Sequence record: NZ_LR134454.1 | Source of the DNA: a plasmid | Reading direction: 5' to 3' (one strand) | DNA: 64,000 bases | Part shown: positions 1 to 64,000 of the stretch, one piece after another | Layout of the letters: every line of letters starts with the position of its first letter | How positions within the stretch are numbered: the stretch's first letter is position 1 | Notes under the pieces: model-generated | The model's input: the letters and a program-made list of their open reading frames with translations, nothing else | The model's database searches: none | Told to the model about the DNA's origin: nothing | Translations under genes and position numbers: made by a program

Positions 1-407
1 CCTGGCTCAGCAACTCATTTCACCGAAATATGCTGCACATCGAATGGGCAGGCGCACCAGCATCTGTAAAGTTCCGTGCCAACGCCACCGAGGAGAGCGT
101 CCACTGGGGTTACAGTGTTGCGCTCGACTACGCTACTTCTTACTACCCCCGACGCTCGGACGAAGAATTCTTCCCTCTTTATCGCACTTTCGAATCGATC
201 GAGCGTGGGGCGTATGCCATCCTAGAGCGAGGAAAGAGGATTGCCAAACCGCGGTTTTCTCGCGAGCAGGCATTTGTTATCTACGCGATGTTTGTTGGTG
301 AGCATGAGAGCGCACACCGCATGTACACCACACTGCAGCGATTCGAAGCACCCGAAGCAACCAGCTTCTCGAACGCCATCGAAGTGATCTTTGGGCGATT
401 GCCGTAA
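1..407 (+). CDS. hypothetical protein, 5'-partial (reading frame open to window edge) in low-GC segment
   Basis: ORF 30..407 whose frame stays open back to nt 1. GC is about 52%, versus about 70% for the rest of the window. No recognisable motif. Confidence 0.3.
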   Translation, partial: WLSNSFHRNMLHIEWAGAPASVKFRANATEESVHWGYSVALDYATSYYPRRSDEEFFPLYRTFESIERGAYAILERGKRIAKPRFSREQAFVIYAMFVGEHESAHRMYTTLQRFEAPEATSFSNAIEVIFGRLP

Positions 408-528
408 GCAGTTCGGCTTCAAGGGCTCGACGCAAGAGATGTGTTGCTAGCTCTTCGGGATGGATGCTGACTGCGGCTCAAAAGATAAAACGATACAACG
501 ACAAACTCAATGGGGAGTGGAAACAATA

Positions 529-1011
529 ATGAGAACGGTGCTTCGATATTCGCTGCGGATCGCGATTGCCGCGTGTGTGGTCGCACCCGTGGCAGGGTGC
601 GGTCTCGAGCATGCTGGAAATGCACCTACGACGTACGTTCGTCCCGGGCACACGCTGCCGGCATCGACCACGTCAGTGAGTTCGCCGACTGCCGTAAGCT
701 CGTCCGTTCCGGAACCGACGACCGTCCCTACGATCGCAGATACCTGCTCCGGGAGCTACTGGTACGGCGACGCGGTCAACACGCACGTATGGATCGGACG
801 GCGCGTCGCGCAGGACGCCAGGATTGTCGTGACGACCACCGACGGGAAGGTCAGTTCATGGACGAACACCGTCACGTCCGACGACGGGTACGCCCGTAAG
901 GGCTGGTACAGCGAGTCCACGACGCCGTTGCTCGGCACTCCGGTGGCGACGGTCAAACGTGTCGACCTCCAGATCGACGGTCGAACCTGCCCGATCCGAA
1001 AGACGGGATAG
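529..1011 (+). CDS. putative lipoprotein (signal peptide + lipobox VAGCG), unknown function
   Basis: Internal ATG at 529 (M24 of ORF 460..1011) preceded by GGAG. The N-terminus MRTVLRYSLRIAIAACVVAPVAGCG is a typical lipoprotein signal. The mature part is Ser/Thr-rich. Confidence 0.5.
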   Translation: MRTVLRYSLRIAIAACVVAPVAGCGLEHAGNAPTTYVRPGHTLPASTTSVSSPTAVSSSVPEPTTVPTIADTCSGSYWYGDAVNTHVWIGRRVAQDARIVVTTTDGKVSSWTNTVTSDDGYARKGWYSESTTPLLGTPVATVKRVDLQIDGRTCPIRKTG

Positions 1012-1060
1012 TCAGACCGGCCGGTGAGTCGCCGACCTATCGCGAAGCGGCAGCGGTGGA

Positions 1061-1756
1061 CTAGGAGCTGACGCCGAGGCGGTTGAGGAGGTCGGCGTCG
1101 ATGCCGTCGAGCTCGCGGGCGATGGCCTGGTGCGCCGGGCGGCGGCGCGCGGGCGGCATCGACTCGGACGCGGTGATGGCGGTGCCCAGGTCGTCGAGGC
1201 GCTGCGCCACGGCGGCGGTGAAGGACTTGGTCTCCGCATCGGGGTGCGTGGCCGCCAGCTGGTCCAGCGAGCGACGGGCCGCCGCGACGCGGGCCGAGAG
1301 GCCGCCGCCGTAGCCGGCGAACGCCGCGACCTCGTCGACGGGCACGCCGAGGCGCGAGGCCTTGGCCGCATCGAGCTGGTTCCGGCCGGCCTGCGCCGCC
1401 CGGTAGGCGATCGGCACCACGACAGGCGCCAGCAGGCGCGCGGTCGAGATGTAGCGCTTGAGCCGCGCCTCGGAGAGGAGCTTGCCGTCGACGGCCGCGC
1501 GGGCCTGGGTCTCGGCGATCTTCAGGTTCGCCGCATCGGCCTTGCCCTGCGCCTTCGCCACGATCTTCGAGCGCTGCAGGTCGGCCTTCAGCGCCTTGCG
1601 CTCGCTCTTCGACGCGTTCTTCACGACGCGCTTGGCGTCACGGTCCGCGTTCTTGGCGGCGAGCTTCGCCTCGAGGCGCCCCTTGGACTTGAGCGCCTTG
1701 GCCTGCGCGCGGCGCTCCGCGCGGGAGGACTTCGTCTTCTTGCCGAACAAACCCAT
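1061..1756 (-). CDS. conserved hypothetical protein with Lys/Ala-rich N-terminus (231 aa)
   Basis: Internal Met (MGLFGKKTKSS...) of the artefactual 1058-aa ORF. N-terminal KA-rich repeats give a histone-like low-complexity region. GC3 is high. Confidence 0.55.
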   Translation of the reverse strand: MGLFGKKTKSSRAERRAQAKALKSKGRLEAKLAAKNADRDAKRVVKNASKSERKALKADLQRSKIVAKAQGKADAANLKIAETQARAAVDGKLLSEARLKRYISTARLLAPVVVPIAYRAAQAGRNQLDAAKASRLGVPVDEVAAFAGYGGGLSARVAAARRSLDQLAATHPDAETKSFTAAVAQRLDDLGTAITASESMPPARRRPAHQAIARELDGIDADLLNRLGVSS

Positions 1757-1852
1757 CAGTGCACGTCCTTGTAGGTCAGTACTGCCGTCCGGTACAGCAT
1801 TGCACAGCGCGGCTCCGCGGGTTGTCGGTGCCGCCCGCCATACTGCTAAGCA

Positions 1853-3400
1853 GTGGACATCGACCAGGGCATCAAGACGACTCCGGTGAGCGCGCGCTCG
1901 CTCACCGGTTGTCGGCACCGTCTGGCGCTCGAGGCCCGCGCCCCGCAGGGCGAGCCCGACCCGGGCATGGCGCTCCGGGTCGAGGCGGCCGCCGTCTTCC
2001 GCGCGTCCGTCCGCGACCGGCTGCCAGGGCTCACCGTCATCGAGCCCGGGGAGGGCGCGGTGCGCCGCACCCTCGCCGCGATGGAGGCCGGTGCCGATCG
2101 GATCTGGAACGCCGTGCTGCCCACCGCGCACGATCGCCGCGGCCACAGCGAGCTCCTCGTCCGCCTCGCCGACGGCTACATCCCCGTCATCGTCGTCAAC
2201 CACAAGACCTGCGACCCCGGCGCCGGCGCCGTGACGTCGCCGCTGGACCGCTGGGAGCCCCGCGAGGACGCGACGGTCCGCTCCCGCCAGCACCGCGGCG
2301 ACCAGATGCGCCTCGCGCACCTCACCCGGATGCTGCAGGACGCGGGCTTCGCGTCCCGGACGCTGCTCGGCGGGAGCATCGGGGTCGACGGTGCGCGCAT
2401 CGTCGTCCAGGAGGTCGGGCCGCTCCTGGCCGCCTACGACGAGCGGTTCGCGGACCGTCGGGCCGTCCTGGCCGGCACCGTGGAGACCGAGCCCGTGCGG
2501 GTGGCCGAGTGCCGACGGTGCCCCTGGTGGCCGCAGTGCGCGCAGACCCTGACGCTCGCGCGGGACGTGAGCCTGGTGGCCGACGGGCGTTCGGCGCCCG
2601 GGCTGCGCGAGGCGGGCATCGGCACCGTCGACCAGCTGGCCGAGTACGTGGGGCCCCAGCCCGAGGACGTGCCCGTGCCCATCGCCGACCTGCGGGCCAT
2701 GGCCCGCGCGTGGCGGGACGGGCAGGTGCTCGTGCGGCGGCAGCCCGAGGTGAAGGTGCGCCGGGCCGACGTCGAGGTCGACGTCGATATGGAGAGCTAC
2801 CAGGAGTACGGCGCCTACCTGTGGGGCACGTGGCTGCGGCGCGACGGCGTCGACCTCGGCTACCGGCCCTTCGTCACCTGGGACCCCGTGCCCACGCGCG
2901 ACGAGGCCCGCTCGTTCGCCGAGTTCTGGGCCTTCCTCATGGACCGTCGCGCGGAGGCGCACGCCGCGGGCAAGACCTTCGCCGCGTACTGCTACTCGCA
3001 GAACGCCGAGAACAAGTGGCTGCTGGCCTCCGCGGACCGGTTCGCGGGCGAGCCGGGCGTGCCCGTGCGGCGGGCCGTGGAGGAATTCATCGCCTCGCCC
3101 GAGTGGGTCGACATGTTCGACGCCGTCGGCGACGCCTTCCTCTCCCTCGAGGGCCGAGGCCTGAAGAAGGTGGCGCCCGTCGCCGGATTCCATTGGCGCG
3201 ACGCGGAGGCCGGCGGCGAGGCGTCGATGCTCTGGTACCGCGTGGGCGTCGGGATCGACGCCGGCTTCGCCGACGAGGACCGGGCCGTCCAGCGGCAGCG
3301 GATCCTCGACTACAACGAGGACGACGTGAAGGCCACCGCGGCGCTCCGCGCGTTCATGTCGAGCGAGAAGGTGCTCGCGCTGCCGGTGGTGGGCGGCTAG
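1853..3400 (+). CDS. TM0106-family RecB-like (PD-(D/E)XK) putative nuclease with C-terminal RNase-H-like domain
   Basis: 515-aa ORF. Carries a CRRCPWWPQC cysteine cluster as in AddB/Cas4-type Fe-S nucleases. The C-terminal region (SQNAENKWL ... YNEDDVKA) looks like a DnaQ/RNase-H-like fold. Confidence 0.6.
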   Translation: MDIDQGIKTTPVSARSLTGCRHRLALEARAPQGEPDPGMALRVEAAAVFRASVRDRLPGLTVIEPGEGAVRRTLAAMEAGADRIWNAVLPTAHDRRGHSELLVRLADGYIPVIVVNHKTCDPGAGAVTSPLDRWEPREDATVRSRQHRGDQMRLAHLTRMLQDAGFASRTLLGGSIGVDGARIVVQEVGPLLAAYDERFADRRAVLAGTVETEPVRVAECRRCPWWPQCAQTLTLARDVSLVADGRSAPGLREAGIGTVDQLAEYVGPQPEDVPVPIADLRAMARAWRDGQVLVRRQPEVKVRRADVEVDVDMESYQEYGAYLWGTWLRRDGVDLGYRPFVTWDPVPTRDEARSFAEFWAFLMDRRAEAHAAGKTFAAYCYSQNAENKWLLASADRFAGEPGVPVRRAVEEFIASPEWVDMFDAVGDAFLSLEGRGLKKVAPVAGFHWRDAEAGGEASMLWYRVGVGIDAGFADEDRAVQRQRILDYNEDDVKATAALRAFMSSEKVLALPVVGG

Positions 3401-4338
3401 GGCCTGCCGGCCATGAACTTCTGCATGTCGGCGAGGACGCGCTCCGCGGCGACGGTGGAGGCGTTGAGGAACCAGGGGTCGACGTCGACCTCGAAGGCGC
3501 GTCCGCGCTCGACGACCGGCAACTTCTTCCACAGCGCCGCCTCCGTCATGTCGCGCGAGGCCTTCGGGAACGAGTAGAACAGCCAGTCGGCGTCGAGCAT
3601 CCCCACCTCCTCCGGCGACAGCGCGCGGCTCGCGACGTCGGAGAAGCGCTGGGCCGCAGGGCGGGTCAGGCCGGCATCCGTGCCGACGATGCTCGCCAGG
3701 GCCAGCGTCCCGAAGTACAGGTACTGATCGCCGCGCGCCCGGACCAGCGAGACGGTCGCGGCGTCGCCGCGCGACTGCGCCCACGCGCGGGCGCGGCCCG
3801 CGTAGTCGGCGAGCAGCTTCTCGCCGGACTGCTTTCGCTTCAGCGCCTCGGCGACGGTCGTCAGGTCGGTCTTGAACGCCTCCGAGCCGCCCGCGGTGAG
3901 CACGGTGGGGGCCATCTTCGCCAGCTGCTCGTTGAGGGACTTGTCGGCCCGCTTGTTCGACAGGATCAGGTCGGGCTTGAGTGCGGCGATCTTCTCCGGG
4001 TCCGGCGTCATCCGCTCGCCGACGATCTGGATCGCGTCGAGGTCGTACTTCGCGCCGAAGGCGTCGCGGATGAACTGGGGGATCCCGGTGCTGTTGCTCG
4101 CCTCCGGGGCGACCACCGCGAGGCCGACCGGCACCGTTCCCAGCGCGAGGCAGTGATCCAGGTGTCCGGTGGAGAGCGCGACCACCCGCTTCGGGCCGTC
4201 GTCGCCCGTCTGCGCGGACGTGCCGTCGGCGCCGCACGCGGACAGCGCGGCCGCGGCGCCCAGGCCGCCCGCGCCGAGGAGCAGCGATCGTCGGCTGAGG
4301 GGGCGGCGCATCGGGGAGCGAGGACTCGGGGAGGTCAT
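3397..4338 (-). CDS. ABC transporter substrate-binding lipoprotein, iron-siderophore (FecB/FepB-like) type, Tat signal
   Basis: N-terminus MRRPLSRRSLLLGAGGLGAAAALSACG has a twin-arginine motif and a lipobox. Periplasmic binding protein class III signature throughout. The 3' end overlaps the convergent upstream gene by 4 nt. Confidence 0.75.
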   Translation of the reverse strand: MTSPSPRSPMRRPLSRRSLLLGAGGLGAAAALSACGADGTSAQTGDDGPKRVVALSTGHLDHCLALGTVPVGLAVVAPEASNSTGIPQFIRDAFGAKYDLDAIQIVGERMTPDPEKIAALKPDLILSNKRADKSLNEQLAKMAPTVLTAGGSEAFKTDLTTVAEALKRKQSGEKLLADYAGRARAWAQSRGDAATVSLVRARGDQYLYFGTLALASIVGTDAGLTRPAAQRFSDVASRALSPEEVGMLDADWLFYSFPKASRDMTEAALWKKLPVVERGRAFEVDVDPWFLNASTVAAERVLADMQKFMAGRP

Positions 4339-4419
4339 CGCTTTAGGTTAGGCTAAGGATAGTTGGCGCGACGCGCGACCCCGCCAACCAGCAAGGCGCT
4401 CGGGATCTGCTCGGGAGGG

Positions 4420-5535
4420 CTAGGCCTGGGCCTGGCGCAGGTGCGCGCGACGCAGGGCGTCGGCGAAGCTGCCGCTGCCCAGGAGCGCGACGCCACCGAG
4501 GATGGCGATCATCGCGGGGGAGAGCTGCCGCGCCGTCTCCGCCGCGACCGGCGCCACGCGCTGCGCCGACGTGTACGCCGCCGCGAAGACGGTGCTGTTG
4601 CCGTTGCTGCCGGAGCTCTGCTCCGCCGGCGTGCGGTCGGTGTTCGACGGTGCCGGGGCCGCGGGGGCCGGAGCCGCCGGCTTCGGGGCGGCGGGCTTCG
4701 GTGCCGGTGCAGGCGCGGGAGCCGGAAGGACCGGGCCGGCCACGACGACCGGCGGGACGATGACCGGCGCGACGACGGCCGGGGCCACGGGTGCCGCTGC
4801 GCCGACGCCTGCGGCCGGAGCCGAGGGGCGGGCGTCGCTGCTGCTGCTCGTGGAGCCGCTGTCCTTGGTCGAACCCGGCGACTCGGGGAGCGGGTTGCCC
4901 GTGCGCACGCCGCTGCCGCTGGAGATGGGGGCGCCGCCCGAGCCGGTCGAATTGGTGGAACCGGTCGACGAGCTCGACGACGAGCCGGAATCGGAGCCGC
5001 CCGCGCTGGGGATCGTGGGCGAGGTCGCGGTGCCCGTCGAGCCGCCGCTGCTCGAGCCGCCCCCGCCGAAGATGCCGCCGATGATGCCGATCAGGCCGCC
5101 GCCGTGGCCGTGGCCCTTGTCCTTGCCGTTGTCGCCCTCTTCCTTATCGGGCTTGTTGCTGCCCGTCTCGGTCTCGTCACCCGTCGTCGTGCCGCCGCCG
5201 TTCGGCGAGCCGGTGTCGGTGGAGGAGTCGCCCGAGCCACTGCCGCGAGAGGAGCTGCTGCCGGCTCCGACGCCGCTGCCACCGCCGCTCCGGGAGTCGT
5301 TGCCCGTCGCGCGGCCGGCGCTGCCCGTGGTGGACGCATCGTCGTTCGAACCTCTCGACGATGCGGACGAGGAGCCGTCCGTGCTCTGCGAGGTCGAGCT
5401 GCCGGATCCGGAGCCACTGTCGGAATCCGACGAATCGGGGGTCGCCCAGGCGGGCGCGGAGGCGATGGCGCCGAGGGCGAGAGCGGTGATGCCGATGGCC
5501 CGGAGACGTCGGGAGAGATGGGTCGGACGCGACAC
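4420..5535 (-). CDS. secreted low-complexity Ser/Gly/Thr- and Pro/Ala-rich protein with C-terminal hydrophobic anchor (Erp-like architecture)
   Basis: Clean Sec signal (…ASAPAWA|TP). Long DSGSGSGS/STGS tracts, then PAPAPAPAPKPAAPKPAAP, then a C-terminal hydrophobic segment ILGGVALLGSGSF followed by RRAHLRQAQA. The opposite-strand Pro-rich ORFs are mirror frames. Confidence 0.5.
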   Translation of the reverse strand: MSRPTHLSRRLRAIGITALALGAIASAPAWATPDSSDSDSGSGSGSSTSQSTDGSSSASSRGSNDDASTTGSAGRATGNDSRSGGGSGVGAGSSSSRGSGSGDSSTDTGSPNGGGTTTGDETETGSNKPDKEEGDNGKDKGHGHGGGLIGIIGGIFGGGGSSSGGSTGTATSPTIPSAGGSDSGSSSSSSTGSTNSTGSGGAPISSGSGVRTGNPLPESPGSTKDSGSTSSSSDARPSAPAAGVGAAAPVAPAVVAPVIVPPVVVAGPVLPAPAPAPAPKPAAPKPAAPAPAAPAPSNTDRTPAEQSSGSNGNSTVFAAAYTSAQRVAPVAAETARQLSPAMIAILGGVALLGSGSFADALRRAHLRQAQA

Positions 5536-5716
5536 AACACACCCCTTCCGCTATTCGTGCACAGGCGTAGGTAAGAATACAGTATCCGCGCTCATGGGTG
5601 ATAGCCGATCACGAAGCGGTCGTGTTCCATGGCGAAGTGCGCTATAGTGTGATCGAGGCTTGTGGACTCGCAATAAGATGTGTTCAGCGAGTCCGGAGTG
5701 CCGGTGATAGAGAGGG

Positions 5717-6208
5717 ATGGCACAAGTGGATACAGGTAATAAGTACGACAGCGACGCTCTGGTGGGCCAGGGCCTGTTCGCGAGTCGTCTCGAGGAGCTG
5801 TTCCGCACGGTGCCCGGCCCGAACGGTCGCGCATTCACCGCGAAGGCGATCGCCCAGCGTTCGACCGCCCTGGGCTTCCGCCTGGGCGAGTCCTACCTGA
5901 GCCAGCTCCGTTCCGGCAAGGCGAAGTCGCCGTCCTTCCGCACCGTCGAGGGCATCTCGGCCGCGTTCGGCGTCGACGTGCACTACTTCCTCGAGGACGA
6001 GGCCGCCCAGCGCACGCGCGACCAGATCCACCTCATGCGCCTCCAGGCCGACACCAAGGTGCAGATGGCCGCGTTCCGCCTGGCAGGGCTCTCGCCCGAC
6101 TCGGTGAACATGGTCAACGAGCTCATCAAGGTGTTGCGAGTGCAGCAGGGCTTGCCCGCCGACCCGCCCGAGCTTCCCGTAGACTCGCGCGAAAACGAGG
6201 GGCTCTAG
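5717..6208 (+). CDS. XRE-family HTH nucleoid-associated regulator, EspR-like
   Basis: The HTH region YLSQLRSGKAKSPSFRTVEGISAAFGVDVHYF and the N-terminal RLEELFRTVPGP match the M. tuberculosis EspR pattern as recalled. The gene lies in the sodA neighbourhood, as in M. tuberculosis. Confidence 0.7.
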   Translation: MAQVDTGNKYDSDALVGQGLFASRLEELFRTVPGPNGRAFTAKAIAQRSTALGFRLGESYLSQLRSGKAKSPSFRTVEGISAAFGVDVHYFLEDEAAQRTRDQIHLMRLQADTKVQMAAFRLAGLSPDSVNMVNELIKVLRVQQGLPADPPELPVDSRENEGL

Positions 6209-6297
6209 CCTCAGCGGCTGACGCGTCGCGGCCCTCCGGGCCGCCGTGAGTGTGCCTCCGGCACCGTCGTCCCTCTACGACCGTGTGGAGGTGGGCT

Positions 6298-6810
6298 GTG
6301 CGTTCCGTCAAAGCGCTGCGCCGCCTGTGTGAGAACGAGGTGCGCAGCCTCGACCTGGACCTGCCCTTCGACGCGGTCCAGCTGTGCGAGAAGTACGGCA
6401 AGCGCCGCGGCCGCGACATCCTGGTGATCTCGCAGCCGCTGCCCGTCGGCATGCCGAACGGCCTGTGGCTCGTCGGCGACGACGCGGACTACTTCTTCTA
6501 CCAGGCCAATACGTCGCGCACGCACCGCGACCAGATCATCATCCATGAGTTCGGCCACCTCATCGCAGGCCACCAGAACGCCGGTCCAACAGCGGCCGCA
6601 CCGCAGACCGCGGAGATGTCCTCCCCGGAGGCCGACGCCGCGCTGCACCGCACCTGTTACGACGACGAGCACGAGTGGGAGGCCGAGATGATCGCCTCCA
6701 TCATTCTCGGCTGGGCGTCCGAAGCCGGCGCGCTCGCCGGTCGCACCGCCAAGCACGACAGTCTGCGCGGCATCCAGCGCGCCCTGGGAGGTCATTCCCG
6801 GTGGCTGTGA
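6298..6810 (+). CDS. ImmA/IrrE-family (COG2856-like) HExxH zinc metallopeptidase-domain protein
   Basis: GTG start at 6298 preceded by GGAGGTGGG. Motif IIIHEFGHLIAGH gives HExxH. It sits immediately downstream of an XRE HTH gene, the classic ImmR/ImmA and DdrO/IrrE pairing. Confidence 0.55.
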   Translation: MRSVKALRRLCENEVRSLDLDLPFDAVQLCEKYGKRRGRDILVISQPLPVGMPNGLWLVGDDADYFFYQANTSRTHRDQIIIHEFGHLIAGHQNAGPTAAAPQTAEMSSPEADAALHRTCYDDEHEWEAEMIASIILGWASEAGALAGRTAKHDSLRGIQRALGGHSRWL

Positions 6811-7913
6811 AGCTCGTGAACGTACTCGGCGTCGCGTTCTTCACCCTGGTGTTGTGCTGGCGCATCGACCGGCTCTACCGCGCGAAGGCCGGGATCCAGG
6901 CCGTCGCGGTCACTGTCGCCATCGCCGCGCTGACGCTCGCCGTGCTCCTGCTCGGCTCGCCGATCGCGCCCACCATCGACGGTGCGTTGTGGCGGGGCGC
7001 CTCCCGCCTCGGCGGCTACGCCTCGCTCGCCCTGGGCGTCGCCGCGTTGGCCGTCGCCTTCTTCTACGGCCCCACCGAATCGGCCCGCCAACGTCGCGCG
7101 GGGATGGAGGCCATCCCGCTCATCGCCGCGGTCGTCGGCCTGTCCGTCGCCATGAACGTGACGCCGCCGTCGCTGCGCGACGCGAGCCTCGACACCCTCA
7201 CCGTGCAGGAACTGGGCTTCGCCGTCTTCTTCGTCATCGCCGGCGGCTATCTGATGTACGGGCTCGCGGACTGCGTCCTCTCGCTGACCCGGCTCATGCC
7301 CTTCGCCGACGGCTACCTCACGACGTCGCTGCGGCTCATGTCCGCGGGCCTCGCGATCACCGCCGTCGGCTCCCTCGCGCAGGTCGCGTTCGTGCTCACC
7401 AGCGCGGGCCACGTGGCCTCCTGGCCGGTCCTGCTGAGCCTGTCGCAGGCCTGCACCGCGGGCGGCATCCTGCTGTTCGTCGTGGGCCTGAGCTACCCGG
7501 GCGTGCGCGGCTTCGTCGTGCAGATGCAGTACCGCAAGAAGCACCGCCGGGACTACAAGCGGCTCGAGCCGCTCTGGACGCTGCTCACCACCGCGGTCCC
7601 CGAGGTCGTGCTCGATGCGGGTAAGGCGCGCCGCGACCCGCACCTGCGCTTCCAGCGCCGGGTCGTCGAGATCCGCGACGTGCTGGTCCAGCTCAGCCCG
7701 TACCTGCCCGACGACTTCGGCGACGGCGTGCCCGAGGAGAACGTGCACAACCTGCTCGTGGCGATCGACCTGCGCAACGAGGCCGGGGCGGCGCCGGCAC
7801 CGTCGAGCATGGTGCTTCCGCCCGACGGCCCCTCCATCGACGACGACGCCGCCCCGCTCCTCGTCCTGTCGGACGCGGTCGGGGCGACGCCGGCGGAGGA
7901 ACTGCAGATCTAG
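6807..7913 (+). CDS. polytopic membrane protein with cytoplasmic C-terminal domain (possibly MAB_1171c/DUF6545-type)
   Basis: GTG start overlaps the upstream stop (GTGA at 6807–6810), indicating translational coupling. Eight or more predicted TM helices, followed by a basic and conserved-looking C-terminal segment YRKKHRRDYKRLEPLW…. Confidence 0.6.
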   Translation: MKLVNVLGVAFFTLVLCWRIDRLYRAKAGIQAVAVTVAIAALTLAVLLLGSPIAPTIDGALWRGASRLGGYASLALGVAALAVAFFYGPTESARQRRAGMEAIPLIAAVVGLSVAMNVTPPSLRDASLDTLTVQELGFAVFFVIAGGYLMYGLADCVLSLTRLMPFADGYLTTSLRLMSAGLAITAVGSLAQVAFVLTSAGHVASWPVLLSLSQACTAGGILLFVVGLSYPGVRGFVVQMQYRKKHRRDYKRLEPLWTLLTTAVPEVVLDAGKARRDPHLRFQRRVVEIRDVLVQLSPYLPDDFGDGVPEENVHNLLVAIDLRNEAGAAPAPSSMVLPPDGPSIDDDAAPLLVLSDAVGATPAEELQI

Positions 7914-7992
7914 CGCGGAGCCATCCGAATGGCTGCGATCCCGCGGCCATTCGGGTGGCCGAGCAGGTCTAGCGCGGAGCCATCCGAATGGC
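7909..7992. repeat. 25-bp perfect direct repeat (tctagcgcggagccatccgaatggc) duplicating the 3' end of the SDR gene, copies at 7909–7933 and 7968–7992
   Basis: Seen directly in the sequence. Copy 1 contains the stop of the + membrane gene. Copy 2 contains the stop of the − SDR gene. Confidence 0.8.
7925..7954. terminator. intergenic hairpin (9-bp stem ccgaatggc/gccattcgg, 12-nt loop) between convergent genes
   Basis: Inverted repeat at 7925–7933 and 7946–7954. There is no U-tract, which is typical for high-GC actinobacteria. Confidence 0.3.
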
Positions 7993-8727
7993 CCCGTCCA
8001 TGCGGATCGTCTCGCCGTTCATGTAGTCGTGCTGCGAGAGGAAGTACGCGAGATCGGCGTACTCGGACGGCTCGCCCAGACGCTGCGGGAACGGGACGCC
8101 CGCCTCGAGGGTCTGCTTGAACTCCGGGGTCACGCCCGCGAGCATCGGGGTGTTGATGATGCCCGGCGCGATGGTGTTCACGCGGATGCCGAACTGCGCC
8201 AGGTCGCGCGCGGCGGTGATGGTCATGGCGTGCACGCCGCCCTTGGAGGCGGTGTAGGCGATCTGGCCGATCTGGCCCTCGAAGGCCGCGACCGAGGCGG
8301 TGTTGACGATGAGGCCGCGGGAGCCCTGCTCGTCGACGGCCTCCTGCTTGCTCATCTGGTCGGCGGCCAGGCGCATCACGTTGAACGTGCCCACGAGGTT
8401 GATGTTGATGACCGTCTGGAACAGGTCCAGCGCGTGCGGGCCGTTCTTCGACAGGATGCGGCCGGCCCAGCCGACGCCGGCGCAGTTGACGGCCACGCGC
8501 AGCGGGCCGGCCTTGACGGCCTCGGCGATCGCGGCGAGGACCTCGTCCTCCTTGGTCACGTCGGTCGCGACGAGGTGCACGTTCTCGACCGGGGTCGCCT
8601 TGTCGATCGACGGCTGCAGGTCGAGGCCGAAGACGGTGGCGCCCGCATCGGCGAAACGCTTCGCGGTGGCGGCGCCGAGGCCGGATGCGCCACCGGTGAC
8701 GATGACGGAGGAGCCGGAGACGTCCAT
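7969..8727 (-). CDS. SDR-family oxidoreductase (3-hydroxyacyl-CoA dehydrogenase type-2-like)
   Basis: TGGASGLG Rossmann motif. YxxxK catalytic motif (YTASK). Confidence 0.85.
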   Translation of the reverse strand: MDVSGSSVIVTGGASGLGAATAKRFADAGATVFGLDLQPSIDKATPVENVHLVATDVTKEDEVLAAIAEAVKAGPLRVAVNCAGVGWAGRILSKNGPHALDLFQTVININLVGTFNVMRLAADQMSKQEAVDEQGSRGLIVNTASVAAFEGQIGQIAYTASKGGVHAMTITAARDLAQFGIRVNTIAPGIINTPMLAGVTPEFKQTLEAGVPFPQRLGEPSEYADLAYFLSQHDYMNGETIRMDGAIRMAPR

Positions 8728-8786
8728 GGCTGATTCCCTTCTGTAGTGGAGCGCACTCGCCGGAGGGCGGCGCGACCCACCTCACA

Positions 8787-9518
8787 TTAGTGAAGGGCGG
8801 TTCTTCCGGGCCCGGGGGTGCTCTCCTCCGGGACCTCCGGGTTCGACGGTGCCGCCGCCGCGCGGTGCGCCCGGTGCACGACGAGCCCGCCGCCGATCAT
8901 CGTGACGGCGACGACCAGCCCGGTGACGATGCGGCTGATGCCGTCGAGCTCCGGCCAGGCCTCCGCCAGGAGCCAGGCGCCGAAGCCGAAGAACAGGATC
9001 GTCGCGCCGATCGCGATGGCGCGCTCGGGCAGCCGCGAGCCGAGCAGGGCACCCACCGCGATGGCGAGGGCGTCGGCCGCGACCATGCCGAGCGTCGAGC
9101 CGACCCACACGCCGAACCAGTTGTGCTGCGTGGTGAGGGTGATCGTGGCGAGCATCGTCTTGTCGCCGAGCTCGGCCAGGAAGAATGCGGAGGCGACGGC
9201 GAGGAAGACGGAGCGGGTGACGCGGTCCGCGGTGCCGCTCTCGTCGTCGGAGAGGGTGTCGCCGCGCCAGGTCCAGAAGGCGAAGACCAGCATGGAGATG
9301 CCCGCGACGGCCGTGATGAGCTGGGTGGGGATGGCGGAGCCGAGCGCGAAGCCGATGCCGACCGAGGCGATGTGGGTGAGGGCGGTGGCGGCGGTGATGC
9401 CCAGCAGCACGACCCACCACTTGAAGCGGGCGGCGAAGGTCATCGCCATGAGCTGGGACTTGTCGCCGAGCTCGGCGACGAAGACGACGGCGAAACTGAT
9501 GAGCAACGCGTTGAGCAC
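8787..9518 (-). CDS. UPF0016 (TMEM165/GDT1) family membrane protein, putative Mn2+/Ca2+ exporter
   Basis: Two E-x-G-D-K-(S/T) motifs (ELGDKSQL, ELGDKTML). GTG start chosen 9 nt after GGAGG. The upstream part of the longer ORF probably belongs to the riboswitch leader. Confidence 0.8.
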   Translation of the reverse strand: MLNALLISFAVVFVAELGDKSQLMAMTFAARFKWWVVLLGITAATALTHIASVGIGFALGSAIPTQLITAVAGISMLVFAFWTWRGDTLSDDESGTADRVTRSVFLAVASAFFLAELGDKTMLATITLTTQHNWFGVWVGSTLGMVAADALAIAVGALLGSRLPERAIAIGATILFFGFGAWLLAEAWPELDGISRIVTGLVVAVTMIGGGLVVHRAHRAAAAPSNPEVPEESTPGPGRTALH

Positions 9519-9544
9519 GGTGCGAACCTCCTGCGAAGACCTGT

Positions 9545-9690
9545 GCCACACGGATCCGACCGTCGGACCGCGCAAGTGGCACAAAGGTCTCGCCCACCGG
9601 AAGCCGTTGCTCCGGTTCGTGCGGCCGGGCTCTCGCCAGTGTGTCGACCGCGCGATTGGGGGCTACTCCCCTTCGTGCGAGTTCCAGGTT
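9545..9690 (-). ncRNA. candidate yybP-ykoY-type Mn2+ riboswitch in the 5' leader of the UPF0016 gene
   Basis: The minus-strand leader contains GAAGGGGAGUAGCCCCCAAUCG…UCGACACACUGGCGAGAG. GGGGAGUAG is a hallmark of the yybP-ykoY aptamer. UPF0016/TerC exporters are canonical targets. Confidence 0.45.
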
Positions 9691-9821
9691 AGTCGTATGG
9701 TCTCGAAATAACAAGTAGCGCAGGAGTTTTGAAGCCCTGTCTCGATTCTTCACGGGCCCGGCGCGAGGGTTTCGGGTGCCCGGATCCGACGGTGCCGGGC
9801 GCCCGGCGCGGTGCCGCGTGG

Positions 9822-10427
9822 TCAGTCGCGGACGGCGAGGAGCTGCGCCATGGGGAAGCGGTAGTCCTTGTCGCGGAAGACGATCCGCCACGCTTCTTCG
9901 AAGCCGGCCTCGGCGAGGACGCGGGCGAACTCGTCGGGGTGCCAGCGCCAGGCGGGCGCGACGGCGTGGTCGAAGGCGAGCGGCGGGCCGGGCTCGTCGG
10001 CCGCCTGGAAGGCCACGAGGACCGGCGTGCCCGCGTCGACGAGGGCCGACCAGGCGCGCACCGTCGAGCGGACCTCGCCCGGTTCCACGTGGATCAGGCT
10101 GAACCGGGCGAGGATCGCGGCGATCGGGCCGTCGGGCAGGGCGGCGAGGGAGGCGTCACCGTCGACGAGGGGCAGCGCCGGGTGCAGGCGTCGCGCGTGC
10201 GCGAGCATGCCGGGGCTGGGGTCGACGCCGATCACGTCCAGGCCGCGTCCGGCCAGGTCGGAGGCGACGTGGCCGAGGCCGCAGCCGACGTCCACCGTCC
10301 GGCCCGGGCGACCCGCGGCGGCCTCCGCGAAGGCCGCCGCGGCGTGCCGCTCGATGGGGTACTGGTACGGCTCCGGGAACATCGCGGCGTAGGTGTCGGC
10401 GAGGGCGTCGTATCCCGGTTGTGTCAT
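9822..10427 (-). CDS. class I SAM-dependent methyltransferase
   Basis: Motif I VDVGCGLGH and the methyltransferase fold pattern. Confidence 0.8.
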   Translation of the reverse strand: MTQPGYDALADTYAAMFPEPYQYPIERHAAAAFAEAAAGRPGRTVDVGCGLGHVASDLAGRGLDVIGVDPSPGMLAHARRLHPALPLVDGDASLAALPDGPIAAILARFSLIHVEPGEVRSTVRAWSALVDAGTPVLVAFQAADEPGPPLAFDHAVAPAWRWHPDEFARVLAEAGFEEAWRIVFRDKDYRFPMAQLLAVRD

Positions 10428-10551
10428 GCGCCCACCCTCGCATCGACCACTGACACGAAGCGGTTCGCCGGCAGCCGGGTGCGGCGGGAACGACGAAACC
10501 CCGCCGGCGCGGATGCGCTGGACGGGGTCTCGAGGCTGAGGGAAGAAGGAC

Positions 10552-11154
10552 TCAGGCGGTGGCGGCGGCGTAGCGCGCGGCGACGTCGTCCCAGTTCACG
10601 ACGTTCCACCAGGCCTTGACGTAGTCGGCCTTGACGTTCTTGTACTGCAGGTAGAAGGCGTGCTCCCACATGTCGAGCATGAGCAGCGGGGTCAGGCCGA
10701 TGGAGATGTTGCCCTGCTGGTCGGTGAGCTGCTGCAGCACGAGGCGCTTGCCGATGTGGTCGTAGGCCAGCACGGACCAGCCGGAGCCCTGCAGCGTCAT
10801 GGCGACGGCGGTGAAGTGGGCCTGGAACTTGTCGAAGCCGCCGAACTGCTCGTCGATGGCCGCGGCCAGGTCGCCGACCGGCTTGTCGCCACCGTTGGGC
10901 GACAGGTTCTTCCAGAAGATGGAGTGGTTGGTGTGGCCACCGAGGTGGAAGGCGAGGTTCTTGGAGAGCAGGGGCGCCTTGGTCGCGATCGAGCCGTCCT
11001 CGCGGGCCTCCGCGAGCTGCTCGAGGGCCTGGTTGGCGCCGGCGACGTAGGCGGCGTGGTGCTTGCTGTGGTGCAGCTCCATGATCTCGCCCGAGATGTG
11101 GGGCGCGAGCGCGCTGTAGTCGTAGTCGAGGTCCGGCAGAGTGTAGACGGCCAC
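10552..11154 (-). CDS. sodA: superoxide dismutase [Mn/Fe]
   Basis: Full-length SOD. Metal ligands and the [11 protein letters not shown] signature are present. Confidence 0.95.
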
Positions 11155-11353
11155 GTCTTTCCCTTCGATTGCGGAAGCGATCGCTTCCTGGTTGGTCCTT
11201 CGTACCCTTCCAGCCTTTCTTATCTGGAATGGTTCCGCAATAAGGACGGCCGAAAGCGCATGAAGTGCGGTTGAGGTTCTCGGCGGGATCGGCGCAGGCC
11301 GACGGTGCGCCGACCGGCGGAACCCGCGCGGTTCGCCCGCGAGGCGGGGCGGA

Positions 11354-11506
11354 TCAGCCCAGGACGACGATGAGCACCAACGCGATCGCGAGCACGGCCA
11401 CGGTGAGCAGCGTGCGGGTCAGCGAGCGCGAGAAGTACACGGTGCACGAGCTGCGCGACGCGGCGTCGGGCCCGGTGGCGAGGGAATGGGTGTGCTTGAC
11501 CGTCAT
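11354..11506 (-). CDS. possible small membrane protein (50 aa, C-terminal TM helix)
   Basis: Not in the ORF table because it is under 60 aa. Sequence is ATG…[56 protein letters not shown] lies 7 nt upstream. It shares wobble positions with the plus ORF 11370..11588, so the coding strand is ambiguous. Confidence 0.25.
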
Positions 11507-11531
11507 CGCGCCGCCTTCCGTGTGTTGCACC

Positions 11532-11547
11532 TGTGAAGCTCGTCACA
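11532..11547. promoter_or_regulatory. perfect CRP/FNR-type palindrome TGTGA-N6-TCACA
   Basis: tgtgaagctcgtcaca in the intergenic, lower-GC region. It matches the consensus of the actinobacterial CRP (M. tuberculosis Rv3676) family exactly. Confidence 0.3.
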
Positions 11548-11796
11548 GATGTGGTGTGGAACACTGTAGCGGACCTACACAGCAGTAGGAAATCGATCGC
11601 ACGGAACCGCCGGAAACGGCGTCCGTGGACAGTCGGGCGCCGAATGTCCGATGTTTGTTGTTCATTCAAGCAAATGTGACCTACTAGACCGATGGATTGA
11701 TTTACGGCGTCCACCTGCGCAGGCGCCGCGTCGACCGATAGAAACGCGGCCGCTTTCTATCGCAAACGCTTGGATTCCCGAGTCCGGCGCGGGACG

Positions 11797-12204
11797 ATGG
11801 TGGACATGACCGGAACCAGCTTCGGGGCGCGCACCCAGCGCCTCAGCGGTGATCGGGCCGGCCGCGTTCGCACCCTCGTCGGCGGCCGCCAGACCCGCGC
11901 CGACATCGTCGTGTCGATGACACTGCTCGTCGTGTCGTTCACCGCGACGATCATCAATCTCGTCCTCGCGGTGCGTGCGATGCCCTCGATCCGCGAGTGC
12001 GCAGCGATGGCGTGCACGTACACGGGCACGTTCGACGTGCTGGCCATCACCTTCCTCACGTCGCTGCTGCTCGGCACGACCTTCGGCGCGCACGCCGTAC
12101 TCAACCTGCTCAACCGGCGCAACGCCTGGGGCTATGCGCTGCTCGACGCCCTCGTCTCGTTCGGCTGCGTGTTCGGCGGCCTCGCCTTCGCGTCCACGCT
12201 CTGA
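11797..12204 (+). CDS. hypothetical membrane protein (3–4 TM helices)
   Basis: ORF 11770..12204. Internal Met at 11797 chosen. Hydrophobic segments are present. Confidence 0.5.
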   Translation: MVDMTGTSFGARTQRLSGDRAGRVRTLVGGRQTRADIVVSMTLLVVSFTATIINLVLAVRAMPSIRECAAMACTYTGTFDVLAITFLTSLLLGTTFGAHAVLNLLNRRNAWGYALLDALVSFGCVFGGLAFASTL

Positions 12205-12230
12205 GGCGCCCGGTCGGCGGCGCTAGCCTG

Positions 12231-12656
12231 GTGTCCATGACCACGACCGCGCCCTCGGCATCCTCGCGCTTGCGGGCGTCCGCGTGGCCGCTGGCCGCCG
12301 CGGCGGGCACGGGCGCCGTCGTCCTCGCGCTGCACCTGCGCGATCCGCACGTCCAGAACAGCTGGGGCGTCTGCCCGCTGTACGCCGCGACGGGCCTGTA
12401 CTGCCCCGGCTGCGGGGGCCTGCGCGCCGTCAACGACGTCACCAACGGCGACTTCCTCGCCGCACTCGGCTCGAACGCGCTGATCTACCCGGCCGGCGCC
12501 GTGCTGGTGTGGCTCTGGCTCGGCTGGCTCGGCCGCCGGGCCGGCTTCACGGTCCCCGCGGTGCCGCAGAACAAGTACCTGTGGATCAGCGTCGGCGTAC
12601 TGACCCTCGTGTGGACCGTCGCGCGGAACTTCCCCGGATCGCCGCTCGCCCCCTGA
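12231..12656 (+). CDS. DUF2752 domain membrane protein
   Basis: CPGCGGLRA motif characteristic of DUF2752. Start at GTG 12231 or ATG 12237. Confidence 0.65.
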   Translation: MSMTTTAPSASSRLRASAWPLAAAAGTGAVVLALHLRDPHVQNSWGVCPLYAATGLYCPGCGGLRAVNDVTNGDFLAALGSNALIYPAGAVLVWLWLGWLGRRAGFTVPAVPQNKYLWISVGVLTLVWTVARNFPGSPLAP

Positions 12657-12703
12657 CCAGCGGCGATGACCGGGTGTCGGATTCGCCCGCTACCGTCGGG
12701 GCC

Positions 12704-13612
12704 ATGAGTCCCCTCGTGACCGAACTGCAGGACGCGGCGAAGGCCGCCAGCCACCGCGTGCGCGCCGCCCTCGGGCAGGCCGGGGGCGTCGTCCCCGTCG
12801 TGCGCCTCGAAGGCCCCATCGCGGCGCCCGCCATGTCGGGCGGGCTCGGCCGCGGCACGCTCAACCTGGCCGGGGTCGAGTCGGTGCTCCGCCGCGCCTT
12901 CGAGACCGACGACGCCGTCGCCGTCGCGCTGGTCCTCAACAGCCCCGGCGGTTCGCCCGCGCAGTCCGAGCTCATCGCCACCCGGATCCGGCAGCTCGCG
13001 GCGAAGCACGAGCTGCCCGTGCTCGCCTTCTGCGAGGACGTCGCCGCGTCGGGCGGGTACTGGCTGGCCTGCGCCGCCGACGAGATCTTCGTGACCACCA
13101 CCTCGATCGTCGGGTCGATCGGCGTCATCTCCGCGAGCTTCGGGGCGAAGGAGCTGATCGGCAAGATCGGCCTCGAGCGCCGCGTCTTCACCGAGGGCGA
13201 CGCCAAGCACCGGCTCGACATGTTCGAGGACGTCCGTGAGGGCGACATCGAGTGGCTCCACGGGATCCAGGGCGATATCCACAGCGCCTTCCGCGAGTGG
13301 GTGACCAGCCGCCGCGGCGACCGCCTCGGCGAGGACCCGGCCCTGTTCACCGGCGAGGTGTGGATCGGCCGCAAGGCCGTCGACCTGGGGCTCGCCGACG
13401 GTGTCGGCACCCTGCGCGGCGTGCTCGACGAGCGCTTCCCCGACGCCGAGGTCGAGGCCATGCACACCCCGAAGCCCCTGCTGGCACGCCTCCTGGGCGG
13501 CGGCACCGCGATCGACGGGGCAGGCCTCGCCGCGTCCGTCACGGCCGGCGTGCTCGACGGCGCGCTCGCCGGCCTGCAGCGCCGCGGCCTGTGGGCCAAT
13601 TTCGGGGCTTGA
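12704..13612 (+). CDS. S49-family peptidase (SppA-like, ClpP/crotonase fold)
   Basis: Internal ATG at 12704. The catalytic region LNSPGGS…SGGYWLA is typical of signal-peptide peptidase SppA 36K type. Confidence 0.75.
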   Translation: MSPLVTELQDAAKAASHRVRAALGQAGGVVPVVRLEGPIAAPAMSGGLGRGTLNLAGVESVLRRAFETDDAVAVALVLNSPGGSPAQSELIATRIRQLAAKHELPVLAFCEDVAASGGYWLACAADEIFVTTTSIVGSIGVISASFGAKELIGKIGLERRVFTEGDAKHRLDMFEDVREGDIEWLHGIQGDIHSAFREWVTSRRGDRLGEDPALFTGEVWIGRKAVDLGLADGVGTLRGVLDERFPDAEVEAMHTPKPLLARLLGGGTAIDGAGLAASVTAGVLDGALAGLQRRGLWANFGA

Positions 13613-13744
13613 CATGCTCGATCCACAGGGCGCGGAATCCGCGCTGGTGAAGCGCTCACAGCACAACCCTCAAGTTGTGGATGAGCCTGTGGAAACTGTG
13701 GATGAATCGTCGGCGGCCCCCGCTGCCCGTGGAAGACTGGAGCC

Positions 13745-14095
13745 ATGACGGACTACCCCGCCGACGGTCCGATCCCCGTCGACGCCCTGCCCGAGGACCT
13801 CGCCGCCGCGCCGGGCCTCACCGTGCTCGACGTCCGTGACCCGGGCGAATGGGACCTCGGGCACGCCCCCGGCGCCGTGCACCTGCCGCTGCCCGACCTG
13901 CCCGTCCGCTTCGAGGAGATCGACCTCGACGCCCAGGTGTACGTGATCTGCCGCGGCGGCGGGCGCTCCGAGCAGGCCGTGCGCTACCTCGAGACCGTGG
14001 GGATCGAGGCCGCCGTGGTGGACGGCGGGATGATCGCCTGGGCGTCCGCCGGCCGCCCCGTCGTGCGACCGGACGGCAGCCAAGGGGCCGTCTGA
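13745..14095 (+). CDS. rhodanese-like domain protein (sulfurtransferase)
   Basis: Active-site loop CRGGGRS. 116 aa single-domain rhodanese. Confidence 0.8.
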   Translation: MTDYPADGPIPVDALPEDLAAAPGLTVLDVRDPGEWDLGHAPGAVHLPLPDLPVRFEEIDLDAQVYVICRGGGRSEQAVRYLETVGIEAAVVDGGMIAWASAGRPVVRPDGSQGAV

Positions 14096-14928
14096 TGCAC
14101 CCGAACCCCGCGCGCACCGCGCAGCCCCGCGCCCGGTTCCGCTGGCTCGCCCGGCGACCGCCCGAGACGCTGCCGGTACCGGGCCGCGCACCGTCGGCCC
14201 CGAAGCCGACGCCGCGCTACCCGGCGACTCCGCGCTGGGGCCTGCGCCAGGACTTCACCCCGGCGGCGCCCGCCGCCCCGACCACCGCCGAGGCCGCGGC
14301 CGACGCGACCCCCTTCGTCCTGCGCCTGACCACCGGCATCGTGCTCGCCGCGGCGGTCGTCGAGGCGCTGGCCTACCTCCTGCTGGTGATCAACCGGTCC
14401 GGTCCCGTGCCGGGGTGGCTCGCGGGCGTCGCCACCGTCGCGGTCTTCGCGATCGGCTGGCTGGCGGTGATCGCGGTGATCGCGCTGTTCGTGGTGCTCA
14501 CGCTGTGGCTGCGGGTCTCGCGGGAGCGGGCCTTCGCGGCCCTGGGGACCCGCGAACCCCGTCCGGCGTGGCAGCTGTGGGTGTACTGCCTGGTCCCGGT
14601 GGTGAACCTGGCCGCCGCGCCCGTCCTCGTTCTGGAGCTGGCCGACGCGCAGCGCCGCGCGGCGGGGGAGGCGACGGATCGTCGCGCGATGTTCATCCGG
14701 CGATGGTGGGCCGCGTGGGTCGCGCTGACTATCGTCACCGTGGGGTGCGTGGCGTACTCACGCGCGGCCGGCGGCCTGCAGCACGGCGCCGACGCGATGG
14801 TCTACACCGCGCTGACCTACCTGCTGAGCGGGGTGTTCCTGCTGGTCACGGCACGGTTGGTCCGCATGATCGACGGGGGGCCGACGGCCCGGGAGCTGGA
14901 GGACGGGACGCGATGGTTGGCGGCGTAG
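14095..14928 (+). CDS. DUF4328-like membrane protein with Pro-rich N-terminus
   Basis: ATG overlaps the rhodanese stop by 1 nt (14095). Multiple TM helices. The WxxW-rich C-terminal pattern (RRWWAAW) is DUF4328-like. Confidence 0.6.
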   Translation: MHPNPARTAQPRARFRWLARRPPETLPVPGRAPSAPKPTPRYPATPRWGLRQDFTPAAPAAPTTAEAAADATPFVLRLTTGIVLAAAVVEALAYLLLVINRSGPVPGWLAGVATVAVFAIGWLAVIAVIALFVVLTLWLRVSRERAFAALGTREPRPAWQLWVYCLVPVVNLAAAPVLVLELADAQRRAAGEATDRRAMFIRRWWAAWVALTIVTVGCVAYSRAAGGLQHGADAMVYTALTYLLSGVFLLVTARLVRMIDGGPTARELEDGTRWLAA

Positions 14929-15671
14929 CGGGGATCGTGGCCCATCGGGGCGCCAGCGGCGAGTTCCCCGAACACACCATGAGCGCCTTCGAGGCCGCCG
15001 TCACCGAGGGCGCCGACGCCATCGAGTGCGACGTCCGGCTCACCAAGGACCAGCACCTCGTCTGCCTCCACGACCGCACCGTCGAGCGCACGTCCGACGG
15101 GACCGGCGCCGTCTCCGAACTCGACCTCGCAGACCTGAAGACGATGGACTTCGGCTCGTGGAAGCGGCCCGGCCACCCCGAGCCGGTGGTCACGCTCGAC
15201 GAGCTGATCGAGCTGGCCCGCACGTCCGGCCGCAAGCTCTTCGTCGAGACCAAGCACCCCGTCCGCTTCGGCGGCATGGTCGAGCAGAAGCTGCTCGCCG
15301 CCCTGCAGCGCCACGGGCTCACCAAGCCCGACGACCTCGCCGACGCGCCCGTCGTCGTCATCTCCTTCTCCGGCTCCGCGATCTGGCGCGTGCGCCGCAA
15401 CGCCCCGGGCGTCCCCGCCGTGCTGCTCGGCGAGGCCTCCCGGCTACTCGGCGGGGGAGCGGCCACCGCGGTCCGCGCGCAGGGCATCGGGCCGTCGGTG
15501 GACTCGCTGCGCGAGCGGCCCGACACCGTCGCCAAGGCCCGGGCCGCGGGCCGGTTCACCTACTGCTGGACCGTCGATTCCGAGGCCGACGTGGCCCTGT
15601 GCAACGGCCTCGGCGTCGAGTGGATCGCCACCAACCACCCGGCCCGTACGCGGTCCTGGCTGCGGGGATAG
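14913..15671 (+). CDS. glycerophosphodiester phosphodiesterase (GlpQ/UgpQ family)
   Basis: HRG…E…D…H motif of GDPD (VAHRGASGEFPEHT). Internal ATG at 14913 overlaps the upstream gene by 16 nt. Syntenic with M. tuberculosis glpQ1 near sodA. Confidence 0.85.
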   Translation: MVGGVAGIVAHRGASGEFPEHTMSAFEAAVTEGADAIECDVRLTKDQHLVCLHDRTVERTSDGTGAVSELDLADLKTMDFGSWKRPGHPEPVVTLDELIELARTSGRKLFVETKHPVRFGGMVEQKLLAALQRHGLTKPDDLADAPVVVISFSGSAIWRVRRNAPGVPAVLLGEASRLLGGGAATAVRAQGIGPSVDSLRERPDTVAKARAAGRFTYCWTVDSEADVALCNGLGVEWIATNHPARTRSWLRG

Positions 15672-15680
15672 GCTTTCCGC

Positions 15681-16577
15681 ATGGGTAGACGCGAACGCAA
15701 TGCCACTCCCCGCGAGGGATCGAACCGTGCCGAGAAGGTGGCCGCGCAGCGCGCCCGCGCCGAGGCCAGCACCGCGGACACCAGCCGTCCCTTCGAGGGC
15801 CTGGCCGCCGAGTGCGACATCGTCGCGCTCCGCAACTTCGTGCCCAGCGCGACCGCACCGCTGACGGTCGCCGGCGCGAACCGCGAGATCCGCCTCGCGA
15901 CGGTGCTCCCCGGCGCCGCGCAGGCTCTGGTCCGTGAGGAGGCCGACGGGGTCATCGGCTACGCCGCCCTGCAGACCGCCACCCGCCCGCTGCAGCCCGG
16001 GGCCGCGCTCGCCGGCGCCGCCCGCTTCGCCGCCGACGCCGCGGTGGGAGAGGCGCTGTCGGAGGAGTCCGACGGTGCGCTGCTCGAGGTCCTCGCCGCC
16101 GACGCGCCGCTCGAGGTCACCGTGCACAAGGACTTCGACTGGTGGCTCGCGGGCGAGGCCGACGCCCAGACCCGGCAGCTCGTCGAGCACGCCAACTCGC
16201 TCATCACCCCCGCCGCGCGCCTCGACCTGGGCGCCGACGGCGTCGGCGCGCCGTGGTGGGCCGACACCGGCTCCAAGGCGCACCTGCGCTGGGTGCACCC
16301 CGCGCCGGAGGACGAGCTGATGGCCGCCCTGGCCCGCGTGCACGCCGCCGGCGGCCTCACCGTGGGCGAGGGCTCGCGGTTCGCCGGCTCGTTCCGCTCC
16401 GACGGCCTGCTCGTGCCCGTCTTCGACCTCGACCGCGAGTCGCATCCCGACGAGTGGGTGGCCGGCACCGTCGAGCTGGCGAAGCGTCTCGCCGAGGCCC
16501 TGACCGACGACTCCGAGCTCACCGCCGCGCAGCGGCGCTCCCGCGACGGCCTGCGCGGCCGCCAGGTCTCGCTGTAG
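15681..16577 (+). CDS. conserved actinobacterial hypothetical protein (DUF5926-like)
   Basis: 298-aa ORF with high GC3. No catalytic motif recognised. Confidence 0.55.
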   Translation: MGRRERNATPREGSNRAEKVAAQRARAEASTADTSRPFEGLAAECDIVALRNFVPSATAPLTVAGANREIRLATVLPGAAQALVREEADGVIGYAALQTATRPLQPGAALAGAARFAADAAVGEALSEESDGALLEVLAADAPLEVTVHKDFDWWLAGEADAQTRQLVEHANSLITPAARLDLGADGVGAPWWADTGSKAHLRWVHPAPEDELMAALARVHAAGGLTVGEGSRFAGSFRSDGLLVPVFDLDRESHPDEWVAGTVELAKRLAEALTDDSELTAAQRRSRDGLRGRQVSL

Positions 16578-16607
16578 ACCGGCCCGGCTGACCCCGCTCC
16601 GGCGGGG

Positions 16608-17267
16608 TCAGCCGTGGAAGCGGTCGCCGAGGGCGCCGCGCAGGTACGCGAGGATCGTCTGCCGCACGTCGTAGCTCTCGGCGCTCGGATCCAGCGCGCC
16701 GAGGGCGCGGGCGAGCCGAGGCCGGTCGATGACGTGCTGCGGGATCTCCCGCTCGTACCACGCGCTCGACGTCGGGCGGGCGTCGCGCATCGCCTGGTTG
16801 GTGCGCACGGTGACCTCGCCGATCGTGAACCGCCACAACCCCAGAAGCAGGTGCAGCGACTCGTCCTCGGGGATGCCGATCTCGTCCGTGGTCCGCAGGA
16901 ACTCGTCGAACGACCACGCGGAGTAGGCGTCGATGATCTCGTCGGCCGAGAGCACGTCGATCACCCACGGGTGCCGGGTGAGGTGGTCGATCACGATGAG
17001 CGGCAGCTGCACCAGCCGCTCGTGCGGATCCTCGGCCAGCTCCGGCACCGGCGTGTTCCACGACTGGTGCTCGAGCACGGCGCCGAGCAGGTCGTTCTTC
17101 GAATCGAAGTAGTGGTAGATGCCCATGGCGCTGATGTCGAGGCGCGCCGCGAGGGTGCGCATCGAGAACTTCAGCGGGCCGTCGGTGGTGAGGATGTCGG
17201 CCGCGGCGGCGACCACCTGCTCCCGGTTCACCTTCGGCGGACGGCCGATACGGCCGCGTTCAGTCAT
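16608..17267 (-). CDS. TetR/AcrR-family transcriptional regulator
   Basis: N-terminal HTH (FSMRTLAARLDISAMGIYHYF). Confidence 0.85.
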   Translation of the reverse strand: MTERGRIGRPPKVNREQVVAAAADILTTDGPLKFSMRTLAARLDISAMGIYHYFDSKNDLLGAVLEHQSWNTPVPELAEDPHERLVQLPLIVIDHLTRHPWVIDVLSADEIIDAYSAWSFDEFLRTTDEIGIPEDESLHLLLGLWRFTIGEVTVRTNQAMRDARPTSSAWYEREIPQHVIDRPRLARALGALDPSAESYDVRQTILAYLRGALGDRFHG

Positions 17268-17276
17268 GGCGCCACC

Positions 17277-18758
17277 TTAACCGGTTCCCGGGGTCCCACT
17301 GAGGAGGCGAGCGGGAACGGGCTGGTCGGCGGCGAGCAGGCCGAAGAACTCGTCCGTGTTCTTGCCCCACGCGAGGGAGTCCCCATCGCTGGTGTACTCG
17401 CTGCCCGCGGTGGGGGTCGTGGTGGTCACGGTGCTGCCGCTCATCGCCCACGCGAGGCGCGCGAGGTCCCACAGGTGCGTGTCCTTGTCGACAGACAGCG
17501 CCTCGACCACCGCGTTGGACAGGCCCCACATCTCGAACGGGTTCAGCAGCGTCGTCGGCGAGGTCGCCTCCTTGAACAGCGCCGACATGAACTCGCGCTG
17601 GTGCACCACCCGATCGAGGTCGGCGTTCGGGGTGGCGCGGGTGCGGACGTAGCCGAGGGCCTGCGCGCCGTCGAGCGTCTGGCAGCCCGCCTTGATCCGC
17701 AGGCCCGCCTTCGGGTCGTTGATCGGGTACTTCGGGCACATCTCGACACCGCCGATGGCGTCGACCATGGTCGCGAAGCCGCCGAAACCGATCTCCGCGT
17801 AGTGGTCGATGCGCAGGCCGGCGGCCTTCTCGAAGGTCTGCACGAGCAGCTGCGCGCCGGCCGCGTCGCCGTTGCCCGACGTGCTGCCGAGGAAGTAGGC
17901 GGCGTTGATCTTGTGCCCGCCCTGCCCCGGGATCTGCACGTAGAGGTCGCGGGGGATCGAGACCACGGTCGCGTCGCCGGACTTCGGAACGTGCACCAGC
18001 ATGATCGTGTCGGTGCGGGCGCCGCCCAGGTCGCCGCCGGTGGCGAGCGCCTTCTGTTGCGCGGGGGTGAGGCCCTCGCGGGCGTCGGTGCCCACGAGCA
18101 GCCAGTTCGTGCCCGGCGTGTCGGCGACGCGGCCCGCGTACGAGGCGAGGGCGTCGATCCGCGTGAGCTTGCCGTCGAAATAGATCGTGCCCGCGACCGT
18201 GCCCACGAGCAGAAGCACGAGGAAGACGCCCAGCCAGCGGAAGGGGTGCAGCTTGCGCTTGCGCCGGACCTTCTTCGGCGCGGGGGCCTGGGGTGCGGGG
18301 GCGGCGGACCGTCGACCGGGCTCCCGGTCCCGGCTGCGGTTCTTGGTGCGCGGCGGGCGCGGGGGCGGGGGGACGCGCCCGTCGCTGCTGCCCCGGGCCC
18401 CGACGGGGCGCTTGACCTCGCTCGCGGGGACGGGCTCGGGTTCCTGACGGGGCGCCCAAGCCCGGCGGGGCTGCGGCTGCGGCTGCGGCCGCTCGACGCG
18501 GGTGGCGCGGGGCTGGGCGGGCGCGGGCGGCTGCGGCGCCCCCTGCGGTGGCCCGGGCCGACGGGGCGGTTGCTGCGCCGCGCGCGGCTGCGGCTGCGGG
18601 GGCGGGCCGGGCCGCTGGCCCGGTCGCGGGCGGGGGATGCCCTGCGGGTGCCGGGGCGCGCGGGAGCGCGGGTCGCCCTCGGGGACCTGCGACCAGGCGA
18701 GGTTCCGCTCGTCGCGCGGTCGTTCGTCGTTCACGCACATCGACTGTACGGGCCGCAA
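17277..18758 (-). CDS. LCP-family (LytR-CpsA-Psr) cell-wall polymer transferase with Pro-rich cytoplasmic tail
   Basis: A Pro/Gln-rich N-terminus, one TM helix, then an LCP catalytic domain (DTIMLVHV…RDLYV…). Mycobacterial Lcp1 ligates arabinogalactan to peptidoglycan. Confidence 0.8.
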   Translation of the reverse strand: MRPVQSMCVNDERPRDERNLAWSQVPEGDPRSRAPRHPQGIPRPRPGQRPGPPPQPQPRAAQQPPRRPGPPQGAPQPPAPAQPRATRVERPQPQPQPRRAWAPRQEPEPVPASEVKRPVGARGSSDGRVPPPPRPPRTKNRSRDREPGRRSAAPAPQAPAPKKVRRKRKLHPFRWLGVFLVLLLVGTVAGTIYFDGKLTRIDALASYAGRVADTPGTNWLLVGTDAREGLTPAQQKALATGGDLGGARTDTIMLVHVPKSGDATVVSIPRDLYVQIPGQGGHKINAAYFLGSTSGNGDAAGAQLLVQTFEKAAGLRIDHYAEIGFGGFATMVDAIGGVEMCPKYPINDPKAGLRIKAGCQTLDGAQALGYVRTRATPNADLDRVVHQREFMSALFKEATSPTTLLNPFEMWGLSNAVVEALSVDKDTHLWDLARLAWAMSGSTVTTTTPTAGSEYTSDGDSLAWGKNTDEFFGLLAADQPVPARLLSGTPGTG

Positions 18759-18800
18759 CTGAGAAATCGTCTCAGCGCGTGATCCGGGTCGCAGGCCGGG

Positions 18801-19580
18801 TCAGCCGAGGAAGCCCAGGTGCGGGCGGAGCAGCGCGTAGCCGACGAAGGCCACGACATCGAGCAGGAAGTGGGCGACGACCAGCGGCCACAGCTTCCGC
18901 CAGCGGTCGTACGCGGCGCCGAAGATCACGCCCATCACCAGGTTCCCCAGACCCGCGCCGAAGCCCTGGTAGAGGTGGTACGAGCCGCGGAGCACCGAGG
19001 ACGCCGCGATGGAACCGGCCCGCCCGACGCCGAGCTGCCGCAGCCGGGTCATGAGGTAGCCGACGACGACGACCTCCTCGGCGACGGCGTTCCCGGCCGC
19101 GAGCAGGACGTACGTGAGGATCCGCCACCACTGCACGTCGCCCGACGCCGGTACGACGCTCGCGGTGACGCCCAGCGCGCGGCCGGCCGCGTACAGCGCC
19201 AGGCCGGGGATGCCGATGAGCGCCGCGAGGCCGGTGCCCAGCCCGATGTCGCGCAGCAGCTCCCGCCGCGGCCGGCGCAGCGCGAAGCCGATGTCGGCGA
19301 ACCGGATCCCGGAGCGGTACAGCAGGTACAGCGCCAGCGCGGCCCAGCCGAAGAGCTGCACCGCGCCGAGGACCTGGAGCAGGAAGTCGATCACCGCGTG
19401 CGGGCTGCGGACGGGGTTGAGCGTCACCGTCGTCCCGCGGACCCCGGGGCCGAGCTGATAGCCGATGAGGCGGACCGTCGAATACAGTCCCGACCAGGCT
19501 AAAGTCACCAGCAGCACGATCGCGACCTCGGCGCGCAGCGGGCGCCGCTCGGCGGTCGGGACGGGCTCGGGGGCGCTCAC
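18801..19580 (-). CDS. CPBP-family intramembrane glutamic endopeptidase (CAAX protease)
   Basis: Motifs EEVVVVGY, FxxxH (SYHLY) and HFLLD. Confidence 0.8.
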   Translation of the reverse strand: MSAPEPVPTAERRPLRAEVAIVLLVTLAWSGLYSTVRLIGYQLGPGVRGTTVTLNPVRSPHAVIDFLLQVLGAVQLFGWAALALYLLYRSGIRFADIGFALRRPRRELLRDIGLGTGLAALIGIPGLALYAAGRALGVTASVVPASGDVQWWRILTYVLLAAGNAVAEEVVVVGYLMTRLRQLGVGRAGSIAASSVLRGSYHLYQGFGAGLGNLVMGVIFGAAYDRWRKLWPLVVAHFLLDVVAFVGYALLRPHLGFLG

Positions 19581-19644
19581 CGGGACACCCTAACCGGGCA
19601 CCGTTACGATTGCCCGGTCCTGCAGCGAGTGAAGGGGTCCCAGC

Positions 19645-21108
19645 GTGTCCGCTCCCACCACCGAGCCCCAGCTGGGGCCCATCGACCGGTACTTCCGCAT
19701 CTCCGAGCGCGGTTCGACGGTGCCCCGCGAGCTCCGCGGCGGGCTCGTCACGTTCTTCACGATGGCCTACATCGTGGTGCTCAACCCGATCATCATCGGC
19801 GGCGTCGTCGGCAACAGCAAGAACGTCGACGTGCTCGGCAACGTGCTGCCCACCGCGCAGGTCGCCGCCGTCACCGCGCTCGCCGCGGGCCTGATGTGCA
19901 TCGTCTTCGGCGCGATCGTCAACTACCCCTTCGGCATCGCCGCCGGCCTCGGCGTGAACAGCCTCCTGGCCGTGAGCATCGCGCCGCAGGTCACCTGGCC
20001 CGAGGCCATGGGACTCGTGGTGATCGACGGCATCATCATCGTGCTGCTCGGCGTCACCGGCTTCCGCACCGCCGTCTTCCGCGCCATCCCCGCCGAGCTC
20101 AAGGCCGCGATCGCCGCCGGTATCGGCTGCTTCATCGCGTTCATCGGCTTCGTCGACGCGGGCTTCGTCCGGCGCATCCCCGACGCGGCCGGCACGACGG
20201 TGCCCGTCGGCCTCGGCATCGGCAACTCCGTCGCCGCCTGGCCGACCGCGGTCTTCGTCTTCGGCGTGCTGCTCATCGGCGTGCTCGTGGTCCGCAAGGT
20301 GCCCGGCGCGATCCTGCTGGGCATCGTCATCACCACGATCGTCGCCCTGATCGTGCAGAAGGTGGCCGGCCTAGGCCCGTCGTTCAAGGACCCGCACGGC
20401 TGGAGCCTGAACATCCCCGAGCTCCCGTCCTCGCTGGGCGGCCTGCCGGATCTGTCGCTGGTCGGCGAGGTCGACGTCTTCGGCGCGTTCACGCGGATCG
20501 GCGTGCTCGCCGCGTCGGTGCTGGTCTTCGCGCTGGTGCTGTCGAACTTCTTCGACGCCATGGGCACCATCACGGGCCTGACGAAGGAGGCGGACCTGAT
20601 GCGCGAGGACGGCACCGTACCCAACATCGGCAAGGCGCTCGCCGTCGAGGGCGCGGGCGCGATCGTCGGCGGCGGCGCCTCGGCCTCGTCGAACACCGTC
20701 TTCGTGGAGTCCGCCTCGGGCATCGCGGAGGGCGCCCGGACGGGTCTCGCGAACATCGTGACCGGCGTGCTGTTCCTCGCCGCGATGTTCTTCACCCCGC
20801 TCTACGAGGTGGTCCCGTCCGAGGCCGCCGCTCCCGCGCTGGTCATCGTGGGCGCCATGATGCTGGGCCAGCTCAAGGACATCGACTGGACCAAGTTCTA
20901 CGTGGTCCTGCCCGTGTTCCTCACCGTGGTCTCGATGCCGTTCACCTACTCGATCGCGAACGGCATCGGCATCGGCTTCATCACCTGGGTCGTGATGGCC
21001 GTGGCGCGCGGGAAGGCCAAGGAGGTCCACCCGCTGCTCTGGATCGTCTCCGGGCTGTTCCTGTTGTACTTCGCCAAGGAGCCGATCGAGGTGCTGTTCG
21101 GGATCTGA
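19645..21108 (+). CDS. NCS2-family purine permease (AzgA/PbuG-like guanine/hypoxanthine permease)
   Basis: 487 aa with 13–14 TM helices and an AzgA-like conserved N-terminus (VLNPIIIGG). Confidence 0.85.
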   Translation: MSAPTTEPQLGPIDRYFRISERGSTVPRELRGGLVTFFTMAYIVVLNPIIIGGVVGNSKNVDVLGNVLPTAQVAAVTALAAGLMCIVFGAIVNYPFGIAAGLGVNSLLAVSIAPQVTWPEAMGLVVIDGIIIVLLGVTGFRTAVFRAIPAELKAAIAAGIGCFIAFIGFVDAGFVRRIPDAAGTTVPVGLGIGNSVAAWPTAVFVFGVLLIGVLVVRKVPGAILLGIVITTIVALIVQKVAGLGPSFKDPHGWSLNIPELPSSLGGLPDLSLVGEVDVFGAFTRIGVLAASVLVFALVLSNFFDAMGTITGLTKEADLMREDGTVPNIGKALAVEGAGAIVGGGASASSNTVFVESASGIAEGARTGLANIVTGVLFLAAMFFTPLYEVVPSEAAAPALVIVGAMMLGQLKDIDWTKFYVVLPVFLTVVSMPFTYSIANGIGIGFITWVVMAVARGKAKEVHPLLWIVSGLFLLYFAKEPIEVLFGI

Positions 21109-21114
21109 CGGGAG

Positions 21115-21954
21115 CTACCTCCCGTCGCCGCCGGAGGGGTCGCCCGACGGTGCCTGATCGTCGAGCCTCGGCGCGCGGCCGCGGCCCGCCTTCTCGGCGG
21201 CCTTCGCGTCCTTCTCCGCCTGCTTGGCGATGGCCTTGGCCTCCTTCTCGACGGCCTTCTGCTGCTTCTTCTTCGCACGCTTGCGGCGCTGTACCTCGAG
21301 GAAGATCGCGAGAGCGATCGCGGCGACCACGCCGATGACGACGCCGATCAGCGTGGACCAGCGGAAGCCGGCGGCGTTCTGGTCGAGCTTGGTGCGGGCG
21401 TAGTTCGCGCCGCTGCCGGTGCCGATGGCGACGGCCAGGGTCATGAGGTTCGGCACCGCCACGACCACGGCGATGAGCCCCAGGACGGTCGCGATCTTCG
21501 GGTGGCTGGCCGCACGCTTCGCTGCGGACCACAGGATCAGGAGGGGGAGCCCGGCGCAGAGGAAGCCGATGCCCAACCCGAAGACGGTGCCCTTGAGGGT
21601 GCCGCCGTCGGTGCCGACCCAGCCGACGAGCATGTCCGCCCACTTGCGCGGGAGGTACGCGGCGAGCGCGAAGTAGGCGGCGATCAGCACCGCCACGAGG
21701 ATCGCGGCGACGATCGCGCGCTTGAGCCACTTCTTCGCAGCATCGCCCGCGCGGGTGGCGGCGTCGCCGGCCGCGGTCTTCGCTCGCGTGGCCACGTCGT
21801 CCGCGTGGGTCTTGGCGCGGGTGGTCGCGTCGTCGACGTGGGTCCTCGCGCGGGTCGCCGCGTCGTCGACGTGCGTCTTCGCGCGCGCGGCGAAAGCGGG
21901 CTTCGACTCGCCTTCGGGCTGGTCGGGGGTCGGATCGTCCGGTGTGGCGCTCAT
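21115..21954 (-). CDS. hypothetical membrane protein with N-terminal 11-aa tandem repeats (THVDDAATRAK)x4–5 and C-terminal K/A-rich tail
   Basis: Repeats AKTHVDDAATRARTHVDDATTRAKTHADDVATRAKTAAGDAATRA. 5–6 TM helices. Confidence 0.6.
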   Translation of the reverse strand: MSATPDDPTPDQPEGESKPAFAARAKTHVDDAATRARTHVDDATTRAKTHADDVATRAKTAAGDAATRAGDAAKKWLKRAIVAAILVAVLIAAYFALAAYLPRKWADMLVGWVGTDGGTLKGTVFGLGIGFLCAGLPLLILWSAAKRAASHPKIATVLGLIAVVVAVPNLMTLAVAIGTGSGANYARTKLDQNAAGFRWSTLIGVVIGVVAAIALAIFLEVQRRKRAKKKQQKAVEKEAKAIAKQAEKDAKAAEKAGRGRAPRLDDQAPSGDPSGGDGR

Positions 21955-21994
21955 CGCACCAATCTATCCCGTCCTTTGCCGACGCACATGGTGT

Positions 21995-22016
21995 ACGTTT
22001 GTACATGTACAGACGT
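21995..22016. promoter_or_regulatory. imperfect 22-bp palindrome ACGTTTGTACA·TGTACAGACGT, candidate TetR operator
   Basis: Lies 17 nt upstream of the AAGGAG ribosome-binding site of the TetR gene at 22033. 10 of 11 arm positions match. Confidence 0.4.
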
Positions 22017-22032
22017 CCATAAGGAGTGAACG

Positions 22033-22599
22033 ATGACCGCAGCACCCCGCCGCCGCGACCCCGAGCGCCGCCGCCGCGAGATCGTCGAGGCTGCCGCGGC
22101 GATCGTCGTGGAGCTGGGCCCCGACGCGCTGACCCACCGCAAGGTCGCCGCGCGCGCCGGCGTGCCGCTCGGTTCGACGACCCAGTACTTCGCGACGCTC
22201 GATGACCTGCGGGCCGCCGCACTGTCCTCCCTGATCCTCGAGGCGGAGCAATGGCTCGATGCGCTGGAGGAGACCTTCGTGCGGGAGGGGGCTTCGCCGT
22301 CGGCCTACGCGGCCGCGGTGCACCGCTACCTGTGCGACCCCCAGCTCGTCGGGGCTGATTTCGCCCTGACCTGCGCCGCGCCCCTGCATCCCGGGCTCAA
22401 GGAGCTCAGCGACCGGTGGGCGGCGGACTTCGCCGAGACGCTCGAGCGGTACGTCACGCCCGAGAGCGCCGCCGCCGTCGGCATGTTCACGGACGGCGCG
22501 ACCATGCACACCACCCTCACCGGGCAGCCGGCCGACCCGGGACTGCTCGACCGCGCGATCACCGCGCTCTGGAAGCCACGACAGGAGACGACGGAATGA
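22033..22599 (+). CDS. TetR-family transcriptional regulator
   Basis: HTH region LTHRKVAARAGVPLGSTTQYF. Coupled (ATGA) to the downstream MFS gene. Confidence 0.85.
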   Translation: MTAAPRRRDPERRRREIVEAAAAIVVELGPDALTHRKVAARAGVPLGSTTQYFATLDDLRAAALSSLILEAEQWLDALEETFVREGASPSAYAAAVHRYLCDPQLVGADFALTCAAPLHPGLKELSDRWAADFAETLERYVTPESAAAVGMFTDGATMHTTLTGQPADPGLLDRAITALWKPRQETTE

Positions 22600-24125
22600 C
22601 CGACATCCAGACCCCGCCGGTGGCGTCCGCCACGCGACGGTGGGCGGCGGCCCTCCTGCTCTCGGCGAGCCTGCTCGTCATCACCGTGGACATGACGATC
22701 CTCAACATCGCCGTCCCCGATCTTGCGGCCGACTTGCGACCGACCGCCGCGCAGCAGCTGTGGATCATCGACGTCTACTCGCTGGTGCTCGCGGGCCTGC
22801 TCGTGTCGACGAGTTCGCTCGGGGATCGCTTCGGGCGCAAGCGGATGCTGCTCCTCGGCTACGTCGTGTTCGGCGTCGCGTCGGCCTTGGTGCTGTGGGC
22901 GGAGACGCCCGGCCAGGTGATCGCGCTGCGCGCGGCGCTCGGCGTCGGCGGCGCGATGATCATGCCCACCACGCTGACGATGTTGCGCGTGATCTTCACC
23001 GATCCCGCGGAGCGCGCGAAGGCCCTCGGCCTGTGGGCCGCGGTCTCGGGCGTCGGCGCCGCGGTCGGCCCGATCGTGGGCGGCGTCCTGCTCGAGAACT
23101 TCTCCTGGCGCGCGGCTTTCATGGTCAACGTGCCCATCATGGCCGTCGTGCTGATCATCGGGATCTTCCTGCTCCCCGAGTCGAAGGTCGCGACGACCGG
23201 GGCGTGGGACTGGCTCGGCGCGCTCATGTCGATCACCGGGATGGTGGCGCTGGTCTGGGCCATCAAACGGTTCGCCAAGGATCACACGTTGCTGTCGGGT
23301 CCGGGCCTCCTCGCGCTGCTGCTCGCGGTCGTCGTGCTCGGACTGTTCGTCCGGCGGTCGCTGCGCCGCGCGAACCCGCTGCTCGACGTGCGGCTGTTCG
23401 AGCGCCGGCAGTTCTCCGCGGGCATCCTCGCGGCGCTGGGCGTGATGTTCGCGATGGCCGCGGCCCTGCTGCTGCTCGCGCAGTGGATGCAGCTCGTCGC
23501 GGGCTACGGGCCCATCGAGACCGGCGTGCGGCTGTTGCCCGTCGCCGTGGCCGCGGTCGTCGCGTCGCTGGCCGCGCCGTGGTTGGCGAACGTGCTGGGT
23601 GCCCGGGTGGTGCTCGCGGGCGGCCTGGTCGCGGCGGCGATCGGGATGGTGCTCATCGCCGCCCCTGCGCAGCTGGACTACGTGGGACTGTTGGCGCCGC
23701 TGGTCCTCGTGGGCCTCGGCATGGGCGCGATGACGGTGGCCTCCGCGATGATCATGTCGGGCACGCCGGAGGAGAAGGCGGGCAACGCCGCCGCGCTCGA
23801 GGAGACCAGCTACGACCTGGGCAACGTGCTCGGCGTCGCGATCCTCGGCAGCGTCGCGGCGATGCTCTACACCGCCGACGCCGACTTCGGTTCGATCCCC
23901 GGGGTCGACGCCGCCACGGCGGGCGCGGCCGGGGAGTCACTGGGCGCCGCGATGGCGATCGCCCAGCAGGCAGGCCTGCCCGCCCTCGCCGAGCACGCGA
24001 CCACCGGCTTCACCGCGTCGCTGCAGACCACCGGCCTCGTCGGCGGCGTCATCCTGCTCGCCGTCGCCGTGGGCGTCTACGCGCTCACGCCGAAGGGCAC
24101 CGACATCACGCAGCAGGCGCACTGA
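22596..24125 (+). CDS. MFS transporter, DHA2 (14-TMS EmrB/QacA) drug-efflux family
   Basis: Internal ATG at 22596 overlaps the TetR stop. Motif A-like GDRFGRKRML. 14 TM helices. Confidence 0.85.
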   Translation: MTDIQTPPVASATRRWAAALLLSASLLVITVDMTILNIAVPDLAADLRPTAAQQLWIIDVYSLVLAGLLVSTSSLGDRFGRKRMLLLGYVVFGVASALVLWAETPGQVIALRAALGVGGAMIMPTTLTMLRVIFTDPAERAKALGLWAAVSGVGAAVGPIVGGVLLENFSWRAAFMVNVPIMAVVLIIGIFLLPESKVATTGAWDWLGALMSITGMVALVWAIKRFAKDHTLLSGPGLLALLLAVVVLGLFVRRSLRRANPLLDVRLFERRQFSAGILAALGVMFAMAAALLLLAQWMQLVAGYGPIETGVRLLPVAVAAVVASLAAPWLANVLGARVVLAGGLVAAAIGMVLIAAPAQLDYVGLLAPLVLVGLGMGAMTVASAMIMSGTPEEKAGNAAALEETSYDLGNVLGVAILGSVAAMLYTADADFGSIPGVDAATAGAAGESLGAAMAIAQQAGLPALAEHATTGFTASLQTTGLVGGVILLAVAVGVYALTPKGTDITQQAH

Positions 24126-24169
24126 CCCGGGCGGCTCACGATGTCGGGTTTCGGTGAGGAGGACGTGCG

Positions 24170-25135
24170 TCAGAACACCTCCGTGTCATCAGAACTCGAG
24201 ATCCTGAGCCGACTCGTCCGGGGCGCGCGATGGCGCCGCGTGCGCACGAGGTCCATGATGTCGGCGAACACCGCGTCCCAGCCGAACATCACCTCGGCGT
24301 AGTCGATCCGCAGCACGCGGTAGCCGCTCATCGTCGCGACGCGATCCCGCCGGTTGTCCTCGGTGCGCTGCGCATCGTTGTGGAACTCCCGGCTGTCGCA
24401 CTCGAGGATCAGCTTCTCGCCGACGAGCAGGTCCACGCGGCCGAGCCCCTCGATCACCACCTGACTGCGCACCAGGACGTGGTGGTTCTGGAGCCGGATG
24501 CGGGTCACGGACTCGGTGCCGGAGCCCGCCAGCGGGTCGAGGCGATCGAGCAGGCGCAGCACGCGCTGTGGCGCGCCGTCGAGGATCTCCCGCAGGTCGG
24601 CCTCGGAGTACGGATTCGGCATCCGCAGCGTCGAATCCAGCACCGCCACCAGGTAGTCATCGGACAGGCAGTTGGCCGCGCACTGCAGCGCCACGGGAAG
24701 GGGATCGACCGATCGGGCCGGCGTAGCCAGCCCGTGGTGCGAGTGGCAGCGGGCGGAGCGATCGGTCGAGCCGGGTGTGCTCGGCGTTCCGCCCGCTCGA
24801 CCGCGCGCCCGCCCCGTCCTGGCGCGGCTCGCCGCTGCCGCCGGCGCGCGGTGCACCGGCCAGCGGACGTGGCTGCGGGTGATGCCGGGCGGGACCCAGA
24901 CGCCCGGGGCGAACCGCAGAGCGGAGACGCAGGTCAGCGCGGCACCGCTGCGTACCGCCGCCACGACCGCGGGATCCGCCCCCGTGATCGCGTACCAACC
25001 CCGCCGGATCACCGTGAGGGTGCCGGCGTGGCGCAGGGCGCTGATCTCCCGCGGATCGGCGCCGTGCGCGATCAGCCGTGCCCGGGAGACGACGCCGCCG
25101 TCCGCAAGGGCGGCGATCAGCTCGATGAGGTCCAT
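24170..25135 (-). CDS. DUF559 endonuclease-domain protein with AbiEi_4-like N-terminal domain
   Basis: C-terminus SGTESVTRIRL…VDLLVGEKLILECDSREFHND…YRVLRIDYAEV matches the DUF559 (Vsr-like PD-(D/E)XK) pattern. The N-terminus MDLIELIAALADGGVVSRARL is AbiEi_4-like. Confidence 0.7.
   Translation of the reverse strand: MDLIELIAALADGGVVSRARLIAHGADPREISALRHAGTLTVIRRGWYAITGADPAVVAAVRSGAALTCVSALRFAPGVWVPPGITRSHVRWPVHRAPAAAASRARTGRARGRAGGTPSTPGSTDRSARCHSHHGLATPARSVDPLPVALQCAANCLSDDYLVAVLDSTLRMPNPYSEADLREILDGAPQRVLRLLDRLDPLAGSGTESVTRIRLQNHHVLVRSQVVIEGLGRVDLLVGEKLILECDSREFHNDAQRTEDNRRDRVATMSGYRVLRIDYAEVMFGWDAVFADIMDLVRTRRHRAPRTSRLRISSSDDTEVF
24189..24207. repeat. 19-bp repeat cagaactcgagatcctgag (18/19 identical to 25285–25303), inside the 3' end of the DUF559 gene
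   Basis: Seen in the sequence. The shared 14-mer cagaactcgagatc is exact at both sites. Confidence 0.7.
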
Positions 25136-25237
25136 GCCGCAACGGTGCCCCGCCGCACGGGCGCGGCCGCCCGGCCGAGGGCGGTCATCCCCAATAAGCG
25201 TACGAAACCTTCGTCCGGCCGCCGACTACTTCACAAT

Positions 25238-25303
25238 GTCGAGTTCTGCGAGGGTGCGTGTGCGTGGGAGCACGTCCACCGCTGCAGAACTCGAGATCGT
25301 GAG
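25238..25303. repeat. palindrome gtcgagttctgc–(34 nt)–gcagaactcgag, partly overlapping the second copy of the 19-bp direct repeat (25285–25303)
   Basis: Seen in the sequence (11/12 arm match). Located in the intergenic region between DUF559 gene 1 and the DUF2470 gene. Confidence 0.7.
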
Positions 25304-25307
25304 GAGA

Positions 25308-26042
25308 TCAGCTCGCGCGGAGGCCGTTGAGGAAGGGGCAGCCCAGCAGGATGCGGATGCCGCGCTGCAGGGCGGCCATGTCGTGGGCGGGCTGTGCGAA
25401 GTTCAGCCGCACGTCGACGTCGGAGAGCTCGTGGTGCTCGGCGCGCAGGCGGATGCCGAAGCGGTCGATGCCCAGCAGCCGGATCCGGTGGTTGCGCAGC
25501 TTGCCCGGCAGGCGGCGGGCGAGCTGCCCGACCATCTCCGGGTGGCCGCTCTCGACGTGAGCGAGCCACGCGATCTCATAGCCCGCGAAGGGATCCGGCT
25601 CGGCGGCGGCCAGTTCCTCGCCCGTCACCGACGAGGCGCCCGCGGCGTCGGCGAGGACGGCCGTCTCGATCGGCATGGTCAGCAGCCGGGAGCCGTTGCC
25701 CACGTCGAGCAGTTCCTCGAGCGGGTTGTCCACGGCGACGCGGGCGGCGAGGGCCGCGCCGTCGGCCACCTCGGACAGGCGGCCGGAGAGCCAGACGAGG
25801 GAGCGGGTGCGCTCGCGCAGCGGCAGCGGCGAGATGTCGTTGATCTCGACCATGGCGCGCACGCCCTCGAGCCACGGGACGTCGTCGGGGACGGCCACCA
25901 CGAGCCGGTCGCCCAGTACGTGGTGCAGCGCGACGGTGATCGGCTCGTAGCCGTCCGCCGCGAGGACCGCGGCATGGGGGACGGCCGCGATGGTGCGGAC
26001 GCGCTCGGCCGGTGTCGGCTCGGCGATGGTCGGGGCGCTCAT
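25308..26042 (-). CDS. DUF2470-like conserved hypothetical protein
   Basis: 244 aa. No catalytic motif. The tentative family call rests on the overall pattern only. Confidence 0.5.
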   Translation of the reverse strand: MSAPTIAEPTPAERVRTIAAVPHAAVLAADGYEPITVALHHVLGDRLVVAVPDDVPWLEGVRAMVEINDISPLPLRERTRSLVWLSGRLSEVADGAALAARVAVDNPLEELLDVGNGSRLLTMPIETAVLADAAGASSVTGEELAAAEPDPFAGYEIAWLAHVESGHPEMVGQLARRLPGKLRNHRIRLLGIDRFGIRLRAEHHELSDVDVRLNFAQPAHDMAALQRGIRILLGCPFLNGLRAS

Positions 26043-26126
26043 GACGACTCCTCTCGCTCGGTGGTTGTCATGAAGGTAACCCTAACCTAATGCGGTGAGC
26101 AACCCCGGGCAAGAGTTAGGGTCACT

Positions 26127-26525
26127 GTGATGGCGATCGAACTGGAGTTGCTCGCGCCCCCGCGCGAGCCGATGTCCCTGGTCGACGGTCTGGCTGTGGC
26201 GGTACCGTCGGACCGCCCGAGCTGCACCTACGCGCCCGGCGATCCCACGGCGCTCGCGGAGTTCCTCGTGCACGGCGTGCACGACGAGGGGCCCGGCTTC
26301 GAGATCGCGGTGGCGAACGCCGACGAGGCCGTGGCGGTCCTGTGCGCCACCGTCGCGGCGCTGACCGGCGACGACATCCCGGCCGCCCTCGCCGCACCCG
26401 ACGAGGCGCGGCTGGCCGCGCTCAACCCCATGGCGCAGGACGCGGTGCGTGAGCGACTGCGCCACGTCGTGACGCCCGACCCGCAGGCGCTCACCGACCG
26501 CCTGCACGCGCTGGGCCTGCGGTAA
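26127..26525 (+). CDS. hypothetical protein (132 aa)
   Basis: ORF with high GC3. No known motif. Confidence 0.45.
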   Translation: MMAIELELLAPPREPMSLVDGLAVAVPSDRPSCTYAPGDPTALAEFLVHGVHDEGPGFEIAVANADEAVAVLCATVAALTGDDIPAALAAPDEARLAALNPMAQDAVRERLRHVVTPDPQALTDRLHALGLR

Positions 26526-26526
26526 C

Positions 26527-27507
26527 TCAGGACACCTGGTCGACGGGGACGGTCCAGGCCGTCCGGCACACCTCGAGGGTGGGGGAGAGGCGGCCGCGGT
26601 CGAACCAGCTCTGCGCCGTGCCGCGGGCCAGGACGGGCTCGTTCGACGTCGCGGAGATGATCGTCCACGACGCGGACTCGGCGGAGGCCTCGTCCAGGTC
26701 GCGCGCCTGGATGCCGTGGCCCACCAGTTTCGCGAGCGTGCCGCCCGCGAGACACAGGTCCTGGACGTGGCGGCGACGCAGGTGCTCACCGCCCTGAGGG
26801 CTGGTCGGTCCGCCCGCCAGGCGGACGAGGGCATCGACGTCGGCGGCGACGCCGCTGCGGCGCTCCGTGCGCCCCGCCACGTCGAGCGCGAGCCACATCA
26901 GTGCGCCGCCCGCCTGGTTGCCGATGCCCGCGCGGGCCCGGTCGTAGTTCATGAACGTCACGCCGTCGCAGGTGATGATGCTGTCGATGCGCCGGCTCGC
27001 CGTGCACGCCCCGCCGACGGTGCCGTCGGCCGCGGGGACGACGACGTCCACCCGGACGGCGGGCAGGCCCCACATGCCGCCGAGGCACGCGACCGCGGCG
27101 TCGGCGAACGCCTCCATCGCGGCCTGGTCGGTCGACCACGCCGGGAGCGGGCACGCCGCCGGCGCGGTGAGAGTCGTCGTGAACAGGCTGTTCGCGGTGA
27201 TCTGATCGATGCTGGGCGCGGGCGGCGGCGTGGCCGCGCCGGTGATCCCGGGCAGCGGCGCCGCATCGTCCCGGCCGGACTTCGAGACCGCGGCCCAGCC
27301 GACGGCGCCCGCGAGGAGGACGACGGCGACGGCCAGCGTCAGCCAGCCGGCGAGTCCGAGGCGGCGCGGGTTCCGCACGTCGCCGGTGCCGTACAGGCCG
27401 TTCGTGTACGGGCTGCCGGTGGGCAGCCGGTCCGAGCGCCACGGATTCGGGCCCGTCGGTGCCGGTCCGGAACTGATCCGGTCCAGTGGGTTCTCGTCCT
27501 CCGCCAT
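26527..27507 (-). CDS. membrane-anchored secreted hypothetical protein (single N-terminal TM, Cys-containing ectodomain)
   Basis: Internal Met (MAEDENPL) at 27507. TM segment LGLAGWLTLAVAVVLLAGAVGWAAV. Confidence 0.55.
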   Translation of the reverse strand: MAEDENPLDRISSGPAPTGPNPWRSDRLPTGSPYTNGLYGTGDVRNPRRLGLAGWLTLAVAVVLLAGAVGWAAVSKSGRDDAAPLPGITGAATPPPAPSIDQITANSLFTTTLTAPAACPLPAWSTDQAAMEAFADAAVACLGGMWGLPAVRVDVVVPAADGTVGGACTASRRIDSIITCDGVTFMNYDRARAGIGNQAGGALMWLALDVAGRTERRSGVAADVDALVRLAGGPTSPQGGEHLRRRHVQDLCLAGGTLAKLVGHGIQARDLDEASAESASWTIISATSNEPVLARGTAQSWFDRGRLSPTLEVCRTAWTVPVDQVS

Positions 27508-27594
27508 GCGCCCTCCCGCTTCTGCAAGAACGAAATGACTGTACTGAATCACCGGAGGCCCGCCCCGACGCGGTCACCCCGCTAGGCTCGTGGC

Positions 27595-28527
27595 GTGACG
27601 CGCATCGCCTACTTCGGCCCCGAGGGGACGTTCACCGAGATGGCGCTGCTCCAGTGCCAGGACCTCGCCGCCCGTGGCGTGATGGCGGTGCCGGGCGTCG
27701 AGCTCGTCGGGGCCGAGCGGATCAGCGCCCCCAGTCAGGTGGCCGCCCTCGAGATGGTGGCCGACGGTGCCGCGGACCTCGCGTGCGTGCCCATCGAGTC
27801 GTCGGTCGAGGGGCCCGTGACCCCCACGCTGGACACCCTGGGTTTCGGTGCGCCGCTGCAGATCTTCGCCGAGACCGACCTGGCCGTGGCCTTCTCCATC
27901 GCCTCCCCGAAGCCGCTCGACGAGGCGCGCACCGTGGGCGCCTATCCCGTGGCGGCGGCGCAGGTGCGTGCCTGGCTCGCCGCGAACATGCCGCAGGCGC
28001 AGGTGGTTCCGGCCGCCTCGAACGCCGCGGCCGCGCTGGACGTGGCCGAGGGGCGCATCGACGCCGGCGTCACGACCGCCCTCGCCGCCCGGATGTACGA
28101 CGTGCCCGAGGCCGCCACCGGTGTGGCGGACGTCGCCGACGCCCGCACGCGGTTCGTGCTGTGCGGCAAGCCCGGTCCGGCGCCGGCGCGCACCGGCAGC
28201 GACTGCACCGCCGTGGTGATCGACGTGCCCAGCCGGCCCGGATCCCTGGCCCTGGCCATGGCTGAATTCGCTTTGCGCGGTGTCGATCTCACCCGCATCG
28301 AGTCGCGGCCCAAGCGAACGGTGTTCGGCAGCTACGTCTTCCACTTCGACTGCGTCGGCCACATCGACGATCCCGCGGTCGGTGAGGCGCTGCGCGCCCT
28401 GCACCGCGTGTGCGACGACGTCCGGTTCCTCGGCTCCTGGCCGCGTCCCGGCGGGCCGGGCACGGCCCCCGTCGACCCCGGCGACTCCGAGGAGTGGTTC
28501 GACGGCCTGCGCAGGGGCGAACGATGA
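27595..28527 (+). CDS. pheA: prephenate dehydratase
   Basis: PDT domain (ESRP motif at TRIESRPKR) plus a C-terminal ACT domain. Syntenic with M. tuberculosis pheA and its downstream phosphoglycerate-mutase-family gene. Confidence 0.9.
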   Translation: MTRIAYFGPEGTFTEMALLQCQDLAARGVMAVPGVELVGAERISAPSQVAALEMVADGAADLACVPIESSVEGPVTPTLDTLGFGAPLQIFAETDLAVAFSIASPKPLDEARTVGAYPVAAAQVRAWLAANMPQAQVVPAASNAAAALDVAEGRIDAGVTTALAARMYDVPEAATGVADVADARTRFVLCGKPGPAPARTGSDCTAVVIDVPSRPGSLALAMAEFALRGVDLTRIESRPKRTVFGSYVFHFDCVGHIDDPAVGEALRALHRVCDDVRFLGSWPRPGGPGTAPVDPGDSEEWFDGLRRGER

Positions 28528-29153
28528 CGGGCCTGCTGCACCTGGTCCGGCACGGCCAGACCACCGCGAACGTCGCGCGGATCCTCGACACCCGCCCGCC
28601 CGGCGCACCGCTCACGCCCGAGGGCGCCGAGCAGGCGCGCCGGTACGGCGTCGAGCGCCCCGACGCCGCGCCCGCCGTGCTGCTGAGCTCGGTCGCGCGC
28701 CGCGCGCAGGAGACGGCCGGGCACATCGCCGAGGCCTGGGGTGTCGAGACCGCCGCGATCGACGGGGTGCACGAGGTGCAGGCCGGCGACCTCGAGGGGT
28801 TCCACGACGAGGAATCCATCAAGGTCTTCCAGGACGTCGTGCGGCGCTGGTACTCCGGCGAGGCGACCGCCGCGATGCCCGGCGGCGAGAGCGCCGAGGA
28901 CCTGCTCGCGCGGTACCTGCCCGCCGTCGACGCGATCCGCGCCGAGCACCTCCCGCGGGGCGACGCCTACCTCGTCAGCCACGGGGCCGCCATCCGGCTC
29001 GTCGGCTTCCACCTGTCCGGGGTCGACGGTGCCTACGCCCACAAGCATCACCTGCCCAACACCGGGGAGATCGTGCTCCGGCCCGTGGACGGCGGTCGCT
29101 GGGAGCTCGTGAGCTGGGCCGACGCCCCGTCGCACCTGGATCCGATGGGCTAG
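28524..29153 (+). CDS. histidine-phosphatase (phosphoglycerate-mutase-like) family protein
   Basis: RHG motif (LVRHGQT). ATGA-coupled to pheA. Confidence 0.85.
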   Translation: MTGLLHLVRHGQTTANVARILDTRPPGAPLTPEGAEQARRYGVERPDAAPAVLLSSVARRAQETAGHIAEAWGVETAAIDGVHEVQAGDLEGFHDEESIKVFQDVVRRWYSGEATAAMPGGESAEDLLARYLPAVDAIRAEHLPRGDAYLVSHGAAIRLVGFHLSGVDGAYAHKHHLPNTGEIVLRPVDGGRWELVSWADAPSHLDPMG

Positions 29154-29159
29154 GACCCG

Positions 29160-29867
29160 TCAGCTGAAGGCGGCCTCGATGGCGATGGTCGCGGCGGCGG
29201 CGAAGCTCTTCTCGCGGTCCTCGGACGGCATCGCCTCCTCGCGGAAGAGGTGGTCGCTCACCGTGAGCACCGTCAGGGCCTCGCGGCCCTCCGCCGCGGC
29301 GACGGCGTAGAGCGCGGCGGTCTCCATGTCGACGCCGAGGACGCCGTGGTCGCGCAGCCCCTCGTGCAGGCCCGGTCGCGCCAGGTAGAAGTGGTCCGAG
29401 GAGTACACCGGGCCCACCCGCACCGGCGTCCCGGCCCGCTCGGCGGCGTCCACCGCGGCGCGGAGCAGCGGGTACGACGCGGCGGGCGCGAACTTCACAC
29501 CGGGGATGCGCGGGTCGTTGATCGCGGAGTCGGTGTGCGCGGCGGTCGCGACGATCACGTCGCCCAGCGCCAGGTCGTCCTGGAAGCCGCCCGACGTGCC
29601 GACCCGGATGATCCGCTGGACGCCGTACTCGCGGTACAGCTCCGTGGCGTAGATCGTCATCGTCGGCATGCCCATGCCGGAACCCATCACCGAGATCGGC
29701 CGACCCCCGACGGTGCCGGTGTACGCCTCCATGCCGCGCACCTCGTTGACGAGGCGGGCGTCGTCGAACAGCGTCTCCGCGATGCGCCGGGCGCGCCGCG
29801 GGTCGCCCGGCATGAGGACGGCGGGCGCGTAGGCGTCGGGGGCGGCGGAGTTGTGCGGGGTCGGCAT
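29160..29867 (-). CDS. deoD: purine nucleoside phosphorylase, DeoD type
   Basis: PNP/UDP phosphorylase family pattern (GMGMPT…, VGTSGG…, GVDMETAALY). Confidence 0.9.
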   Translation of the reverse strand: MPTPHNSAAPDAYAPAVLMPGDPRRARRIAETLFDDARLVNEVRGMEAYTGTVGGRPISVMGSGMGMPTMTIYATELYREYGVQRIIRVGTSGGFQDDLALGDVIVATAAHTDSAINDPRIPGVKFAPAASYPLLRAAVDAAERAGTPVRVGPVYSSDHFYLARPGLHEGLRDHGVLGVDMETAALYAVAAAEGREALTVLTVSDHLFREEAMPSEDREKSFAAAATIAIEAAFS

Positions 29868-29939
29868 GCGGATTCCTTTCAGGCCCAGCCCGGGTCGTGG
29901 AGTCGGTGGCGGCGATTCCGGAGGGATGTGCCCGTCCGG

Positions 29940-30284
29940 TCAGGCCCAACCCAGGTCGTGCAATCGGTGGTCGTCGATACCAAAATGATGGCCGATCTCG
30001 TGCAGCACGGTCACCCGGATCTCGTGGCGCAACTGCTCCTCGGTGTCGCAGATGTCCATGAGCGCTTCGCGGTAGATGGTGATGGTGTCGGGCAAGGTGC
30101 CCACGTAGTTCCAGTCGCGCTCGGTGAGCGCGATGCCCTCGTACAGGCCGAGCAGCGTCGGCTCGTCCTCGTTGCGGTCGCGGACCAGCACCACCACGTT
30201 GTCCATGGCCTCGGCGAGCTCGGGCGGGACGTCGTCGAGGGCGTCCGAGACCCACTCCTGGAAGGCGCGGCGGGAGACGTGCAC
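29940..30284 (-). CDS. small zinc metallopeptidase-family protein (HExxH; DUF1025-like)
   Basis: VLHEIGHHFG motif. GTG start lies 3 nt after the upstream stop. Confidence 0.7.
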   Translation of the reverse strand: MHVSRRAFQEWVSDALDDVPPELAEAMDNVVVLVRDRNEDEPTLLGLYEGIALTERDWNYVGTLPDTITIYREALMDICDTEEQLRHEIRVTVLHEIGHHFGIDDHRLHDLGWA

Positions 30285-30287
30285 GGG

Positions 30288-31292
30288 CTACCGGCCGGGC
30301 GCGGGGGCCGGGGCGGGGGCGCCGGGCAAGGTGGGCATGACGGGCTTCTTGCCGTCGATGAGCAGGTCGGGGGACTTCGCGGAGCCCGTGATCGGGGTGA
30401 ACGTGTTCCCGTCCTTCGACGAGGCGAGGAAGCAGATCACCGAGCGCGACCCGGCGGTCCACGACGGCTGGGAGAGCTTGTTCCAGGCCAGCTGCAGGCC
30501 CGACTTGCGCAGCCCGTCCTGCGAGCCGAACCAGCCCGTCGTGCGCGACGGGCAGATCCGGCTCAGGTACTCCTCCTGCTGCCGGTCGGTGGGCCACGAC
30601 GCGTCGGGGAAGGCCTGCCGCATGTCGATCACGGCGGTCACCTCGATGCCGTGCGGCTGCGCGCAGCCGACGGGGCCGCTGAACTGGCCGCGCGCGTCCA
30701 GCCCGATGCAGGTGCCCGGCGGCCAGGTCAGCGACTTGTCCTGATTCACCACCTTGCCCTGCACCTCCAGGGGGTTGCCGGCACCGTCGGACACCTGGAT
30801 GCCGCAGCGCATCGTCCGGTCGCCCGACGCCCACGCCTTCTCGCCCGGCGCGAGCAGGCCCATCTGGAACCGGCCCTTCGGGTCGAGGCGGGTGCCGAGG
30901 TACTCGGTGACGACGGGCGGGCACAGCTGGTCGCGCTGCGCGGCGATCACCGACTGCGTCGGGTACGGGGCGTTCTCCGGCAGGCTGCGCGCGGGCTCGC
31001 CCGCGACCTCGAACTTGTGCGGCTGCAGGCAGTCGACGGGTGCCATCGTCGTGGGGTCCTTGTCCCAGGTCAGGCACGTGCCGGGCTTGGACCGGGCGAG
31101 GGTGGTGCCGGCGGCGGCGAGCCGCGGCGCCTTCTCCTCGTTCTTCGGTTCGAACGCGCCCGTGAAGTACAGGCCCGCGCCGATCGCGAGCGCGCCCACG
31201 ATCACCGCGGCCAGGACGGCGCGCACGGTGAGGGCGCCGGCGCGCCCCGTCGTCGAGGCGGGTGCGGGCTGGGTTTCGGTGTCGTCGGCCAT
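30288..31292 (-). CDS. septum-formation-family membrane protein (repeated C..PH motifs)
   Basis: N-terminal TM helix, then duplicated CLQPHKFE and CAQPHGIE motifs. Pro/Ala-rich C-terminus. Confidence 0.6.
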   Translation of the reverse strand: MADDTETQPAPASTTGRAGALTVRAVLAAVIVGALAIGAGLYFTGAFEPKNEEKAPRLAAAGTTLARSKPGTCLTWDKDPTTMAPVDCLQPHKFEVAGEPARSLPENAPYPTQSVIAAQRDQLCPPVVTEYLGTRLDPKGRFQMGLLAPGEKAWASGDRTMRCGIQVSDGAGNPLEVQGKVVNQDKSLTWPPGTCIGLDARGQFSGPVGCAQPHGIEVTAVIDMRQAFPDASWPTDRQQEEYLSRICPSRTTGWFGSQDGLRKSGLQLAWNKLSQPSWTAGSRSVICFLASSKDGNTFTPITGSAKSPDLLIDGKKPVMPTLPGAPAPAPAPGR

Positions 31293-31379
31293 CGCCCTCC
31301 ATCATGCCCGGTCCGGGCCGGGACGGGTGGGCGGTGTAGCGGTTGGGGCGGGTCGACGGTGCCGTAATAGGCTGGTCGG

Positions 31380-32633
31380 GTGATCGACGTCAAGCTGGTA
31401 CGCGAGAACCCGGACCGTGTACGCGCCTCGCAGCGCGCCCGTGGAGAGGACCCGGCGCTGGTCGACGCCCTGCTGTCCGCCGACGCGGACCGTCGGGCCG
31501 CGGTGCTGGCGGCCGACACGCTGCGGGCCGAGCACAAGGCCTCGTCGAAGTCGATCGGCAAGGCGGCGCCCGAGGACCGCAAGGCCCTCGTCGCCGCGGC
31601 GGGCGAGCTCGCCGCGAAGGTCAAGGAGGCCGAGGTCGCGCAGAGCCGCGCCGACGAGGTCTTCGACGAGGTCGCGCGGAAGATCGGCAACGTCATCATC
31701 GACGGGGTGCCCGCCGGCGGCGAGGACGACTTCGAGGTGCTCGAGCACGTGGGCGAGATCCCCGAGATCGAGAACCCCAAGGATCACCTCGAGCTGGCCG
31801 AGGGCCTGGGCCTGCTCGACATGGAGCGCGGCGCCAAGGTCTCGGGCTCGCGGTTCTACTTCATGAAGGGCTACGGCGCGCTGTTCCAGATGGCGCTGCT
31901 GCAGCTCGCGGTGCAGAAGGCCGTGGCCAACGGCTTCACGCTGATGATCCCGCCCGTGCTGGTCAAGCCCGAGGTCATGGCGGGCACCGGCTTCCTCGGC
32001 GCGCACGCCGACGAGATCTACCGCCTCGAGGCCGACGACCTGTACCTGGTCGGCACCTCGGAGGTACCGCTGGCCGGCTACCACATGGACGAGATCCTCG
32101 ACCTGTCCGACGGCCCGGTGCGCTACGCCGCGCAGTCGAGCTGCTTCCGGCGCGAGGCCGGCTCGTACGGCAAGGACACGCGCGGCATCATCCGTGTGCA
32201 CCAGTTCGACAAGATCGAGATGTTCGTCTACTGCAAGCCCGAGGACGCGGAGGCCGAACACCAGCGCCTGCTGAACTGGGAGAAGGAGATGCTCGCGGCG
32301 GTCGAGGTGCCCTACCGGGTGATCGACGTGGCGGCGGGCGACCTGGGCTCGTCGGCGGCGCGCAAGTACGACAGCGAGGCGTGGGTGCCGTCGCAGGGCC
32401 GTTACCGCGAGCTGACGTCGACGTCGAACTGCACCACGTTCCAGGCGCGGCGCCTGGGCATCCGGTACCGCGATTCCGACGGTAGGCCGCAGGTCGCGGC
32501 CACGTTGAACGGGACGCTGGCGACGACGCGCTGGCTCGTCGCGATCTGGGAGAACCACCAGCAGCCCGACGGTTCCGTCCGCGTCCCCGCCGCGCTGCAG
32601 CCGTTCATCGGAACGGACGTGCTGCGGCCGTAA
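31380..32633 (+). CDS. serS: serine--tRNA ligase
   Basis: Full-length class II aaRS with an N-terminal coiled-coil. Motifs 2 and 3 are present (FRREAGS…[20 protein letters not shown]). Confidence 0.95.
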
Positions 32634-33003
32634 GGTCCCGGCCCGAGGCGAAGCCGGAGCACTCCGGGCACTGGGTGACGACCGGGTGTGCGCAGGTGAG
32701 CGTGTGCTCGAGGAACGCATCGGCGCGCCGCAATTCGTCGATGCGTCCGGCGATCGCCGCCCGGTGCTCGCGCAGGCGTGCGGCGCGGTCCGCCGTATCG
32801 GCGACGATCAGCTGCTTGATCTGGTCGAGCGAGAGCCCGGCGCGCTGGCACAGGAAGATCAGGCGGGCCCGCGCGACGTGCTCGTCGGAGTAGCTGCGCT
32901 GCCCGCCGGGTTCCCGCGGCGGCACGAGTACGCCGACGTCCTCCCAGTGCCGGAGGACGTGCGTGGCCACGCCCACCTCCACCGCTGCGTCTCCGATGCG
33001 CAT
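32605..33003 (-). CDS. MerR-family transcriptional regulator (with C-terminal Cys cluster)
   Basis: N-terminal MerR HTH ([21 protein letters not shown]). Overlaps the serS 3' end convergently by 29 nt. Confidence 0.8.
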
Positions 33004-33050
33004 GCGTTCCGCCTTTACTTCAGGTCGACCTGAAGTTCTACCGTAACGCC

Positions 33051-34037
33051 ATGACGGACACCACCGGACAGATCGCCACCGACCCCATCATCGACCGCGT
33101 CGCACCGACGGCCCTGAGCACGTGCTGCCGCGCGGTCGGGCAGTCGCTCGCGGGTGCCGTGCGTCCGCGCCGGCCCGATCCCGCCCGGATCGCGCGGCTG
33201 CGCGAGGCGCTCGTCGCGCCGCCGGCGTCGTCGGTGACGGTACGCCTGCGAGCGCTGCCTCAGATCCCGCGCGTCGTGCGCTCGATGACGGTGATGGAAG
33301 GCGTGCGGAGTCCGGCGACGATCCGGATGGACATGCGCACCTACGTGATCGACCACCCGTCCGCCCGGATCCTGCTCGACCCGTCGGTCGCCTCCCAGGT
33401 GCGCGAGCGGGTGCTCGGCGCCATGCAGCCGATGCTCCGCGCCGCCGTGATGCCGTCCCCGGACGTCCTCAGCACCGTCGAGGCGCTGCACCGCGGCGGG
33501 GTGGATCCGGCGAGCGTTGACCTCGCGCTGTCGACGCACCTCCACTGGGATCACGTCAGCGGGCTACTCGACCTGCCCGCCCTGCCGCTGATGGCGCACC
33601 GTCGGGAGCACGAGTGGGCGGTCGCCGGCGAGCTGGCGCCGGCCGCGGGGGTGCGCCCCGCGCTCGCCGGCCGCACGATGGACCTGCGGGACCTCGACGG
33701 CCCGCCGGTGCTGGCGTTCCCGGCGAGCCACGACGTCTTCGGCGACGGCGCGGTCGTGCTCGTCGACCTGGCCGGGCACACCCCGGGCAGCGTCGGCGTG
33801 CTGCTGAACACCGAACGCGGGCGCGTGCTCATGGCCGGCGACGCCGTGTGGCACTCCGAGCAGCTGGTGCACGGCGCGCAGAAGGCGGCGTTCCCGGGGC
33901 TGCTCGTCGACGTCGACCGCGACGCGACCTTCGCGACGATGATGCGCCTCATGGCGCTCCCCGGCGATGTCACGGTCGTGCCGTGCCACGATCACGACCT
34001 CGCGGCGCGCTGGGCGAAGGACGAGGGCGGTGCCTAG
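33051..34037 (+). CDS. MBL-fold metallo-hydrolase
   Basis: HxHxDH motif (THLHWDHVSG). Divergent from the MerR gene. Confidence 0.75.
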   Translation: MTDTTGQIATDPIIDRVAPTALSTCCRAVGQSLAGAVRPRRPDPARIARLREALVAPPASSVTVRLRALPQIPRVVRSMTVMEGVRSPATIRMDMRTYVIDHPSARILLDPSVASQVRERVLGAMQPMLRAAVMPSPDVLSTVEALHRGGVDPASVDLALSTHLHWDHVSGLLDLPALPLMAHRREHEWAVAGELAPAAGVRPALAGRTMDLRDLDGPPVLAFPASHDVFGDGAVVLVDLAGHTPGSVGVLLNTERGRVLMAGDAVWHSEQLVHGAQKAAFPGLLVDVDRDATFATMMRLMALPGDVTVVPCHDHDLAARWAKDEGGA

Positions 34038-35632
34038 ACCTCGATCTGCTCCGCCAGCTTGGTGAGGCGGAAGCGGGCCATCGCGAGGTTGGCGCGCGAG
34101 CGGTCGAGCACCAGGTAGAGGAACAGGTCGTCGGTGCCCTGGTTGATGGGGCGCACGATCTGGTACTGCGTGCCGAGGGTGATGAGGATGTCCTCGATGT
34201 GGTCGTCGAGGTCCAGATCGCCCAGCGTGCGGCCCATGGCCTGCACCAGCGCCGAGTTGCCCGCCGCCGCGACCTCGAGATTGAACTCCGCGGGGTCGCC
34301 GGCGGTCGCGAGCGCCATGCCGCTGCTCGCGTCGACCAGCGCGACGCCGAGCGCGCCGTCGATGGTCATGGCTTCCTGGAGGGACTCGTTGAATTCGGTC
34401 ATGTCACCGGGTTCCTTCGGCTCGTGCGGTGCCTGGCGGTTCTGCAGACCCTGCAGGGTCTCGGGATCGACGTAGGTCTCATCGATCTGCGTGTACGGGA
34501 ACGGATCGATCGCGAGCGGCTCGTCGAACGCCGGCGGCGCCTGCTGCTCCGCCGCGCCCGCGTCCGTCGCGGTCTCCTCGGTCGCGGCCTCGGTGCGCGT
34601 CGCCCGCTCGGTGTCGGCCCCGTCGTCGGCGCCGGCCTCCCCGTCCGCGGCCGGCTCCTCGGCAGCGACCTGCCCGTCGGCGGCCGGTTCCTCGACCGGA
34701 GCCTCGGCGGGGGTCGGCTGCTCGTCCTCGACGACCCGCGTGTCGGTCACGGCCTGCGCGTCGAACGGCTCGTCGTCGGCCGGCTCGTCCTCACTCGCGA
34801 CGTCGTCGGTAGCGACGCCTTCGCTCGCGGTTTCCGCGGGCGCGGCCGAGGGGGCCCCGTGCTCGAGCACCTCCACGTCCACCACCTCGACGTCGATGTA
34901 CGACTCGTCGGGCTCGTCGAGGGTCTCGGACTCCGGGTGCGCCTCGAACGTCGCCTCGAGGGTCTCGCCGGCATCGTCGTGCCCCGACGGCGCGGCGTCC
35001 ACCCAGAGGTCGTCCGCGCGGCCCTCGGCGCGGGGCTCGAACCGGGGCGGCGCGAACTGGTCGAAGCCGCCGTCGAAGGCGGTGGCGGACGTGTTCGACG
35101 CCGTCTGCGGCCCCGTCGACGCGCTGTAGCCGAAGCCGCCGACCACCCCGGCCTCGAAGGTGTCCGACGCCTGCTGCACGCCCTGGAAGGTCTCGGAGGT
35201 CAGCGGGTCGGTCAGGGGGTCGGGCTTGGTGCGGGGCGCGTCGGGCGCCGGGCTCCCGGGCTGCGGGTACGACGGTGCCGCCACCCCGGCCAGCGGATCC
35301 GACGGTGCCGGCCCGGGGGCACCGGGCACGGACGCGGCGCGCGGAGCGGACGGCGTGCCCGGAGCGGACGGCGGCGCGCCCGCGGCGGCCCGGGCCGCCT
35401 CCTGCGCGGCGACCTGCACCTCGGGCGGCGGGATCACGCGCGGTCGGCGCGGCGGCTGTCCCTGCGGAGCCTGCTGTCCCGGCGGCGGCCCCTGCGGGGG
35501 AGCGGTGGGCGGCACCGTCGGGGGAGCGGGCGGTGCGGCGGGCGCCGGGCGCGAGCCCATGCCCGTGTCGTGCACGCCGTAGTAGTCCTCGACGCGCTGC
35601 CGGTTGTTGCGCGGACGCCGCGGCCCGCTCAT
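34034..35632 (-). CDS. 532-aa protein: Pro-rich, then acidic disordered region, then C-terminal roadblock/LC7 (Robl) domain. Alternative model is a 122-aa roadblock protein only (34034..34402)
   Basis: A single frame without stops runs from ATG 35632 (ATGA overlap with the upstream Rieske gene) to the stop at 34034. The last 122 aa (MTEFNESLQEAMTIDGALGVALVDASSG…) form a roadblock/LC7 domain. The internal EEPAADG repeat is also coding-like. Confidence 0.5.
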   Translation of the reverse strand: MSGPRRPRNNRQRVEDYYGVHDTGMGSRPAPAAPPAPPTVPPTAPPQGPPPGQQAPQGQPPRRPRVIPPPEVQVAAQEAARAAAGAPPSAPGTPSAPRAASVPGAPGPAPSDPLAGVAAPSYPQPGSPAPDAPRTKPDPLTDPLTSETFQGVQQASDTFEAGVVGGFGYSASTGPQTASNTSATAFDGGFDQFAPPRFEPRAEGRADDLWVDAAPSGHDDAGETLEATFEAHPESETLDEPDESYIDVEVVDVEVLEHGAPSAAPAETASEGVATDDVASEDEPADDEPFDAQAVTDTRVVEDEQPTPAEAPVEEPAADGQVAAEEPAADGEAGADDGADTERATRTEAATEETATDAGAAEQQAPPAFDEPLAIDPFPYTQIDETYVDPETLQGLQNRQAPHEPKEPGDMTEFNESLQEAMTIDGALGVALVDASSGMALATAGDPAEFNLEVAAAGNSALVQAMGRTLGDLDLDDHIEDILITLGTQYQIVRPINQGTDDLFLYLVLDRSRANLAMARFRLTKLAEQIEV

Positions 35633-37284
35633 GTCAGCTTCTTCGCGCGCAGCTCGTGCCCGCTGGAGGTCAGGCAGCGGCCGGACTCGAGGTCCCACTG
35701 CCAGCCGTGCAGGTTGCAGGTCAGCTTGCCGCCTTCGACCACGCCGAACTTCGACAGGTCGGCCTTGAGGTGCGGGCAGCGGCGCTGCACCTCCCAGCCG
35801 TCCAGCTCGGTCGACGCGGTGTCGTCGTGCGCCTCGGAGAACCAGCCGTCGGCGTAGGCGATCCGCTCGTCGGTGAGGCACTTGAAGAAGGTGTAGAGGA
35901 ACTCGTTGTAGCCGCCGATGCGCCACGTGGTGAACCGCGTCGACAGGAAGATTGTGTTCACCCAGTCCGGCTCGTCGTCGCGCAGCACCGTGCGCACCAG
36001 CTCCGCGGCGATGCGGAAGCCGTACCGGTACTTGCCGTCGCCCTCCTCCGGGCTGCGGACCGTGCGGTTCGGGAAGTCGAGCACGACGGTCTCGACGGCA
36101 CCGTCGGGCGAGGCCATCTCGAGCCCGACCGCGTAGCCGATCCCGTCGCTGATCAGCGCGGACGCCTGCATGATCGGCTCGAACTTGGCCTTGAGGGCCG
36201 GCAGCAGGGGCTGCCCGTCGTCCTTCGCCCACGTGGCCTTCTCGGCCTCGAGGACCGGCGCCTGGCGGGCCGCGAAGGCGTCCAGGTAGGCCGTCTTGTT
36301 CTCGAAGATGTCCATCACCTCGGCCTCGGAGACCGGGTGCGTGAGGGACTTCAGCTCCTTGCCGGCGAAGTCGCCGACGGTGCCGGGGATGAACAGCAGG
36401 CCGCCGTCGTTGCCGTTCGCCTTCATCTGCTCCAGGAAGGTGATCTGGTCCGGGAAGATGTTCGACGGGTCGCCGCCGATCGTCTCGCGGTCCACGCGGC
36501 CCTCGTCGTTGAGGTAGCGCAGCTCGGGATCGAGGAACGCGGGCGGGCCCGCGGACGGCACGACCCAGGTGCCGGCGACCTGGTCGACGTAGCTGCGGGC
36601 GCGGTCCATGCCGCGCTGGCGCTTCTGCTCGGCGAAGCGGCGCTTGGAGCCCTTCGGCATGTCGTAGACCATCGGGTACCAGATGGCGCCCGAGTATTGC
36701 AGCAGGTGCACGTCGATGCCGCCGAACTCGTCGAGCACCTCCATGTCCACCGGGCGGGCGTCGTTCATGTTGAACAGCACCGTCTCGCCGTCGGAGACGA
36801 CGAGGCCCGAGTCGCCGATCGGGCCGTCCGCGGGTGCGCGCAGCGCGATGATCATCACGTCGAGGTCGCCCTTGGGGCCGCTGACCGTGTGCTTGACGGA
36901 GTCCTGCGTCTCGAAGAACTTCGTGAAGCCCAGCTTCTCCAGCTCGCGCCGCAGGTCCGGCACGGGGTAATCGGGCAGCATGACGGTCGCGTCCTTGCTC
37001 ACGTTCTCGGCGAGATTCTTCGCGTCGAAGTGGTCGCGGTGCAGGTGGGAGACGTAGAGGTAGTCGACGTCGCCCAGGGCTTTCCAGTCCAGCTGCGTGT
37101 TGTCCGGGAAGGGGAACCACGAGCCGAAGTACGCGGGGTTCACCCACGGATCGCACAGGATGGTGCCTGCGGCGGTGGAGATGTGGAAACCCGCGTGCCC
37201 GACGCTGGTGACCTGCACTGTGGAGCCTTTCGCCGTGATCGTTACCGCTACAGCGTAATGGGCGCCCGGCGTACCGGCTGACAC
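35629..37284 (-). CDS. MBL-fold hydrolase fused to C-terminal Rieske [2Fe-2S] domain protein
   Basis: N-terminal HLHRDH (MBL). C-terminal CPHLKADL…CNLHGWQWD (CxH…CxxH Rieske). This corresponds to the M. tuberculosis Rv3818-type protein. Confidence 0.8.
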   Translation of the reverse strand: MSAGTPGAHYAVAVTITAKGSTVQVTSVGHAGFHISTAAGTILCDPWVNPAYFGSWFPFPDNTQLDWKALGDVDYLYVSHLHRDHFDAKNLAENVSKDATVMLPDYPVPDLRRELEKLGFTKFFETQDSVKHTVSGPKGDLDVMIIALRAPADGPIGDSGLVVSDGETVLFNMNDARPVDMEVLDEFGGIDVHLLQYSGAIWYPMVYDMPKGSKRRFAEQKRQRGMDRARSYVDQVAGTWVVPSAGPPAFLDPELRYLNDEGRVDRETIGGDPSNIFPDQITFLEQMKANGNDGGLLFIPGTVGDFAGKELKSLTHPVSEAEVMDIFENKTAYLDAFAARQAPVLEAEKATWAKDDGQPLLPALKAKFEPIMQASALISDGIGYAVGLEMASPDGAVETVVLDFPNRTVRSPEEGDGKYRYGFRIAAELVRTVLRDDEPDWVNTIFLSTRFTTWRIGGYNEFLYTFFKCLTDERIAYADGWFSEAHDDTASTELDGWEVQRRCPHLKADLSKFGVVEGGKLTCNLHGWQWDLESGRCLTSSGHELRAKKLT

Positions 37285-37318
37285 ACCGTGGAGACGGCCG
37301 CGCGGCTACGCTGGCCGT

Positions 37319-38083
37319 GTGGAACCCGTCTACGGAACGATCATCAAGGTGGCCCGCGGCATGTGGGCCTATCAGGGCATCAAGTTCACCGAGGTGGACT
37401 TCCATAAGTTCCCTCGCACCGGTGGCGCCGTCGTGGCGATCAACCACACCGGTTACCTCGACTTCCCGTTCGCGGGCAAGCCCGCCGACGAGGCCGGGCA
37501 CCGCAAGGTGCGGTTCATGGCGAAGCAGGAGGTCTTCGACAATTCGAAGACCGGCCCCATCATGCGCGCGCTGCGGCACATCCCCGTCGACCGCGAGGCG
37601 GGAGCGACCGCCTACCAGGCCGCGGTGGACGCGCTCAAGGCCGGCGAGCTCGTCGGCGTCTACCCCGAGGCCACGCACAGCCGCAGCTTCGAGCTCAAGG
37701 GTTTCAAGTCCGGCGCCGCGCGCATGGCGATCGAGGCGAACGTGCCGATCGTCCCCGTCGTGGTCTGGGGCGCCCAGCAGATCTGGACCAAGGGCCTCCC
37801 CAAGCAGCTCGGCCGGAACAAGTTCCGCATCGTCATCGGCGTCTGCGACCCGCTGGATCCCGTCGGGCCGCCCGACGAGCTGACCGCCCGGCTCAAGGAC
37901 TCGATGCAGGCCATGCTGCTGCAGTTGCAGGATCTGTACGGCCCGCACCCGCAGGGCGAGCCGTGGGTGCCCGCGCGCCTCGGCGGCACCGCGCCCACGC
38001 TGGAGGAGGCGGACGCCATGGACGCCGCCGACCTCGACGAGCGTCGCCGCGCCCGGGAGGAACGTCAGGCCGACGGTGCCTGA
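37319..38083 (+). CDS. lysophospholipid (1-acyl-sn-glycerol-3-phosphate) acyltransferase, PlsC family
   Basis: HX4D motif NHTGYLD. GTG start. Confidence 0.85.
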   Translation: MEPVYGTIIKVARGMWAYQGIKFTEVDFHKFPRTGGAVVAINHTGYLDFPFAGKPADEAGHRKVRFMAKQEVFDNSKTGPIMRALRHIPVDREAGATAYQAAVDALKAGELVGVYPEATHSRSFELKGFKSGAARMAIEANVPIVPVVVWGAQQIWTKGLPKQLGRNKFRIVIGVCDPLDPVGPPDELTARLKDSMQAMLLQLQDLYGPHPQGEPWVPARLGGTAPTLEEADAMDAADLDERRRAREERQADGA

Positions 38084-38981
38084 GGGCGCCGGTTCCGAGT
38101 TCGGCGTGGTCGCTGCATCCGAGGGGTCCGGCGCTGCTGCGGCGGCGCCGGGGCTCGAGGTGCTCGGCGCGGCGCCGATCCTGGTCGCGAGCGACGTCGA
38201 CGGCACGCTCGTCGACGACCATGAGCGCCTGACACTGCGGACGCACGTCGCCGTGAACGCGGTGCGCGACGCCGGCGGCCATTTCGTGCTCGCCACCGGC
38301 CGCCCGCCGCGGGCCGTTGACCCGATCGCCGACCAGCTCGACTTCGCGCCGCTGGCCGTGTGCGCGAACGGCGCGGTGCTCTACGACACCGGTTCGGGCC
38401 GGGTGGTCTCGGCGTCGCTGATGTCGCCGGAGCTGCTGGAGACCGTCGCCGACCTCGTCCGCCGGCTGCTGCCCGGCGCCGGCTTCGCCGCCGAGCGGGT
38501 CGCGCACGGCGAGCACGACACCGCGACGCCGCGGTTCGCCGCGTCGACCGGGTACCAGCACGCCTGGCTCGAACCCGACACCGTCACCGCCGCCGACGCC
38601 GAGGTCCTCGCCCACCCCGCCGTGAAGCTCCTGGTCCGGCAGCCGGGCATGACCTCCGACGAGATGCACGCCCGCATCGCCCCGCACCTGGAGGGCCTCG
38701 CCGACGTCACCTACGCCACGAACAACGGGCTCATCGAGTTCCACGTCCCCGGCGTCACCAAGGCCACCGGCATCCAGCTGGCGATCGAGCACCTCGGCCT
38801 TACCGGGGACCTCCGCACCGCCGCGTTCGGCGACATGCCCAACGACGCCGAGATGCTGCGCTGGGCGAGCATGGGTGTCGCGATGGGCAACGCCCACCCG
38901 TTGGCCCGCGGCGCCGCGAACACGGTGACCGCGACCAACCTCGATGACGGCGTCGCCCGGGTGCTCGAGCGCTGGTTCTAG
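38076..38981 (+). CDS. Cof-type HAD-IIB family hydrolase
   Basis: DxDGT motif (VASDVDGTLVDD). C-terminal GDMPND motif. Overlaps the acyltransferase stop. Confidence 0.8.
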   Translation: MPEGAGSEFGVVAASEGSGAAAAAPGLEVLGAAPILVASDVDGTLVDDHERLTLRTHVAVNAVRDAGGHFVLATGRPPRAVDPIADQLDFAPLAVCANGAVLYDTGSGRVVSASLMSPELLETVADLVRRLLPGAGFAAERVAHGEHDTATPRFAASTGYQHAWLEPDTVTAADAEVLAHPAVKLLVRQPGMTSDEMHARIAPHLEGLADVTYATNNGLIEFHVPGVTKATGIQLAIEHLGLTGDLRTAAFGDMPNDAEMLRWASMGVAMGNAHPLARGAANTVTATNLDDGVARVLERWF

Positions 38982-39003
38982 CCCGTTCGACGGTGCGCGA
39001 CGC

Positions 39004-39067
39004 ACATCTTTCGAAGCGTTCTGTGACGGAACCCGCTCGGTTCCTCGCAGAACGCTTCGAAAGATGT
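39004..39067. repeat. 64-bp palindromic element, copy A (arms acatctttcgaagcgttctg / cagaacgcttcgaaagatgt, nested ggaacc…ggttcc in loop)
   Basis: Seen in the sequence. The 20-bp arms are perfect. The right arm contains the first in-frame ATG (39064) of the DUF559 ORF. Confidence 0.85.
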
Positions 39068-39954
39068 CGGTGGGGGATCCGATCTCGGCGCTGGTGCGTC
39101 CAATGGGTATGGGGGTCCCCACACGAGAGTTGGTTCCGTACGCGACGCCGTACGAGATCCGTGCTCGATACCAGCAGGTGATCCGCGGTGTGCGCATGCC
39201 CGCGGGTCGGCCGGTGACGTTCCGCGACCTGATCGACGCGGCTCTGCTGCTGTATCCCGACGCCGTGTTCTGCGGGTGGACCGCCGCGGCCCTGCACGGC
39301 GTCGCGTACTGCGCCGACAGGCCGATCGAGGTCTGGTTTCCGCTGCCCCGACGACGGCAGGGGATCGTCATCCGCGGCGGCGCCATGCCCGATGCGGACG
39401 TGATCGTCGTCGACGGCCTCCGGCTCACGACGGGCGCCCGCACGTTCGTCGACATCGCCCGTTTCACCGACGGTGACGATGCCGTCGTCGGCGCGGATCA
39501 GTGCCTGCGGGTGCGCGACGACGGACGGTCCGTCACGACGGTGCAGGACGTCGCCGACTACCTCGACGCCCACGCGCACCTGCACCGGTCGCGTCGAGTG
39601 CGCGCCGTGCTCGCCGAGGCCGACGGAGGAGCCGAATCGCCACCCGAAACGCATCTGCGACTGCTACTCCATCGGGCCGGTCTCACCATGTTCGCCACGC
39701 AGATCGTCATCGACGGTGGCCGCTACCGCCTCGACCTCGGCGCGGACGAGTACAAGGTCGCCGTCGAATACGACGGCCGCGATCACGCCGATCCAGGGCA
39801 ACAGAGTCTGGACGCGACTCGTCGCAACACTCTGCGGCACGACTACGGCTGGGAGGTCATCGTGGTCACCGCGAAGATCCTGTCCGAGGGACGTGACGAG
39901 ATGCTCCGCCAGGTGCGGTCCGCCCTGGATGAGCGTGCACACGCGGCGGCATGA
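39064..39954 (+). CDS. DUF559 endonuclease-domain protein (second copy). Start is uncertain, 39064 or 39103
   Basis: C-terminus GGAESPPETHLRLLLHRAGL…VEYDGRDHAD…WEVIVVTAKIL matches the DUF559 pattern. Flanked by the two 64-bp palindromes. Confidence 0.65.
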   Translation: MSVGDPISALVRPMGMGVPTRELVPYATPYEIRARYQQVIRGVRMPAGRPVTFRDLIDAALLLYPDAVFCGWTAAALHGVAYCADRPIEVWFPLPRRRQGIVIRGGAMPDADVIVVDGLRLTTGARTFVDIARFTDGDDAVVGADQCLRVRDDGRSVTTVQDVADYLDAHAHLHRSRRVRAVLAEADGGAESPPETHLRLLLHRAGLTMFATQIVIDGGRYRLDLGADEYKVAVEYDGRDHADPGQQSLDATRRNTLRHDYGWEVIVVTAKILSEGRDEMLRQVRSALDERAHAAA

Positions 39955-40018
39955 ACATCTTTCGAAGCGTTCTGCGATGAACCGGGCACGATTCGTCGCA
40001 GAACGCTTCGAAAGATGT
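39955..40018. repeat. 64-bp palindromic element, copy B (arms acatctttcgaagcgttctgcga / tcgcagaacgcttcgaaagatgt)
   Basis: Seen in the sequence. The 23-bp arms are perfect. It starts immediately after the DUF559 stop (39952–39954). Confidence 0.85.
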
Positions 40019-40057
40019 GGAGCTGCATGTGCGTGAACCCGCGCCGACCCGGCACCG

Positions 40058-40101
40058 GGTGTGACTGATGTGACAAATGTTGCTTACGTGACGAATGTTG
40101 C
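40058..40101. promoter_or_regulatory. direct repeats of GTCACA on the minus strand (TGTGAC…TGTGAC…CGTGAC) plus AATGTTGC x2 in a low-GC promoter region
   Basis: ggtgtgactgatgtgacaaatgttgcttacgtgacgaatgttgc, about 80–120 nt upstream of the SpoIID/LytB gene. This resembles direct-repeat boxes of OmpR-family response regulators such as MtrA. Confidence 0.3.
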
Positions 40102-40180
40102 AGATGGTGTTAGTCTCGACCTCACGTTGAGCTTTGCCGTTCCCTGGCACGGCTCACCTGCGTCGAGCTAAGGAGAAGCC

Positions 40181-42325
40181 ATGCCCGTGTGGATCGACGG
40201 CGGTCCTCGTCGCCGCCGCGGACGGCGTACCGTCGCGCTCGCGCTGCTCCCGGCCCTGGCCGTGGGCGGCGCCGCTGCGCTGCTCAGCACCACGAACATC
40301 GTCGGCGACCCCGAACTGGCCGCCGGCAGCGACGTGACCTTCACCGGCCAGGGCAACGGCCACGGCCGCGGCCTGGGGCAGTGGGGCGCCTTCGGCTACG
40401 CGAAGGCCGGCTGGAAGGCCGAGCAGATCGTCGCCCACTACTACGGCGGCTCCCAGCTGGCCCGCGCCGATGTGAAGCTGCCCGTCCGCGTCCAGCTCAC
40501 CACCCAGAAGGCGGCGAACGTGCTGGCCCCGGCCGGTGCCAAGATCGGCGACCAGCCCGTCGCGCCCGGTCAGGCCGTGCGCCTCGAGGGCGGGAACGCC
40601 GTCATCACCACCGGCTGCAACGGCCCGGTCGTCAAGACCGTCCCCGCCGGCGAGGACGCGACGATCTCGCCGCTCAACGCGGAGGCGGGCCGCCCCGTCG
40701 GCGAGCTCCTGACGTTCTGCGGCTCCAACGCCGCCTACCGCGGTGCGATCGCGGCCAAGGACGGCAAGGTCTTCAACGTGGTCACGATCGAGGACTACGT
40801 CCGCGGCGTGGTCCCCGTCGAGAGCAAGGTCGAATGGGCCGACCAGGGCGGCTACGAGGCCCTGCGCGCGCAGGCCATCGCGGCCCGCTCGTACGCGCTG
40901 GCCGAGGGCGCCAAGCGCGGCGACCGCTACAACGACACCCAGGACTCGCAGGTCTACGGCGGCGCCGGCAAGGAGGATCCGCGCACCGACAAGGCCGTCG
41001 CGAGCACCGCCGGCCTGGTCATGGCCAAGAACGGCTACGCCGTCTCCACCGAGTTCTCCAGCTCCACCGGCGGCTACACCGCGGGCGGCGACTTCACGGC
41101 GGTCAAGGACGACGGCGACGTCGTCTCGCCGTTCAAGAACTGGACCCAGAAGGTCCCCACGTCGAAGATCGCGCAGGAGTTCGGCGTCGGCGCGTTCAAG
41201 TCGATCCGCGTGGTCAAGACGCAGTCGGCGCAGGCCGGCCGCGTCGAGGCCGTCGAGATCGTCGGCGCGAACCGCACCGTCACCGCGAAGGGCGACGAGG
41301 TCCGCAAGAAGCTCGGCCTGCGCTCGGACTGGTTCACCATCGACGGCCAGGCCCCGGCGTCGGCCCCCGCACCGGGCGCCCCGAGCGCCCCCGGCGCGGC
41401 CACGGCACCGTCGAGCGCGACGCAGGCGCCGGTCCCCGGGCGCGTCGTGGACCAGCCGATCGTCGCGGCCCCCGTCGACCCGTTCAACCCTGTCCCGACC
41501 GCCCCGAACGCCGCGCAGACGGCCCCGACGGGCGCGACGACCCCCACCGCCGCGGCCCCGACGGCCGGCACCGTCGCCGCGGCCCCGGCCGCCCCCGCGG
41601 CGCCCGCCGTCCCGACGGTGCCCGGCGCCGCCCCGGCGGTCGCGGCCGCCGGATCCCCCGCGGTCCCCTCGGCGCCCGCCGCGGCCCCGGCAGCACCCAC
41701 CGCGCCGGCAGCGCCCGCGATCCCCGGCATCCCGGCGCCGCCCGCCGCGTCGGTCGCGGCCGCCGGCGTGCAGGCCGTGACCGGCAAGGCCGCGGTCGAG
41801 GCCGCGTACGCCGCCGCCGGCGGCGAGAAGGGCACGCTCGGCCGCGCCGTCGCGAACCCGATCGCGTTCCCCGACGGCTCGATCCTGCAGTCGTACCAGA
41901 ACGGCACCATCTACTACTCGAAGGCGAACGGCGCCCAGGTCGTCCCGTCGGGCGTCTCCGCGCCCGCCACGCTGCTCAACTGGGCCACGGCCTTCGCCGC
42001 GGGCGGCGCACCGAGCCTGCCGCCGCTCCCGCTGCTCAACCTGATCCCGGGCTGGGGCGACGTGGTCGGCATCAACCCGACCGCCGCCGACACCCCGGCC
42101 GGCGTCCCCGCGGTGCCCGTCACCCCGGGCGACACGTCCGCGGCCGCCACCCCCGGCTCGAGTACGCCTGCGGCGCCCGCCGCGCCGTCGGCCCCGTCCA
42201 CCCCGGGTGCGCCGGCCGCTCCCGCGGCCCCGGCGACCACCGCACCCGCCGCCCCGGCGGCACCCTCGGCCCCGGCGGGATCCACCCCGCTCGCGGTCCC
42301 GACGGTGCCGAACGCCCCGGCTTAG
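40181..42325 (+). CDS. SpoIID/LytB-domain cell-wall protein with Pro/Ala-rich linker and C-terminal LGFP-like repeat
   Basis: N-terminal signal/TM, SpoIID region, long PAPA linker, then GTLGRAVANPIAFPDGSILQSYQNGTIYYSKANGAQVV (LGFP-like). RBS AAGGAG. Confidence 0.8.
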   Translation: MPVWIDGGPRRRRGRRTVALALLPALAVGGAAALLSTTNIVGDPELAAGSDVTFTGQGNGHGRGLGQWGAFGYAKAGWKAEQIVAHYYGGSQLARADVKLPVRVQLTTQKAANVLAPAGAKIGDQPVAPGQAVRLEGGNAVITTGCNGPVVKTVPAGEDATISPLNAEAGRPVGELLTFCGSNAAYRGAIAAKDGKVFNVVTIEDYVRGVVPVESKVEWADQGGYEALRAQAIAARSYALAEGAKRGDRYNDTQDSQVYGGAGKEDPRTDKAVASTAGLVMAKNGYAVSTEFSSSTGGYTAGGDFTAVKDDGDVVSPFKNWTQKVPTSKIAQEFGVGAFKSIRVVKTQSAQAGRVEAVEIVGANRTVTAKGDEVRKKLGLRSDWFTIDGQAPASAPAPGAPSAPGAATAPSSATQAPVPGRVVDQPIVAAPVDPFNPVPTAPNAAQTAPTGATTPTAAAPTAGTVAAAPAAPAAPAVPTVPGAAPAVAAAGSPAVPSAPAAAPAAPTAPAAPAIPGIPAPPAASVAAAGVQAVTGKAAVEAAYAAAGGEKGTLGRAVANPIAFPDGSILQSYQNGTIYYSKANGAQVVPSGVSAPATLLNWATAFAAGGAPSLPPLPLLNLIPGWGDVVGINPTAADTPAGVPAVPVTPGDTSAAATPGSSTPAAPAAPSAPSTPGAPAAPAAPATTAPAAPAAPSAPAGSTPLAVPTVPNAPA

Positions 42326-42377
42326 TCACAGGCCCAGGCCGGGTGGCGTCATCCACGCCGCCCGGCCGGTACCCTGA

Positions 42378-45483
<3,106 letters not shown>

Positions 45484-45487
<4 letters not shown>

Positions 45488-46077
45488 GCAACGCCCCGGA
45501 GCAGGCGCTCAGCCCCGAGGAGATGATCCTCGTCGGCGTGCAGGCGCAGCTGGCCGGCCGCCCCGGCGTGCTGCCGGCGGCCCGCGGCCTCAGCCACTTC
45601 GGCGAGCACTCCCTCGGCTGGCTCGGCCTCGCCGCGCTCGGCGCGGTCCTGCAGCCGAAGCGCCGCAGGGAGTACGTCACGGCCGGCGTCGGCGCGTTCG
45701 TCGCGCACGCCGCGTCCGTCGTGATCAAGCGGATCGTGCGCCGCAAGCGCCCCGACCATCCGTACATCACGGTCGGCGTCGGCACCCCGAGCAAGCTCAG
45801 CTTCCCGTCCTCGCACGCCACCAGCTCGACCGCCGGCGCGATCCTGCTGGGCCGCGCCTCCGGCGTCCCCGGTGGCGCCGTGCTGGCGCCCGCCGCGATC
45901 GTGCCGCCGATGCTCGCCTCGCGCATGGTCCTGGGCGTGCACTACCCGACCGACGTCGCCGCCGGGGCCGCCATCGGAGCGGCGACCGCGTTGGCCGCGA
46001 TCGAGGGTGAGAGACTGTGGGCTGACCGGGCGGCGCGCTGCGCCTCGAAGAACAAGAGCAAGGGATCGAACAGCTGA
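45484..46077 (+). CDS. PAP2-family phosphatase (decaprenylphosphoryl-5-phosphoribose phosphatase, Rv3807c-like)
   Basis: PAP2 motifs KxxxxxxRP (KRIVRRKRPD), PSSH and SRxxxxxHxxxD (SRMVLGVHYPTD). Coupled to glfT2. Confidence 0.85.
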
Positions 46078-46997
46078 TGAGCGAGGAGCCGATCGAGCAC
46101 GGCGAGCCGAAGGCACCGTCGAACCTCGCCACCGGACTGATCAAGGCGATCCGGCCCCGGCAGTGGGTCAAGAACGTCCTCGTCGTGGTGGCCCCGCTGG
46201 CCGCCGGGCGCGACCAGCTCGAGTACGTCAACTTCGCGAACGTCGGGCTCGCGTTCATCGCGTTCTGCCTGGCCGCGTCGTCGATCTACCTGATCAACGA
46301 CGCCCTCGACGTCGAGGCCGACCGCCAGCACCCCACCAAGCGTTACCGCCCGATCGCCGCCGGCGTGGTGCCGGTGAACCTGGCCTACGTGCTGTCCGCG
46401 GTCTTCGCGATCGCGGCGATCGGCGTCTCGCTGCTCGCCAACAAGGACCTGGCGATCGTGATCGCGGTCTACATCGTGATCCAGCTGGGCTACTGCTTCG
46501 GCCTCAAGCACCAGGCCGTGATCGACATCTGCATCGTGAGCTCCGGCTTCCTGCTCCGGGCGATGGCCGGTGGCTTCGCCGCCGAGCTGCCCAAGGGCCT
46601 GTCGCAGTGGTTCCTGCTGGTGATGGCCTTCGGCTCGCTGTTCATGGCCGCGGGTAAGCGCTACGCGGAGCTGCAGCTCGCCGAGCGCACCGGCGCCAAG
46701 ATCCGCAAGTCGCTCGAGTACTACACCACCACCTACCTGCGGTTCGTCTGGACGCTCGCGGCCACCGCCGTGGTCCTCTGCTACGGCCTGTGGGCCTTCG
46801 ACAAGACGGTGCACCCGGACAACATCTGGTACGCCCTGTCGATGGTGCCGTTCACCGTCGCGATCCTGCGCTACGCGGTCGACGTCGACGGCGGCGAGGC
46901 GGGCGAGCCCGAGGAGATCGCCCTGGGTGATCGCGTGCTGCAGGTGCTCGCGATCGCGTGGATTGGAACCGTCGTTGCCGCGGTCTACTTCGCCTGA
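46077..46997 (+). CDS. ubiA: decaprenyl-phosphate phosphoribosyltransferase (UbiA family, DPPR synthase)
   Basis: UbiA motif NDALDVEADRQH. 8–9 TM helices. ATGA-coupled to the PAP2 gene. The position matches M. tuberculosis Rv3806c. Confidence 0.9.
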   Translation: MSEEPIEHGEPKAPSNLATGLIKAIRPRQWVKNVLVVVAPLAAGRDQLEYVNFANVGLAFIAFCLAASSIYLINDALDVEADRQHPTKRYRPIAAGVVPVNLAYVLSAVFAIAAIGVSLLANKDLAIVIAVYIVIQLGYCFGLKHQAVIDICIVSSGFLLRAMAGGFAAELPKGLSQWFLLVMAFGSLFMAAGKRYAELQLAERTGAKIRKSLEYYTTTYLRFVWTLAATAVVLCYGLWAFDKTVHPDNIWYALSMVPFTVAILRYAVDVDGGEAGEPEEIALGDRVLQVLAIAWIGTVVAAVYFA

Positions 46998-47025
46998 CGC
47001 CCCGGCCGGCGAGTCCGCCGGCACC

Positions 47026-48981
47026 GTGCCGTCGACCTTCTCCGCACCCCGAGTCAGCTTCTGGCTCGGGGTGGCGGCGTGCGCGGTCCTGTTCGGCTAC
47101 GGCGCCTGGCAGCGCCGGTGGATCGCCGACGACGGGCTCATCGTGCTGCGCACCGTCCGGAACCTGCTGGCCGGGAACGGCCCCGTCTTCAACGCGGGCG
47201 AGCGCGTCGAGGTCAACACCTCCGCCGCCTGGACGTACATCATCTGGTTCTTCTCCTGGATCAGCGGCGTGCAGACCGAGTACGTGGTGCTCACCGTCGC
47301 GCTGGTGCTGTCCGTCGCCGCGATCCCCCTCGCCATGCTCGGCACGGCCCGGCTGTACCGCGGCGGCCCGGGCTGGACGCGGCTGCGCGGTTCCGGCCTG
47401 CTGCTCCTGCCCGCCGGCGGCCTCGTCTACATGGCGCTGCCCCCGGCCCGCGACTTCGCGACGTCCGGTCTCGAGGTCTCGCTGACCATCTTCTGGGTGG
47501 CGCTGCTGTGGTACCTCGCGATCTGCTGGTCGCAGGCCGACCGCGCGCCGGTCGAGCGGCGCGAGCAGGTCCGCTACTGGATCCTCACCTGCGCGACGGC
47601 CTTCGTCGCCGGCCTCTCCTGGCTGGTGCGGCCCGAGATGGCGGTCGTCGGCGGCCTCGTGCTCATCGTCATGTTCCTCGCGCCCGTCGGGCTGAAGTTG
47701 CGGCTCGCGCTGACCGCCGCCGCGGGCCTGCTGCCCGTCGGGTACCAGATCTTCCGGATGGGCTACTACGGCCTGCCCGTGCCGAACACGGCCGTCGCCA
47801 AGGATGCCAGCGGCTCCAAGTGGGGCCAGGGCTTCACGTACCTGATGAATCTGGTCGAGCCGTACTCGTTGTGGCTGCCCGTGCTGGCGCTGGCCGTCGC
47901 GATGCCGATCATCCTGCTGCCCGCGCGCGGCGCCCGCACCCCGCTCACCGGCCGCTTCCGGCTGCCGCGCGGCGGCGTCCGCGGCCTGCGCGATCACCTG
48001 CAGCGGCCCGCGGTGATCGTCGCCGTGATGTTCCTCGGCGGCCTCATCGAGACGCTGTACTGGCTGCGCCAGGGCGGCGACTTCATGTCGGGCCGCGTGC
48101 TGCTCGCGCCGCTGTTCCTGCTGCTCCTGCCCGTCATGGTGATCCCGCTGCGGATCCCGTCGCGCCGCCCCGAGGATTCGACGGTCCGCGGCATCGCCCG
48201 GCTCGCCACCGGCACCGCCGGGGCCGCGGTCGCGGCCGTGCTGTGGGTGCTGGTGCTCGGCTGGGCGCTGCACGCCACGACGTTCCGCGGCCAGCCCGAC
48301 GGCACCGCGATCGGCACCACCGGCATCGTCGACGAGCGGGCCTTCTACTCGCTCCAGACGGGCCACGCGCACCCGCTCACCGCGGACGACTACCTCGACT
48401 ACCCGCGCATGACGTCGCTGCAGGAGATCCTGCGCGCGACCCCGCGCGGCGGCGTCTACCTGCCGTCGTTCGACTACGACTGGTGGTTCATCGATCCGCT
48501 GCCCTACCCGCGGCCGGACGACGTGCCGCTGCGGCAGACCGTCTTCTTCACCAACCTGGGCATGACCGGCATGAACCTGCCGCTCGACGTGCGCGTGTGG
48601 GACCAGATCGGCCTCGCCTGGCCGATGGCCTCGCACACCGCGCGGCTCGAGGACGGCCGCATCGGGCACGACAAGGAGATGTTCCCGGACTGGGCCGTCG
48701 CCGAGGCGAAGGCCTACCCGAAGAAGCCGGCGCTGCCGCCGTTCATCGACCCGGACTGGGTGAACCAGTCGCGCGTCGCGCTGACCTGCCCGCAGATCCA
48801 GCAGCTGCAGGACTCGTACTCCGCGCCGCTCACGTTCGACCTGTTCAAGCGGAACTTCAAGCTCTCGCTGGCGAACATGAAGCTGCGCATCGACCGGGTG
48901 CCCGAGTACACGCTGCGCATGTGCCGCCTCGACGTCCCGCCGCCGCTCACCGACGACCAGAAGTCGATGCCGAAGCCCTGA
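47026..48981 (+). CDS. aftB: terminal beta-(1->2)-arabinofuranosyltransferase AftB (GT-C)
   Basis: About 650 aa polytopic GT-C protein with a C-terminal periplasmic domain. GTG start at 47026. The position matches Rv3805c. Confidence 0.85.
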   Translation: MPSTFSAPRVSFWLGVAACAVLFGYGAWQRRWIADDGLIVLRTVRNLLAGNGPVFNAGERVEVNTSAAWTYIIWFFSWISGVQTEYVVLTVALVLSVAAIPLAMLGTARLYRGGPGWTRLRGSGLLLLPAGGLVYMALPPARDFATSGLEVSLTIFWVALLWYLAICWSQADRAPVERREQVRYWILTCATAFVAGLSWLVRPEMAVVGGLVLIVMFLAPVGLKLRLALTAAAGLLPVGYQIFRMGYYGLPVPNTAVAKDASGSKWGQGFTYLMNLVEPYSLWLPVLALAVAMPIILLPARGARTPLTGRFRLPRGGVRGLRDHLQRPAVIVAVMFLGGLIETLYWLRQGGDFMSGRVLLAPLFLLLLPVMVIPLRIPSRRPEDSTVRGIARLATGTAGAAVAAVLWVLVLGWALHATTFRGQPDGTAIGTTGIVDERAFYSLQTGHAHPLTADDYLDYPRMTSLQEILRATPRGGVYLPSFDYDWWFIDPLPYPRPDDVPLRQTVFFTNLGMTGMNLPLDVRVWDQIGLAWPMASHTARLEDGRIGHDKEMFPDWAVAEAKAYPKKPALPPFIDPDWVNQSRVALTCPQIQQLQDSYSAPLTFDLFKRNFKLSLANMKLRIDRVPEYTLRMCRLDVPPPLTDDQKSMPKP

Positions 48982-50375
48982 TGGACCTCGGCGGAGCGTT
49001 GCGGGCGATCGCGGACTGCTCCGTGCTCGACGACGCGGACGCGGTCGCCGGGTACGTCGTCGACTGGACCGGCCGGTGGCGCGGCGGGCCCGCGATCGTG
49101 GCGCGCCCGCGGACCGTCGAGGCGGTGGCGCGGGTCGTGCGGGCGTGTGCCGCCGCGGGCGTCCCGGTGGTGCCGCAGGGCGGCAACACGGGCCTCGTCG
49201 CCGGCGCGGTGCCGCCCGCCGGCGCGGTGGTGCTCTCTCTGACCGGTCTCGACGCGATCGGGGAGGTCGCCGACGGTGCCGTCGTCGCGGGCGCCGGCGT
49301 CACCCTCGCCGCGCTGGAGTCCTTCGCCGCCGCGCGCGGCCTGACCTGCGGGCTCTCGCTCGCGTCGGGGGAGTCCGCGACCGTCGGCGGCGCGGCCGCC
49401 ACGAACGCCGGGGGAGCGGAGGTGCTCCGCTACGGCACGGCGCGCGCCCGCATCGCCGGGCTCCGCGCCGTCCTGCCCGACGGTGCCGTCCTCGACCGCC
49501 GCCGCCCGCCGCCGAAGGACAACACGGGCTACGACCTCGTCGGCCAGCTCGTCGGGTCGGAGGGCACCCTCGCCGTCCTCACCGACGTCACCTGGCGCCT
49601 CGATCCCGCGCCGTGCGCGCGGACCGTCGTCGCGCTGGCCTTCCCGTCCGTGCCCGACGCCGTCGGCGCGGTGCCGGCGTTGCGGGGCTTGCCCGGGCTC
49701 CTCGCGCTGGAGTGGTCCGACGGTGCCGCCGTCGCCCGGGTCGCCGCGCACCTCGACGCCCCCGCGCCCCTGCCGACGGACGGCTGCTGGGTGTTCGCCG
49801 AGCTCGACGCGCCGCTGTCGGACGCCGCCGCGCTCGCGGAGCTGCTGCCCGACGACCGGATCGCCGTCGCCGAGGCCGAGGACCGCGCGCGGCTGTGGCG
49901 CTTCCGGGCCCGCACCACCGAGGCCGTCAACGCCGCGGGCGTCCCGGTGAAGCTCGACGTGGGCGTGCCGCTCGCGGGGTTCGCGGCGGCGCTGGAGGCG
50001 ATCTCCGGCGCCGTCCGGGACGCCGGCGACGCCGCCGCGGTCGCGGTGGAGCCGGTGCTCTTCGGGCACCTCGCCGAGGGGAACGTGCACGTCAACCTGC
50101 TGCCCGGCCCGTCGGTGCCGGACCGGCGGTTCCCGGAGGAGCTCGCCGCGCGGTTGGAGGCGGCGGTGCTGGAGCGGGTGCTGGCCGCCGGCGGCACCAT
50201 CAGCGCCGAGCACGGCATCGGCCGGGCCAAGCGGGCCTGGCTCCCACGGCAGCGCGGCGCCGAGCAGGTCGCGCTCATGCGCCGGATCAAGGCCGCGTGG
50301 GATCCGGCGGGCCTGCTCAATCCCGGCGCCCTGGTCGACGGGGCCGCATCCGGAGAAAACGGACGTTTGCAATAG
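48981..50375 (+). CDS. FAD-linked oxidase (GlcD/D-lactate dehydrogenase-like FAD-binding oxidoreductase)
   Basis: FAD_binding_4 pattern (VVPQGGNTGLVAGAV). C-terminal FAD-oxidase_C. ATG overlaps the aftB stop by 1 nt. Confidence 0.8.
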   Translation: MDLGGALRAIADCSVLDDADAVAGYVVDWTGRWRGGPAIVARPRTVEAVARVVRACAAAGVPVVPQGGNTGLVAGAVPPAGAVVLSLTGLDAIGEVADGAVVAGAGVTLAALESFAAARGLTCGLSLASGESATVGGAAATNAGGAEVLRYGTARARIAGLRAVLPDGAVLDRRRPPPKDNTGYDLVGQLVGSEGTLAVLTDVTWRLDPAPCARTVVALAFPSVPDAVGAVPALRGLPGLLALEWSDGAAVARVAAHLDAPAPLPTDGCWVFAELDAPLSDAAALAELLPDDRIAVAEAEDRARLWRFRARTTEAVNAAGVPVKLDVGVPLAGFAAALEAISGAVRDAGDAAAVAVEPVLFGHLAEGNVHVNLLPGPSVPDRRFPEELAARLEAAVLERVLAAGGTISAEHGIGRAKRAWLPRQRGAEQVALMRRIKAAWDPAGLLNPGALVDGAASGENGRLQ

Positions 50376-50453
50376 TCTGCGTCGCGGCTCCGCGCGGCGT
50401 ACATTGGCGCCTTGCCATCGCAACAGGTCGATGTCGACGATCGGAGAGAAGAG

Positions 50454-51416
50454 ATGCCCGCGCCTCTGCACCCCCGTGAGCACGACCGCGTCGCGGCGGT
50501 GAAGTCGCTGCGGATCATGGACTCGAAGCCGGTGCCGGACCTGGAGCGGATCGCCGAGCTCTCCGCCGTCCTGTGCGGTGTCCCGTTCGGTTCCGTGAAC
50601 ATCATCGACTTCGACCGGCACTACACGGCGGCCTCCTTCGGCGCTCCGCGGATCCACGCCTCGCGGGCGGATTCGCTGTGCGCCCTCGCGGTGGCGGACG
50701 ACAAGGTCGTGTACGCGCCCGACGCGAAGGTGGACGCGCGCTTCCAGGGGCTGAAGTTCCTCGACCTCGCCGACCCGCCCATCCACCTGTTCGCCGCGGC
50801 GCCGATCTGCACCAGCGACCGGCTCCCCGTCGGCACCGTGCGGATCTACGGCTCCGAGCCGCGGGAGCTGAGCGAGCGCCAGCTCCACGGGCTGGAGGAC
50901 CTGGCGGACCTGGCGATGAGCGTTCTGGAGCTGCGCGCGGCGGCGCGCACCCTGCACAGCACCGCCACGACCGACGCGATCACCCGGCTGCCGAACCGGC
51001 ACGCCCTGGAGCTCGTGCTCGCCGACGAGGCGGCCGCGCCGATCACCGTGGCGGCCTACGCCGACCTGGACCGGTTCAAGCGGTTCAACGACGGGCTGGG
51101 GCACGGCGCCGGCGACGAGGTGCTGCGCGGCGTCGCCCGCCGCATCGACTCCGCGATGGGGCCGGACGACGAGGTCTACCGCGTCGGCGGCGACGAGTTC
51201 GTCGTCCTCGCGCGGGGCGCGGACGCCACCCCGGACGAGCTGGTGGAGCGGCTGGGTGCCGCGATCGGGCGCGCGCCGATCGCGGTCGACGGTGCTGACG
51301 TCGCCGTCAGCGCGACGGTGGGCGCGGTCTTCGTGTCCGAGCACGCCTCGGCCGGTGACGCGATCGCCGCGGCGGACGCCGCGATGTACCGGGCGAAGGA
51401 GAGCTCGCGGGCCTGA
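50454..51416 (+). CDS. GAF-domain diguanylate cyclase (GGDEF)
   Basis: GGDEF motif RVGGDEFVV and the preceding RxxD-like region. N-terminal GAF-like domain. RBS GGAGAG before ATG 50454. Confidence 0.75.
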   Translation: MPAPLHPREHDRVAAVKSLRIMDSKPVPDLERIAELSAVLCGVPFGSVNIIDFDRHYTAASFGAPRIHASRADSLCALAVADDKVVYAPDAKVDARFQGLKFLDLADPPIHLFAAAPICTSDRLPVGTVRIYGSEPRELSERQLHGLEDLADLAMSVLELRAAARTLHSTATTDAITRLPNRHALELVLADEAAAPITVAAYADLDRFKRFNDGLGHGAGDEVLRGVARRIDSAMGPDDEVYRVGGDEFVVLARGADATPDELVERLGAAIGRAPIAVDGADVAVSATVGAVFVSEHASAGDAIAAADAAMYRAKESSRA

Positions 51417-51418
51417 TC

Positions 51419-52309
51419 TCAGAGCCGGTGGCGGTCCAGGAAGTCCTCGATGGCGGCGGCGAAGACCTGGTTGTCGTCGCCGGCCACCATGTGCCCCGCG
51501 CCGCTGACGTCGGCGACCTCGGCGTGCGGCACTCGCTGCAGCATCTTCTCCACGCCCTCGTCGCTGACCACGTCGGACTTGCCGCCGCGCACGATGAGGG
51601 TGGGGACGGTGACGTGCGTGGCCGCGGCGCCCAGCCGGTCCTTGTCCTGGATGCGGGCCTCGTTCCGGTCGTCGCCGCGGATGAACGACGGGTCCCAGTG
51701 CCAGTACCAGCGGCCGTCGGCGCGCAGCCGCACGTTCTTCTTCAGGCCCTCGAGGTTGCGGGCGCGGCGGCGGGTGGGGTTGTAGGCGGCCACGGCGTCG
51801 GCGACCTCGTCGAGCGTGGCGAAGCCGTCGGTGTGCGCCGCGAGGAAATCGGTGACCCGCTCGATGCCCTTCTTCTCGGCGTCGACGACGACGTCCACGA
51901 GCACCAGTGCGGACGCGATGCCGGGGTTCTCGCCGACGGCGCACAGGCTCGTGATGCCGCCGAGGGAGGCGCCGATCAGCACGGGCGGCGGACCGTCGAG
52001 CGTGCGCAGCACGCCCAGGAGGTCCCCGACGAAGTCGCCCAGCGCGTAGGCGCCGTCGGCGGCCCACGCGGTGTCGCCGTGGCCGCGGGCGTCGAGCGTG
52101 ATCACCGTGTACCCGCGCTGCGCGAGCGCCGCGGCGGTGCGGTCCCAGGAGTGCCGCGTCTGGCCGCCGCCGTGCAGCAGCACGAGCGTGGTCCCGGAGC
52201 CGGAGCCGGAGCCGGAGCCGGAGTCCGCGCCGCGCCAGCGGTCGCCCGCGATCGTCAGGCCGGCCGCGTCGACGGTGAACGGCTCCTCGGACGGGTACAT
52301 TTCGGTCAT
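51419..52309 (-). CDS. alpha/beta-fold hydrolase
   Basis: GxSxG nucleophile elbow (GASLGG) and HGGGQ oxyanion region. Contains an unusual DSGSGSGSGSG insertion. Confidence 0.85.
   Translation of the reverse strand: MTEMYPSEEPFTVDAAGLTIAGDRWRGADSGSGSGSGSGTTLVLLHGGGQTRHSWDRTAAALAQRGYTVITLDARGHGDTAWAADGAYALGDFVGDLLGVLRTLDGPPPVLIGASLGGITSLCAVGENPGIASALVLVDVVVDAEKKGIERVTDFLAAHTDGFATLDEVADAVAAYNPTRRRARNLEGLKKNVRLRADGRWYWHWDPSFIRGDDRNEARIQDKDRLGAAATHVTVPTLIVRGGKSDVVSDEGVEKMLQRVPHAEVADVSGAGHMVAGDDNQVFAAAIEDFLDRHRL
52193..52225. repeat. hexanucleotide microsatellite (GGAGCC)n, about 5 units, in-frame within the hydrolase gene (encodes SGSGSGSGSG)
   Basis: Seen in the sequence as ggagccggagccggagccggagccggag. 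Confidence 0.8.
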
Positions 52310-52403
52310 CGAACAGTCCTATCACGCGCCGACGCCACGGTGACCCCGGCCACCCTCCGCGCGGCACCCGGACCCGAAATCACACCCGTGTAACACTGGT
52401 CCC

Positions 52404-54035
52404 ATGTCATCGCTGGGCCGAATCGGAACGTTGCTCGTGGCCGGGGCCGTGGCGGCGGGGACCGTCGTGGCGGCACCGTCGGCCCTGAACCCCGCACCCG
52501 CGCACGCCGACCCGGCCCCCGCGAAGTCCCGGATCACCGAGGCGCAGTGGCAGGGCGATCACCAGGTGGACCTCACCGTCTACTCCGCGGCGATGAACGA
52601 CACGATCAAGATCCAGCTGCTCCTCGCGCGCGACTGGCACGCCGACCCCAAGGCGAAGTTCCCCACGCTGTACCTGCTCGACGGGATGCGGGCGCGCGAG
52701 GACCGCAACGGCTGGCTGCTGGAGACGAACGTCGCCGACTTCTACCGCGACAAGAACGTCACCGTCGTGCTGCCCGTCGGCGGCCAGTCCAGCTGGTACA
52801 CCGACTGGAAGCGCCCCGACAACGGCAAGAACTACCAGTGGGAGACCTTCCTCGCGAAGGAACTCCCGCCCCTGCTGCAGCAGGGCTGGCGCGCCACCGA
52901 CGCGCGCGCCGCGGCCGGCGTCTCCATGGGCGGTACCGCGGCCTTCACGCTGGCCGCCCGCAACAAGGGCCTGTACCGGTTCGCCGGCTCCTACTCGGGC
53001 ATCCTCTCCACCAGCACCCCCGGCACACCCGAGTCGATCGGCATCGCCATGCGCGACGCGGGCGGCTTCAACGCCGACGCCATGTACGGCCCGCCCACGG
53101 ATCCCGCCTGGGCGCAGCACGATCCGCTCAAGCTGGCGGAGAAGCTGCGCGGCATCAGCCTGTACTTCAGCTCCGGCAACGGCTCCGGTGGCACCGGCGC
53201 GCCGACGGATCTGCAGGCCATGGCCCTCGAGGTGCTCGCCCGCTCGTCCAACCAGGCCTTCGCCATCGAGCTGAACCGGCTCGGGATCCCCGCGAACGCG
53301 CTCTACCGGCCGTCGGGCAACCACAGCTGGCCGTACTGGCAGTTCGAGAACGGGCAGGCCTGGCCGCAGGTGCAGTCGGCGCTCGGCGTCGGCAACCCGA
53401 AGCCGTGCGGGGTCGCCGGCGCGATCGGTGAGGCCGCGCCCAAGGTCCCGAGCCTGGGCTCGTGCGTCACCGTCGAGTACGCCGTGCCCGGCGGCCGCGC
53501 CCAGGACTTCCGCGGTGGCCAGGTCTTCTGGTCGGCGGACACTGGCGCGCAGGTCGTCGGCGGCGCCATCGGCGGCGCCTACCTCGGGACGGGCGGCCCC
53601 GGCGGCCCGCTCGGCCACCCGACGGGGCCCGAGCAGGCCCTCCCCGACAAGAAGGGCCGCTACCAGCAGTTCCAGCACGGCACCGTGTACTGGAGTCCGC
53701 AGACCGGTGCCCGCGCCGTGCGTGGCGCGATCCGCGACAAGTACGCCGCCCTGAACTACGAGCGGTCCGCGCTCGGCCTGCCCCTGGGCGACGAGACCAA
53801 GCTCGCCGGCGGCGCGTTCCAGCGTTTCCAGGGCGGGCAGGTCTACTGGTCGCCGAAGACCCCCGCGACCGTGGTGAACAACGGGCCGATCTTCGCCGAG
53901 TGGGGGCGCCAGGGCTACGAGGGCGGCCGCCTCGGCTACCCGGTCGCCGACTCCACGCCCATCCCCGGCGGCTTCGAGCAGCGCTTCGAGCGCGGAGTGA
54001 TCGCCCTGGTCAACGGTGTTGCCACCGCACGCTGA
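52404..54035 (+). CDS. mycolyltransferase (antigen 85 / Fbp / corynomycolyltransferase family) with three C-terminal LGFP repeats
   Basis: Esterase-D fold with GVSMGG nucleophile. The C-terminal repeats LGHPTGPEQAL…, LGLPLGDETKLAGGAFQRFQGGQVYWS…, LGYPVADSTPIPGGFEQRFERG are LGFP-type, as in C. glutamicum PS1. Confidence 0.9.
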   Translation: MSSLGRIGTLLVAGAVAAGTVVAAPSALNPAPAHADPAPAKSRITEAQWQGDHQVDLTVYSAAMNDTIKIQLLLARDWHADPKAKFPTLYLLDGMRAREDRNGWLLETNVADFYRDKNVTVVLPVGGQSSWYTDWKRPDNGKNYQWETFLAKELPPLLQQGWRATDARAAAGVSMGGTAAFTLAARNKGLYRFAGSYSGILSTSTPGTPESIGIAMRDAGGFNADAMYGPPTDPAWAQHDPLKLAEKLRGISLYFSSGNGSGGTGAPTDLQAMALEVLARSSNQAFAIELNRLGIPANALYRPSGNHSWPYWQFENGQAWPQVQSALGVGNPKPCGVAGAIGEAAPKVPSLGSCVTVEYAVPGGRAQDFRGGQVFWSADTGAQVVGGAIGGAYLGTGGPGGPLGHPTGPEQALPDKKGRYQQFQHGTVYWSPQTGARAVRGAIRDKYAALNYERSALGLPLGDETKLAGGAFQRFQGGQVYWSPKTPATVVNNGPIFAEWGRQGYEGGRLGYPVADSTPIPGGFEQRFERGVIALVNGVATAR

Positions 54036-54115
54036 CGCCCGGCCGAGGGTTGCGCTTCGGCGCTGCCGGTAGCCTGGCACCGTTGCGTTCCGGACGTACT
54101 TCAAGGAGAGAAGAC

Positions 54116-54568
54116 ATGGCTGGACTTCGGGGAGCCCTCGCGGCCGCAGTGATGACGGGCGGCGTGCTGCTCGGTGCCGTCGCGTGCGGCGGCAGTTCGA
54201 CGGTCGAGGCGCCCACCACGCCGGTGGAGGGCGAGCCCACGTCGCTGCCCGCGTCGCTGCCCGCGACCGCCCCCGGCTCGGCCACGGCACCGTCGGGCTA
54301 CCCGGGCGCGAGCTCCGCCGCGAACCCGGCCCTGACCCAGAAGGACAAGGCGTTCATCGCGAAGGTCCGCGAGGACGGCGTGAAGGCCCCCGACGACGTG
54401 GTGATCAACGCCGCGCAGTTCGCGTGCGAGTACGACAAGTCGGGCCGCGACGCCAAGAACCTCGAGCCCTTCGTGGTCGGCATCCTCGGCCCGTACGACG
54501 GCGACGCCGCCTCCGGGAACGCGAAGAAGTTCATCGCCGAGGCGCGGGCCTCCTACTGCAAGAAGTGA
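54116..54568 (+). CDS. DUF732-like secreted lipoprotein
   Basis: RBS AAGGAGAG. Signal peptide with lipobox LLGAVACGG. C-terminal Cys pair (FACEYDKSG…SYCKK). Confidence 0.7.
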   Translation: MAGLRGALAAAVMTGGVLLGAVACGGSSTVEAPTTPVEGEPTSLPASLPATAPGSATAPSGYPGASSAANPALTQKDKAFIAKVREDGVKAPDDVVINAAQFACEYDKSGRDAKNLEPFVVGILGPYDGDAASGNAKKFIAEARASYCKK

Positions 54569-54572
54569 TCCC

Positions 54573-55583
54573 GTGACGCATCAGGAGCCCGGAAAGCCGG
54601 GCGGCGGACGCAGGTTCTCGCCGGTGACGATCATCGTCGGCGTCGTCGTGATCGTCGCGCTGGTCCTGCTGGCGATCCTGGTGGGCACGTGGCTGCGGCC
54701 CGGCCCGGAGCTGCCGCCCGTCTCGCCGGACGGCTCGTCGTCGAGCCCGTCGGCCACCGCGGCGCGGCCGACCTCCCAGCCCGCGGACTGCCCGGACGTG
54801 CAGGTGATCTCGGTGCCCGGCACGCTGGAGTCGTCGTCGAAGGACGACCCGTACCGGCCGACGTTCAACCCGAACTCGCTGATGCTCAAGATCACCGCGC
54901 CGCTGGCCGCGGCGCTGCCCGATGCCCGCGCCGACATCTGGACCACCCCGTACGTCGCGCAACTGTCGAACCCCGTCGCCATCCCGCCGGACGGGCAGGC
55001 CTCCTACGAGACGTCGCGCACCGAGGGCTACGACAAGTCGGTCGCGCAGATGAAGAAGGTCTACGACAAGTGCAAGCTCACCGGCTTCGTGCTGATGGGC
55101 TTCTCGCAGGGCGCCGTGATCGCGGGCGACATCGCCGGCGAGATCGGCGCAGGCAAGGGCGTCGTTCCCGCGGAGAACATCCTCGGCGTGGGCCTCATCT
55201 CCGACGGCCGGCGCGAGCCCGGCGACGCGCGGACCGCGGGCCCGAACCCGCCCGGCGTCGGCGTCGAGGTCGCGTACGGCGGCTTCAGCTTCGGCAGCCT
55301 GTCGCTGCGCGGCAAGCGCGAGGGCGGCTTCGGCGCGGTCAAGGACCGCACCGTCTCCCTGTGCGGCAACAAGGACCCGATCTGCAACCAGCCCAAGGAC
55401 ATCTTCCAGGCCGGGAACATCGCCACGACGCTGCCCGAGCTGCAGAAGGTGCTCACCGGCAACTCGCACGCGCTGTACGCCACGACCACGGACTGGTCGT
55501 CGAACGGGCAGACGGCCACGCAGTGGCTGCAGGCCTGGGCGCGCGGCGTGATCGACAAGGCGCCTAAGCCTCCCCACAGCTAG
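54573..55583 (+). CDS. cutinase-family membrane-anchored esterase (Culp6/Rv3802c-like)
   Basis: N-terminal TM anchor. Cutinase serine motif GFSQGA. Conserved Cys pairs. The position between fbp and fadD32 matches M. tuberculosis Rv3802c. Confidence 0.85.
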   Translation: MTHQEPGKPGGGRRFSPVTIIVGVVVIVALVLLAILVGTWLRPGPELPPVSPDGSSSSPSATAARPTSQPADCPDVQVISVPGTLESSSKDDPYRPTFNPNSLMLKITAPLAAALPDARADIWTTPYVAQLSNPVAIPPDGQASYETSRTEGYDKSVAQMKKVYDKCKLTGFVLMGFSQGAVIAGDIAGEIGAGKGVVPAENILGVGLISDGRREPGDARTAGPNPPGVGVEVAYGGFSFGSLSLRGKREGGFGAVKDRTVSLCGNKDPICNQPKDIFQAGNIATTLPELQKVLTGNSHALYATTTDWSSNGQTATQWLQAWARGVIDKAPKPPHS

Positions 55584-55602
55584 CCCTGGTATCCACGTAG
55601 GA

Positions 55603-56556
55603 ATGGCAGGCACGAAGAGTCAGGGAGCGCGGAAGGCCGGGCGCGTGTTCGGCATCGCCGTCATCATCGCGGCGATCATCGCGATCATCGTCGTGATCAC
55701 GCTCATCATCACGATGATCCGCAAGCCGGAGATCACCCCGCCCGGGCCGCCGACGGGGCCGCAGGCCGCGGACTGCCCCGACGTCCAGCTGATCTCCTTC
55801 CCGGGCACCTGGGAGTCCTCGGCGACCGACTCGACCGATGCGCCGAAGTTCAACCCGCGCTCGCTGATGCTGCAGGTGACGAACCCGCTGGACAAGCGGT
55901 ACACCGACGCCCGCGCCGACATCTGGACGGTGAACTACGCGGCCCAGTTCCACAACCCGGTCGCGGTGCCGCCGGACGGCCAGATGACCTACCAGGCGTC
56001 GCGGCAGCAGGGCACCGACCGCGCGATCGCCAAGATCACCGCGGTCAAGGACAAGTGCCCCCGCACCGGCTTCGTGCTCGTCGGCTTCTCGCAGGGCGCG
56101 ACGATCGCCGGCAACATCGCCGCCCAGATCGGCGCGGGCAAGGGCCCGATCGCCGCCGAGCGCCTGCTCGGCGTGGGCCTGATCTCCGACAGCCGCCGCG
56201 TCCAGGGCCAGGGCAAGGCCATCGGCCCGGACCCGGCGGGCGAGGGCGTCGAGGTCACGTTCGCCGGCTTCAGCTTCTCGGGCGTCGACCTGCAGGGCAA
56301 GCGCGACGGCGGCTTCGGCTCCGTGAACGACAGGGTCGTCACGATCTGCGGCTCCAACGACCCCATCTGCAACCAGCCCAAGGGCGGGCTCCTGGGCCTG
56401 GCCACCGGCCTGCCGCAGGTGATCTCCACCATCACGCAGAACTCGCACGCCGCCTACGGCACCACCGCGAACTGGTCGCTCGAGGGCAAGACCGCCACGC
56501 AGTGGCTCACCGGCTGGGCTACCGGCGTCATCGACCGGGCGCCGAAGACGAAGTAG
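55603..56556 (+). CDS. cutinase-family membrane-anchored esterase (tandem paralogue)
   Basis: Same architecture and GFSQGA motif. It aligns residue-for-residue with the upstream paralogue. Confidence 0.85.
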   Translation: MAGTKSQGARKAGRVFGIAVIIAAIIAIIVVITLIITMIRKPEITPPGPPTGPQAADCPDVQLISFPGTWESSATDSTDAPKFNPRSLMLQVTNPLDKRYTDARADIWTVNYAAQFHNPVAVPPDGQMTYQASRQQGTDRAIAKITAVKDKCPRTGFVLVGFSQGATIAGNIAAQIGAGKGPIAAERLLGVGLISDSRRVQGQGKAIGPDPAGEGVEVTFAGFSFSGVDLQGKRDGGFGSVNDRVVTICGSNDPICNQPKGGLLGLATGLPQVISTITQNSHAAYGTTANWSLEGKTATQWLTGWATGVIDRAPKTK

Positions 56557-56577
56557 GGGCCGCGCGGGGCCGTCGCG

Positions 56578-57693
56578 TCAGCGGGCGGGCTGCTGCTGCG
56601 TGGCGCAGTGGATCCCGCCGCCGCCCGCCGCCACGGGGTCGATGTCGAGCTGCACCACGTCGCGACCGGGGAAGAGCCGCTGCAGCGTCGCGCGCGCCTC
56701 GCCGTCGGTCTCGGCGTCGCCGAACTGCGGGCAGATCACCGCGCCGTTGCAGAGGTAGAAGTTGATGTACCCCGCGGCGAAGTCGTCGTCGGTGGCGTAC
56801 CGCTCGCGGACCGTCGACGGTGCGCGCAGCGCCTCCACCTGCAGCTTCCGCCCCTTCGCGTCGGTCGCGCCGCGGAGGATCTCGAGGTGGCGCTTCGTCA
56901 CCTCGTGGTCGAAGGAGTCGGGGTCGTCGTCCTGCGCCGCCACCACCGTGCCGGGCGCGGCGAACCGGGCGTAGAAGTCGGTGTGGCCGTCGGTGATGTC
57001 CTTGCCCTTGATGCCGGGCAGCCAGATCACCTTCTCGATCCCCAGCAGCTCGCCCAGCTCCGCCTCGACCTGCTGCTTCGTCCAGCCGGGGTTCCGGTTG
57101 TCGTTGAGTACGCAGCTCTCGGTGATGATCGCGGTCCCCTCGCCGTCGACCTCCAGCGCGCCGCCCTCGATCACCAGGTCCGTGCGCACCGCCTCCGCTT
57201 TCGCCTGCGCGGTGACGAAGCCGGCGACCTTCGCGTCGGCGTCGTGCGTCTGCTTGTTGCCCCACCCGTTGAAGTTGAAGTCGACGCCCGCGAGGCCCCG
57301 GTCGCCGGTGACGAACGTCGGGCCGGTGTCGCGGATCCACAGGTCGTCGAGCTCGGCGGGCACCAGCGTGACGCCCGGCGCGGCGCCGAGCAGCCCGCGG
57401 GCGGCGTCCAGCTGGTCGGGTCGCACCAGCATCGACACGGGTTCGAAGCGGCCGATCGTCGTCGCGATGAGCATGAGGGTCCGCTGCACATCGGGCAGCA
57501 GTTTCGCGCCCCACACGTCCTCGCGCGCGGCCAGCGCCATCCACGTCCGCTCGTGCCGGTCGCCCTCGTCGGGCATGCGCCACCGTCGCCCGCCCCGGTC
57601 CACGGGCGACCTCTCGGCCGGGGTGTTCGACGGTGCGCCGCACGCCGCCAAGGCCGCCGCCACCGCCGCCAGCAGGAAATTCCGTCGTCGCAT
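56578..57693 (-). CDS. agmatine deiminase / peptidyl-arginine deiminase (PAD_porph) family protein with Tat-lipoprotein signal
   Basis: Internal Met at 57693. N-terminus MRRRNFLLAAVAAALAACG. Catalytic C-terminal …GGGIHCATQQ (Cys nucleophile). Confidence 0.8.
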   Translation of the reverse strand: MRRRNFLLAAVAAALAACGAPSNTPAERSPVDRGGRRWRMPDEGDRHERTWMALAAREDVWGAKLLPDVQRTLMLIATTIGRFEPVSMLVRPDQLDAARGLLGAAPGVTLVPAELDDLWIRDTGPTFVTGDRGLAGVDFNFNGWGNKQTHDADAKVAGFVTAQAKAEAVRTDLVIEGGALEVDGEGTAIITESCVLNDNRNPGWTKQQVEAELGELLGIEKVIWLPGIKGKDITDGHTDFYARFAAPGTVVAAQDDDPDSFDHEVTKRHLEILRGATDAKGRKLQVEALRAPSTVRERYATDDDFAAGYINFYLCNGAVICPQFGDAETDGEARATLQRLFPGRDVVQLDIDPVAAGGGGIHCATQQQPAR

Positions 57694-57766
57694 CGCGCCA
57701 CCTCGTCTCGATGGTGCCGGCCCACCCGGCCCCGCCCGCTCATTCTCACCCGCATCGGCGCTCGGC

Positions 57767-57956
57767 GGGGGATTCGGCGCCGCGTGGGGGACGGCCGGTC
57801 CCCCACAGGAGGAACGGCGTCTGGTGGGGGATCGAACGCCGGGCAGGGGAATCGGCGCGGCGCGGGGGACGACGGTGCCGAGGCCGGCACGCGGGGAGCG
57901 ACGGAACGGCGTCTGATGGGGGATTGAACGCCGGGCAGGGGAATCGGCGCGGCGCG
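57767..57956. repeat. intergenic tandem repeat, period about 92 bp, two full copies (57811–57864 and 57903–57956 share 52/54 nt) plus partial sub-repeat copies
   Basis: Seen in the sequence as ggaacggcgtctg[g/a]tgggggat[c/t]gaacgccgggcaggggaatcggcgcggcgcg repeated. The second copy introduces a TGA, so it is not coding. Confidence 0.75.
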
Positions 57957-58099
57957 AGCGGCGAAGTCCCCAGCCAGGCCCGGTCATGTGCTGGTCACGA
58001 GCGCCGGGAATCGCAGGGCGGCCGAGGCACCGTCGGGCAACCGTTAGGCTGTGCGCAACGTTTCACGACCGCACCACCGTCGACCAGGAGTACCCACAC

Positions 58100-59080
58100 G
58101 TGACCACTGAGCCCCGCAAGTTCCGGTTCGCGGCCGGCGGCGCCGGCAACGCCGACGAGGGCGGCGCGCGCAAGTTCGTCAAGCTCGCGCAGGAGGCCGA
58201 GGAGCTGGGGTTCGACACCTTCGCGATCCCGGACCGCCTGGACGCGCAGGTGGGACCGCTGGCCGCGCTGGGGGCGCTGGCGGTGAGCACGTCCACGATC
58301 CGCCTGGCCACCTCGATGCTCGCGATGCCCTTCCGGCACCCGGCGGTGCTGGCGAAGGAGCTCACCACCATCGACGTGCTGTCCAAGGGCCGCCTCGAGG
58401 TCGGCCTCGGCCTCGGCGCCTTCAAGGACGATTTCGACCAGGCGGGCATCGAGTTCGAGTCCCCCGACCGCCGCTTCCAGCGCCTGGACGAGGGCCTGAC
58501 GGTGCTCGACGCGCTGCTCCGCGGCCAGGAGGCCGAGTTCGAGGGCGAGGTCTTCCAGGTCAAGGAGCTCAAGGGCTACCCGCGTCCGCGGCAGGGTCCG
58601 CGCCCGCCGATCGCGATCGGCGCCGGCGCCCGCCGCACGCTGGAGCTGGCCGCGCGCCGCGCCGACGTCGTCTCGATCAACCCGCGCAGCTCGGCCGAGG
58701 GCAAGCTCAAGATCTCGGACATGTCCATGGACGCCGTGAAGAACAAGGTCGAGATCGTGAAGGCCGCCGCGGGCGAGCGCTTCGCCGACATCGAGCTCTC
58801 CTGGTCGATCGCCACCATCGTGATCACCGACGACCGCGAGCAGGTCGCGGACTTCGCGCTCAAGGCCATCGAGCGCGGCCTCTCGGCCAGCATCGAGGTC
58901 GACAAGGAGGTGACGATCGACGACGTGCTGAGCTCGCCCTACCTCGCGATCGGCACCTTCGACGAGATCGCTGACCAGGTGCGCGCCACCCGCGCCGCGA
59001 CGGGCATGTCCTACGTCGGCGTGATCCCCACCCAGATGGAGGCCTTCGCGCCCGTCCTGGAGCAGCTCAAGGGCGAGTGA
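58100..59080 (+). CDS. LLM-class (luciferase-like) F420-dependent oxidoreductase
   Basis: TIM-barrel LLM pattern. GTG start at 58100 with CAGGAG 9 nt upstream. Confidence 0.8.
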   Translation: MTTEPRKFRFAAGGAGNADEGGARKFVKLAQEAEELGFDTFAIPDRLDAQVGPLAALGALAVSTSTIRLATSMLAMPFRHPAVLAKELTTIDVLSKGRLEVGLGLGAFKDDFDQAGIEFESPDRRFQRLDEGLTVLDALLRGQEAEFEGEVFQVKELKGYPRPRQGPRPPIAIGAGARRTLELAARRADVVSINPRSSAEGKLKISDMSMDAVKNKVEIVKAAAGERFADIELSWSIATIVITDDREQVADFALKAIERGLSASIEVDKEVTIDDVLSSPYLAIGTFDEIADQVRATRAATGMSYVGVIPTQMEAFAPVLEQLKGE

Positions 59081-59306
59081 GTCCCGTCCGTGCCCGACCT
59101 CACGGTTTTCGTCCTGCCCGACGGTGCGCGGTACGATAGTCGGGTTTGCGGATTTTCACAGCGTGGTAACACCCCGAACGGGTGAAACATGTTGCGGATA
59201 TCAAGCACTATGAGGTGGCGCACAGGCCCGCAACGGGCCGTCGCCGCCACGCGATGTATCACTGTATGACCGTCAGCCGCCCGGCGTCGGTGACGAGGAG
59301 CAATGC

Positions 59307-61217
59307 ATGAACAACGAGTTTGACCAGTTTCTGGACGAAGACGGCAACATCTTCTTCCGCCCCGGAACCACGCTGGTCGACTTCGTCGAGCGCAACGCAC
59401 GGGAGCGTGCCGACACCCTCGCCTACCGCTTCATCGACTACAGCCGCGAGCGCGACGGCGTCGTCCACGAGCTGACCTGGTCGCAGTTCGGCGCCCGCCT
59501 GCGCGCCATCGGCGCCCGCCTGCAGCACATCACCAAGCGCGAGGACCGCGTCGCGATCCTGGCCCCGCAGGGCCTGGACTACGTGACCGCCTTCTTCGGC
59601 GCCCTGTACGCCGGCAACATCGCGGTGCCGCTGTTCAGCCCGGACGAGCCCGGCCACACGGACCGCCTGCGCATCGTCCTCGAGGACTGCAAGCCCACCG
59701 CCATCCTCACGAGCTCCGGCTCCGCCGAGGCCTGCCGCAACTTCTTCCGCCACCTCCCGGCCAAGGAGCGCCCGCGCATCATCGCCGTGGACGCCATCCC
59801 GGACTCGGTGGGCTCGACGCTCAAGCCCTTCCCGATCTACCGCGACACCATCGCGTACCTGCAGTACACCTCGGGCTCCACGCGGAACCCGGCCGGCGTG
59901 CAGATCACCTACGAGGCCGTCGGCACGAACGTGATCCAGATGATCCACGCGCTGGACCTCAACGAGAACTCCCGCGGCGTCACCTGGCTGCCGATGTTCC
60001 ACGACATGGGCCTGCTCACGGTGATCCTCCCCGCTCTCGGCGGCAAGTTCATCACCATCATGAGCCCGTCGGCGTTCGTCCGCCGCCCCGGCCGCTGGAT
60101 CAACGAGCTGGCCGCCGTCGAGGACGGCGCGGAGACCTTCGCCGCCGCCCCGAACTTCGCCTACGAGCACGCCGCCGCCCGCGGCCTGCCCAAGGAGGGC
60201 GAGACCCTCGACCTGTCGAACGTCAAGGGCCTGATCAACGGCTCCGAGCCGGTCACCGTCTCGTCGATGAAGAAGTTCAACGAGGCCTTCGCCCCCTACG
60301 GCCTCTCGCCGAAGGCGATCAAGCCCTGCTTCGGCATGGCCGAGGCGACGCTGTTCGTCAGCTCGACCCCCGTCGAGAACGAGGCCCGCGTGGTCTACGT
60401 CGACCGCGATCAGCTGGCCGCCGGCACCTTCGTCGTCTCCGAGGAGGGTGCCGAGGGCGCCGTCCCGCAGGTCTCCTGCGGTGACATCGCGCTGAGCCAG
60501 TGGGCCTGCATCGTCGACCCGGAGACCGGCAAGGAGGTGCCCGACGATTCCGTGGGCGAGATCTGGCTCCACGGCATGAACATCGGCTCGGGCTACTGGG
60601 AGCGCGACGAGGAGTCCCGCGAGACCTTCCAGAACTACCTGACGCCCCTCTCCGAGGGCAGCCATTCCGAGGGCGTGAAGAACCTCGAGAAGGCCAAGTG
60701 GATGCGCACGGGCGACTTCGGCGTCTACCACGGCGGCGAGCTGTACATCACCGGCCGCGTCAAGGACCTGGTCATCGTCGACGGCCGCAACCACTACCCG
60801 CAGGACCTGGAGTTCACGGCGCAGGAGTCGAACACCAAGTACATCCGCACGGGCTACGTGGCGGCCTTCTCGGTGCCGGCCAACGAGCTGCCGGCCGCGG
60901 TCTTCGAGAACGCCCACTCGGGCCTGACCTTCGACCCGAACGATCAGAGCGAGCAGCTGGTCATCGTCGCCGAGCTCGGCGCCGGCGGCGCCAAGCAGGA
61001 CCAGCAGGCCCTGGCCGACGGGATCCGCTCGGCCGTCGGCGCCGCGCACGGCGTGCTGGCCCGCGACATCCTGCTGGTCCCCGGCGGCTCGCTGCCCCGC
61101 ACCAGCTCGGGCAAGATCGCGCGGCGCGCGGGCCGCGCCGCCTACATCGACGGCACCCTGCGCGGAGGCTACACGCAGACGGCGTTCCCCGACGCCGACG
61201 CCAACGACGTCCAGTAG
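59307..61217 (+). CDS. fadD32: long-chain fatty-acid--AMP ligase FadD32
   Basis: FAAL family. AMP-binding motif YTSGSTRNPAGV. FAAL-specific insertion. Immediately upstream of pks13, as in all mycolata. Confidence 0.95.
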   Translation: MNNEFDQFLDEDGNIFFRPGTTLVDFVERNARERADTLAYRFIDYSRERDGVVHELTWSQFGARLRAIGARLQHITKREDRVAILAPQGLDYVTAFFGALYAGNIAVPLFSPDEPGHTDRLRIVLEDCKPTAILTSSGSAEACRNFFRHLPAKERPRIIAVDAIPDSVGSTLKPFPIYRDTIAYLQYTSGSTRNPAGVQITYEAVGTNVIQMIHALDLNENSRGVTWLPMFHDMGLLTVILPALGGKFITIMSPSAFVRRPGRWINELAAVEDGAETFAAAPNFAYEHAAARGLPKEGETLDLSNVKGLINGSEPVTVSSMKKFNEAFAPYGLSPKAIKPCFGMAEATLFVSSTPVENEARVVYVDRDQLAAGTFVVSEEGAEGAVPQVSCGDIALSQWACIVDPETGKEVPDDSVGEIWLHGMNIGSGYWERDEESRETFQNYLTPLSEGSHSEGVKNLEKAKWMRTGDFGVYHGGELYITGRVKDLVIVDGRNHYPQDLEFTAQESNTKYIRTGYVAAFSVPANELPAAVFENAHSGLTFDPNDQSEQLVIVAELGAGGAKQDQQALADGIRSAVGAAHGVLARDILLVPGGSLPRTSSGKIARRAGRAAYIDGTLRGGYTQTAFPDADANDVQ

Positions 61218-61298
61218 CGCCCACCGGCGCTCGCACTCCACAACTTCATCACCCGCGACTGGGTAACCCACGGTCTCGACGCGAAGGGTAGACACAAC

Positions 61299-64000
61299 AT
61301 GGCTGAGAACGAGTACACCCCCCATGAAGGCCCGACCGGCAAGGCCCGCGAGGATCTGAGCCTCGAGGAACTGCGCGCATGGATGCGGCAGTGGATCGCG
61401 GATGCGACCAAGCAGCCCGTCGAGAACATCACGGACGACAAGTCGCTCGACGAGTTCGGCCTGGGTTCGCGCGACGCGGTCTCGATGGCGTCGGACATCG
61501 AGGACTTCACCGGCGTGCAACTGACGGCCACCGTCGCCTTCCAGCACCCGACGATCGCCCTGCTCAGCCAGCGCATCATCGACGGTGACCCGGTGGTCTC
61601 CGACGACGACCTCGCGGCCGAGGCGGCGCAGTACGACCGCGGCGAGGAGTTCGAGAACAACCGCGGCGTGCACGACGTGGCCGTCGTCGGCCTCGCGACC
61701 CGCTTCCCCAAGGCGGGCGAGACCCCCGAGTCGACGTGGGAGTTCCTCATCGGGGGTGGCGACGGCACCACGGATCTACCCGAGGACCGCTGGCTCGAGT
61801 TCAAGCAGGACCCGCGCCTGAAGGCCGTCCTCGACGAGGCCAACACCTTCGGCGGCTACCTCGACGACGTGGCCTCCTTCGACGCCGAGTTCTTCCAGAT
61901 GACCCCGCGTGAGGTCGAGATGGTCGACCCGCAGCAGCGGCTCGCGCTCGAGCTCACCTGGGAGGCGCTGGAGCAGGCCAACATCCCCGCCAGCTCGGTC
62001 AAGGGCACTCGTACGGGCGTGTGGATGGGCAGCTCCGCCAACGACTACCAGATGCTGGCCGTCGCCGACCCGACGAAGGCCAACCCGTACGCGCTGACCG
62101 GCACGTCGACCTCCATCGTCGCCAACCGCGTCTCGTACTTCTACGACTTCCACGGCCCGTCGGTCGCGATCGACACGGCGTGCTCGTCGTCGCTCGTCGC
62201 GATCCACCAGGCGATCCGCAGCCTCCGGGACGGCGAGACCGACATGGCCGTCGCCGGCGGCGTCAACATGCTCATCGTGCCCGCCGCGACGCTGGGCTTC
62301 GACAGCCTCGGCGCGCAGGCTCCCGACGGCAAGATCAAGGCCTTCAGCTCCGATGCGAACGGCATGATCCGCGCCGAGGGCGGCGGCGTGGTGCTGCTCA
62401 AGCGCCTGGCCGACGCCGAGCGCGACGGCGACGACATCCTCGGCGTGATCGCGGGTTCCGCGGTCACCTCCGACGGCAAGTCCAACGGCATCTTCGCGCC
62501 GAACCCCGAGGCGCAGGTGATCAACCTGCGCGACGCCTACATCGATGCCGGTATCGACCCGCGCACCGTCGACTACCTGGAGGCGCACGGCACCGGCACC
62601 ATCCTGGGCGACCCGCTGGAGGCCGATGCGATCGGCCGCGTCCTCGGCCGCGGCCGCGACGCCGAGAAGCCGTTGCTCCTCGGCTCGGCGAAGACGAACT
62701 TCGGTCACCTCGAGGCCGCCGCGGGCATCGCGGGCGTCGCCAAGGTGCTGCTCGCCATGCGGCACGGGCAGATCCCCGCCTCGCTGAACTTCACCAGCCC
62801 CAACCCCTACATCCAGTTCGAGGCCAATCGCCTGCTCATGGCGACGCGGAACACGGAGTGGCCCAAGTACTCCGGCCACCGTCTCGCGGGCGTCACCGGC
62901 AACGGCTTCGGCGGCACCAACGCGCACGTCGTGGTCAAGGAGTACGTGGCGCCCGAGGTCGTCGAGGGCGAGACCGAGTCCGACGAGGCCGCGTCGAACG
63001 CGGTGCCGGACTTCCACCCCGCCACCGTCGAGGGCACCGCGGTGCCGCTCGTGCTCACCGCCTACGTCCCGTCGCGCCGACGGGCCGCCGCCGCCGAGCT
63101 GCTCGCGTGGCTCGAGAGCGACGAGGCGAAGGAGTACACGCTCGCCGAGATCGGCCGCACCCTCGCGAGCCGCAACCACGGCCGCGTCCGCTCGGTGGTC
63201 ATGGCGAAGGACCTCGACGAGGCGATCAAGGGCTTCCGCGCGATCGCCGAGGGCAAGAACGCCCCGAACGTCATCTCCGCCAACCAGCCCGACGCGGCCG
63301 GCCCGGCGTTCATCTTCTCCGGCTTCGGCAGCCATCACCGCAAGATGGCCAAGCAGCTCTATCTCGAGGACCCCGTCTTCAAGCACTACTTCGACGAGGT
63401 CAACGCGCTCATCATCGACGAGTCGGGCAACGACTACGCCGACATGATCACCGACGACGAGCAGACCTTCCACATCGAGACCGGCCAGGTGGGCATCTTC
63501 GCCATCCAGGTCGCGCTCGTCGGGCTGTTCCGCCACTACGGCATCGAACCCGGTGTGGTGCTGCCGCATTCGATGGGCGAGGCCACGTCGGCCTGGGTCA
63601 CCGGCGGCCTCTCGCTCGAGGACGCGGTGCGCGTGATCTGCCAGCGCTCGCGCCTCATGGGCGAGGGCGAGGAGATGCTGCCCGAGGAGATGGAGCGCTT
63701 CATGGCGCTCGTCGAGTACAGCGCCGCCGACATCGAGACCGTGCTCGGCGACTACGAGGGCCTGGAGATCTGCGTCTACGCGGCGCCCACGCACACCGTG
63801 CTCGGCGGCCCCGGCAAGGTCATCGACAAGATCGTCGCCGAGACCGAGGCCAAGGGCCTGATGGCGCGGAAGCTGGTGACGCGCGGCGCTTCCCACACCT
63901 CGCAGATGGACCCGCTGCTCGGCGAGCTGCAGGCCGAGCTCATGGGCATCGAGCCGCACGCCCTGGAGTACCCGATGTACTCCACCGTGAACAAGGACGA
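61299..64000 (+). CDS. pks13: polyketide synthase Pks13 (mycolic acid condensase), 3'-truncated at window edge
   Basis: N-terminal ACP (GLGSRDAVSM), KS (DTACSSSLVA…HGTGT…GH) and AT (GHSMGE) domains. The frame stays open to nt 64000. Confidence 0.95.
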   Translation, partial: MAENEYTPHEGPTGKAREDLSLEELRAWMRQWIADATKQPVENITDDKSLDEFGLGSRDAVSMASDIEDFTGVQLTATVAFQHPTIALLSQRIIDGDPVVSDDDLAAEAAQYDRGEEFENNRGVHDVAVVGLATRFPKAGETPESTWEFLIGGGDGTTDLPEDRWLEFKQDPRLKAVLDEANTFGGYLDDVASFDAEFFQMTPREVEMVDPQQRLALELTWEALEQANIPASSVKGTRTGVWMGSSANDYQMLAVADPTKANPYALTGTSTSIVANRVSYFYDFHGPSVAIDTACSSSLVAIHQAIRSLRDGETDMAVAGGVNMLIVPAATLGFDSLGAQAPDGKIKAFSSDANGMIRAEGGGVVLLKRLADAERDGDDILGVIAGSAVTSDGKSNGIFAPNPEAQVINLRDAYIDAGIDPRTVDYLEAHGTGTILGDPLEADAIGRVLGRGRDAEKPLLLGSAKTNFGHLEAAAGIAGVAKVLLAMRHGQIPASLNFTSPNPYIQFEANRLLMATRNTEWPKYSGHRLAGVTGNGFGGTNAHVVVKEYVAPEVVEGETESDEAASNAVPDFHPATVEGTAVPLVLTAYVPSRRRAAAAELLAWLESDEAKEYTLAEIGRTLASRNHGRVRSVVMAKDLDEAIKGFRAIAEGKNAPNVISANQPDAAGPAFIFSGFGSHHRKMAKQLYLEDPVFKHYFDEVNALIIDESGNDYADMITDDEQTFHIETGQVGIFAIQVALVGLFRHYGIEPGVVLPHSMGEATSAWVTGGLSLEDAVRVICQRSRLMGEGEEMLPEEMERFMALVEYSAADIETVLGDYEGLEICVYAAPTHTVLGGPGKVIDKIVAETEAKGLMARKLVTRGASHTSQMDPLLGELQAELMGIEPHALEYPMYSTVNKD

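Follow-up and report, generated by a model that had tools for sequence, protein, structure and literature searches.

A conserved actinobacterial cassette of an EspR-family regulator, an ImmA-like peptidase and a DUF6545 membrane protein as a candidate membrane-gated switch

Organization of the locus

The window that we analyzed, a 64,000-nt stretch of DNA (NZ_LR134454.1), comes from a Tsukamurella genome, and the loci closest to it are those of T. hominis and Tsukamurella sp. M9C. As a preliminary description made from the sequence had noted, it contains three co-directional open reading frames, which encode a helix-turn-helix (HTH) protein, a peptidase and a polytopic membrane protein (Table 1). 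The identical 170-aa peptidase product is found in three NCBI assemblies.

Table 1. Features of the three-gene locus and its surroundings, with positions in the window
Feature	Position	Strand	Description
Divergent intergenic region	5536-5716		between S/G-rich secreted-protein gene (minus strand) and HTH gene
HTH gene	5717-6208	+	EspR-family, XRE-type; 163 aa from ATG 5717
HTH-peptidase spacer	6209-6297	+	89 nt
Peptidase gene	6298-6810	+	stand-alone M78 (ImmA/IrrE-type) domain protein, 170 aa, HExxH
Membrane-protein gene	6801/6807-7913	+	MAB_1171c/DUF6545; 370 aa (GTG 6801) or 368 aa (GTG 6807)
Hairpin	7920-7959		18-bp stem, directly 3′ of membrane-gene stop; flanked by the convergent membrane and SDR genes
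sodA	10552-11154	minus

Translational coupling had been proposed for the whole triad. The peptidase and membrane-protein genes do overlap, and the GTG at 6807–6809 and TGA at 6808–6810 are present as described, whereas the HTH stop codon (6208) lies 89 nt from the peptidase start (6298). Of the two candidate starts of the membrane-protein gene, GTG 6801, with a 10-nt overlap, is more likely than GTG 6807, with the 4-nt overlap of the preliminary description: a GGGAGG (6786–6791) sits 9 nt 5′ of GTG 6801, and public gene calls give a protein of 370 aa. Similarly, the HTH protein may start at GTG 5726 instead of ATG 5717, as in one public gene call of 160 aa. The peptidase has its own Shine-Dalgarno sequence, GGAGG (6284–6288), 9 nt 5′ of its start. 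In the predicted fold of the spacer (z-score −2.8) this GGAGG pairs with CCUCC at 6254–6258; since the spacer ranges in length from 15 to 106 nt across orthologous loci, we regard the fold as a local feature.

Upstream of the HTH gene, a −10-like TATAGT (5643–5648) within GCGCTATAGTGTGA is kept in almost all Tsukamurella loci; scanning for the sigma-70 consensus gave no complete promoter. An inverted repeat, GGACTCGC-N15-GCGAGTCC (5664–5694), was considered as an operator and rejected, as its right arm is not kept in the sister species; no conserved operator 5′ of the HTH gene was found among the Tsukamurella loci compared. At the other end, the inverted repeat of the hairpin is 89% complementary and its fold is strong (−55.4 kcal/mol, z-score −5.0), and it probably closes the transcription unit as a bidirectional terminator. 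An intrinsic-terminator scan called no terminators, missing this hairpin because it has no U-tract, and Rfam gave no match over positions 5400–8100.

The three proteins

The first product was expected to resemble EspR, and its PDB match to M. tuberculosis EspR (3qf3; E = 2.5e-11) is full-length, aligning residues 20–147 with residues 5–132 and covering both domains, the N-terminal HTH and the C-terminal dimerization-type domain. The two proteins also share a V-x3-A-x-R-x2-G-L motif in the family alignment. Further matches are to the PADLOC capH profile (E = 2.9e-6, residues 45–140), to Pfam HTH_3 (E = 0.0019) and, more weakly than to EspR, to the actinophage immunity repressor 8bny (E = 1.3e-5). 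Compared with EspR, the protein is extended at both termini, and its conserved C-terminal QGLP tail has no counterpart in EspR. It is not an orthologue of Rv3849, as it is only ~30% identical to EspR versus 80–88% for true orthologues. A 132-aa gene following sodA (11806–12204) was examined as the true EspR orthologue and discarded, as its translation is a small membrane protein; the window contains no second EspR homologue.

The HExxH motif reported for the 6298–6810 product is present, within IIIHEFGHLIAGH at residues 80–92. Among 60 relatives that are 24–61% identical to the window peptidase, H83, E84, H87 and E130 are invariant, and in the downstream E-x-EA helix E126 is found in 58 and A129 in at least 90%; the third zinc ligand is likely to be E130. 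With Pfam M78 the window peptidase scores below threshold (18.9 bits against a gathering score of 22; E = 0.0014), although 28 of the 60 relatives match at E < 0.01, the best at 2.7e-7, and neither single-sequence nor family-profile searches of the PDB returned an M78 structure. A fold search with the predicted model did give an M78 match, with CapP as the best structural match. Since the Pfam score is sub-threshold, the assignment rests on the fold, which is that of an M78 metallopeptidase domain, and on the invariant residues. From this modeled fold and the residue conservation, we infer that it is catalytically active, as a zinc endopeptidase like ImmA.

The model consists of the peptidase domain followed by a disordered C-terminal tail that ends in a conserved GGHxxWL, and the 170 residues contain no GAF or other sensor domain. 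We also considered a cysteine switch like that of CapP, but C120 (RTCY), although kept in 18 of 20 members of the Corynebacteriales clade, is present in only 7 of 60 relatives family-wide. An exhaustive profile search shows that the family is large, with 2,379 clusters at 50% identity, nearly all of about 160–230 aa.

The third product belongs to the MAB_1171c family (NCBIfam NF042915, 305.7 bits against a cut-off of 100) and carries the DUF6545 domain (Pfam PF20182, 77.6 bits against 24.4), so that all three domain assignments anticipated in the preliminary description, HTH_XRE/EspR, COG2856/Peptidase_M78 and DUF6545/MAB_1171c, are borne out. Its estimate of eight or more transmembrane helices has to be revised: an AF2 model of moderate quality (pTM 0.54) and hydropathy give seven, with the N terminus outside and the C terminus inside. 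Fold matches to GPCR-like proteins are weak and may reflect only a generic helical bundle.

Conservation in the membrane protein, measured over 35 representatives of <60% identity, is concentrated in the cytosolic helical DUF6545 domain, which spans residues ~233–368 and has conserved LxPLW and RxxxExRD motifs. Residues conserved in at least 80% of sequences are L253, P255, L256, W257, P265, R284, E288, R290, D291, A319 and L351; outside this domain, only two transmembrane glycines reach that level. Such a pattern is consistent with a membrane module that has diverged around a cytosolic surface conserved for docking or signaling. For a transporter or an enzyme it is a poor fit, and we found neither a transporter fold nor conserved polar residues in the transmembrane helices. 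PADLOC and PHROGs gave no match for the protein. In M. abscessus, a transposon mutant of MAB_1171c is reported to form less biofilm and to have reduced MICs of clarithromycin and cefoxitin (PMC8707978), phenotypes that are consistent with a role in an envelope-stress or xenobiotic response.

Conservation of the cassette and its relation to EspR

The co-conservation that the preliminary description anticipated for Corynebacteriales proved to be strong and to extend far past that order. A genome scan centered on the membrane protein yielded 80 loci, from Tsukamurella, Gordonia, Williamsia, Streptomyces, Kitasatospora, Actinomadura, Actinokineospora and a metagenome-assembled genome labeled Chloroflexota. 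A peptidase gene on the same strand lies within 4 kb in 76 of these loci, and 74 of the 80 have an EspR-family HTH gene; among the peptidase-free loci, three have complete flanks (L078, L081 and L082) and one ends at a contig end. Conversely, when 16 loci centered on the peptidase were collected from chromosomes, plasmids and an M. abscessus "phage Adler" record, a MAB_1171c-family gene was directly downstream in 15. We read the three genes as one conserved regulatory cassette. Full-text searches of the literature on DUF6545/MAB_1171c proteins (PF20182, NF042915) and on ImmA combined with EspR brought up no account of such a system.

The cassette occurs in two gene orders. In the order HTH-peptidase-membrane protein, the last two genes overlap by 10 nt in the 17 Tsukamurella-type genome loci, and in Gordonia and Williamsia this junction is mostly between −10 and +23 nt. 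The second order, seen in many loci of Streptomyces and Kitasatospora, begins with the membrane-protein gene, followed by a gap of ~300 nt and then by the HTH and peptidase genes, which overlap by 4 nt; no second membrane-protein gene lies 3′ of the peptidase in these loci. Each order therefore has one overlapping junction, and the linkage persists despite the change in order.

Loci outside the Tsukamurella-Gordonia-Williamsia clade often have a fourth gene, which overlaps or abuts the stop codon of the membrane-protein gene. Its products include a PAP2 phosphatase, a cytochrome P450, an amidohydrolase, an NAD(P)/FAD oxidoreductase, an aldo-keto reductase, a NUDIX protein plus globin and an MpaB oxygenase; the P450 gene ends, for example, the HTH-peptidase-membrane protein-P450 operons of an M. 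avium plasmid and of M. abscessus "Adler". No such enzyme gene follows the triad in the Tsukamurella clade. It is thus the enzyme that changes from locus to locus, while the triad stays constant. The settings also vary, and include chromosomes, plasmids, a prophage-like element and positions beside Prim-Pol/ArdC genes. Among actinobacterial plasmids, 102 records carry the peptidase. The locus of the cassette in Tsukamurella, Gordonia and Williamsia is chromosomal and stable, flanked by SDR genes in 38 of 44 loci and by GDT1 genes in 41 of 44.

The proposed tie to EspR-type regulation received unexpected support from synteny. The block in the window consists of a DUF6474 gene, the triad, GDT1 and sodA. 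Because the sodA-GDT1-DUF6474 block is shared, the triad lies at a position orthologous to the mycobacterial espR locus. M. tuberculosis EspR is 38–42% identical to triad HTH proteins of Streptomyces and related genera and is closer to these than to the HTH protein of the window (~30%); by these identities, it appears to nest inside the triad HTH family.

We also scanned metagenomes for espR, collecting 80 loci with true orthologues (80–88% identity). Most have the M. tuberculosis order of GDT1 (Rv3848 type), espR and a gene for a 218-aa DUF6474 protein, which we take to be of the Rv3850 type. Downstream sequence sufficed in 47 loci, and 13 of these have a pair of genes for a peptidase and a membrane protein that lies tail-to-tail with espR, before the DUF6474 gene. 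The peptidase retains HELGH and EQEAE, and its gene overlaps the membrane-protein gene by 4 nt; the membrane protein matches MAB_1171c_fam (E = 5e-8) and scores 58 bits on the family profile, compared with at most 5 bits for shuffled controls. These 13 loci contain no other HTH gene of the family and represent one narrow environmental lineage, with peptidases that are 93–100% identical.

One scenario suggested by these loci is that EspR-family regulators were ancestrally the cleavable repressor arm of a switch consisting of a seven-transmembrane protein and an ImmA-like protease, and that the M. tuberculosis type lost the pair and kept EspR as an orphan. We offer this as a speculation that we ourselves think doubtful. 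If it were true, it would provide a case of a bacterial seven-transmembrane receptor that signals by regulated proteolysis of a transcription factor, and would reveal a previously unsuspected mode of control for EspR.

A possible membrane-gated switch

How might the three proteins work together? The reading that we favor, with a probability of roughly 45%, is that the cassette encodes a membrane-gated protease that cleaves an EspR-family repressor, with the seven-transmembrane protein supplying the input. The EspR-family protein would be a dimeric DNA-binding repressor, probably of its own operon and perhaps, in this genome, also of the divergent S/G-rich envelope-protein gene. It would be the substrate of the peptidase, with F120-R121, where its C-terminal domain begins, as one candidate segment for the active site; the DUF6545 domain would hold or gate the peptidase at the membrane. 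Cleavage would then be released or activated by a lipophilic small molecule or by a signal from the membrane or envelope, and the operon would be derepressed together with the variable enzyme gene that has joined it in other genomes. In this scheme we infer the repressor function, the cleavage of the repressor, the contact between peptidase and membrane protein and the nature of the signal.

Gating is suggested by four observations: the triad is constant, the peptidase has no sensor, the conservation of the membrane protein is cytosolic, and one junction is coupled in both gene orders. As the partner HTH protein has a C-terminal dimerization domain like those of ImmR, DdrO and CapH, its architecture fits that of a substrate, and as the peptidase lacks the ssDNA-sensing GAF domain, an external regulator is plausible. 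The preliminary description had arrived at a similar membrane-triggered derepression switch; its domain assignments and the co-conservation stand, whereas coupling of the entire triad and the higher number of helices do not.

The absence of a sensor domain must be read with care. ImmA itself is ~170 aa and functions without a membrane partner, so the missing domain is no proof of gating by the membrane protein. The main alternative, which we rate as less likely though well worth considering, is that the HTH protein and peptidase form a self-contained switch of the ImmR/ImmA or CapH/CapP type that responds to a cytoplasmic signal, for instance DNA damage or a small molecule, with the membrane protein and any enzyme as the regulated output; the membrane protein could then be a permease or envelope protein acting alongside the enzyme. 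XRE-M78 pairs are known to control diverse adjacent operons, the HTH and peptidase genes of Streptomyces and Kitasatospora overlap by 4 nt with the membrane-protein gene ~300 nt upstream, and NCBI names the membrane-protein family "putative transporter." However, generic pairs have many cargoes, whereas here one peptidase subfamily accompanies one membrane-protein family (15 of 16 and 76 of 80 loci), and the variable partner is a further gene rather than the membrane-protein gene. Also against this alternative are that no transporter fold was found, that no polar residues of the transmembrane helices are conserved, and that the peptidase has neither a ligand- nor an ssDNA-binding domain.

It is also conceivable, but in our judgment improbable, that the genes form a three-component toxin-antitoxin, addiction or abortive-infection module, in which the membrane protein would be a toxin that damages membranes, the HTH protein the antitoxin or repressor, and the peptidase would remove the HTH protein upon a trigger. 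Xre-COG2856 pairs have been predicted to be toxin-antitoxin-like and three-component (PMC2701414), some family members are labeled "toxin" at NCBI, and the 102 plasmid records with the peptidase, the prophage-like element and the Prim-Pol/ArdC neighbors would suit a mobile module. Against this, the chromosomal locus of the cassette in Tsukamurella, Gordonia and Williamsia is stable and its flanks are conserved, the membrane protein is unmatched in PADLOC and PHROGs, the linked enzymes modify small molecules or lipids and are not typical defense effectors, and M. abscessus tolerates a transposon in MAB_1171c, which alters its drug susceptibility. Comparably improbable is that the peptidase processes the membrane protein or some other substrate, or serves as a non-proteolytic co-regulator like the M78-like domains of PrpR and RamB, since HExxH and the Glu downstream of it are strictly invariant in the family, which favors catalysis, and the HTH partner is constant and has the usual architecture of ImmR, DdrO and CapH.

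Our analysis brings to light a large family of actinobacterial cassettes without prior study, found on the chromosomes and plasmids of Streptomyces, Rhodococcus, Mycobacterium and others. This pattern points to a portable device that induces genes on sensing the membrane or xenobiotics and that may bear on intrinsic drug tolerance, given the phenotype of the M. abscessus MAB_1171c mutant. For EspR, a virulence regulator of M. tuberculosis, the cassette provides a testable evolutionary and mechanistic context.

Known XRE-M78 pairs act as switches in phage defense, in mobile elements and in the response to DNA damage, and to our knowledge the input is cytoplasmic in every characterized case. The pairing of XRE with COG2856 was itself predicted in 2009 (PMC2701414). 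Like ImmR/ImmA of ICEBs1, DdrO/IrrE of Deinococcus and CapH/CapP of CBASS, the cassette joins an XRE HTH protein with a dimerization domain to an adjoining M78-fold HExxH peptidase; it differs from all three in its EspR-family HTH, its near-obligatory seven-transmembrane DUF6545 protein and its frequent variable enzyme. ImmA is similar in size to the window peptidase. CapH/CapP is the closest characterized system, with weak matches of the capH and capP profiles to the window proteins, but CapP and IrrE have a C-terminal GAF domain, which forms an ssDNA-binding groove (10.64898/2026.05.16.725639) and which the window peptidase lacks. EspR (Rv3849) shares its two-domain layout and synteny block with the window HTH protein but, in loci of the M. 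tuberculosis type, has no adjoining peptidase or membrane partner. The mycobacterial proteins PrpR and RamB are single fused proteins with a ligand-binding M78-like domain, whereas the components of the cassette are separate proteins and the catalytic residues of its peptidase are invariant.

Finally, the proposed logic would resemble that of BlaR1/BlaI and MecR1/MecI, in which a membrane sensor acts through a zinc protease to inactivate a repressor and induce resistance or modifying enzymes. BlaR1 and MecR1 (M56) are single polypeptides that combine transmembrane helices, a zinc protease and an extracellular penicillin-binding sensor, an arrangement that the cassette does not share. By analogy, the cassette could be a split version of such a system, with the membrane protein and the protease encoded by separate genes.

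Triads and pairs in other records

On the Pseudarthrobacter chlorophenolicus plasmid (L103), the tandem pairs encode proteins of 160 + 323 aa and 160 + 318 aa, and an MpaB oxygenase gene comes after them. In Actinobacteria bacterium YIM 96077 (L090), the triad of HTH, peptidase and membrane genes, with its PAP2 gene, adjoins Prim-Pol, ArdC-N and DUF2637 genes, neighbors that suggest that it is borne on an integrative or conjugative element. The triad and flanks of a record labeled Mycobacteroides abscessus (L088) resemble Gordonia loci, those of one labeled Kitasatospora arboriphila (L028) resemble Williamsia loci, and those of a MAG labeled Acidobacteriaceae (L020) resemble Tsukamurella loci. 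These cases probably reflect assembly contamination or mislabeling, rather than true occurrence in the labeled taxa.

Sequence elements and flanking genes

Two sequences 5′ of the HTH gene, an CTTTAATGTTTGCAAGTTCAAG element conserved among Gordonia loci and TGGCAAA...GCGCTATAGTGTGA, common to Tsukamurella loci, are candidate promoter or operator elements. Within the HTH-peptidase spacer, whose length differs between genera and is not conserved, a predicted fold pairs the peptidase Shine-Dalgarno sequence (z = -2.8); such a fold could reduce translation of the peptidase and membrane protein relative to the HTH protein. At the other end of the triad, the convergent SDR gene has its 3′ end, stop codon included, duplicated in the 43-nt direct repeat; the stop codon of the membrane gene (TAG) consequently falls within copy 1. 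The 18-bp hairpin is built from the two copies, which also lie on either side of it.

The gene just beyond sodA was considered as an EspR homolog; its product equals EspR in length, yet is a small hydrophobic membrane protein, and it was rejected.

Features of the window and of homologous loci
Feature	Record	Position	Strand	Remark
Ser/Gly/Pro-rich protein	Window	4420-5535	-	Signal peptide, C-terminal TM anchor; divergent from HTH gene
Candidate promoter or operator elements	Window	5597-5604, 5703-5710		Also upstream regions of L029-L048
Spacer fold	Window	6250-6292
Direct repeat, 43 nt	Window	7904-7946, 7963-8005		Copies 84% identical
132-aa gene	Window	11806-12204	+	Just beyond sodA
espR	L176	4001-4399	+
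Membrane gene	L176	4451-5611	-
Peptidase gene	L176	5608-6123	-
S/T/P-rich protein	L176	6160-7302	-	Directly 5′ of peptidase, same strand
Two tandem peptidase/MAB_1171c-like pairs	L103 (pACHL01)	1403-4406
Triad + PAP2 gene	L090	424-3126

espR loci with an adjoining protease-membrane pair

In one environmental lineage, an M78-like/MAB_1171c-like gene pair lies tail-to-tail with true EspR orthologs (L160, L161, L167, L171, L173-L178, L181, L182 and L184). The pair is placed between GDT1 and DUF6474, the same position as the triad in the Tsukamurella window, and no further HTH gene of the family was found near the espR-peptidase-membrane loci of this lineage. The S/T/P-rich protein of the mycobacterial-type locus L176 and the Ser/Gly/Pro-rich protein of the window are alike in composition bias, with no detectable sequence similarity between them; the latter may be a regulated target. 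The EspR orthologs of the pair-bearing loci are 82% identical to EspR, the virulence regulator of M. tuberculosis.

Follow-up and report, generated by a model that had tools for sequence, protein, structure and literature searches.

The stretch of DNA analysed here (the window, 64,000 nucleotides of sequence record NZ_LR134454.1) contains two genes of the DUF559 family, each lying in a compact block with repeats at both ends. The first block, cassette 1, occupies the interval between the genes for an MFS transporter and a DUF2470 protein, and the second, cassette 2, follows a HAD hydrolase gene, its upstream palindrome beginning 22 nt past the stop codon of that gene. Coordinates of the features of both cassettes are collected in Table 1.

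Table 1. Positions of the cassette features in the window, with the basis of each assignment or remarks on it.
Feature	Position	Strand	Basis or remarks
Segment lacking at the orthologous site in T. paurometabola and Tsukamurella sp. 1534	24126..25307	.	Site comparison
3' (gene-distal) terminal palindrome, cassette 1	24135..24208	-	74-nt remnant; alignment with other copies
Cassette 1 gene (321 aa)	24170..25135	-	Pfam, conserved residues, fold matches
19-mer copy A	24190..24208	+	Gene-proximal (5') arm of the 3' palindrome, + strand reading
Leader, upstream palindrome to start codon (95 nt)	25136..25230	-	Comparison partly by eye
Upstream (5', gene-proximal) terminal palindrome, cassette 1	25231..25303	-	Arms, folding, conservation
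19-mer copy B	25285..25303	+	Outer arm of the upstream palindrome
Upstream terminal palindrome, cassette 2 (64 nt)	39004..39067	+	Near-perfect; -31.5 kcal/mol, z = -12.1
Cassette 2 gene (∼283 aa)	39103..39954	+	Alternative starts 39064, 39109
Downstream terminal palindrome, cassette 2 (64 nt)	39955..40018	+	-33.0 kcal/mol, z = -12.1

Scanning of the window for the 19-bp repeat CAGAACTCGAGATC[C/G]TGAG yields two sites that agree at 18 of 19 positions (copies A and B), together with a weaker, inverted third copy at 25230-25248. The repeat of the original prediction is thereby confirmed, except that its first copy lies one nucleotide to the right of the 24189-24207 then given; as anticipated, that copy falls within the 3' codons of the cassette 1 gene, where it overlaps the final ∼13 codons of the minus-strand reading frame. 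Chance alone is expected to give 0.07 matches to the 19-mer, and none of 100 dinucleotide shuffles reached 3. The concern that the repeat might be a common codon-driven oligomer is not borne out, since within the 64-kb window the 19-mer is confined to cassette 1. The direct repeat, which had been taken as the unit bounding the cassette, is nevertheless only the 5' arm of an imperfect palindrome of 73-74 nt, one copy of which stands on each side of the gene, and the ends of cassette 1 are consequently direct repeats and terminal inverted repeats at once.

The upstream copy had been recognized as part of a palindrome, and its arms of 33 nt (25231-25263 and 25270-25302) are 76% complementary, with a DNA folding energy of -20.8 kcal/mol (z = -5.3). 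This palindrome is kept in 10 strains, and on its outer side the stop codon of the DUF2470 gene (25308-25310) is 4 nt away. What had been missed is the palindrome remnant at the 3' end, which forms a 34-nt terminal inverted repeat of 25270-25303 with 76% complementarity and has its outer edge 9 nt from the stop codon of the MFS transporter gene (24123-24125). The remnant is eroded, with a folding energy of -8.2 kcal/mol that is not significant (z = +0.8), and the orthologous 3' copies in Tsukamurella spumae and T. pseudospumae are better palindromes. Comparison of both cassette regions with Rfam gives no match at the gathering score that would make the palindromes a known structured RNA, only sub-threshold matches to generic miRNA-precursor hairpins.

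The protein encoded by cassette 1 consists of a winged helix-turn-helix (wHTH) domain of the AbiEi_4 type (residues 7–51), a disordered and variable linker (residues ∼84–142), and a Vsr/DUF559 nuclease domain (residues ∼200–300) that is EDxHD-like and contains the sequence ECDSREFHND. The Pfam matches exceed their cut-offs (DUF559, 25.7 bits against 20.6; AbiEi_4, 25.2 against 25), residues D235, E245, D247, and H252 of the nuclease domain are invariant or nearly so, and the catalytic E/D/H/D pattern is present. The best Foldseek matches in the PDB are 3r3p (probability 1.0, TM 0.60 on target) and 3hrl, the latter also matched by profile with E = 5.9e-5; the closest solved fold is that of 3r3p, the catalytic domain of homing endonuclease I-Bth0305I. 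Among cassette proteins Pfam finds only AbiEi_4, DUF559, and MTES_1575, with no DDE, HUH, serine, or tyrosine transposase and, in particular, no Y1 HUH (RAYT) domain. No NCBIfam model matched, and PADLOC returned weak AbiEi matches and one marginal match to a homing endonuclease (HEase) and found no defence system. The leader holds a degenerate, inverted box-GCGTACGAAAC-box module that bears DnaA-box-like motifs in most relatives, whereas the window contains zero exact matches for TTNTCCACAG and TT[GA]TCCACA. The dN/dS ratio of the cassette 1 gene is 0.44, compared with 0.13 and 0.03 for its neighbours, and this relaxed constraint is visible decay. Cassette 1 looks like an old, fixed, and partly decayed member of its kind rather than a recent insertion.

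Cassette 2, by comparison, looks intact. Its downstream palindrome starts immediately 3' of the stop codon of the gene, and the arms of its two near-perfect palindrome copies differ by one base, with the central 24 nt differing between copies. An AbiEi-like N-terminal and central region of the protein is followed by the DUF559 nuclease domain (PADLOC AbiEi, 1.2e-8; DUF559, 4.2e-5), and over the nuclease domain the two gene products of the window are 28% identical. Two paralogues of the cassette 2 gene have the same architecture and a common leader, GGATCCGATC..GCTGGTGCGTCCAAT. The resemblance originally proposed between the repeat of cassette 1 and the palindromes at 39–40 kb stands, the two having CTCGCAGAAC...TCGA in common, and the core GTT(T)CTG / CAG(A)AAC recurs in many Tsukamurella copies, in some as a variant.

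Comparison of orthologous sites indicates how these blocks vary. Two congeners lack block 24135-25303 at the corresponding site (locus 1); their convergent stop codons are separated by 5 nt in T. paurometabola (GTCGT) and by 9 nt in Tsukamurella sp. 1534 (CCGCGCTGG), with nothing palindrome-like between them. T. tyrosinosolvens, T. spumae, and T. pseudospumae have the cassette at this locus, and at filled sites the cassette ends lie 4–16 nt from the neighbouring stop codons. At locus 5, the flanks are 98.5% and 94.1% identical and the cassette 71.9% identical; two cassette types, with two palindrome types, occur at this one site and cross-cut the relatedness of the flanks. Identity there breaks 14–25 nt ahead of the upstream palindrome on one side and, on the other, no more than ∼2 nt from the outer edge of its downstream counterpart, suggesting from sequence comparison that the cassette was replaced as a unit. 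At locus 3, which lies outside the window, T. strandjordii carries the cassette in the orientation opposite to that of four other species. Cassette and flanks are equally conserved at locus 4. In T. pseudospumae, locus 2 is empty apart from a solo palindrome resembling the W2 type; in T. paurometabola and T. strandjordii the same locus is filled by open reading frames that are not DUF559 relatives and have no Pfam match. The spacers of the two palindrome copies of one cassette either run in the same direction or are flipped with respect to each other, and two cassette copies are frameshifted (L010 and L090). Outside the palindromes, neither locus 1 nor locus 5 nor any of 17 well-defined cassettes shows a direct repeat that would mark a target-site duplication. 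The cassettes of Tsukamurella sit at a few conserved loci common to several species, which suggests that movement within the genus is rare. Taken as a whole, the alignments suggest that insertion, replacement, inversion, and loss each affect the entire cassette, which acts as a discrete genetic unit with the outer palindrome arms as its edges.

The same design extends well beyond the two loci of the window. Palindrome pairs are present in the flanks of every DUF559 paralogue examined, namely the second locus of the window, four more loci of T. tyrosinosolvens, and the orthologous genes of eight further Tsukamurella species or strains; cassettes of like design stand at five Tsukamurella loci. 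The original prediction of a family of small repeat-bounded nuclease cassettes has accordingly fared well in each test it named: the behaviour of the repeat in the window, the flanks of the paralogues, and polymorphism for presence or absence among relatives, which was found together with clean empty sites. Across Actinomycetota the palindrome-bounded design is present at 22 or more of 60 homologous loci, compared with 2 of 109 control positions. These loci were taken from a scan of species-representative genomes, the controls are real sequence, and the count is of loci with a flank-repeat score of at least 40; it is a lower bound, as so strict a score misses degenerate but real cases such as L024. 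A generic best-hairpin score was set aside as too noisy in high-GC DNA (background 95th percentile 13, known positives 8–11), and alignment of upstream against downstream flanks with real-sequence controls was used in its place. The genome scan employed alignment A3, the broad alignment A2 having no sufficiently conserved block. The full library scan yielded 1,158 clusters of DUF559/AbiEi-fusion proteins at 50% identity (E ≤ 1e-10), and no relatives were found by the scan in IMG/VR. Proteins of this kind are currently annotated simply as ‘endonuclease domain-containing’ or ‘AbiEi antitoxin domain’.

The general layout comprises a terminal palindrome of 60–100 nt, a short leader, the nuclease gene, and a second copy of the same palindrome, with a conserved geometry in which the upstream palindrome ends ∼95–130 nt before the ATG and the downstream palindrome begins at the stop codon. 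Palindrome sequences are wholly different between lineages, with compensatory changes in the arms that preserve palindromy, and the copies within one genome have 28–50% protein identity. Cassettes are usually found a few nucleotides past the stop codons of neighbouring genes, which are housekeeping genes (MFS, DUF2470, HAD, SpoIID-like, NUDIX, purB/purC, gatA). Neither an integrase or recombinase gene nor an AbiEii (DUF1814) partner gene adjoins any cassette examined. Extra palindrome copies are absent from the 64-kb window and from ∼170 kb of flanks (∼5-kb flanks of 22 cassettes), the exceptions being a local tandem duplication in L066 and a solo copy in L088. DnaA-box-like TTGTCCACAG motifs are borne by 43 of 60 leaders, the number that contain TCCACA; the DnaA-box consensus TT[G/A]TCCACA (PMC4285127) has 21 gene-strand occurrences in 19 of the 60 leaders, compared with 0.06 expected.

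The best explanation of these observations is probably that cassette 1 belongs to a large actinobacterial family of compact, selfish, single-gene cassettes, in which an endonuclease of the wHTH(AbiEi-like)-Vsr/EDxHD type is encoded between terminal palindromes that serve as its own sites. The mechanism, as set out below, is inferred from the match of the fold to I-Bth0305I, itself a homodimer on a pseudopalindromic site, from the conserved E/D/H/D residues, from the AbiEi-like N-terminus, and from the DnaA-box motifs of the leaders. A dimer of the protein would bind the two arms of each palindrome, possibly extruded as a hairpin or cruciform, and the nuclease would cut there; with both ends broken, host recombination or end-joining could then excise, exchange, or copy the block. 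Ku/LigD end-joining is common in Actinomycetota. Binding to the upstream copy probably also autoregulates the gene, by analogy with AbiEi proteins, and the DnaA-box-like motifs in the leaders of most relatives suggest that expression may be tied to the replication initiator. The life cycle would be akin to that of a homing endonuclease gene, passing from invasion through fixation and decay, with frameshifts and eroded palindromes, to loss; loss through recombination between the two palindromes would leave a solo palindrome. Insertion via host repair is a speculative route, as strand transfer is beyond a nuclease acting alone and target-site duplications are not seen. Support for the apparent mobility of the cassettes is entirely comparative, and cassette 1 itself, having neither a good 3' palindrome nor DnaA boxes, speaks against this reading, as do the rarity of movement within Tsukamurella and the failure of the IMG/VR scan to turn up relatives.

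A more far-reaching version is possible but is put forward only tentatively, namely that the cassettes constitute a previously unrecognised class of autonomous DNA element whose sole encoded enzyme is a wHTH-Vsr-like (EDxHD) endonuclease cutting hairpin- or cruciform-forming terminal palindromes, with host repair completing excision, insertion, and allele replacement, and with the DnaA boxes of the leader timing expression to replication initiation. A literature search, incomplete in its coverage, found no description of palindrome-bounded cassettes encoding DUF559, MTES_1575, EDxHD, or Vsr-like proteins, and it seems that selfish or mobile DNA of this design has yet to be described.

Rather unlikely, in our estimation, is an ordinary resident gene whose upstream palindrome is the operator for autorepression by the AbiEi-like wHTH domain and whose downstream palindrome is a terminator, an insulator, or a second operator for looping, gain and loss being due to general recombination and horizontal transfer. 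AbiEi-family proteins are autoregulators that bind inverted repeats, the N-terminal domains of the cassette proteins match AbiEi models, and the palindromes are positioned as an operator and a terminator would be; long residence at a few conserved Tsukamurella loci and the equal conservation of cassette and flanks at locus 4 are also as expected of a resident gene. Such a gene would leave unexplained, however, why the boundaries of indels and replacements coincide with the outer palindrome arms, why in very different genera the 3' copy shares the lineage-specific sequence of the 5' copy, and why spacers and whole cassettes are flipped and multiple divergent copies occur per genome. The downstream palindrome at locus 5, which stops ∼15 nt before the start codon of the next gene, would be oddly placed for a terminator. 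Regulation by the palindromes can in any case coexist with the selfish-cassette explanation, because transposon ends often double as operators.

It is improbable that the nuclease gene is mere cargo and that, much as with integron attC sites or Xer dif modules, the palindromes are recombined by an enzyme encoded by the host or acting in trans. The layout is attC-like, with conserved inverted arms, a variable centre, and a length of 60–100 nt; single genes are bracketed by such sites in direct and flipped orientations, and the GTTCTG/CAGAAC core is genus-wide in cassettes whose proteins are 28% identical. Against this, the cargo at 60-plus loci is always the same protein family, no other type of gene being found between the palindromes, the palindrome sequence follows the protein lineage, and integrase and recombinase genes are lacking beside the cassettes. 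Presumably, the cassette arms also depart from both the attC core (GTTRRRY) and the consensus of actinobacterial dif sites.

Also improbable is an origin in which the gene inserted at an intergenic palindrome already in place (a terminator or REP-like element, for example) and the palindrome was duplicated in the process. Cassettes do stand at terminator positions just past stop codons, a single palindrome is present at the empty locus 2 of T. pseudospumae, and a GC-rich hairpin lies in the T. soli intergenic region; both empty locus-1 sites, however, have only 5–9 nt between stops and are devoid of a palindrome, palindrome type tracks cassette type rather than locus (the site at locus 5 hosting both types), and dispersed solitary copies are missing from the flanks and window. 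A biologically meaningless chance or codon-driven repeat, conceivable in a genome of very high G+C content with dozens of weak repeats, has practically no likelihood and is refuted by the shuffles, by the same design at dozens of independent loci, and by the compensatory changes that keep the palindromes.

Among known systems, the EDxHD/Vsr-like homing endonucleases, including I-Bth0305I and free-standing members, are like the selfish cassettes proposed here in their nuclease fold and E/D/H/D catalytic pattern, and both groups of proteins are multidomain with an N-terminal DNA-binding part. The I-Bth0305I homodimer covers ∼60 bp of a pseudopalindromic site (PMC3239194), a footprint that agrees with the 60–75-bp palindromes of the cassettes, and the life cycle of homing genes fits their presence/absence polymorphism and decayed copies. 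Unlike homing endonuclease genes, the cassettes are not in introns, inteins, or phage genes but are intergenic and chromosomal, and they have no split recognition site, carrying instead two whole palindromes, of which the empty locus-1 site has none; the AbiEi-type N-terminal domain and the DnaA-box-like leader motifs also set them apart from the EDxHD enzymes. Vsr endonuclease shares the catalytic fold family (Pfam DUF559 / MTES_1575 Vsr-type REase; PMC3710099). The cassette protein is twice the size of this very-short-patch repair enzyme and has extra DNA-binding domains and a cassette structure, with no adjacent dcm methyltransferase and with many divergent copies per genome.

REPtrons (RAYT/TnpA-REP) are alike in having a single gene between two lineage-specific imperfect palindromes, protein and palindrome co-varying, but the cassettes encode a Vsr-like nuclease instead of a Y1 HUH transposase and have palindromes 2–3 times longer. 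REPs are present in hundreds of copies, whereas the ∼170 kb examined here is without dispersed solitary copies, and genomes contain several divergent cassettes. Insertion sequences and MITEs likewise form discrete one-gene units of 1.0–1.2 kb with terminal inverted repeats (here the outer arms), in several intergenic copies per genome; the cassettes differ from insertion sequences in having no DDE, HUH, serine, or tyrosine transposase and no target-site duplication, in that each end is a full palindrome, and in that copies within a genome are highly divergent (28–50% protein identity) rather than near-identical. AbiEi of the AbiE systems (type IV toxin-antitoxin or abortive infection) binds inverted repeats at its own promoter, and AbiEi models match the N-terminal wHTH domain of the cassettes and, in gene 2, the central region too. 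The cassettes are distinguished from AbiE by the lack of an AbiEii (DUF1814 nucleotidyltransferase) partner and by fusion of the AbiEi-like part to a nuclease. Integron attC cassettes and Xer dif modules are also small units bounded by imperfect palindromes with conserved arms and a variable centre and subject to exchange and inversion, but the present cassettes have no integrase nearby, two sites per single dispersed cassette, and cargo always of one protein family.

Recognition of the palindrome-bounded cassettes as probable selfish or mobile DNA gives testable biology to a large and so far unexplained family of DUF559/AbiEi-fusion proteins. The likely substrate of each enzyme is its own flanking palindrome, so that nature may already have supplied a library of long-site nucleases, each paired with its target. 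The cassettes also suggest that genes may be able to move with no transposase and that, unexpectedly, a selfish nuclease may be linked to DnaA. For annotation, palindrome pairs would mark the boundaries of cassettes and local hot spots of genome variation in Mycobacteriales and other Actinomycetota.

The gene of cassette 1 (locus 1, between MFS and DUF2470 genes) is bracketed by two palindromic units of 73–74 nt, as both copies of the 19-mer CAGAACTCGAGATC[C/G]TGAG lie within palindromes of which the 19-mer forms one arm. The presence of this repeat at both gene ends, part of the original prediction, is borne out: 0.07 matches are expected by chance, and three matches occur in none of 100 dinucleotide-preserving shuffles. 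The palindrome predicted at the upstream copy also stands (25231–25303, arms of 33 nt, complementarity 76%), with a DNA folding energy of −20.8 kcal/mol (z = −5.3), but a second palindrome remnant at 24135–24208 had been overlooked. This remnant includes the 3′ copy of the 19-mer, and its outer arm repeats 25270–25303 in inverted orientation over 34 nt; it is decayed, with DNA folding no better than that of shuffles (z = +0.8). Elsewhere in the window, an 18-nt arm (GCCATCCGAATGGC core) in three consecutive copies of alternating orientation forms two adjacent hairpins at 7920–7996, with no sequence relationship to the palindromes of the cassettes.

Features of the two cassettes and leader boxes (window positions, except for L038 and L044, homologous loci in relatives)
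Feature	Position	Strand	Remarks
19-mer CAGAACTCGAGATC[C/G]TGAG, first copy	24190–24208		within last codons of minus-strand ORF 24170–25135
19-mer CAGAACTCGAGATC[C/G]TGAG, second copy	25285–25303		outer arm of imperfect palindrome 25231–25303
19-mer, weaker inverted copy	25230–25248
Cassette 1 ORF	24170–25135	minus	product 321 aa
Cassette 2 palindrome	39004–39067		64 nt, near-perfect; −31.5 kcal/mol, z about −12
Cassette 2 gene, second DUF559 gene	39103–39954
Cassette 2 palindrome	39955–40018		64 nt, near-perfect; −33.0 kcal/mol, z about −12
Leader boxes, L038	−85 and −57		relative to start codon
Leader boxes, L044	−97 and −81		relative to start codon

The cassette 1 product matches Pfam AbiEi_4 (wHTH) at residues 7–51 and Pfam DUF559/MTES_1575, which are Vsr-type nuclease domains. 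Confidence in its predicted structure is confined to the C-terminal domain, whose closest PDB structures are the homing endonuclease I-Bth0305I, in its catalytic domain (3r3p, probability 1.0), and NGO0050, a DUF559 protein (3hrl). The latter is also found by sequence search (E = 5.9e-5), and 3r3p is non-significant in that search (E = 0.5). The catalytic pattern E-x-D-x4-H-x-D is kept among relatives. I-Bth0305I is a homodimer having a footprint of ~60 bp and a pseudopalindromic target (PMC3239194). Among strains, dN/dS is 0.44 for the cassette 1 gene versus 0.13 and 0.03 for two neighbour genes. The linker from the wHTH to the central domain is hypervariable: disorder is predicted for residues ~84–142 of the window gene (pLDDT below 50), the T. 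spumae linker (L011, 4296–4347) contains three in-frame 15-nt tandem repeats encoding AKAGR units, and that of T. pseudospumae is far longer.

The nuclease domain encoded by cassette 2 (locus 2, between HAD and SpoIID-like genes) is just 28% identical to that of cassette 1, and the N-terminal and central region of its protein is AbiEi-like. Four further copies, two per protein type, are present in the records of T. tyrosinosolvens NCTC13231, one of them frameshifted. Flanks of the other DUF559 paralogues examined do carry repeats, with paired palindromes at the second window locus and at all four of these copies. The predicted likeness of the repeat core at 24–25 kb to the palindromes at 39–40 kb is confirmed because many Tsukamurella palindromes have the core GTT(T)CTG/CAG(A)AAC in common, with variant forms in some copies. 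Palindromes are recognisable beside two frameshifted pseudogenes: a locus 1 copy from a T. tyrosinosolvens strain (L010, 4908–5860) and a locus 3 copy from NCTC13231 (L090, 10001–10866). The NCTC13231 records (PLSDB NZ_LR134451, LR134464, LR134466 and LR134468; L090–L093) are labelled 'plasmids' and contain core chromosomal genes, namely those of the hem operon, purB/purC/purD and gatCA; in all likelihood these records are pieces of the chromosome from a fragmented assembly. The copy at 39004–40018 looks intact and is better suited to experiment.

The window belongs to Tsukamurella tyrosinosolvens or to something very closely related to it. At locus 1, the cassette gene is present in all 10 strains with an identical DUF2470 neighbour (frameshifted in one), and the predicted variation among relatives is found: T. 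spumae and T. pseudospumae have an orthologue flanked by the same palindrome pair, and the site holds neither gene nor palindrome in T. paurometabola and Tsukamurella sp. 1534, where the convergent DUF2470 and MFS genes end 5 and 9 nt apart. The sole block absent from the empty sites is 24126–25314 (BLAST). In filled sites, 4–16 nt separate the outer palindrome edges from both stop codons, and the insertion has no target-site duplication. Judged by these sequence comparisons, cassette 1 is a discrete insertion; the copy at 24135–25303 is an old, fixed, partly decayed family member. In one strain (L004, 2546–3505; CP019066), an extra 319-aa gene between those for 326 and 131 aa looks paralogous to window ORF 26527–27552 and its family of secreted or membrane proteins, and would therefore be a strain-specific tandem gain.

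In Tsukamurella, cassettes are found at five loci. In T. strandjordii the locus 3 cassette has the opposite orientation to that in four other species. At locus 5, T. pseudospumae and T. spumae share 98.5% and 94.1% identity in the flanks versus 71.9% in the cassettes, strain M9C and T. ocularis show 96% versus 73%, and the two cassette types cut across this grouping. Identity drops 14–25 nt 5′ of the upstream palindrome and is regained at, or at most ~2 nt from, the outer edge of the downstream palindrome; on this alignment evidence, the cassette is replaced as one unit. At locus 2 of T. pseudospumae the gene is absent and one solitary 60-nt palindrome, with arms like those of the second protein type, is what would remain after recombination between two flanking copies; the window and the flanks of 22 cassettes contain no further solitary copies. 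Unrelated ORFs occupy locus 2 in other species, which is therefore a hot spot. At this HAD/SpoIID site (window 38982–40180), T. paurometabola has a low-GC 207-aa ORF (L084, 3868–4491) and T. strandjordii a 298-aa ORF (L086, 3831–4727), both lacking Pfam matches and DUF559 similarity. Upstream of the SpoIID/LGFP-domain gene, at 40060–40135, two to three direct repeats GTGAC(A/G)AATGTTGC are followed by GTTAGTCTCGACCTCACGTTGAGC; the repeats recur at L084 ~4880–4950, L086 ~4865–4940 and L088 ~3990–4060, and are conserved in four species whatever fills the neighbouring hot spot. This stretch, which has no Rfam family match, is probably a regulatory region.

The idea of a family of repeat-bounded nuclease cassettes holds and generalises far beyond the window. 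A profile scan in which a single genome represented each species yielded 60 loci in Tsukamurella, Gordonia, Williamsia, Mycolicibacterium, Propionibacteriaceae, Microbacteriaceae, Brachybacterium, Janibacter, Kocuria and others, and a full library search gave 1,158 clusters (50% identity) at E ≤ 1e-10. Local alignment of upstream against downstream flanks scored at least 40 at 22 of the 60 loci, a lower bound since known degenerate cases score at background, versus 2 of 109 control positions from the same loci. The strong cases are mostly palindromes of 60–100 nt, unrelated in sequence from genus to genus, with a kept geometry: the upstream palindrome usually ends 95–130 nt 5′ of the start codon, the downstream one starts at or over the stop codon, and the preceding gene's stop codon often lies 4–15 nt from the cassette's upstream edge. 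Compensatory double changes in arm pairs are found at four of eight predicted pairs in the Tsukamurella set and 8 of 18 in the Herbiconiux set, some in the variable centre. Spacers of a cassette's two palindrome copies are direct in some cases and flipped in others. At L066 (1468–1847), a tandem duplication takes in the downstream palindrome and ~300 nt of G-rich sequence, so that this cassette has three palindrome copies.

Leaders at 43 of the 60 loci contain TCCACA on the gene strand (61 matches; background 0.03 per 200 nt), where perfect TT[G/A]TCCACA occurs 21 times at 19 loci, versus 0.06 expected; the other strand has no perfect copy. In M. tuberculosis and S. coelicolor (TTGTCCACA) and in E. 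coli (TTATCCACA), this 9-mer is the DnaA box of high affinity (PMC4285127, Table 1). The boxes are often paired, ~30 nt apart, with a GTAYGAAAC motif between them. The constancy of the leader motif while the palindromes vary points to a conserved host factor, and the sequence match suggests that DnaA may bind the boxes. The consensus TT[G/A]TCCACAG is seen in most leaders of the cassette 1 protein type (L025–L077), at about −170 to −40 nt relative to the start codon. It is absent from the cassette 1 leader in the window, which has only an inverted, degenerate version of the motif, and from that of cassette 2, which is short, different and common to a paralogue.

By catalytic domain the cassette protein groups with EDxHD/Vsr-like homing endonucleases, but its gene interrupts no recognition site and so departs from homing genes on that point. 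In architecture the cassettes are reminiscent of REPtrons, TIR transposons and integron cassettes, yet they lack an HUH or other transposase, target duplication and an integrase, and no dispersed repeat population is seen across the window and the flanks of 22 cassettes; unlike AbiE systems, they have no AbiEii partner. A literature search of incomplete coverage found no description of such palindrome-bounded nuclease cassettes. Palindrome, leader, nuclease gene and palindrome form a conserved discrete unit; gain or loss, replacement and inversion all affect it as one block, and selection maintains its palindromy. That the palindromes serve regulation alone is unlikely. It is improbable that they are recombination sites on which a recombinase acts in trans. 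The idea that a target palindrome already in place was duplicated is contradicted by the empty sites, and chance origin of the repeat is effectively dismissed by the match statistics. For the conserved unit, the encoded wHTH–Vsr-like nuclease may act as a dimer that recognises the palindromes, the upstream one probably doubling as an operator, and cleavage there would lead to excision or exchange via host repair.

Follow-up and report, generated by a model that had tools for sequence, protein, structure and literature searches.

The window analysed here, 64,000 nt of record NZ_LR134454.1 from Tsukamurella tyrosinosolvens, carries on its plus strand a gene encoding a predicted nuclease (39103-39954) that lies between a gene for an Rv3813c-like HAD hydrolase and a SpoIID-domain gene. 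An acyltransferase gene is also among its neighbours, and glf, glfT2, a PAP2 gene, ubiA and aftB follow downstream of the nuclease and SpoIID-domain genes. No recombinase gene lies within 10 kb on either side, the unit is single, and the neighbouring genes include neither an AbiEii (DUF1814 nucleotidyltransferase) toxin gene nor a methyltransferase gene. The nuclease gene is bracketed by two 64-bp palindromes of one sequence family (henceforth fam1), to which no strand is assigned: copy A at 39004-39067 (left arm 39004-39026, spacer 39027-39044, right arm 39045-39067) and copy B at 39955-40018 (left arm 39955-39977, spacer 39978-39995, right arm 39996-40018). Copy A starts 22 nt past the stop of the HAD gene and ends 36 nt before the likely nuclease start, and the first base of copy B is the base right after the TGA stop codon at 39952-39954. 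The first-pass annotation had placed the two copies at these positions, with the same arms, different loops and copy B right behind the stop codon, all of which was borne out. Its description of them as perfect 64-bp palindromes has to be amended, as each consists of 23-nt arms around an 18-nt centre: the arms are perfect in copy B and contain one G.T mismatch in copy A, and the centres of the two copies differ. The fam1 arms open with ACATC and close with GATGT. In the window the 20-nt arm ACATCTTTCGAAGCGTTCTG is found four times, twice per copy, and never in 100 dinucleotide shuffles, and the window holds no other hairpin with arms of at least 23 nt at 93% complementarity or more. Folded as single strands, copies A and B reach -55.0 and -57.7 kcal/mol (z = -9.1 and -11.1, respectively). 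Scans of positions 38800-40300 returned 0 terminator-like sites with a U-tract and, from Rfam, only sub-threshold look-alikes of miRNA hairpins with no family match, while a sigma-70 promoter scan found none.

An alternative annotated ORF on the same strand starts at 39064, within the right arm of copy A, and runs to 39954 (296 aa, stop included in the coordinates). Homologs begin at a conserved M-x-M-G that corresponds to window position 39103 or 39109, and from the conserved M-G-M-G start the protein comprises 283 aa (WP_170181047.1 and SEB67459.1 in T. tyrosinosolvens). The upstream ATG is part of the stretch AAAGATGT, which belongs to the palindrome consensus and is also found in solo copies without an ORF. 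An RNA hairpin had been proposed to occlude the start codon: an ATG does lie at 39064 in the right arm of copy A, but occlusion is unlikely with the conserved start at 39103 or 39109. A leader (39068-39102, plus strand) separates copy A from the conserved start codon and contains the motifs GGATCC and GTGCGTCCAA, both of which are conserved at the nucleotide level in orthologs and in the paralogs L005 and L006. In L005 the two motifs stand in another reading frame, and because the frame of GGATCC differs there, the leader is probably a non-coding promoter or operator region.

The encoded protein is predicted to contain an AbiEi-like N-terminal region (39103-39672, plus strand) with a winged-helix DNA-binding domain and an AbiEi C-terminal-type domain, and a C-terminal nuclease domain (39673-39951, plus strand) of the Vsr-like/DUF559/EDxHD type with a PD-(D/E)XK fold, which is thus preceded by a 190-aa extension. 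The C-terminal part of the ORF 39064-39954 matches Pfam DUF559 (E = 4e-5) and MTES_1575 and no other Pfam family; together with the Vsr-like fold match, this upholds the earlier assignment of the gene product as a DUF559 Vsr-like PD-(D/E)XK protein. The Pfam search gave no transposase domain and no PF03852 match, and NCBIfam had no family match for the protein. In the AlphaFold model (mean pLDDT 90), Foldseek matched the AbiEi-like region to Streptococcus agalactiae AbiEi (PDB 6y8q, probability 1.00, E = 2.8e-4), in keeping with hits to the PADLOC AbiEi models at E = 1e-8 and a precomputed Pfam match to PF09407. The nuclease domain matched the catalytic domain of I-Bth0305I (PDB 3r3p, TM 0.72-0.78, rmsd 2.6-3.2 A) and NGO0050 (PDB 3hrl). 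Residues D224, E235, D250, R253 and W263 are invariant in 30 homologs, and Y236, D237 and H241 are nearly so.

Solo copies with the same arms as copy A are present in at least 10 Tsukamurella genomes. We found fam1 on 25 Tsukamurella stretches from 10 genomes, at about eight or more sites per genome; the number for T. tyrosinosolvens, about eight, was estimated from NCTC13231 chromosome pieces filed in PLSDB as 'plasmids'. Most fam1 solo copies lie 1-40 nt after the stop codons of unrelated genes, and different species keep them at orthologous sites. Between MpaB and BCAT, three species agree at 45 of 46 arm positions and the remaining intergenic DNA is full of substitutions and indels; a separate GC-rich hairpin adjoins this solo copy. 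The length is exactly 64 nt in 33 of 35 fam1 copies, with arms that do not vary and a spacer whose pairing, at 55%, is no better than that of shuffles (53%). Judged by its sequence, the palindrome is a pair of invariant 23-bp half-sites around a spacer of fixed length and free sequence. Because arm sequence and not base-pairing is conserved, a putative double-stranded protein-binding site is favoured over an RNA hairpin. Covariation was discarded as a test of RNA structure, the arms being invariant and the spacer pairs at shuffle level. The palindrome centres flip between orthologous solo copies (L011 versus L036). By eye, no target-site duplication was seen at about 14 listed solo-copy borders, nor did we see insertion polymorphism of a solo copy; the solo copies are old and lie at orthologous positions. 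Solo copies that abut stop codons would also be consistent with a function as terminators or at 3' ends that has nothing to do with the nuclease.

Is the bracket a property of the gene family? We scored 69 homolog loci, mostly metagenomic, as bracketed when the likeness of their upstream and downstream flanks exceeded the 99th percentile of a cross-locus control. By this measure 43 of the 69 are bracketed by their own locus-specific repeat pair, compared with 1 of 165 other Tsukamurella ORFs, in agreement with the first impression that the bracket is non-random and tied to the gene. The bracketing repeats have median lengths of 63 bp overall, 22 nt for the arms and 17 nt for the spacers, and 32 of the 43 bracketed loci have a significant hairpin in one copy or both. 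All five Tsukamurella paralog types examined and two Arthrobacter homologs (L120 and L121) have a repeat pair of their own: fam1 brackets the gene in the window, T. sputi, T. spumae, T. ocularis and one MAG, fam2 in L005 and L124, fam3 in L006 and L122 (where the two copies are 100% identical), fam4 in L117 and fam5 in L118. The L124 repeat has motifs in common with fam2 and fam3. When L085 and L091, which represent one locus, are compared, identity amounts to 85% in the neighbouring DNA and 71% in the gene, and the repeats are unalignable; the repeats at this locus thus appear to change together with the gene. The orientation of the flanking copies (REPtron-like inverted versus direct) proved uninformative as a diagnostic, as both occur.

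All bracketing families tested are also dispersed families. Apart from fam1, we counted 8-9 solo copies of fam4, 1-3 of fam5, and two of fam3 plus one in L027; the L120 repeat has copies on both large replicons of its strain, and the count of extra matches to the L121 repeat may include its own flanking units. The fam1 palindrome occurs at many unrelated intergenic sites with no DUF559 gene, a finding that the first-pass annotation had formally set against its own reading. The proposed link between palindrome and DUF559 gene does fail for the fam1 solo copies, which have no such gene nearby, and it holds at the level of families, each paralog examined having its own. Besides the age of the solo copies, their lack of insertion polymorphism and their position next to stop codons, it counts against the idea of a nuclease with its own repeats that a detectable flank repeat is absent in 26 of the 69 homolog loci, that Nonomuraea L119 has none, and that copy numbers are low, at about 3-10 per family in the sequence examined.

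The nuclease gene is single-copy and its locus fixed, with the same neighbours in at least five species and on every gene-bearing contig, and the fam3 paralog is likewise syntenic between species. Three species carry an intact gene at this locus and two a broken one, disrupted by a nonsense codon in T. ocularis and a 3' deletion in the MAG; from one, T. conjunctivitidis (L008), it is precisely absent. There the HAD and SpoIID genes are adjacent and a single palindrome marks an empty site, as had been suggested one might find in a sister species. Because T. conjunctivitidis nests beside gene-bearing T. sputi, the empty site more likely reflects gene loss. The fam1 arms are still conserved in T. 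conjunctivitidis despite loss of the gene from the locus, and so their conservation may not depend on the gene in cis. The suggestion of a selfish or mobile cassette survives in part: the states in T. ocularis, the MAG and T. conjunctivitidis give the gene a dispensable, selfish look, and its catalytic domain resembles that of a homing endonuclease, but the constancy of the locus gives no sign of recent mobility. Among the gene-plus-repeat loci compared we found no transposition event, and no second near-identical gene copy at another palindrome site; candidates for the same unit in another context (L083 versus L091 and L058 versus L056) turned out to be the same loci with neighbouring indels. 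Mobility of the unit is something we infer and never observed. Viral contigs yielded a single match at the DNA level, due to chance, and a single weak and partial one at the protein level, which argues that the system is not phage-borne.

How could such a protein and such a repeat belong together? The two 23-bp inverted repeats bound by AbiEi are separated by 3 bp and the paired 23-bp repeats bound by Rv2827c by 13 bp, in each case upstream of the own gene with a fixed gap (PMC7319586); I-Bth0305I is a homodimeric homing endonuclease with a long pseudo-palindromic site and a footprint of about 60 bp (PMC3239194). The half-site and spacer layout of the palindrome matches the AbiEi mode of DNA binding. 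We give about even chances to the explanation that the gene and its two flanking 64-bp palindromes constitute one unit, a nuclease with cognate palindromic repeats that follows a REPIN/RAYT-like logic. Such a system would be widespread in Actinobacteria, with an enzyme unrelated to RAYT. The evidence points to a system of nuclease and repeats that is similar to REP/RAYT elements and apparently undescribed, and our literature search returned no description of a link between DUF559/MTES_1575 and palindromes, of Tsukamurella REP elements or of REPINs in Actinobacteria.

From the anatomy, the family-wide bracket and dispersal, the conserved arms, the decay and loss of the gene and the domain folds, we infer how binding and cleavage might proceed and which partner might move which. 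A dimer of the encoded protein would cover one palindrome, with the AbiEi-like parts reading the two arms and the overlying Vsr/EDxHD-type nuclease domains nicking or cutting the spacer. Given its place close before the start codon, copy A probably doubles as an autoregulatory operator. Solo copies may be spread or maintained in trans by the nuclease, or be left over from collapsed units. Since each flanking copy repeats the other, the gene could be lost and one palindrome left behind when the two recombine or are cut and rejoined, the state seen in T. conjunctivitidis; in the reverse reaction, a circle of the gene and one palindrome would insert into a solo site. More tentatively, and with somewhat less confidence than doubt, we propose that the thousands of actinobacterial AbiEi-like/EDxHD nucleases are partners of an unrecognised class of palindromic repeats, each reading a site of about 60 bp with two half-sites of about 23 bp and cutting it within its spacer, that by this reaction they generate, homogenise or move their cognate palindromes, and that they integrate and excise their own gene there without a transposase or recombinase.

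A purely regulatory account, with nothing mobile, would also make sense of much of the locus. Copy A would serve as the operator through which an AbiEi-like repressor-nuclease fusion controls itself, copy B as an auxiliary operator that loops with copy A to silence a toxic gene, a terminator, or both, and the solo copies as extra regulon sites or terminators. AbiEi-family proteins do repress their own promoters via 23-bp inverted repeats (PMC7319586), copy A precedes the start codon by 36 nt, arm sequence rather than pairing is conserved, no recent movement was detected and the bracket is kept over deep divergence. We nonetheless consider this account unlikely, as it leaves unexplained why each bracketing family has members at the 3' ends of housekeeping genes that are unrelated, why a repressor should have a conserved nuclease active site and how a precise, gene-sized deletion came to leave one copy, and there is no AbiEii toxin partner. 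Control at the RNA level, by an mRNA hairpin that hides the start codon or by 5' and 3' hairpins that set mRNA stability, is very improbable: very stable hairpins are predicted, with slightly better folding of the sense strand, but the hairpin ends 36-42 nt before the conserved start codon and the ATG at 39064 belongs to the repeat consensus. G.T outnumber A.C mismatches 10 to 3 when oriented to the sense strand of the upstream gene, too weak an asymmetry to help, whereas 17 of 30 oriented arm mismatches abolish pairing, the spacer is without selection for pairing, and the sole compensatory change (in copy A of T. sputi) looks like a templated DNA event.

That a homing or integration cassette arose when the nuclease cut a resident REP-like palindrome, the leader and ORF being copied or integrated and the palindrome duplicated, with palindrome families independent of the gene, strikes us as unlikely too, slightly more so than the regulatory account. 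The likeness to the catalytic domain of I-Bth0305I, the existence of an empty site with one palindrome, the intact, degenerate and lost copies at the locus, which fit the life cycle of a homing gene, and the conservation between paralogs of the leader motifs and not of the palindromes all speak for it. Against it stand the single gene copy per family and genome despite several apparently intact target sites, the fixed locus across species, an empty site most parsimoniously explained by loss, repeats that change in place at one locus (L085 versus L091), and related genes that go with related repeats (L124 versus fam2 and fam3). Finally, a generic REP or terminator element of which two copies happen to flank the gene would account for solo copies beside stop codons at many unrelated sites, but this reading is effectively refuted: the only two such elements in 64 kb both flank the nuclease gene, a bracket of differing sequence recurs in 43 of the 69 loci of homologs but in just 1 of the 165 control genes, and the element has neither a U-tract terminator signature nor an Rfam family match.

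The explanation we prefer, a nuclease with cognate palindromic repeats, invites comparison with the REPIN/RAYT systems (REPtrons) of Proteobacteria (PMC3116915, PMC3337134, bioRxiv 10.1101/2022.05.22.493013). The two have in common a dispersed intergenic palindrome made of two inverted units and a spacer in one sequence family, a single-copy, vertically inherited gene flanked by its own repeat family, several paralogous gene/repeat pairs in one genome, and occasional loss of the gene while the repeats stay. They differ in that the enzyme here is an AbiEi-like/Vsr-EDxHD PD-(D/E)XK nuclease and not an HUH/Y1 (IS200-like TnpA) transposase, that fam1 lacks the GTAG or CGTC tag that terminates a REP unit (as defined in PMC3733652), that copies number about ten rather than the tens to hundreds of typical REPINs, that the hosts are Actinobacteria and that the flanking copies occur in either orientation. 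With the EDxHD homing endonuclease I-Bth0305I the protein shares a Vsr-like catalytic domain, the E..D..H.D signature and extra DNA-binding domains, whereas its gene stands alone between other genes instead of within an intron or intein, and its presumed site is duplicated around the gene rather than split and is also present at many loci; no homing of the nuclease gene was observed. With the antitoxin-repressors AbiEi and Rv2827c it shares the N-terminal two-domain fold, but a nuclease domain is fused in place of the AbiEii (DUF1814) partner of AbiE type IV toxin-antitoxin systems, and there is a second site downstream of the gene and solo sites elsewhere. Integron cassettes (ORF plus attC) likewise present an imperfect palindrome of about 60 bp from the stop codon and a gene between two sites, and there, as in Campbell-type integration, gene loss leaves one site; unlike them, the present system has no tyrosine recombinase, IntI or attI/attC array, and its near-perfect palindromes are scattered singly without the extrahelical-base architecture of attC. 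It also differs from Vsr very-short-patch repair in lacking a single-domain Vsr (PF03852) and dcm methyltransferase pairing, from IS elements and MITEs in having no known transposase and no target-site duplication at the solo borders inspected, and from intrinsic terminators in having no GC-rich stem with a U-tract.

The more tentative proposal, if true, would describe a new mobile or site-specific DNA system, parallel to REPIN/RAYT in function and of independent origin. The nuclease-plus-repeat explanation would extend the REPIN/RAYT concept to high-GC Gram-positives with an unrelated enzyme. It would explain one class of conserved intergenic palindromes in actinobacterial genomes, and, should the nucleases read their flanking sites, they would form a natural library of long-site nucleases whose targets are readable from the genome. 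Few unexplained genes are as common in Actinobacteria as those for DUF559 'endonuclease domain-containing' proteins, and the nuclease subfamily would gain a concrete, testable DNA partner, namely its own palindrome pair of about 60 bp, scattered in the genome. The AbiEi-like/EDxHD nuclease subfamily comprises 6,633 clusters at 50% identity.

The nuclease gene lies between two 64-bp near-palindromes, copy A (39004-39067) and copy B (39955-40018), as the first-pass annotation had described, and the first base of copy B directly follows the stop codon of the ORF, also as described. The claim that the palindromes are perfect over 64 bp does not hold: the two have in common arms of ACATCTTTCGAAGCGTTCTG(C/T)GA and its complement, while their 18-bp centres differ from each other. 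The 64-kb window contains the 20-nt arm four times, versus never in 100 shuffles, no hairpin of similar quality was found elsewhere in the window, and the computed single-strand folding energies of copies A and B are -55 and -58 kcal/mol (z about -9 and -11). The exact protein is that of Tsukamurella tyrosinosolvens (SEB67459.1 and WP_170181047.1), with a C-terminal part matching DUF559 and MTES_1575. The neighbouring genes encode an acyltransferase, a HAD hydrolase and a SpoIID-domain protein, followed by glf, glfT2, a PAP2 gene, ubiA and aftB; no AbiEii partner or methyltransferase is found near the nuclease gene. Another small repeat lies at 7906-7996, where two direct copies of AGATCTAGCGCGGAGCCATCCGAATGGC with an inverted GCCATTCGG copy between them allow alternative hairpins.

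The AlphaFold model of the protein (pLDDT 90) has two parts: the N-terminal ~190 residues match AbiEi of S. agalactiae (PDB 6y8q), in agreement with the PADLOC AbiEi models, and the C-terminal ~100 residues match both a homing endonuclease, I-Bth0305I, in its catalytic domain (PDB 3r3p) and the DUF559 protein NGO0050 (PDB 3hrl). Across 30 homologs, E-x-D-x3-H-x-D and other positions of the catalytic core vary little or not at all. Occlusion of the start codon, an ATG at 39064 in the right arm of copy A, had been offered as an effect of the hairpin. As its main role we reject this: the ATG belongs to ...AAAGATGT, the end of the repeat consensus, which also occurs in ORF-less solo copies (palindromes without a DUF559 gene beside them), and the conserved homolog start, M-x-M-G, lies further downstream at 39103 or 39109. 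Between copy A and this start, GGATCC and GTGCGTCCAA are conserved at the nucleotide level in orthologs and two paralogs, and in the paralog at locus L005 GGATCC stands in a different frame relative to the ORF, which suggests that 39068-39102 is a non-coding leader; we treat it as such.

The bracket is a property of the protein family. T. sputi, T. spumae, T. ocularis and one metagenome-assembled genome (MAG) have kept both copies of the window's palindrome family (fam1) at the orthologous locus, where the first-pass annotation would have taken a gene without repeats as contrary evidence. Different repeats surround the paralogs at other loci (fam2 at L005 and L124, fam3 at L006 and L122, fam4 at L117, fam5 at L118), and two Arthrobacter homologs are bracketed as well. 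A flank test, in which similarity between the upstream and downstream flanks had to exceed the 99th percentile of a cross-locus control, was passed by 43 of the 69 homolog loci with usable flanks (mostly metagenomic relatives, 29-39% identity) and by 1 of 165 other Tsukamurella ORFs, marginally. The bracketing repeats have a median length of 63 bp, with arms of 22 nt and spacers of 17 nt (medians), and one or both copies form a significant hairpin at 32 of the 43 loci. The protein family comprises 6,633 clusters at 50% identity (E <= 1e-3). Arthrobacter sp. ERGS1:01 (L121) has a multi-site variant of the bracket, with three tandem direct copies and one inverted copy of a 31-nt half-site unit upstream (1215-1331) and one long hairpin downstream (2311-2401) whose arms are as in the upstream unit. 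The L005 and L124 homologs are 65% identical and both lie between PNPOx and DUF202 neighbours, in opposite orientation; their repeats have common outer arms (TTGCAGGT/ACCTGCAA), and they adjoin different genes (Fe-ADH in one, APH in the other). The palindromes may have been the site of an inversion or rearrangement here.

Exactly 64 nt is the length of 33 of 35 fam1 copies. Positions 1-23 are 95% paired but, being invariant, carry no covariation signal; positions 24-29 are paired at 55% versus 53% in shuffles, and arm mismatches mostly break pairing rather than forming wobble pairs. Judged by sequence conservation, what these features mark out as conserved is a pair of inverted 23-bp half-sites with a constant spacing of 18 bp, as is characteristic of a bipartite site bound by protein on double-stranded DNA. 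This agrees with published work on AbiEi, which binds two inverted 23-bp repeats separated by 3 bp, and on the larger Rv2827c, whose paired repeats are separated by 13 bp (PMC7319586). The I-Bth0305I enzyme is homodimeric, and its footprint spans about 60 bp (PMC3239194). By analogy, one dimer of the window protein could cover a whole palindrome, with the AbiEi-like parts reading the arms and the nuclease domains lying over the spacer.

Scanning a single genome of each species for the fam1 arm pattern returned 25 Tsukamurella stretches in 10 genomes, plus 4 chance matches in unrelated taxa; the scan gave no T. tyrosinosolvens record despite the 4 exact matches in the window, and the representative of this species seems absent or masked. 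Most matches are solo copies, without a DUF559 homolog within the 8-kb locus, and mostly follow an unrelated gene, 1-40 nt past its stop codon and often where two genes converge; in T. tyrosinosolvens NCTC13231 (RefSeq annotation) they lie 1, 7 and 8 nt past stop codons. The solo copy between an MpaB-family gene and a branched-chain aminotransferase gene occupies the same position in T. sputi, a MAG and T. tyrosinosolvens, with 45 of 46 arm positions identical amid intergenic DNA full of changes and indels. The other bracketing families tested are dispersed too: the repeat of Arthrobacter locus L120 has copies on both large replicons of its strain, and that of L121 has extra matches that are not separated from its own flanking units. 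Of the private cassette that had been proposed, the privacy fell, since the palindrome occurs at many unrelated intergenic sites, an outcome the annotation itself had named as contrary; the bracket stood, holding across the protein family. About 8 fam1 sites lie on NCTC13231 chromosome pieces (NZ_LR134446-LR134469, with pur, gat and pcrA genes), which PLSDB files as 'plasmids', likewise the 11.85-Mb Nonomuraea gerenzanensis chromosome NZ_LT559118.1. The actual terminator at L131, L011 and L036 may be another, GC-rich hairpin (GCGGCCCGCACCGAATCCGGTGCGGGCCGC), distinct from the fam1 solo copy and ~40-90 nt past it between the same convergent genes. In T. conjunctivitidis (L027 915-1065) two palindrome families form a small intergenic cluster, with a minus-strand solo element of the fam3 type (about 915-981) ~20 nt from a fam1 solo copy (1002-1065).

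The window gene has the same fixed position in every contig and species seen, and the fam3 paralog is syntenic too. T. tyrosinosolvens, T. sputi and T. spumae have an intact gene. Where the gene decays, both flanking palindromes persist: the T. ocularis ortholog (L014 3541-4431) has an in-frame nonsense codon, and that of MAG T2.bin.43 (L013 6830-7702) has lost the GW..V..VT motif to an 82-bp 3' deletion. In T. conjunctivitidis the gene is exactly absent and one palindrome is left between the HAD and SpoIID genes, an empty site of the kind the annotation had proposed looking for in sister strains. This species is nearest to gene-bearing T. sputi, so the likeliest account of the absence is that recombination between copies A and B removed the gene. 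The flanking copies at L122 are 100% identical to each other yet differ from those of the ortholog, which indicates exchange between the two. In copy A of T. sputi (L004 5941-6004), one arm has changed from TTCGAA to TTTCAA and the other to TTGAAA, with complementarity still perfect; this looks less like four independent mutations than like templated arm-to-arm correction or template switching at a quasi-palindrome. Palindrome centres flip between copies. At one metagenomic locus, two organisms share 85% identity in the neighbouring DNA and 71% in the gene, and their repeats are unalignable; the repeats thus turn over together with the gene, in place. In the loci compared, no solo copy was found to be polymorphic for insertion, and no gene was found again at a further palindrome site.

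We put at about even the chance that the nuclease recognises the palindromes bracketing it and forms one system with them. Copy A would then probably double as an operator, and solo copies might have spread in trans, be relics of collapsed units, or serve as integration sites for a circle of the gene and one palindrome. A purely regulatory arrangement, of an operator with an auxiliary operator or terminator, is rather unlikely, and homing of the gene into pre-existing palindromes is unlikely. RNA-level control is highly improbable, given spacers that pair at shuffle level and arm mismatches that mostly break pairing, and the flank-test counts leave coincidence scarcely credible.

Full-text literature searches returned no papers connecting nucleases of the DUF559 or AbiEi-like type with palindromes, whether flanking or dispersed, and no descriptions of such repeats in Tsukamurella or Actinobacteria, and Rfam holds no family for the palindrome. 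The pattern here, of a single-copy, vertically inherited, often decaying gene flanked by cognate palindromes, separate pairs of gene and repeat in one genome, and solo copies elsewhere, follows the logic of REPIN/RAYT systems. With an unrelated enzyme, low copy numbers and an actinobacterial host, it is not a member of that family.
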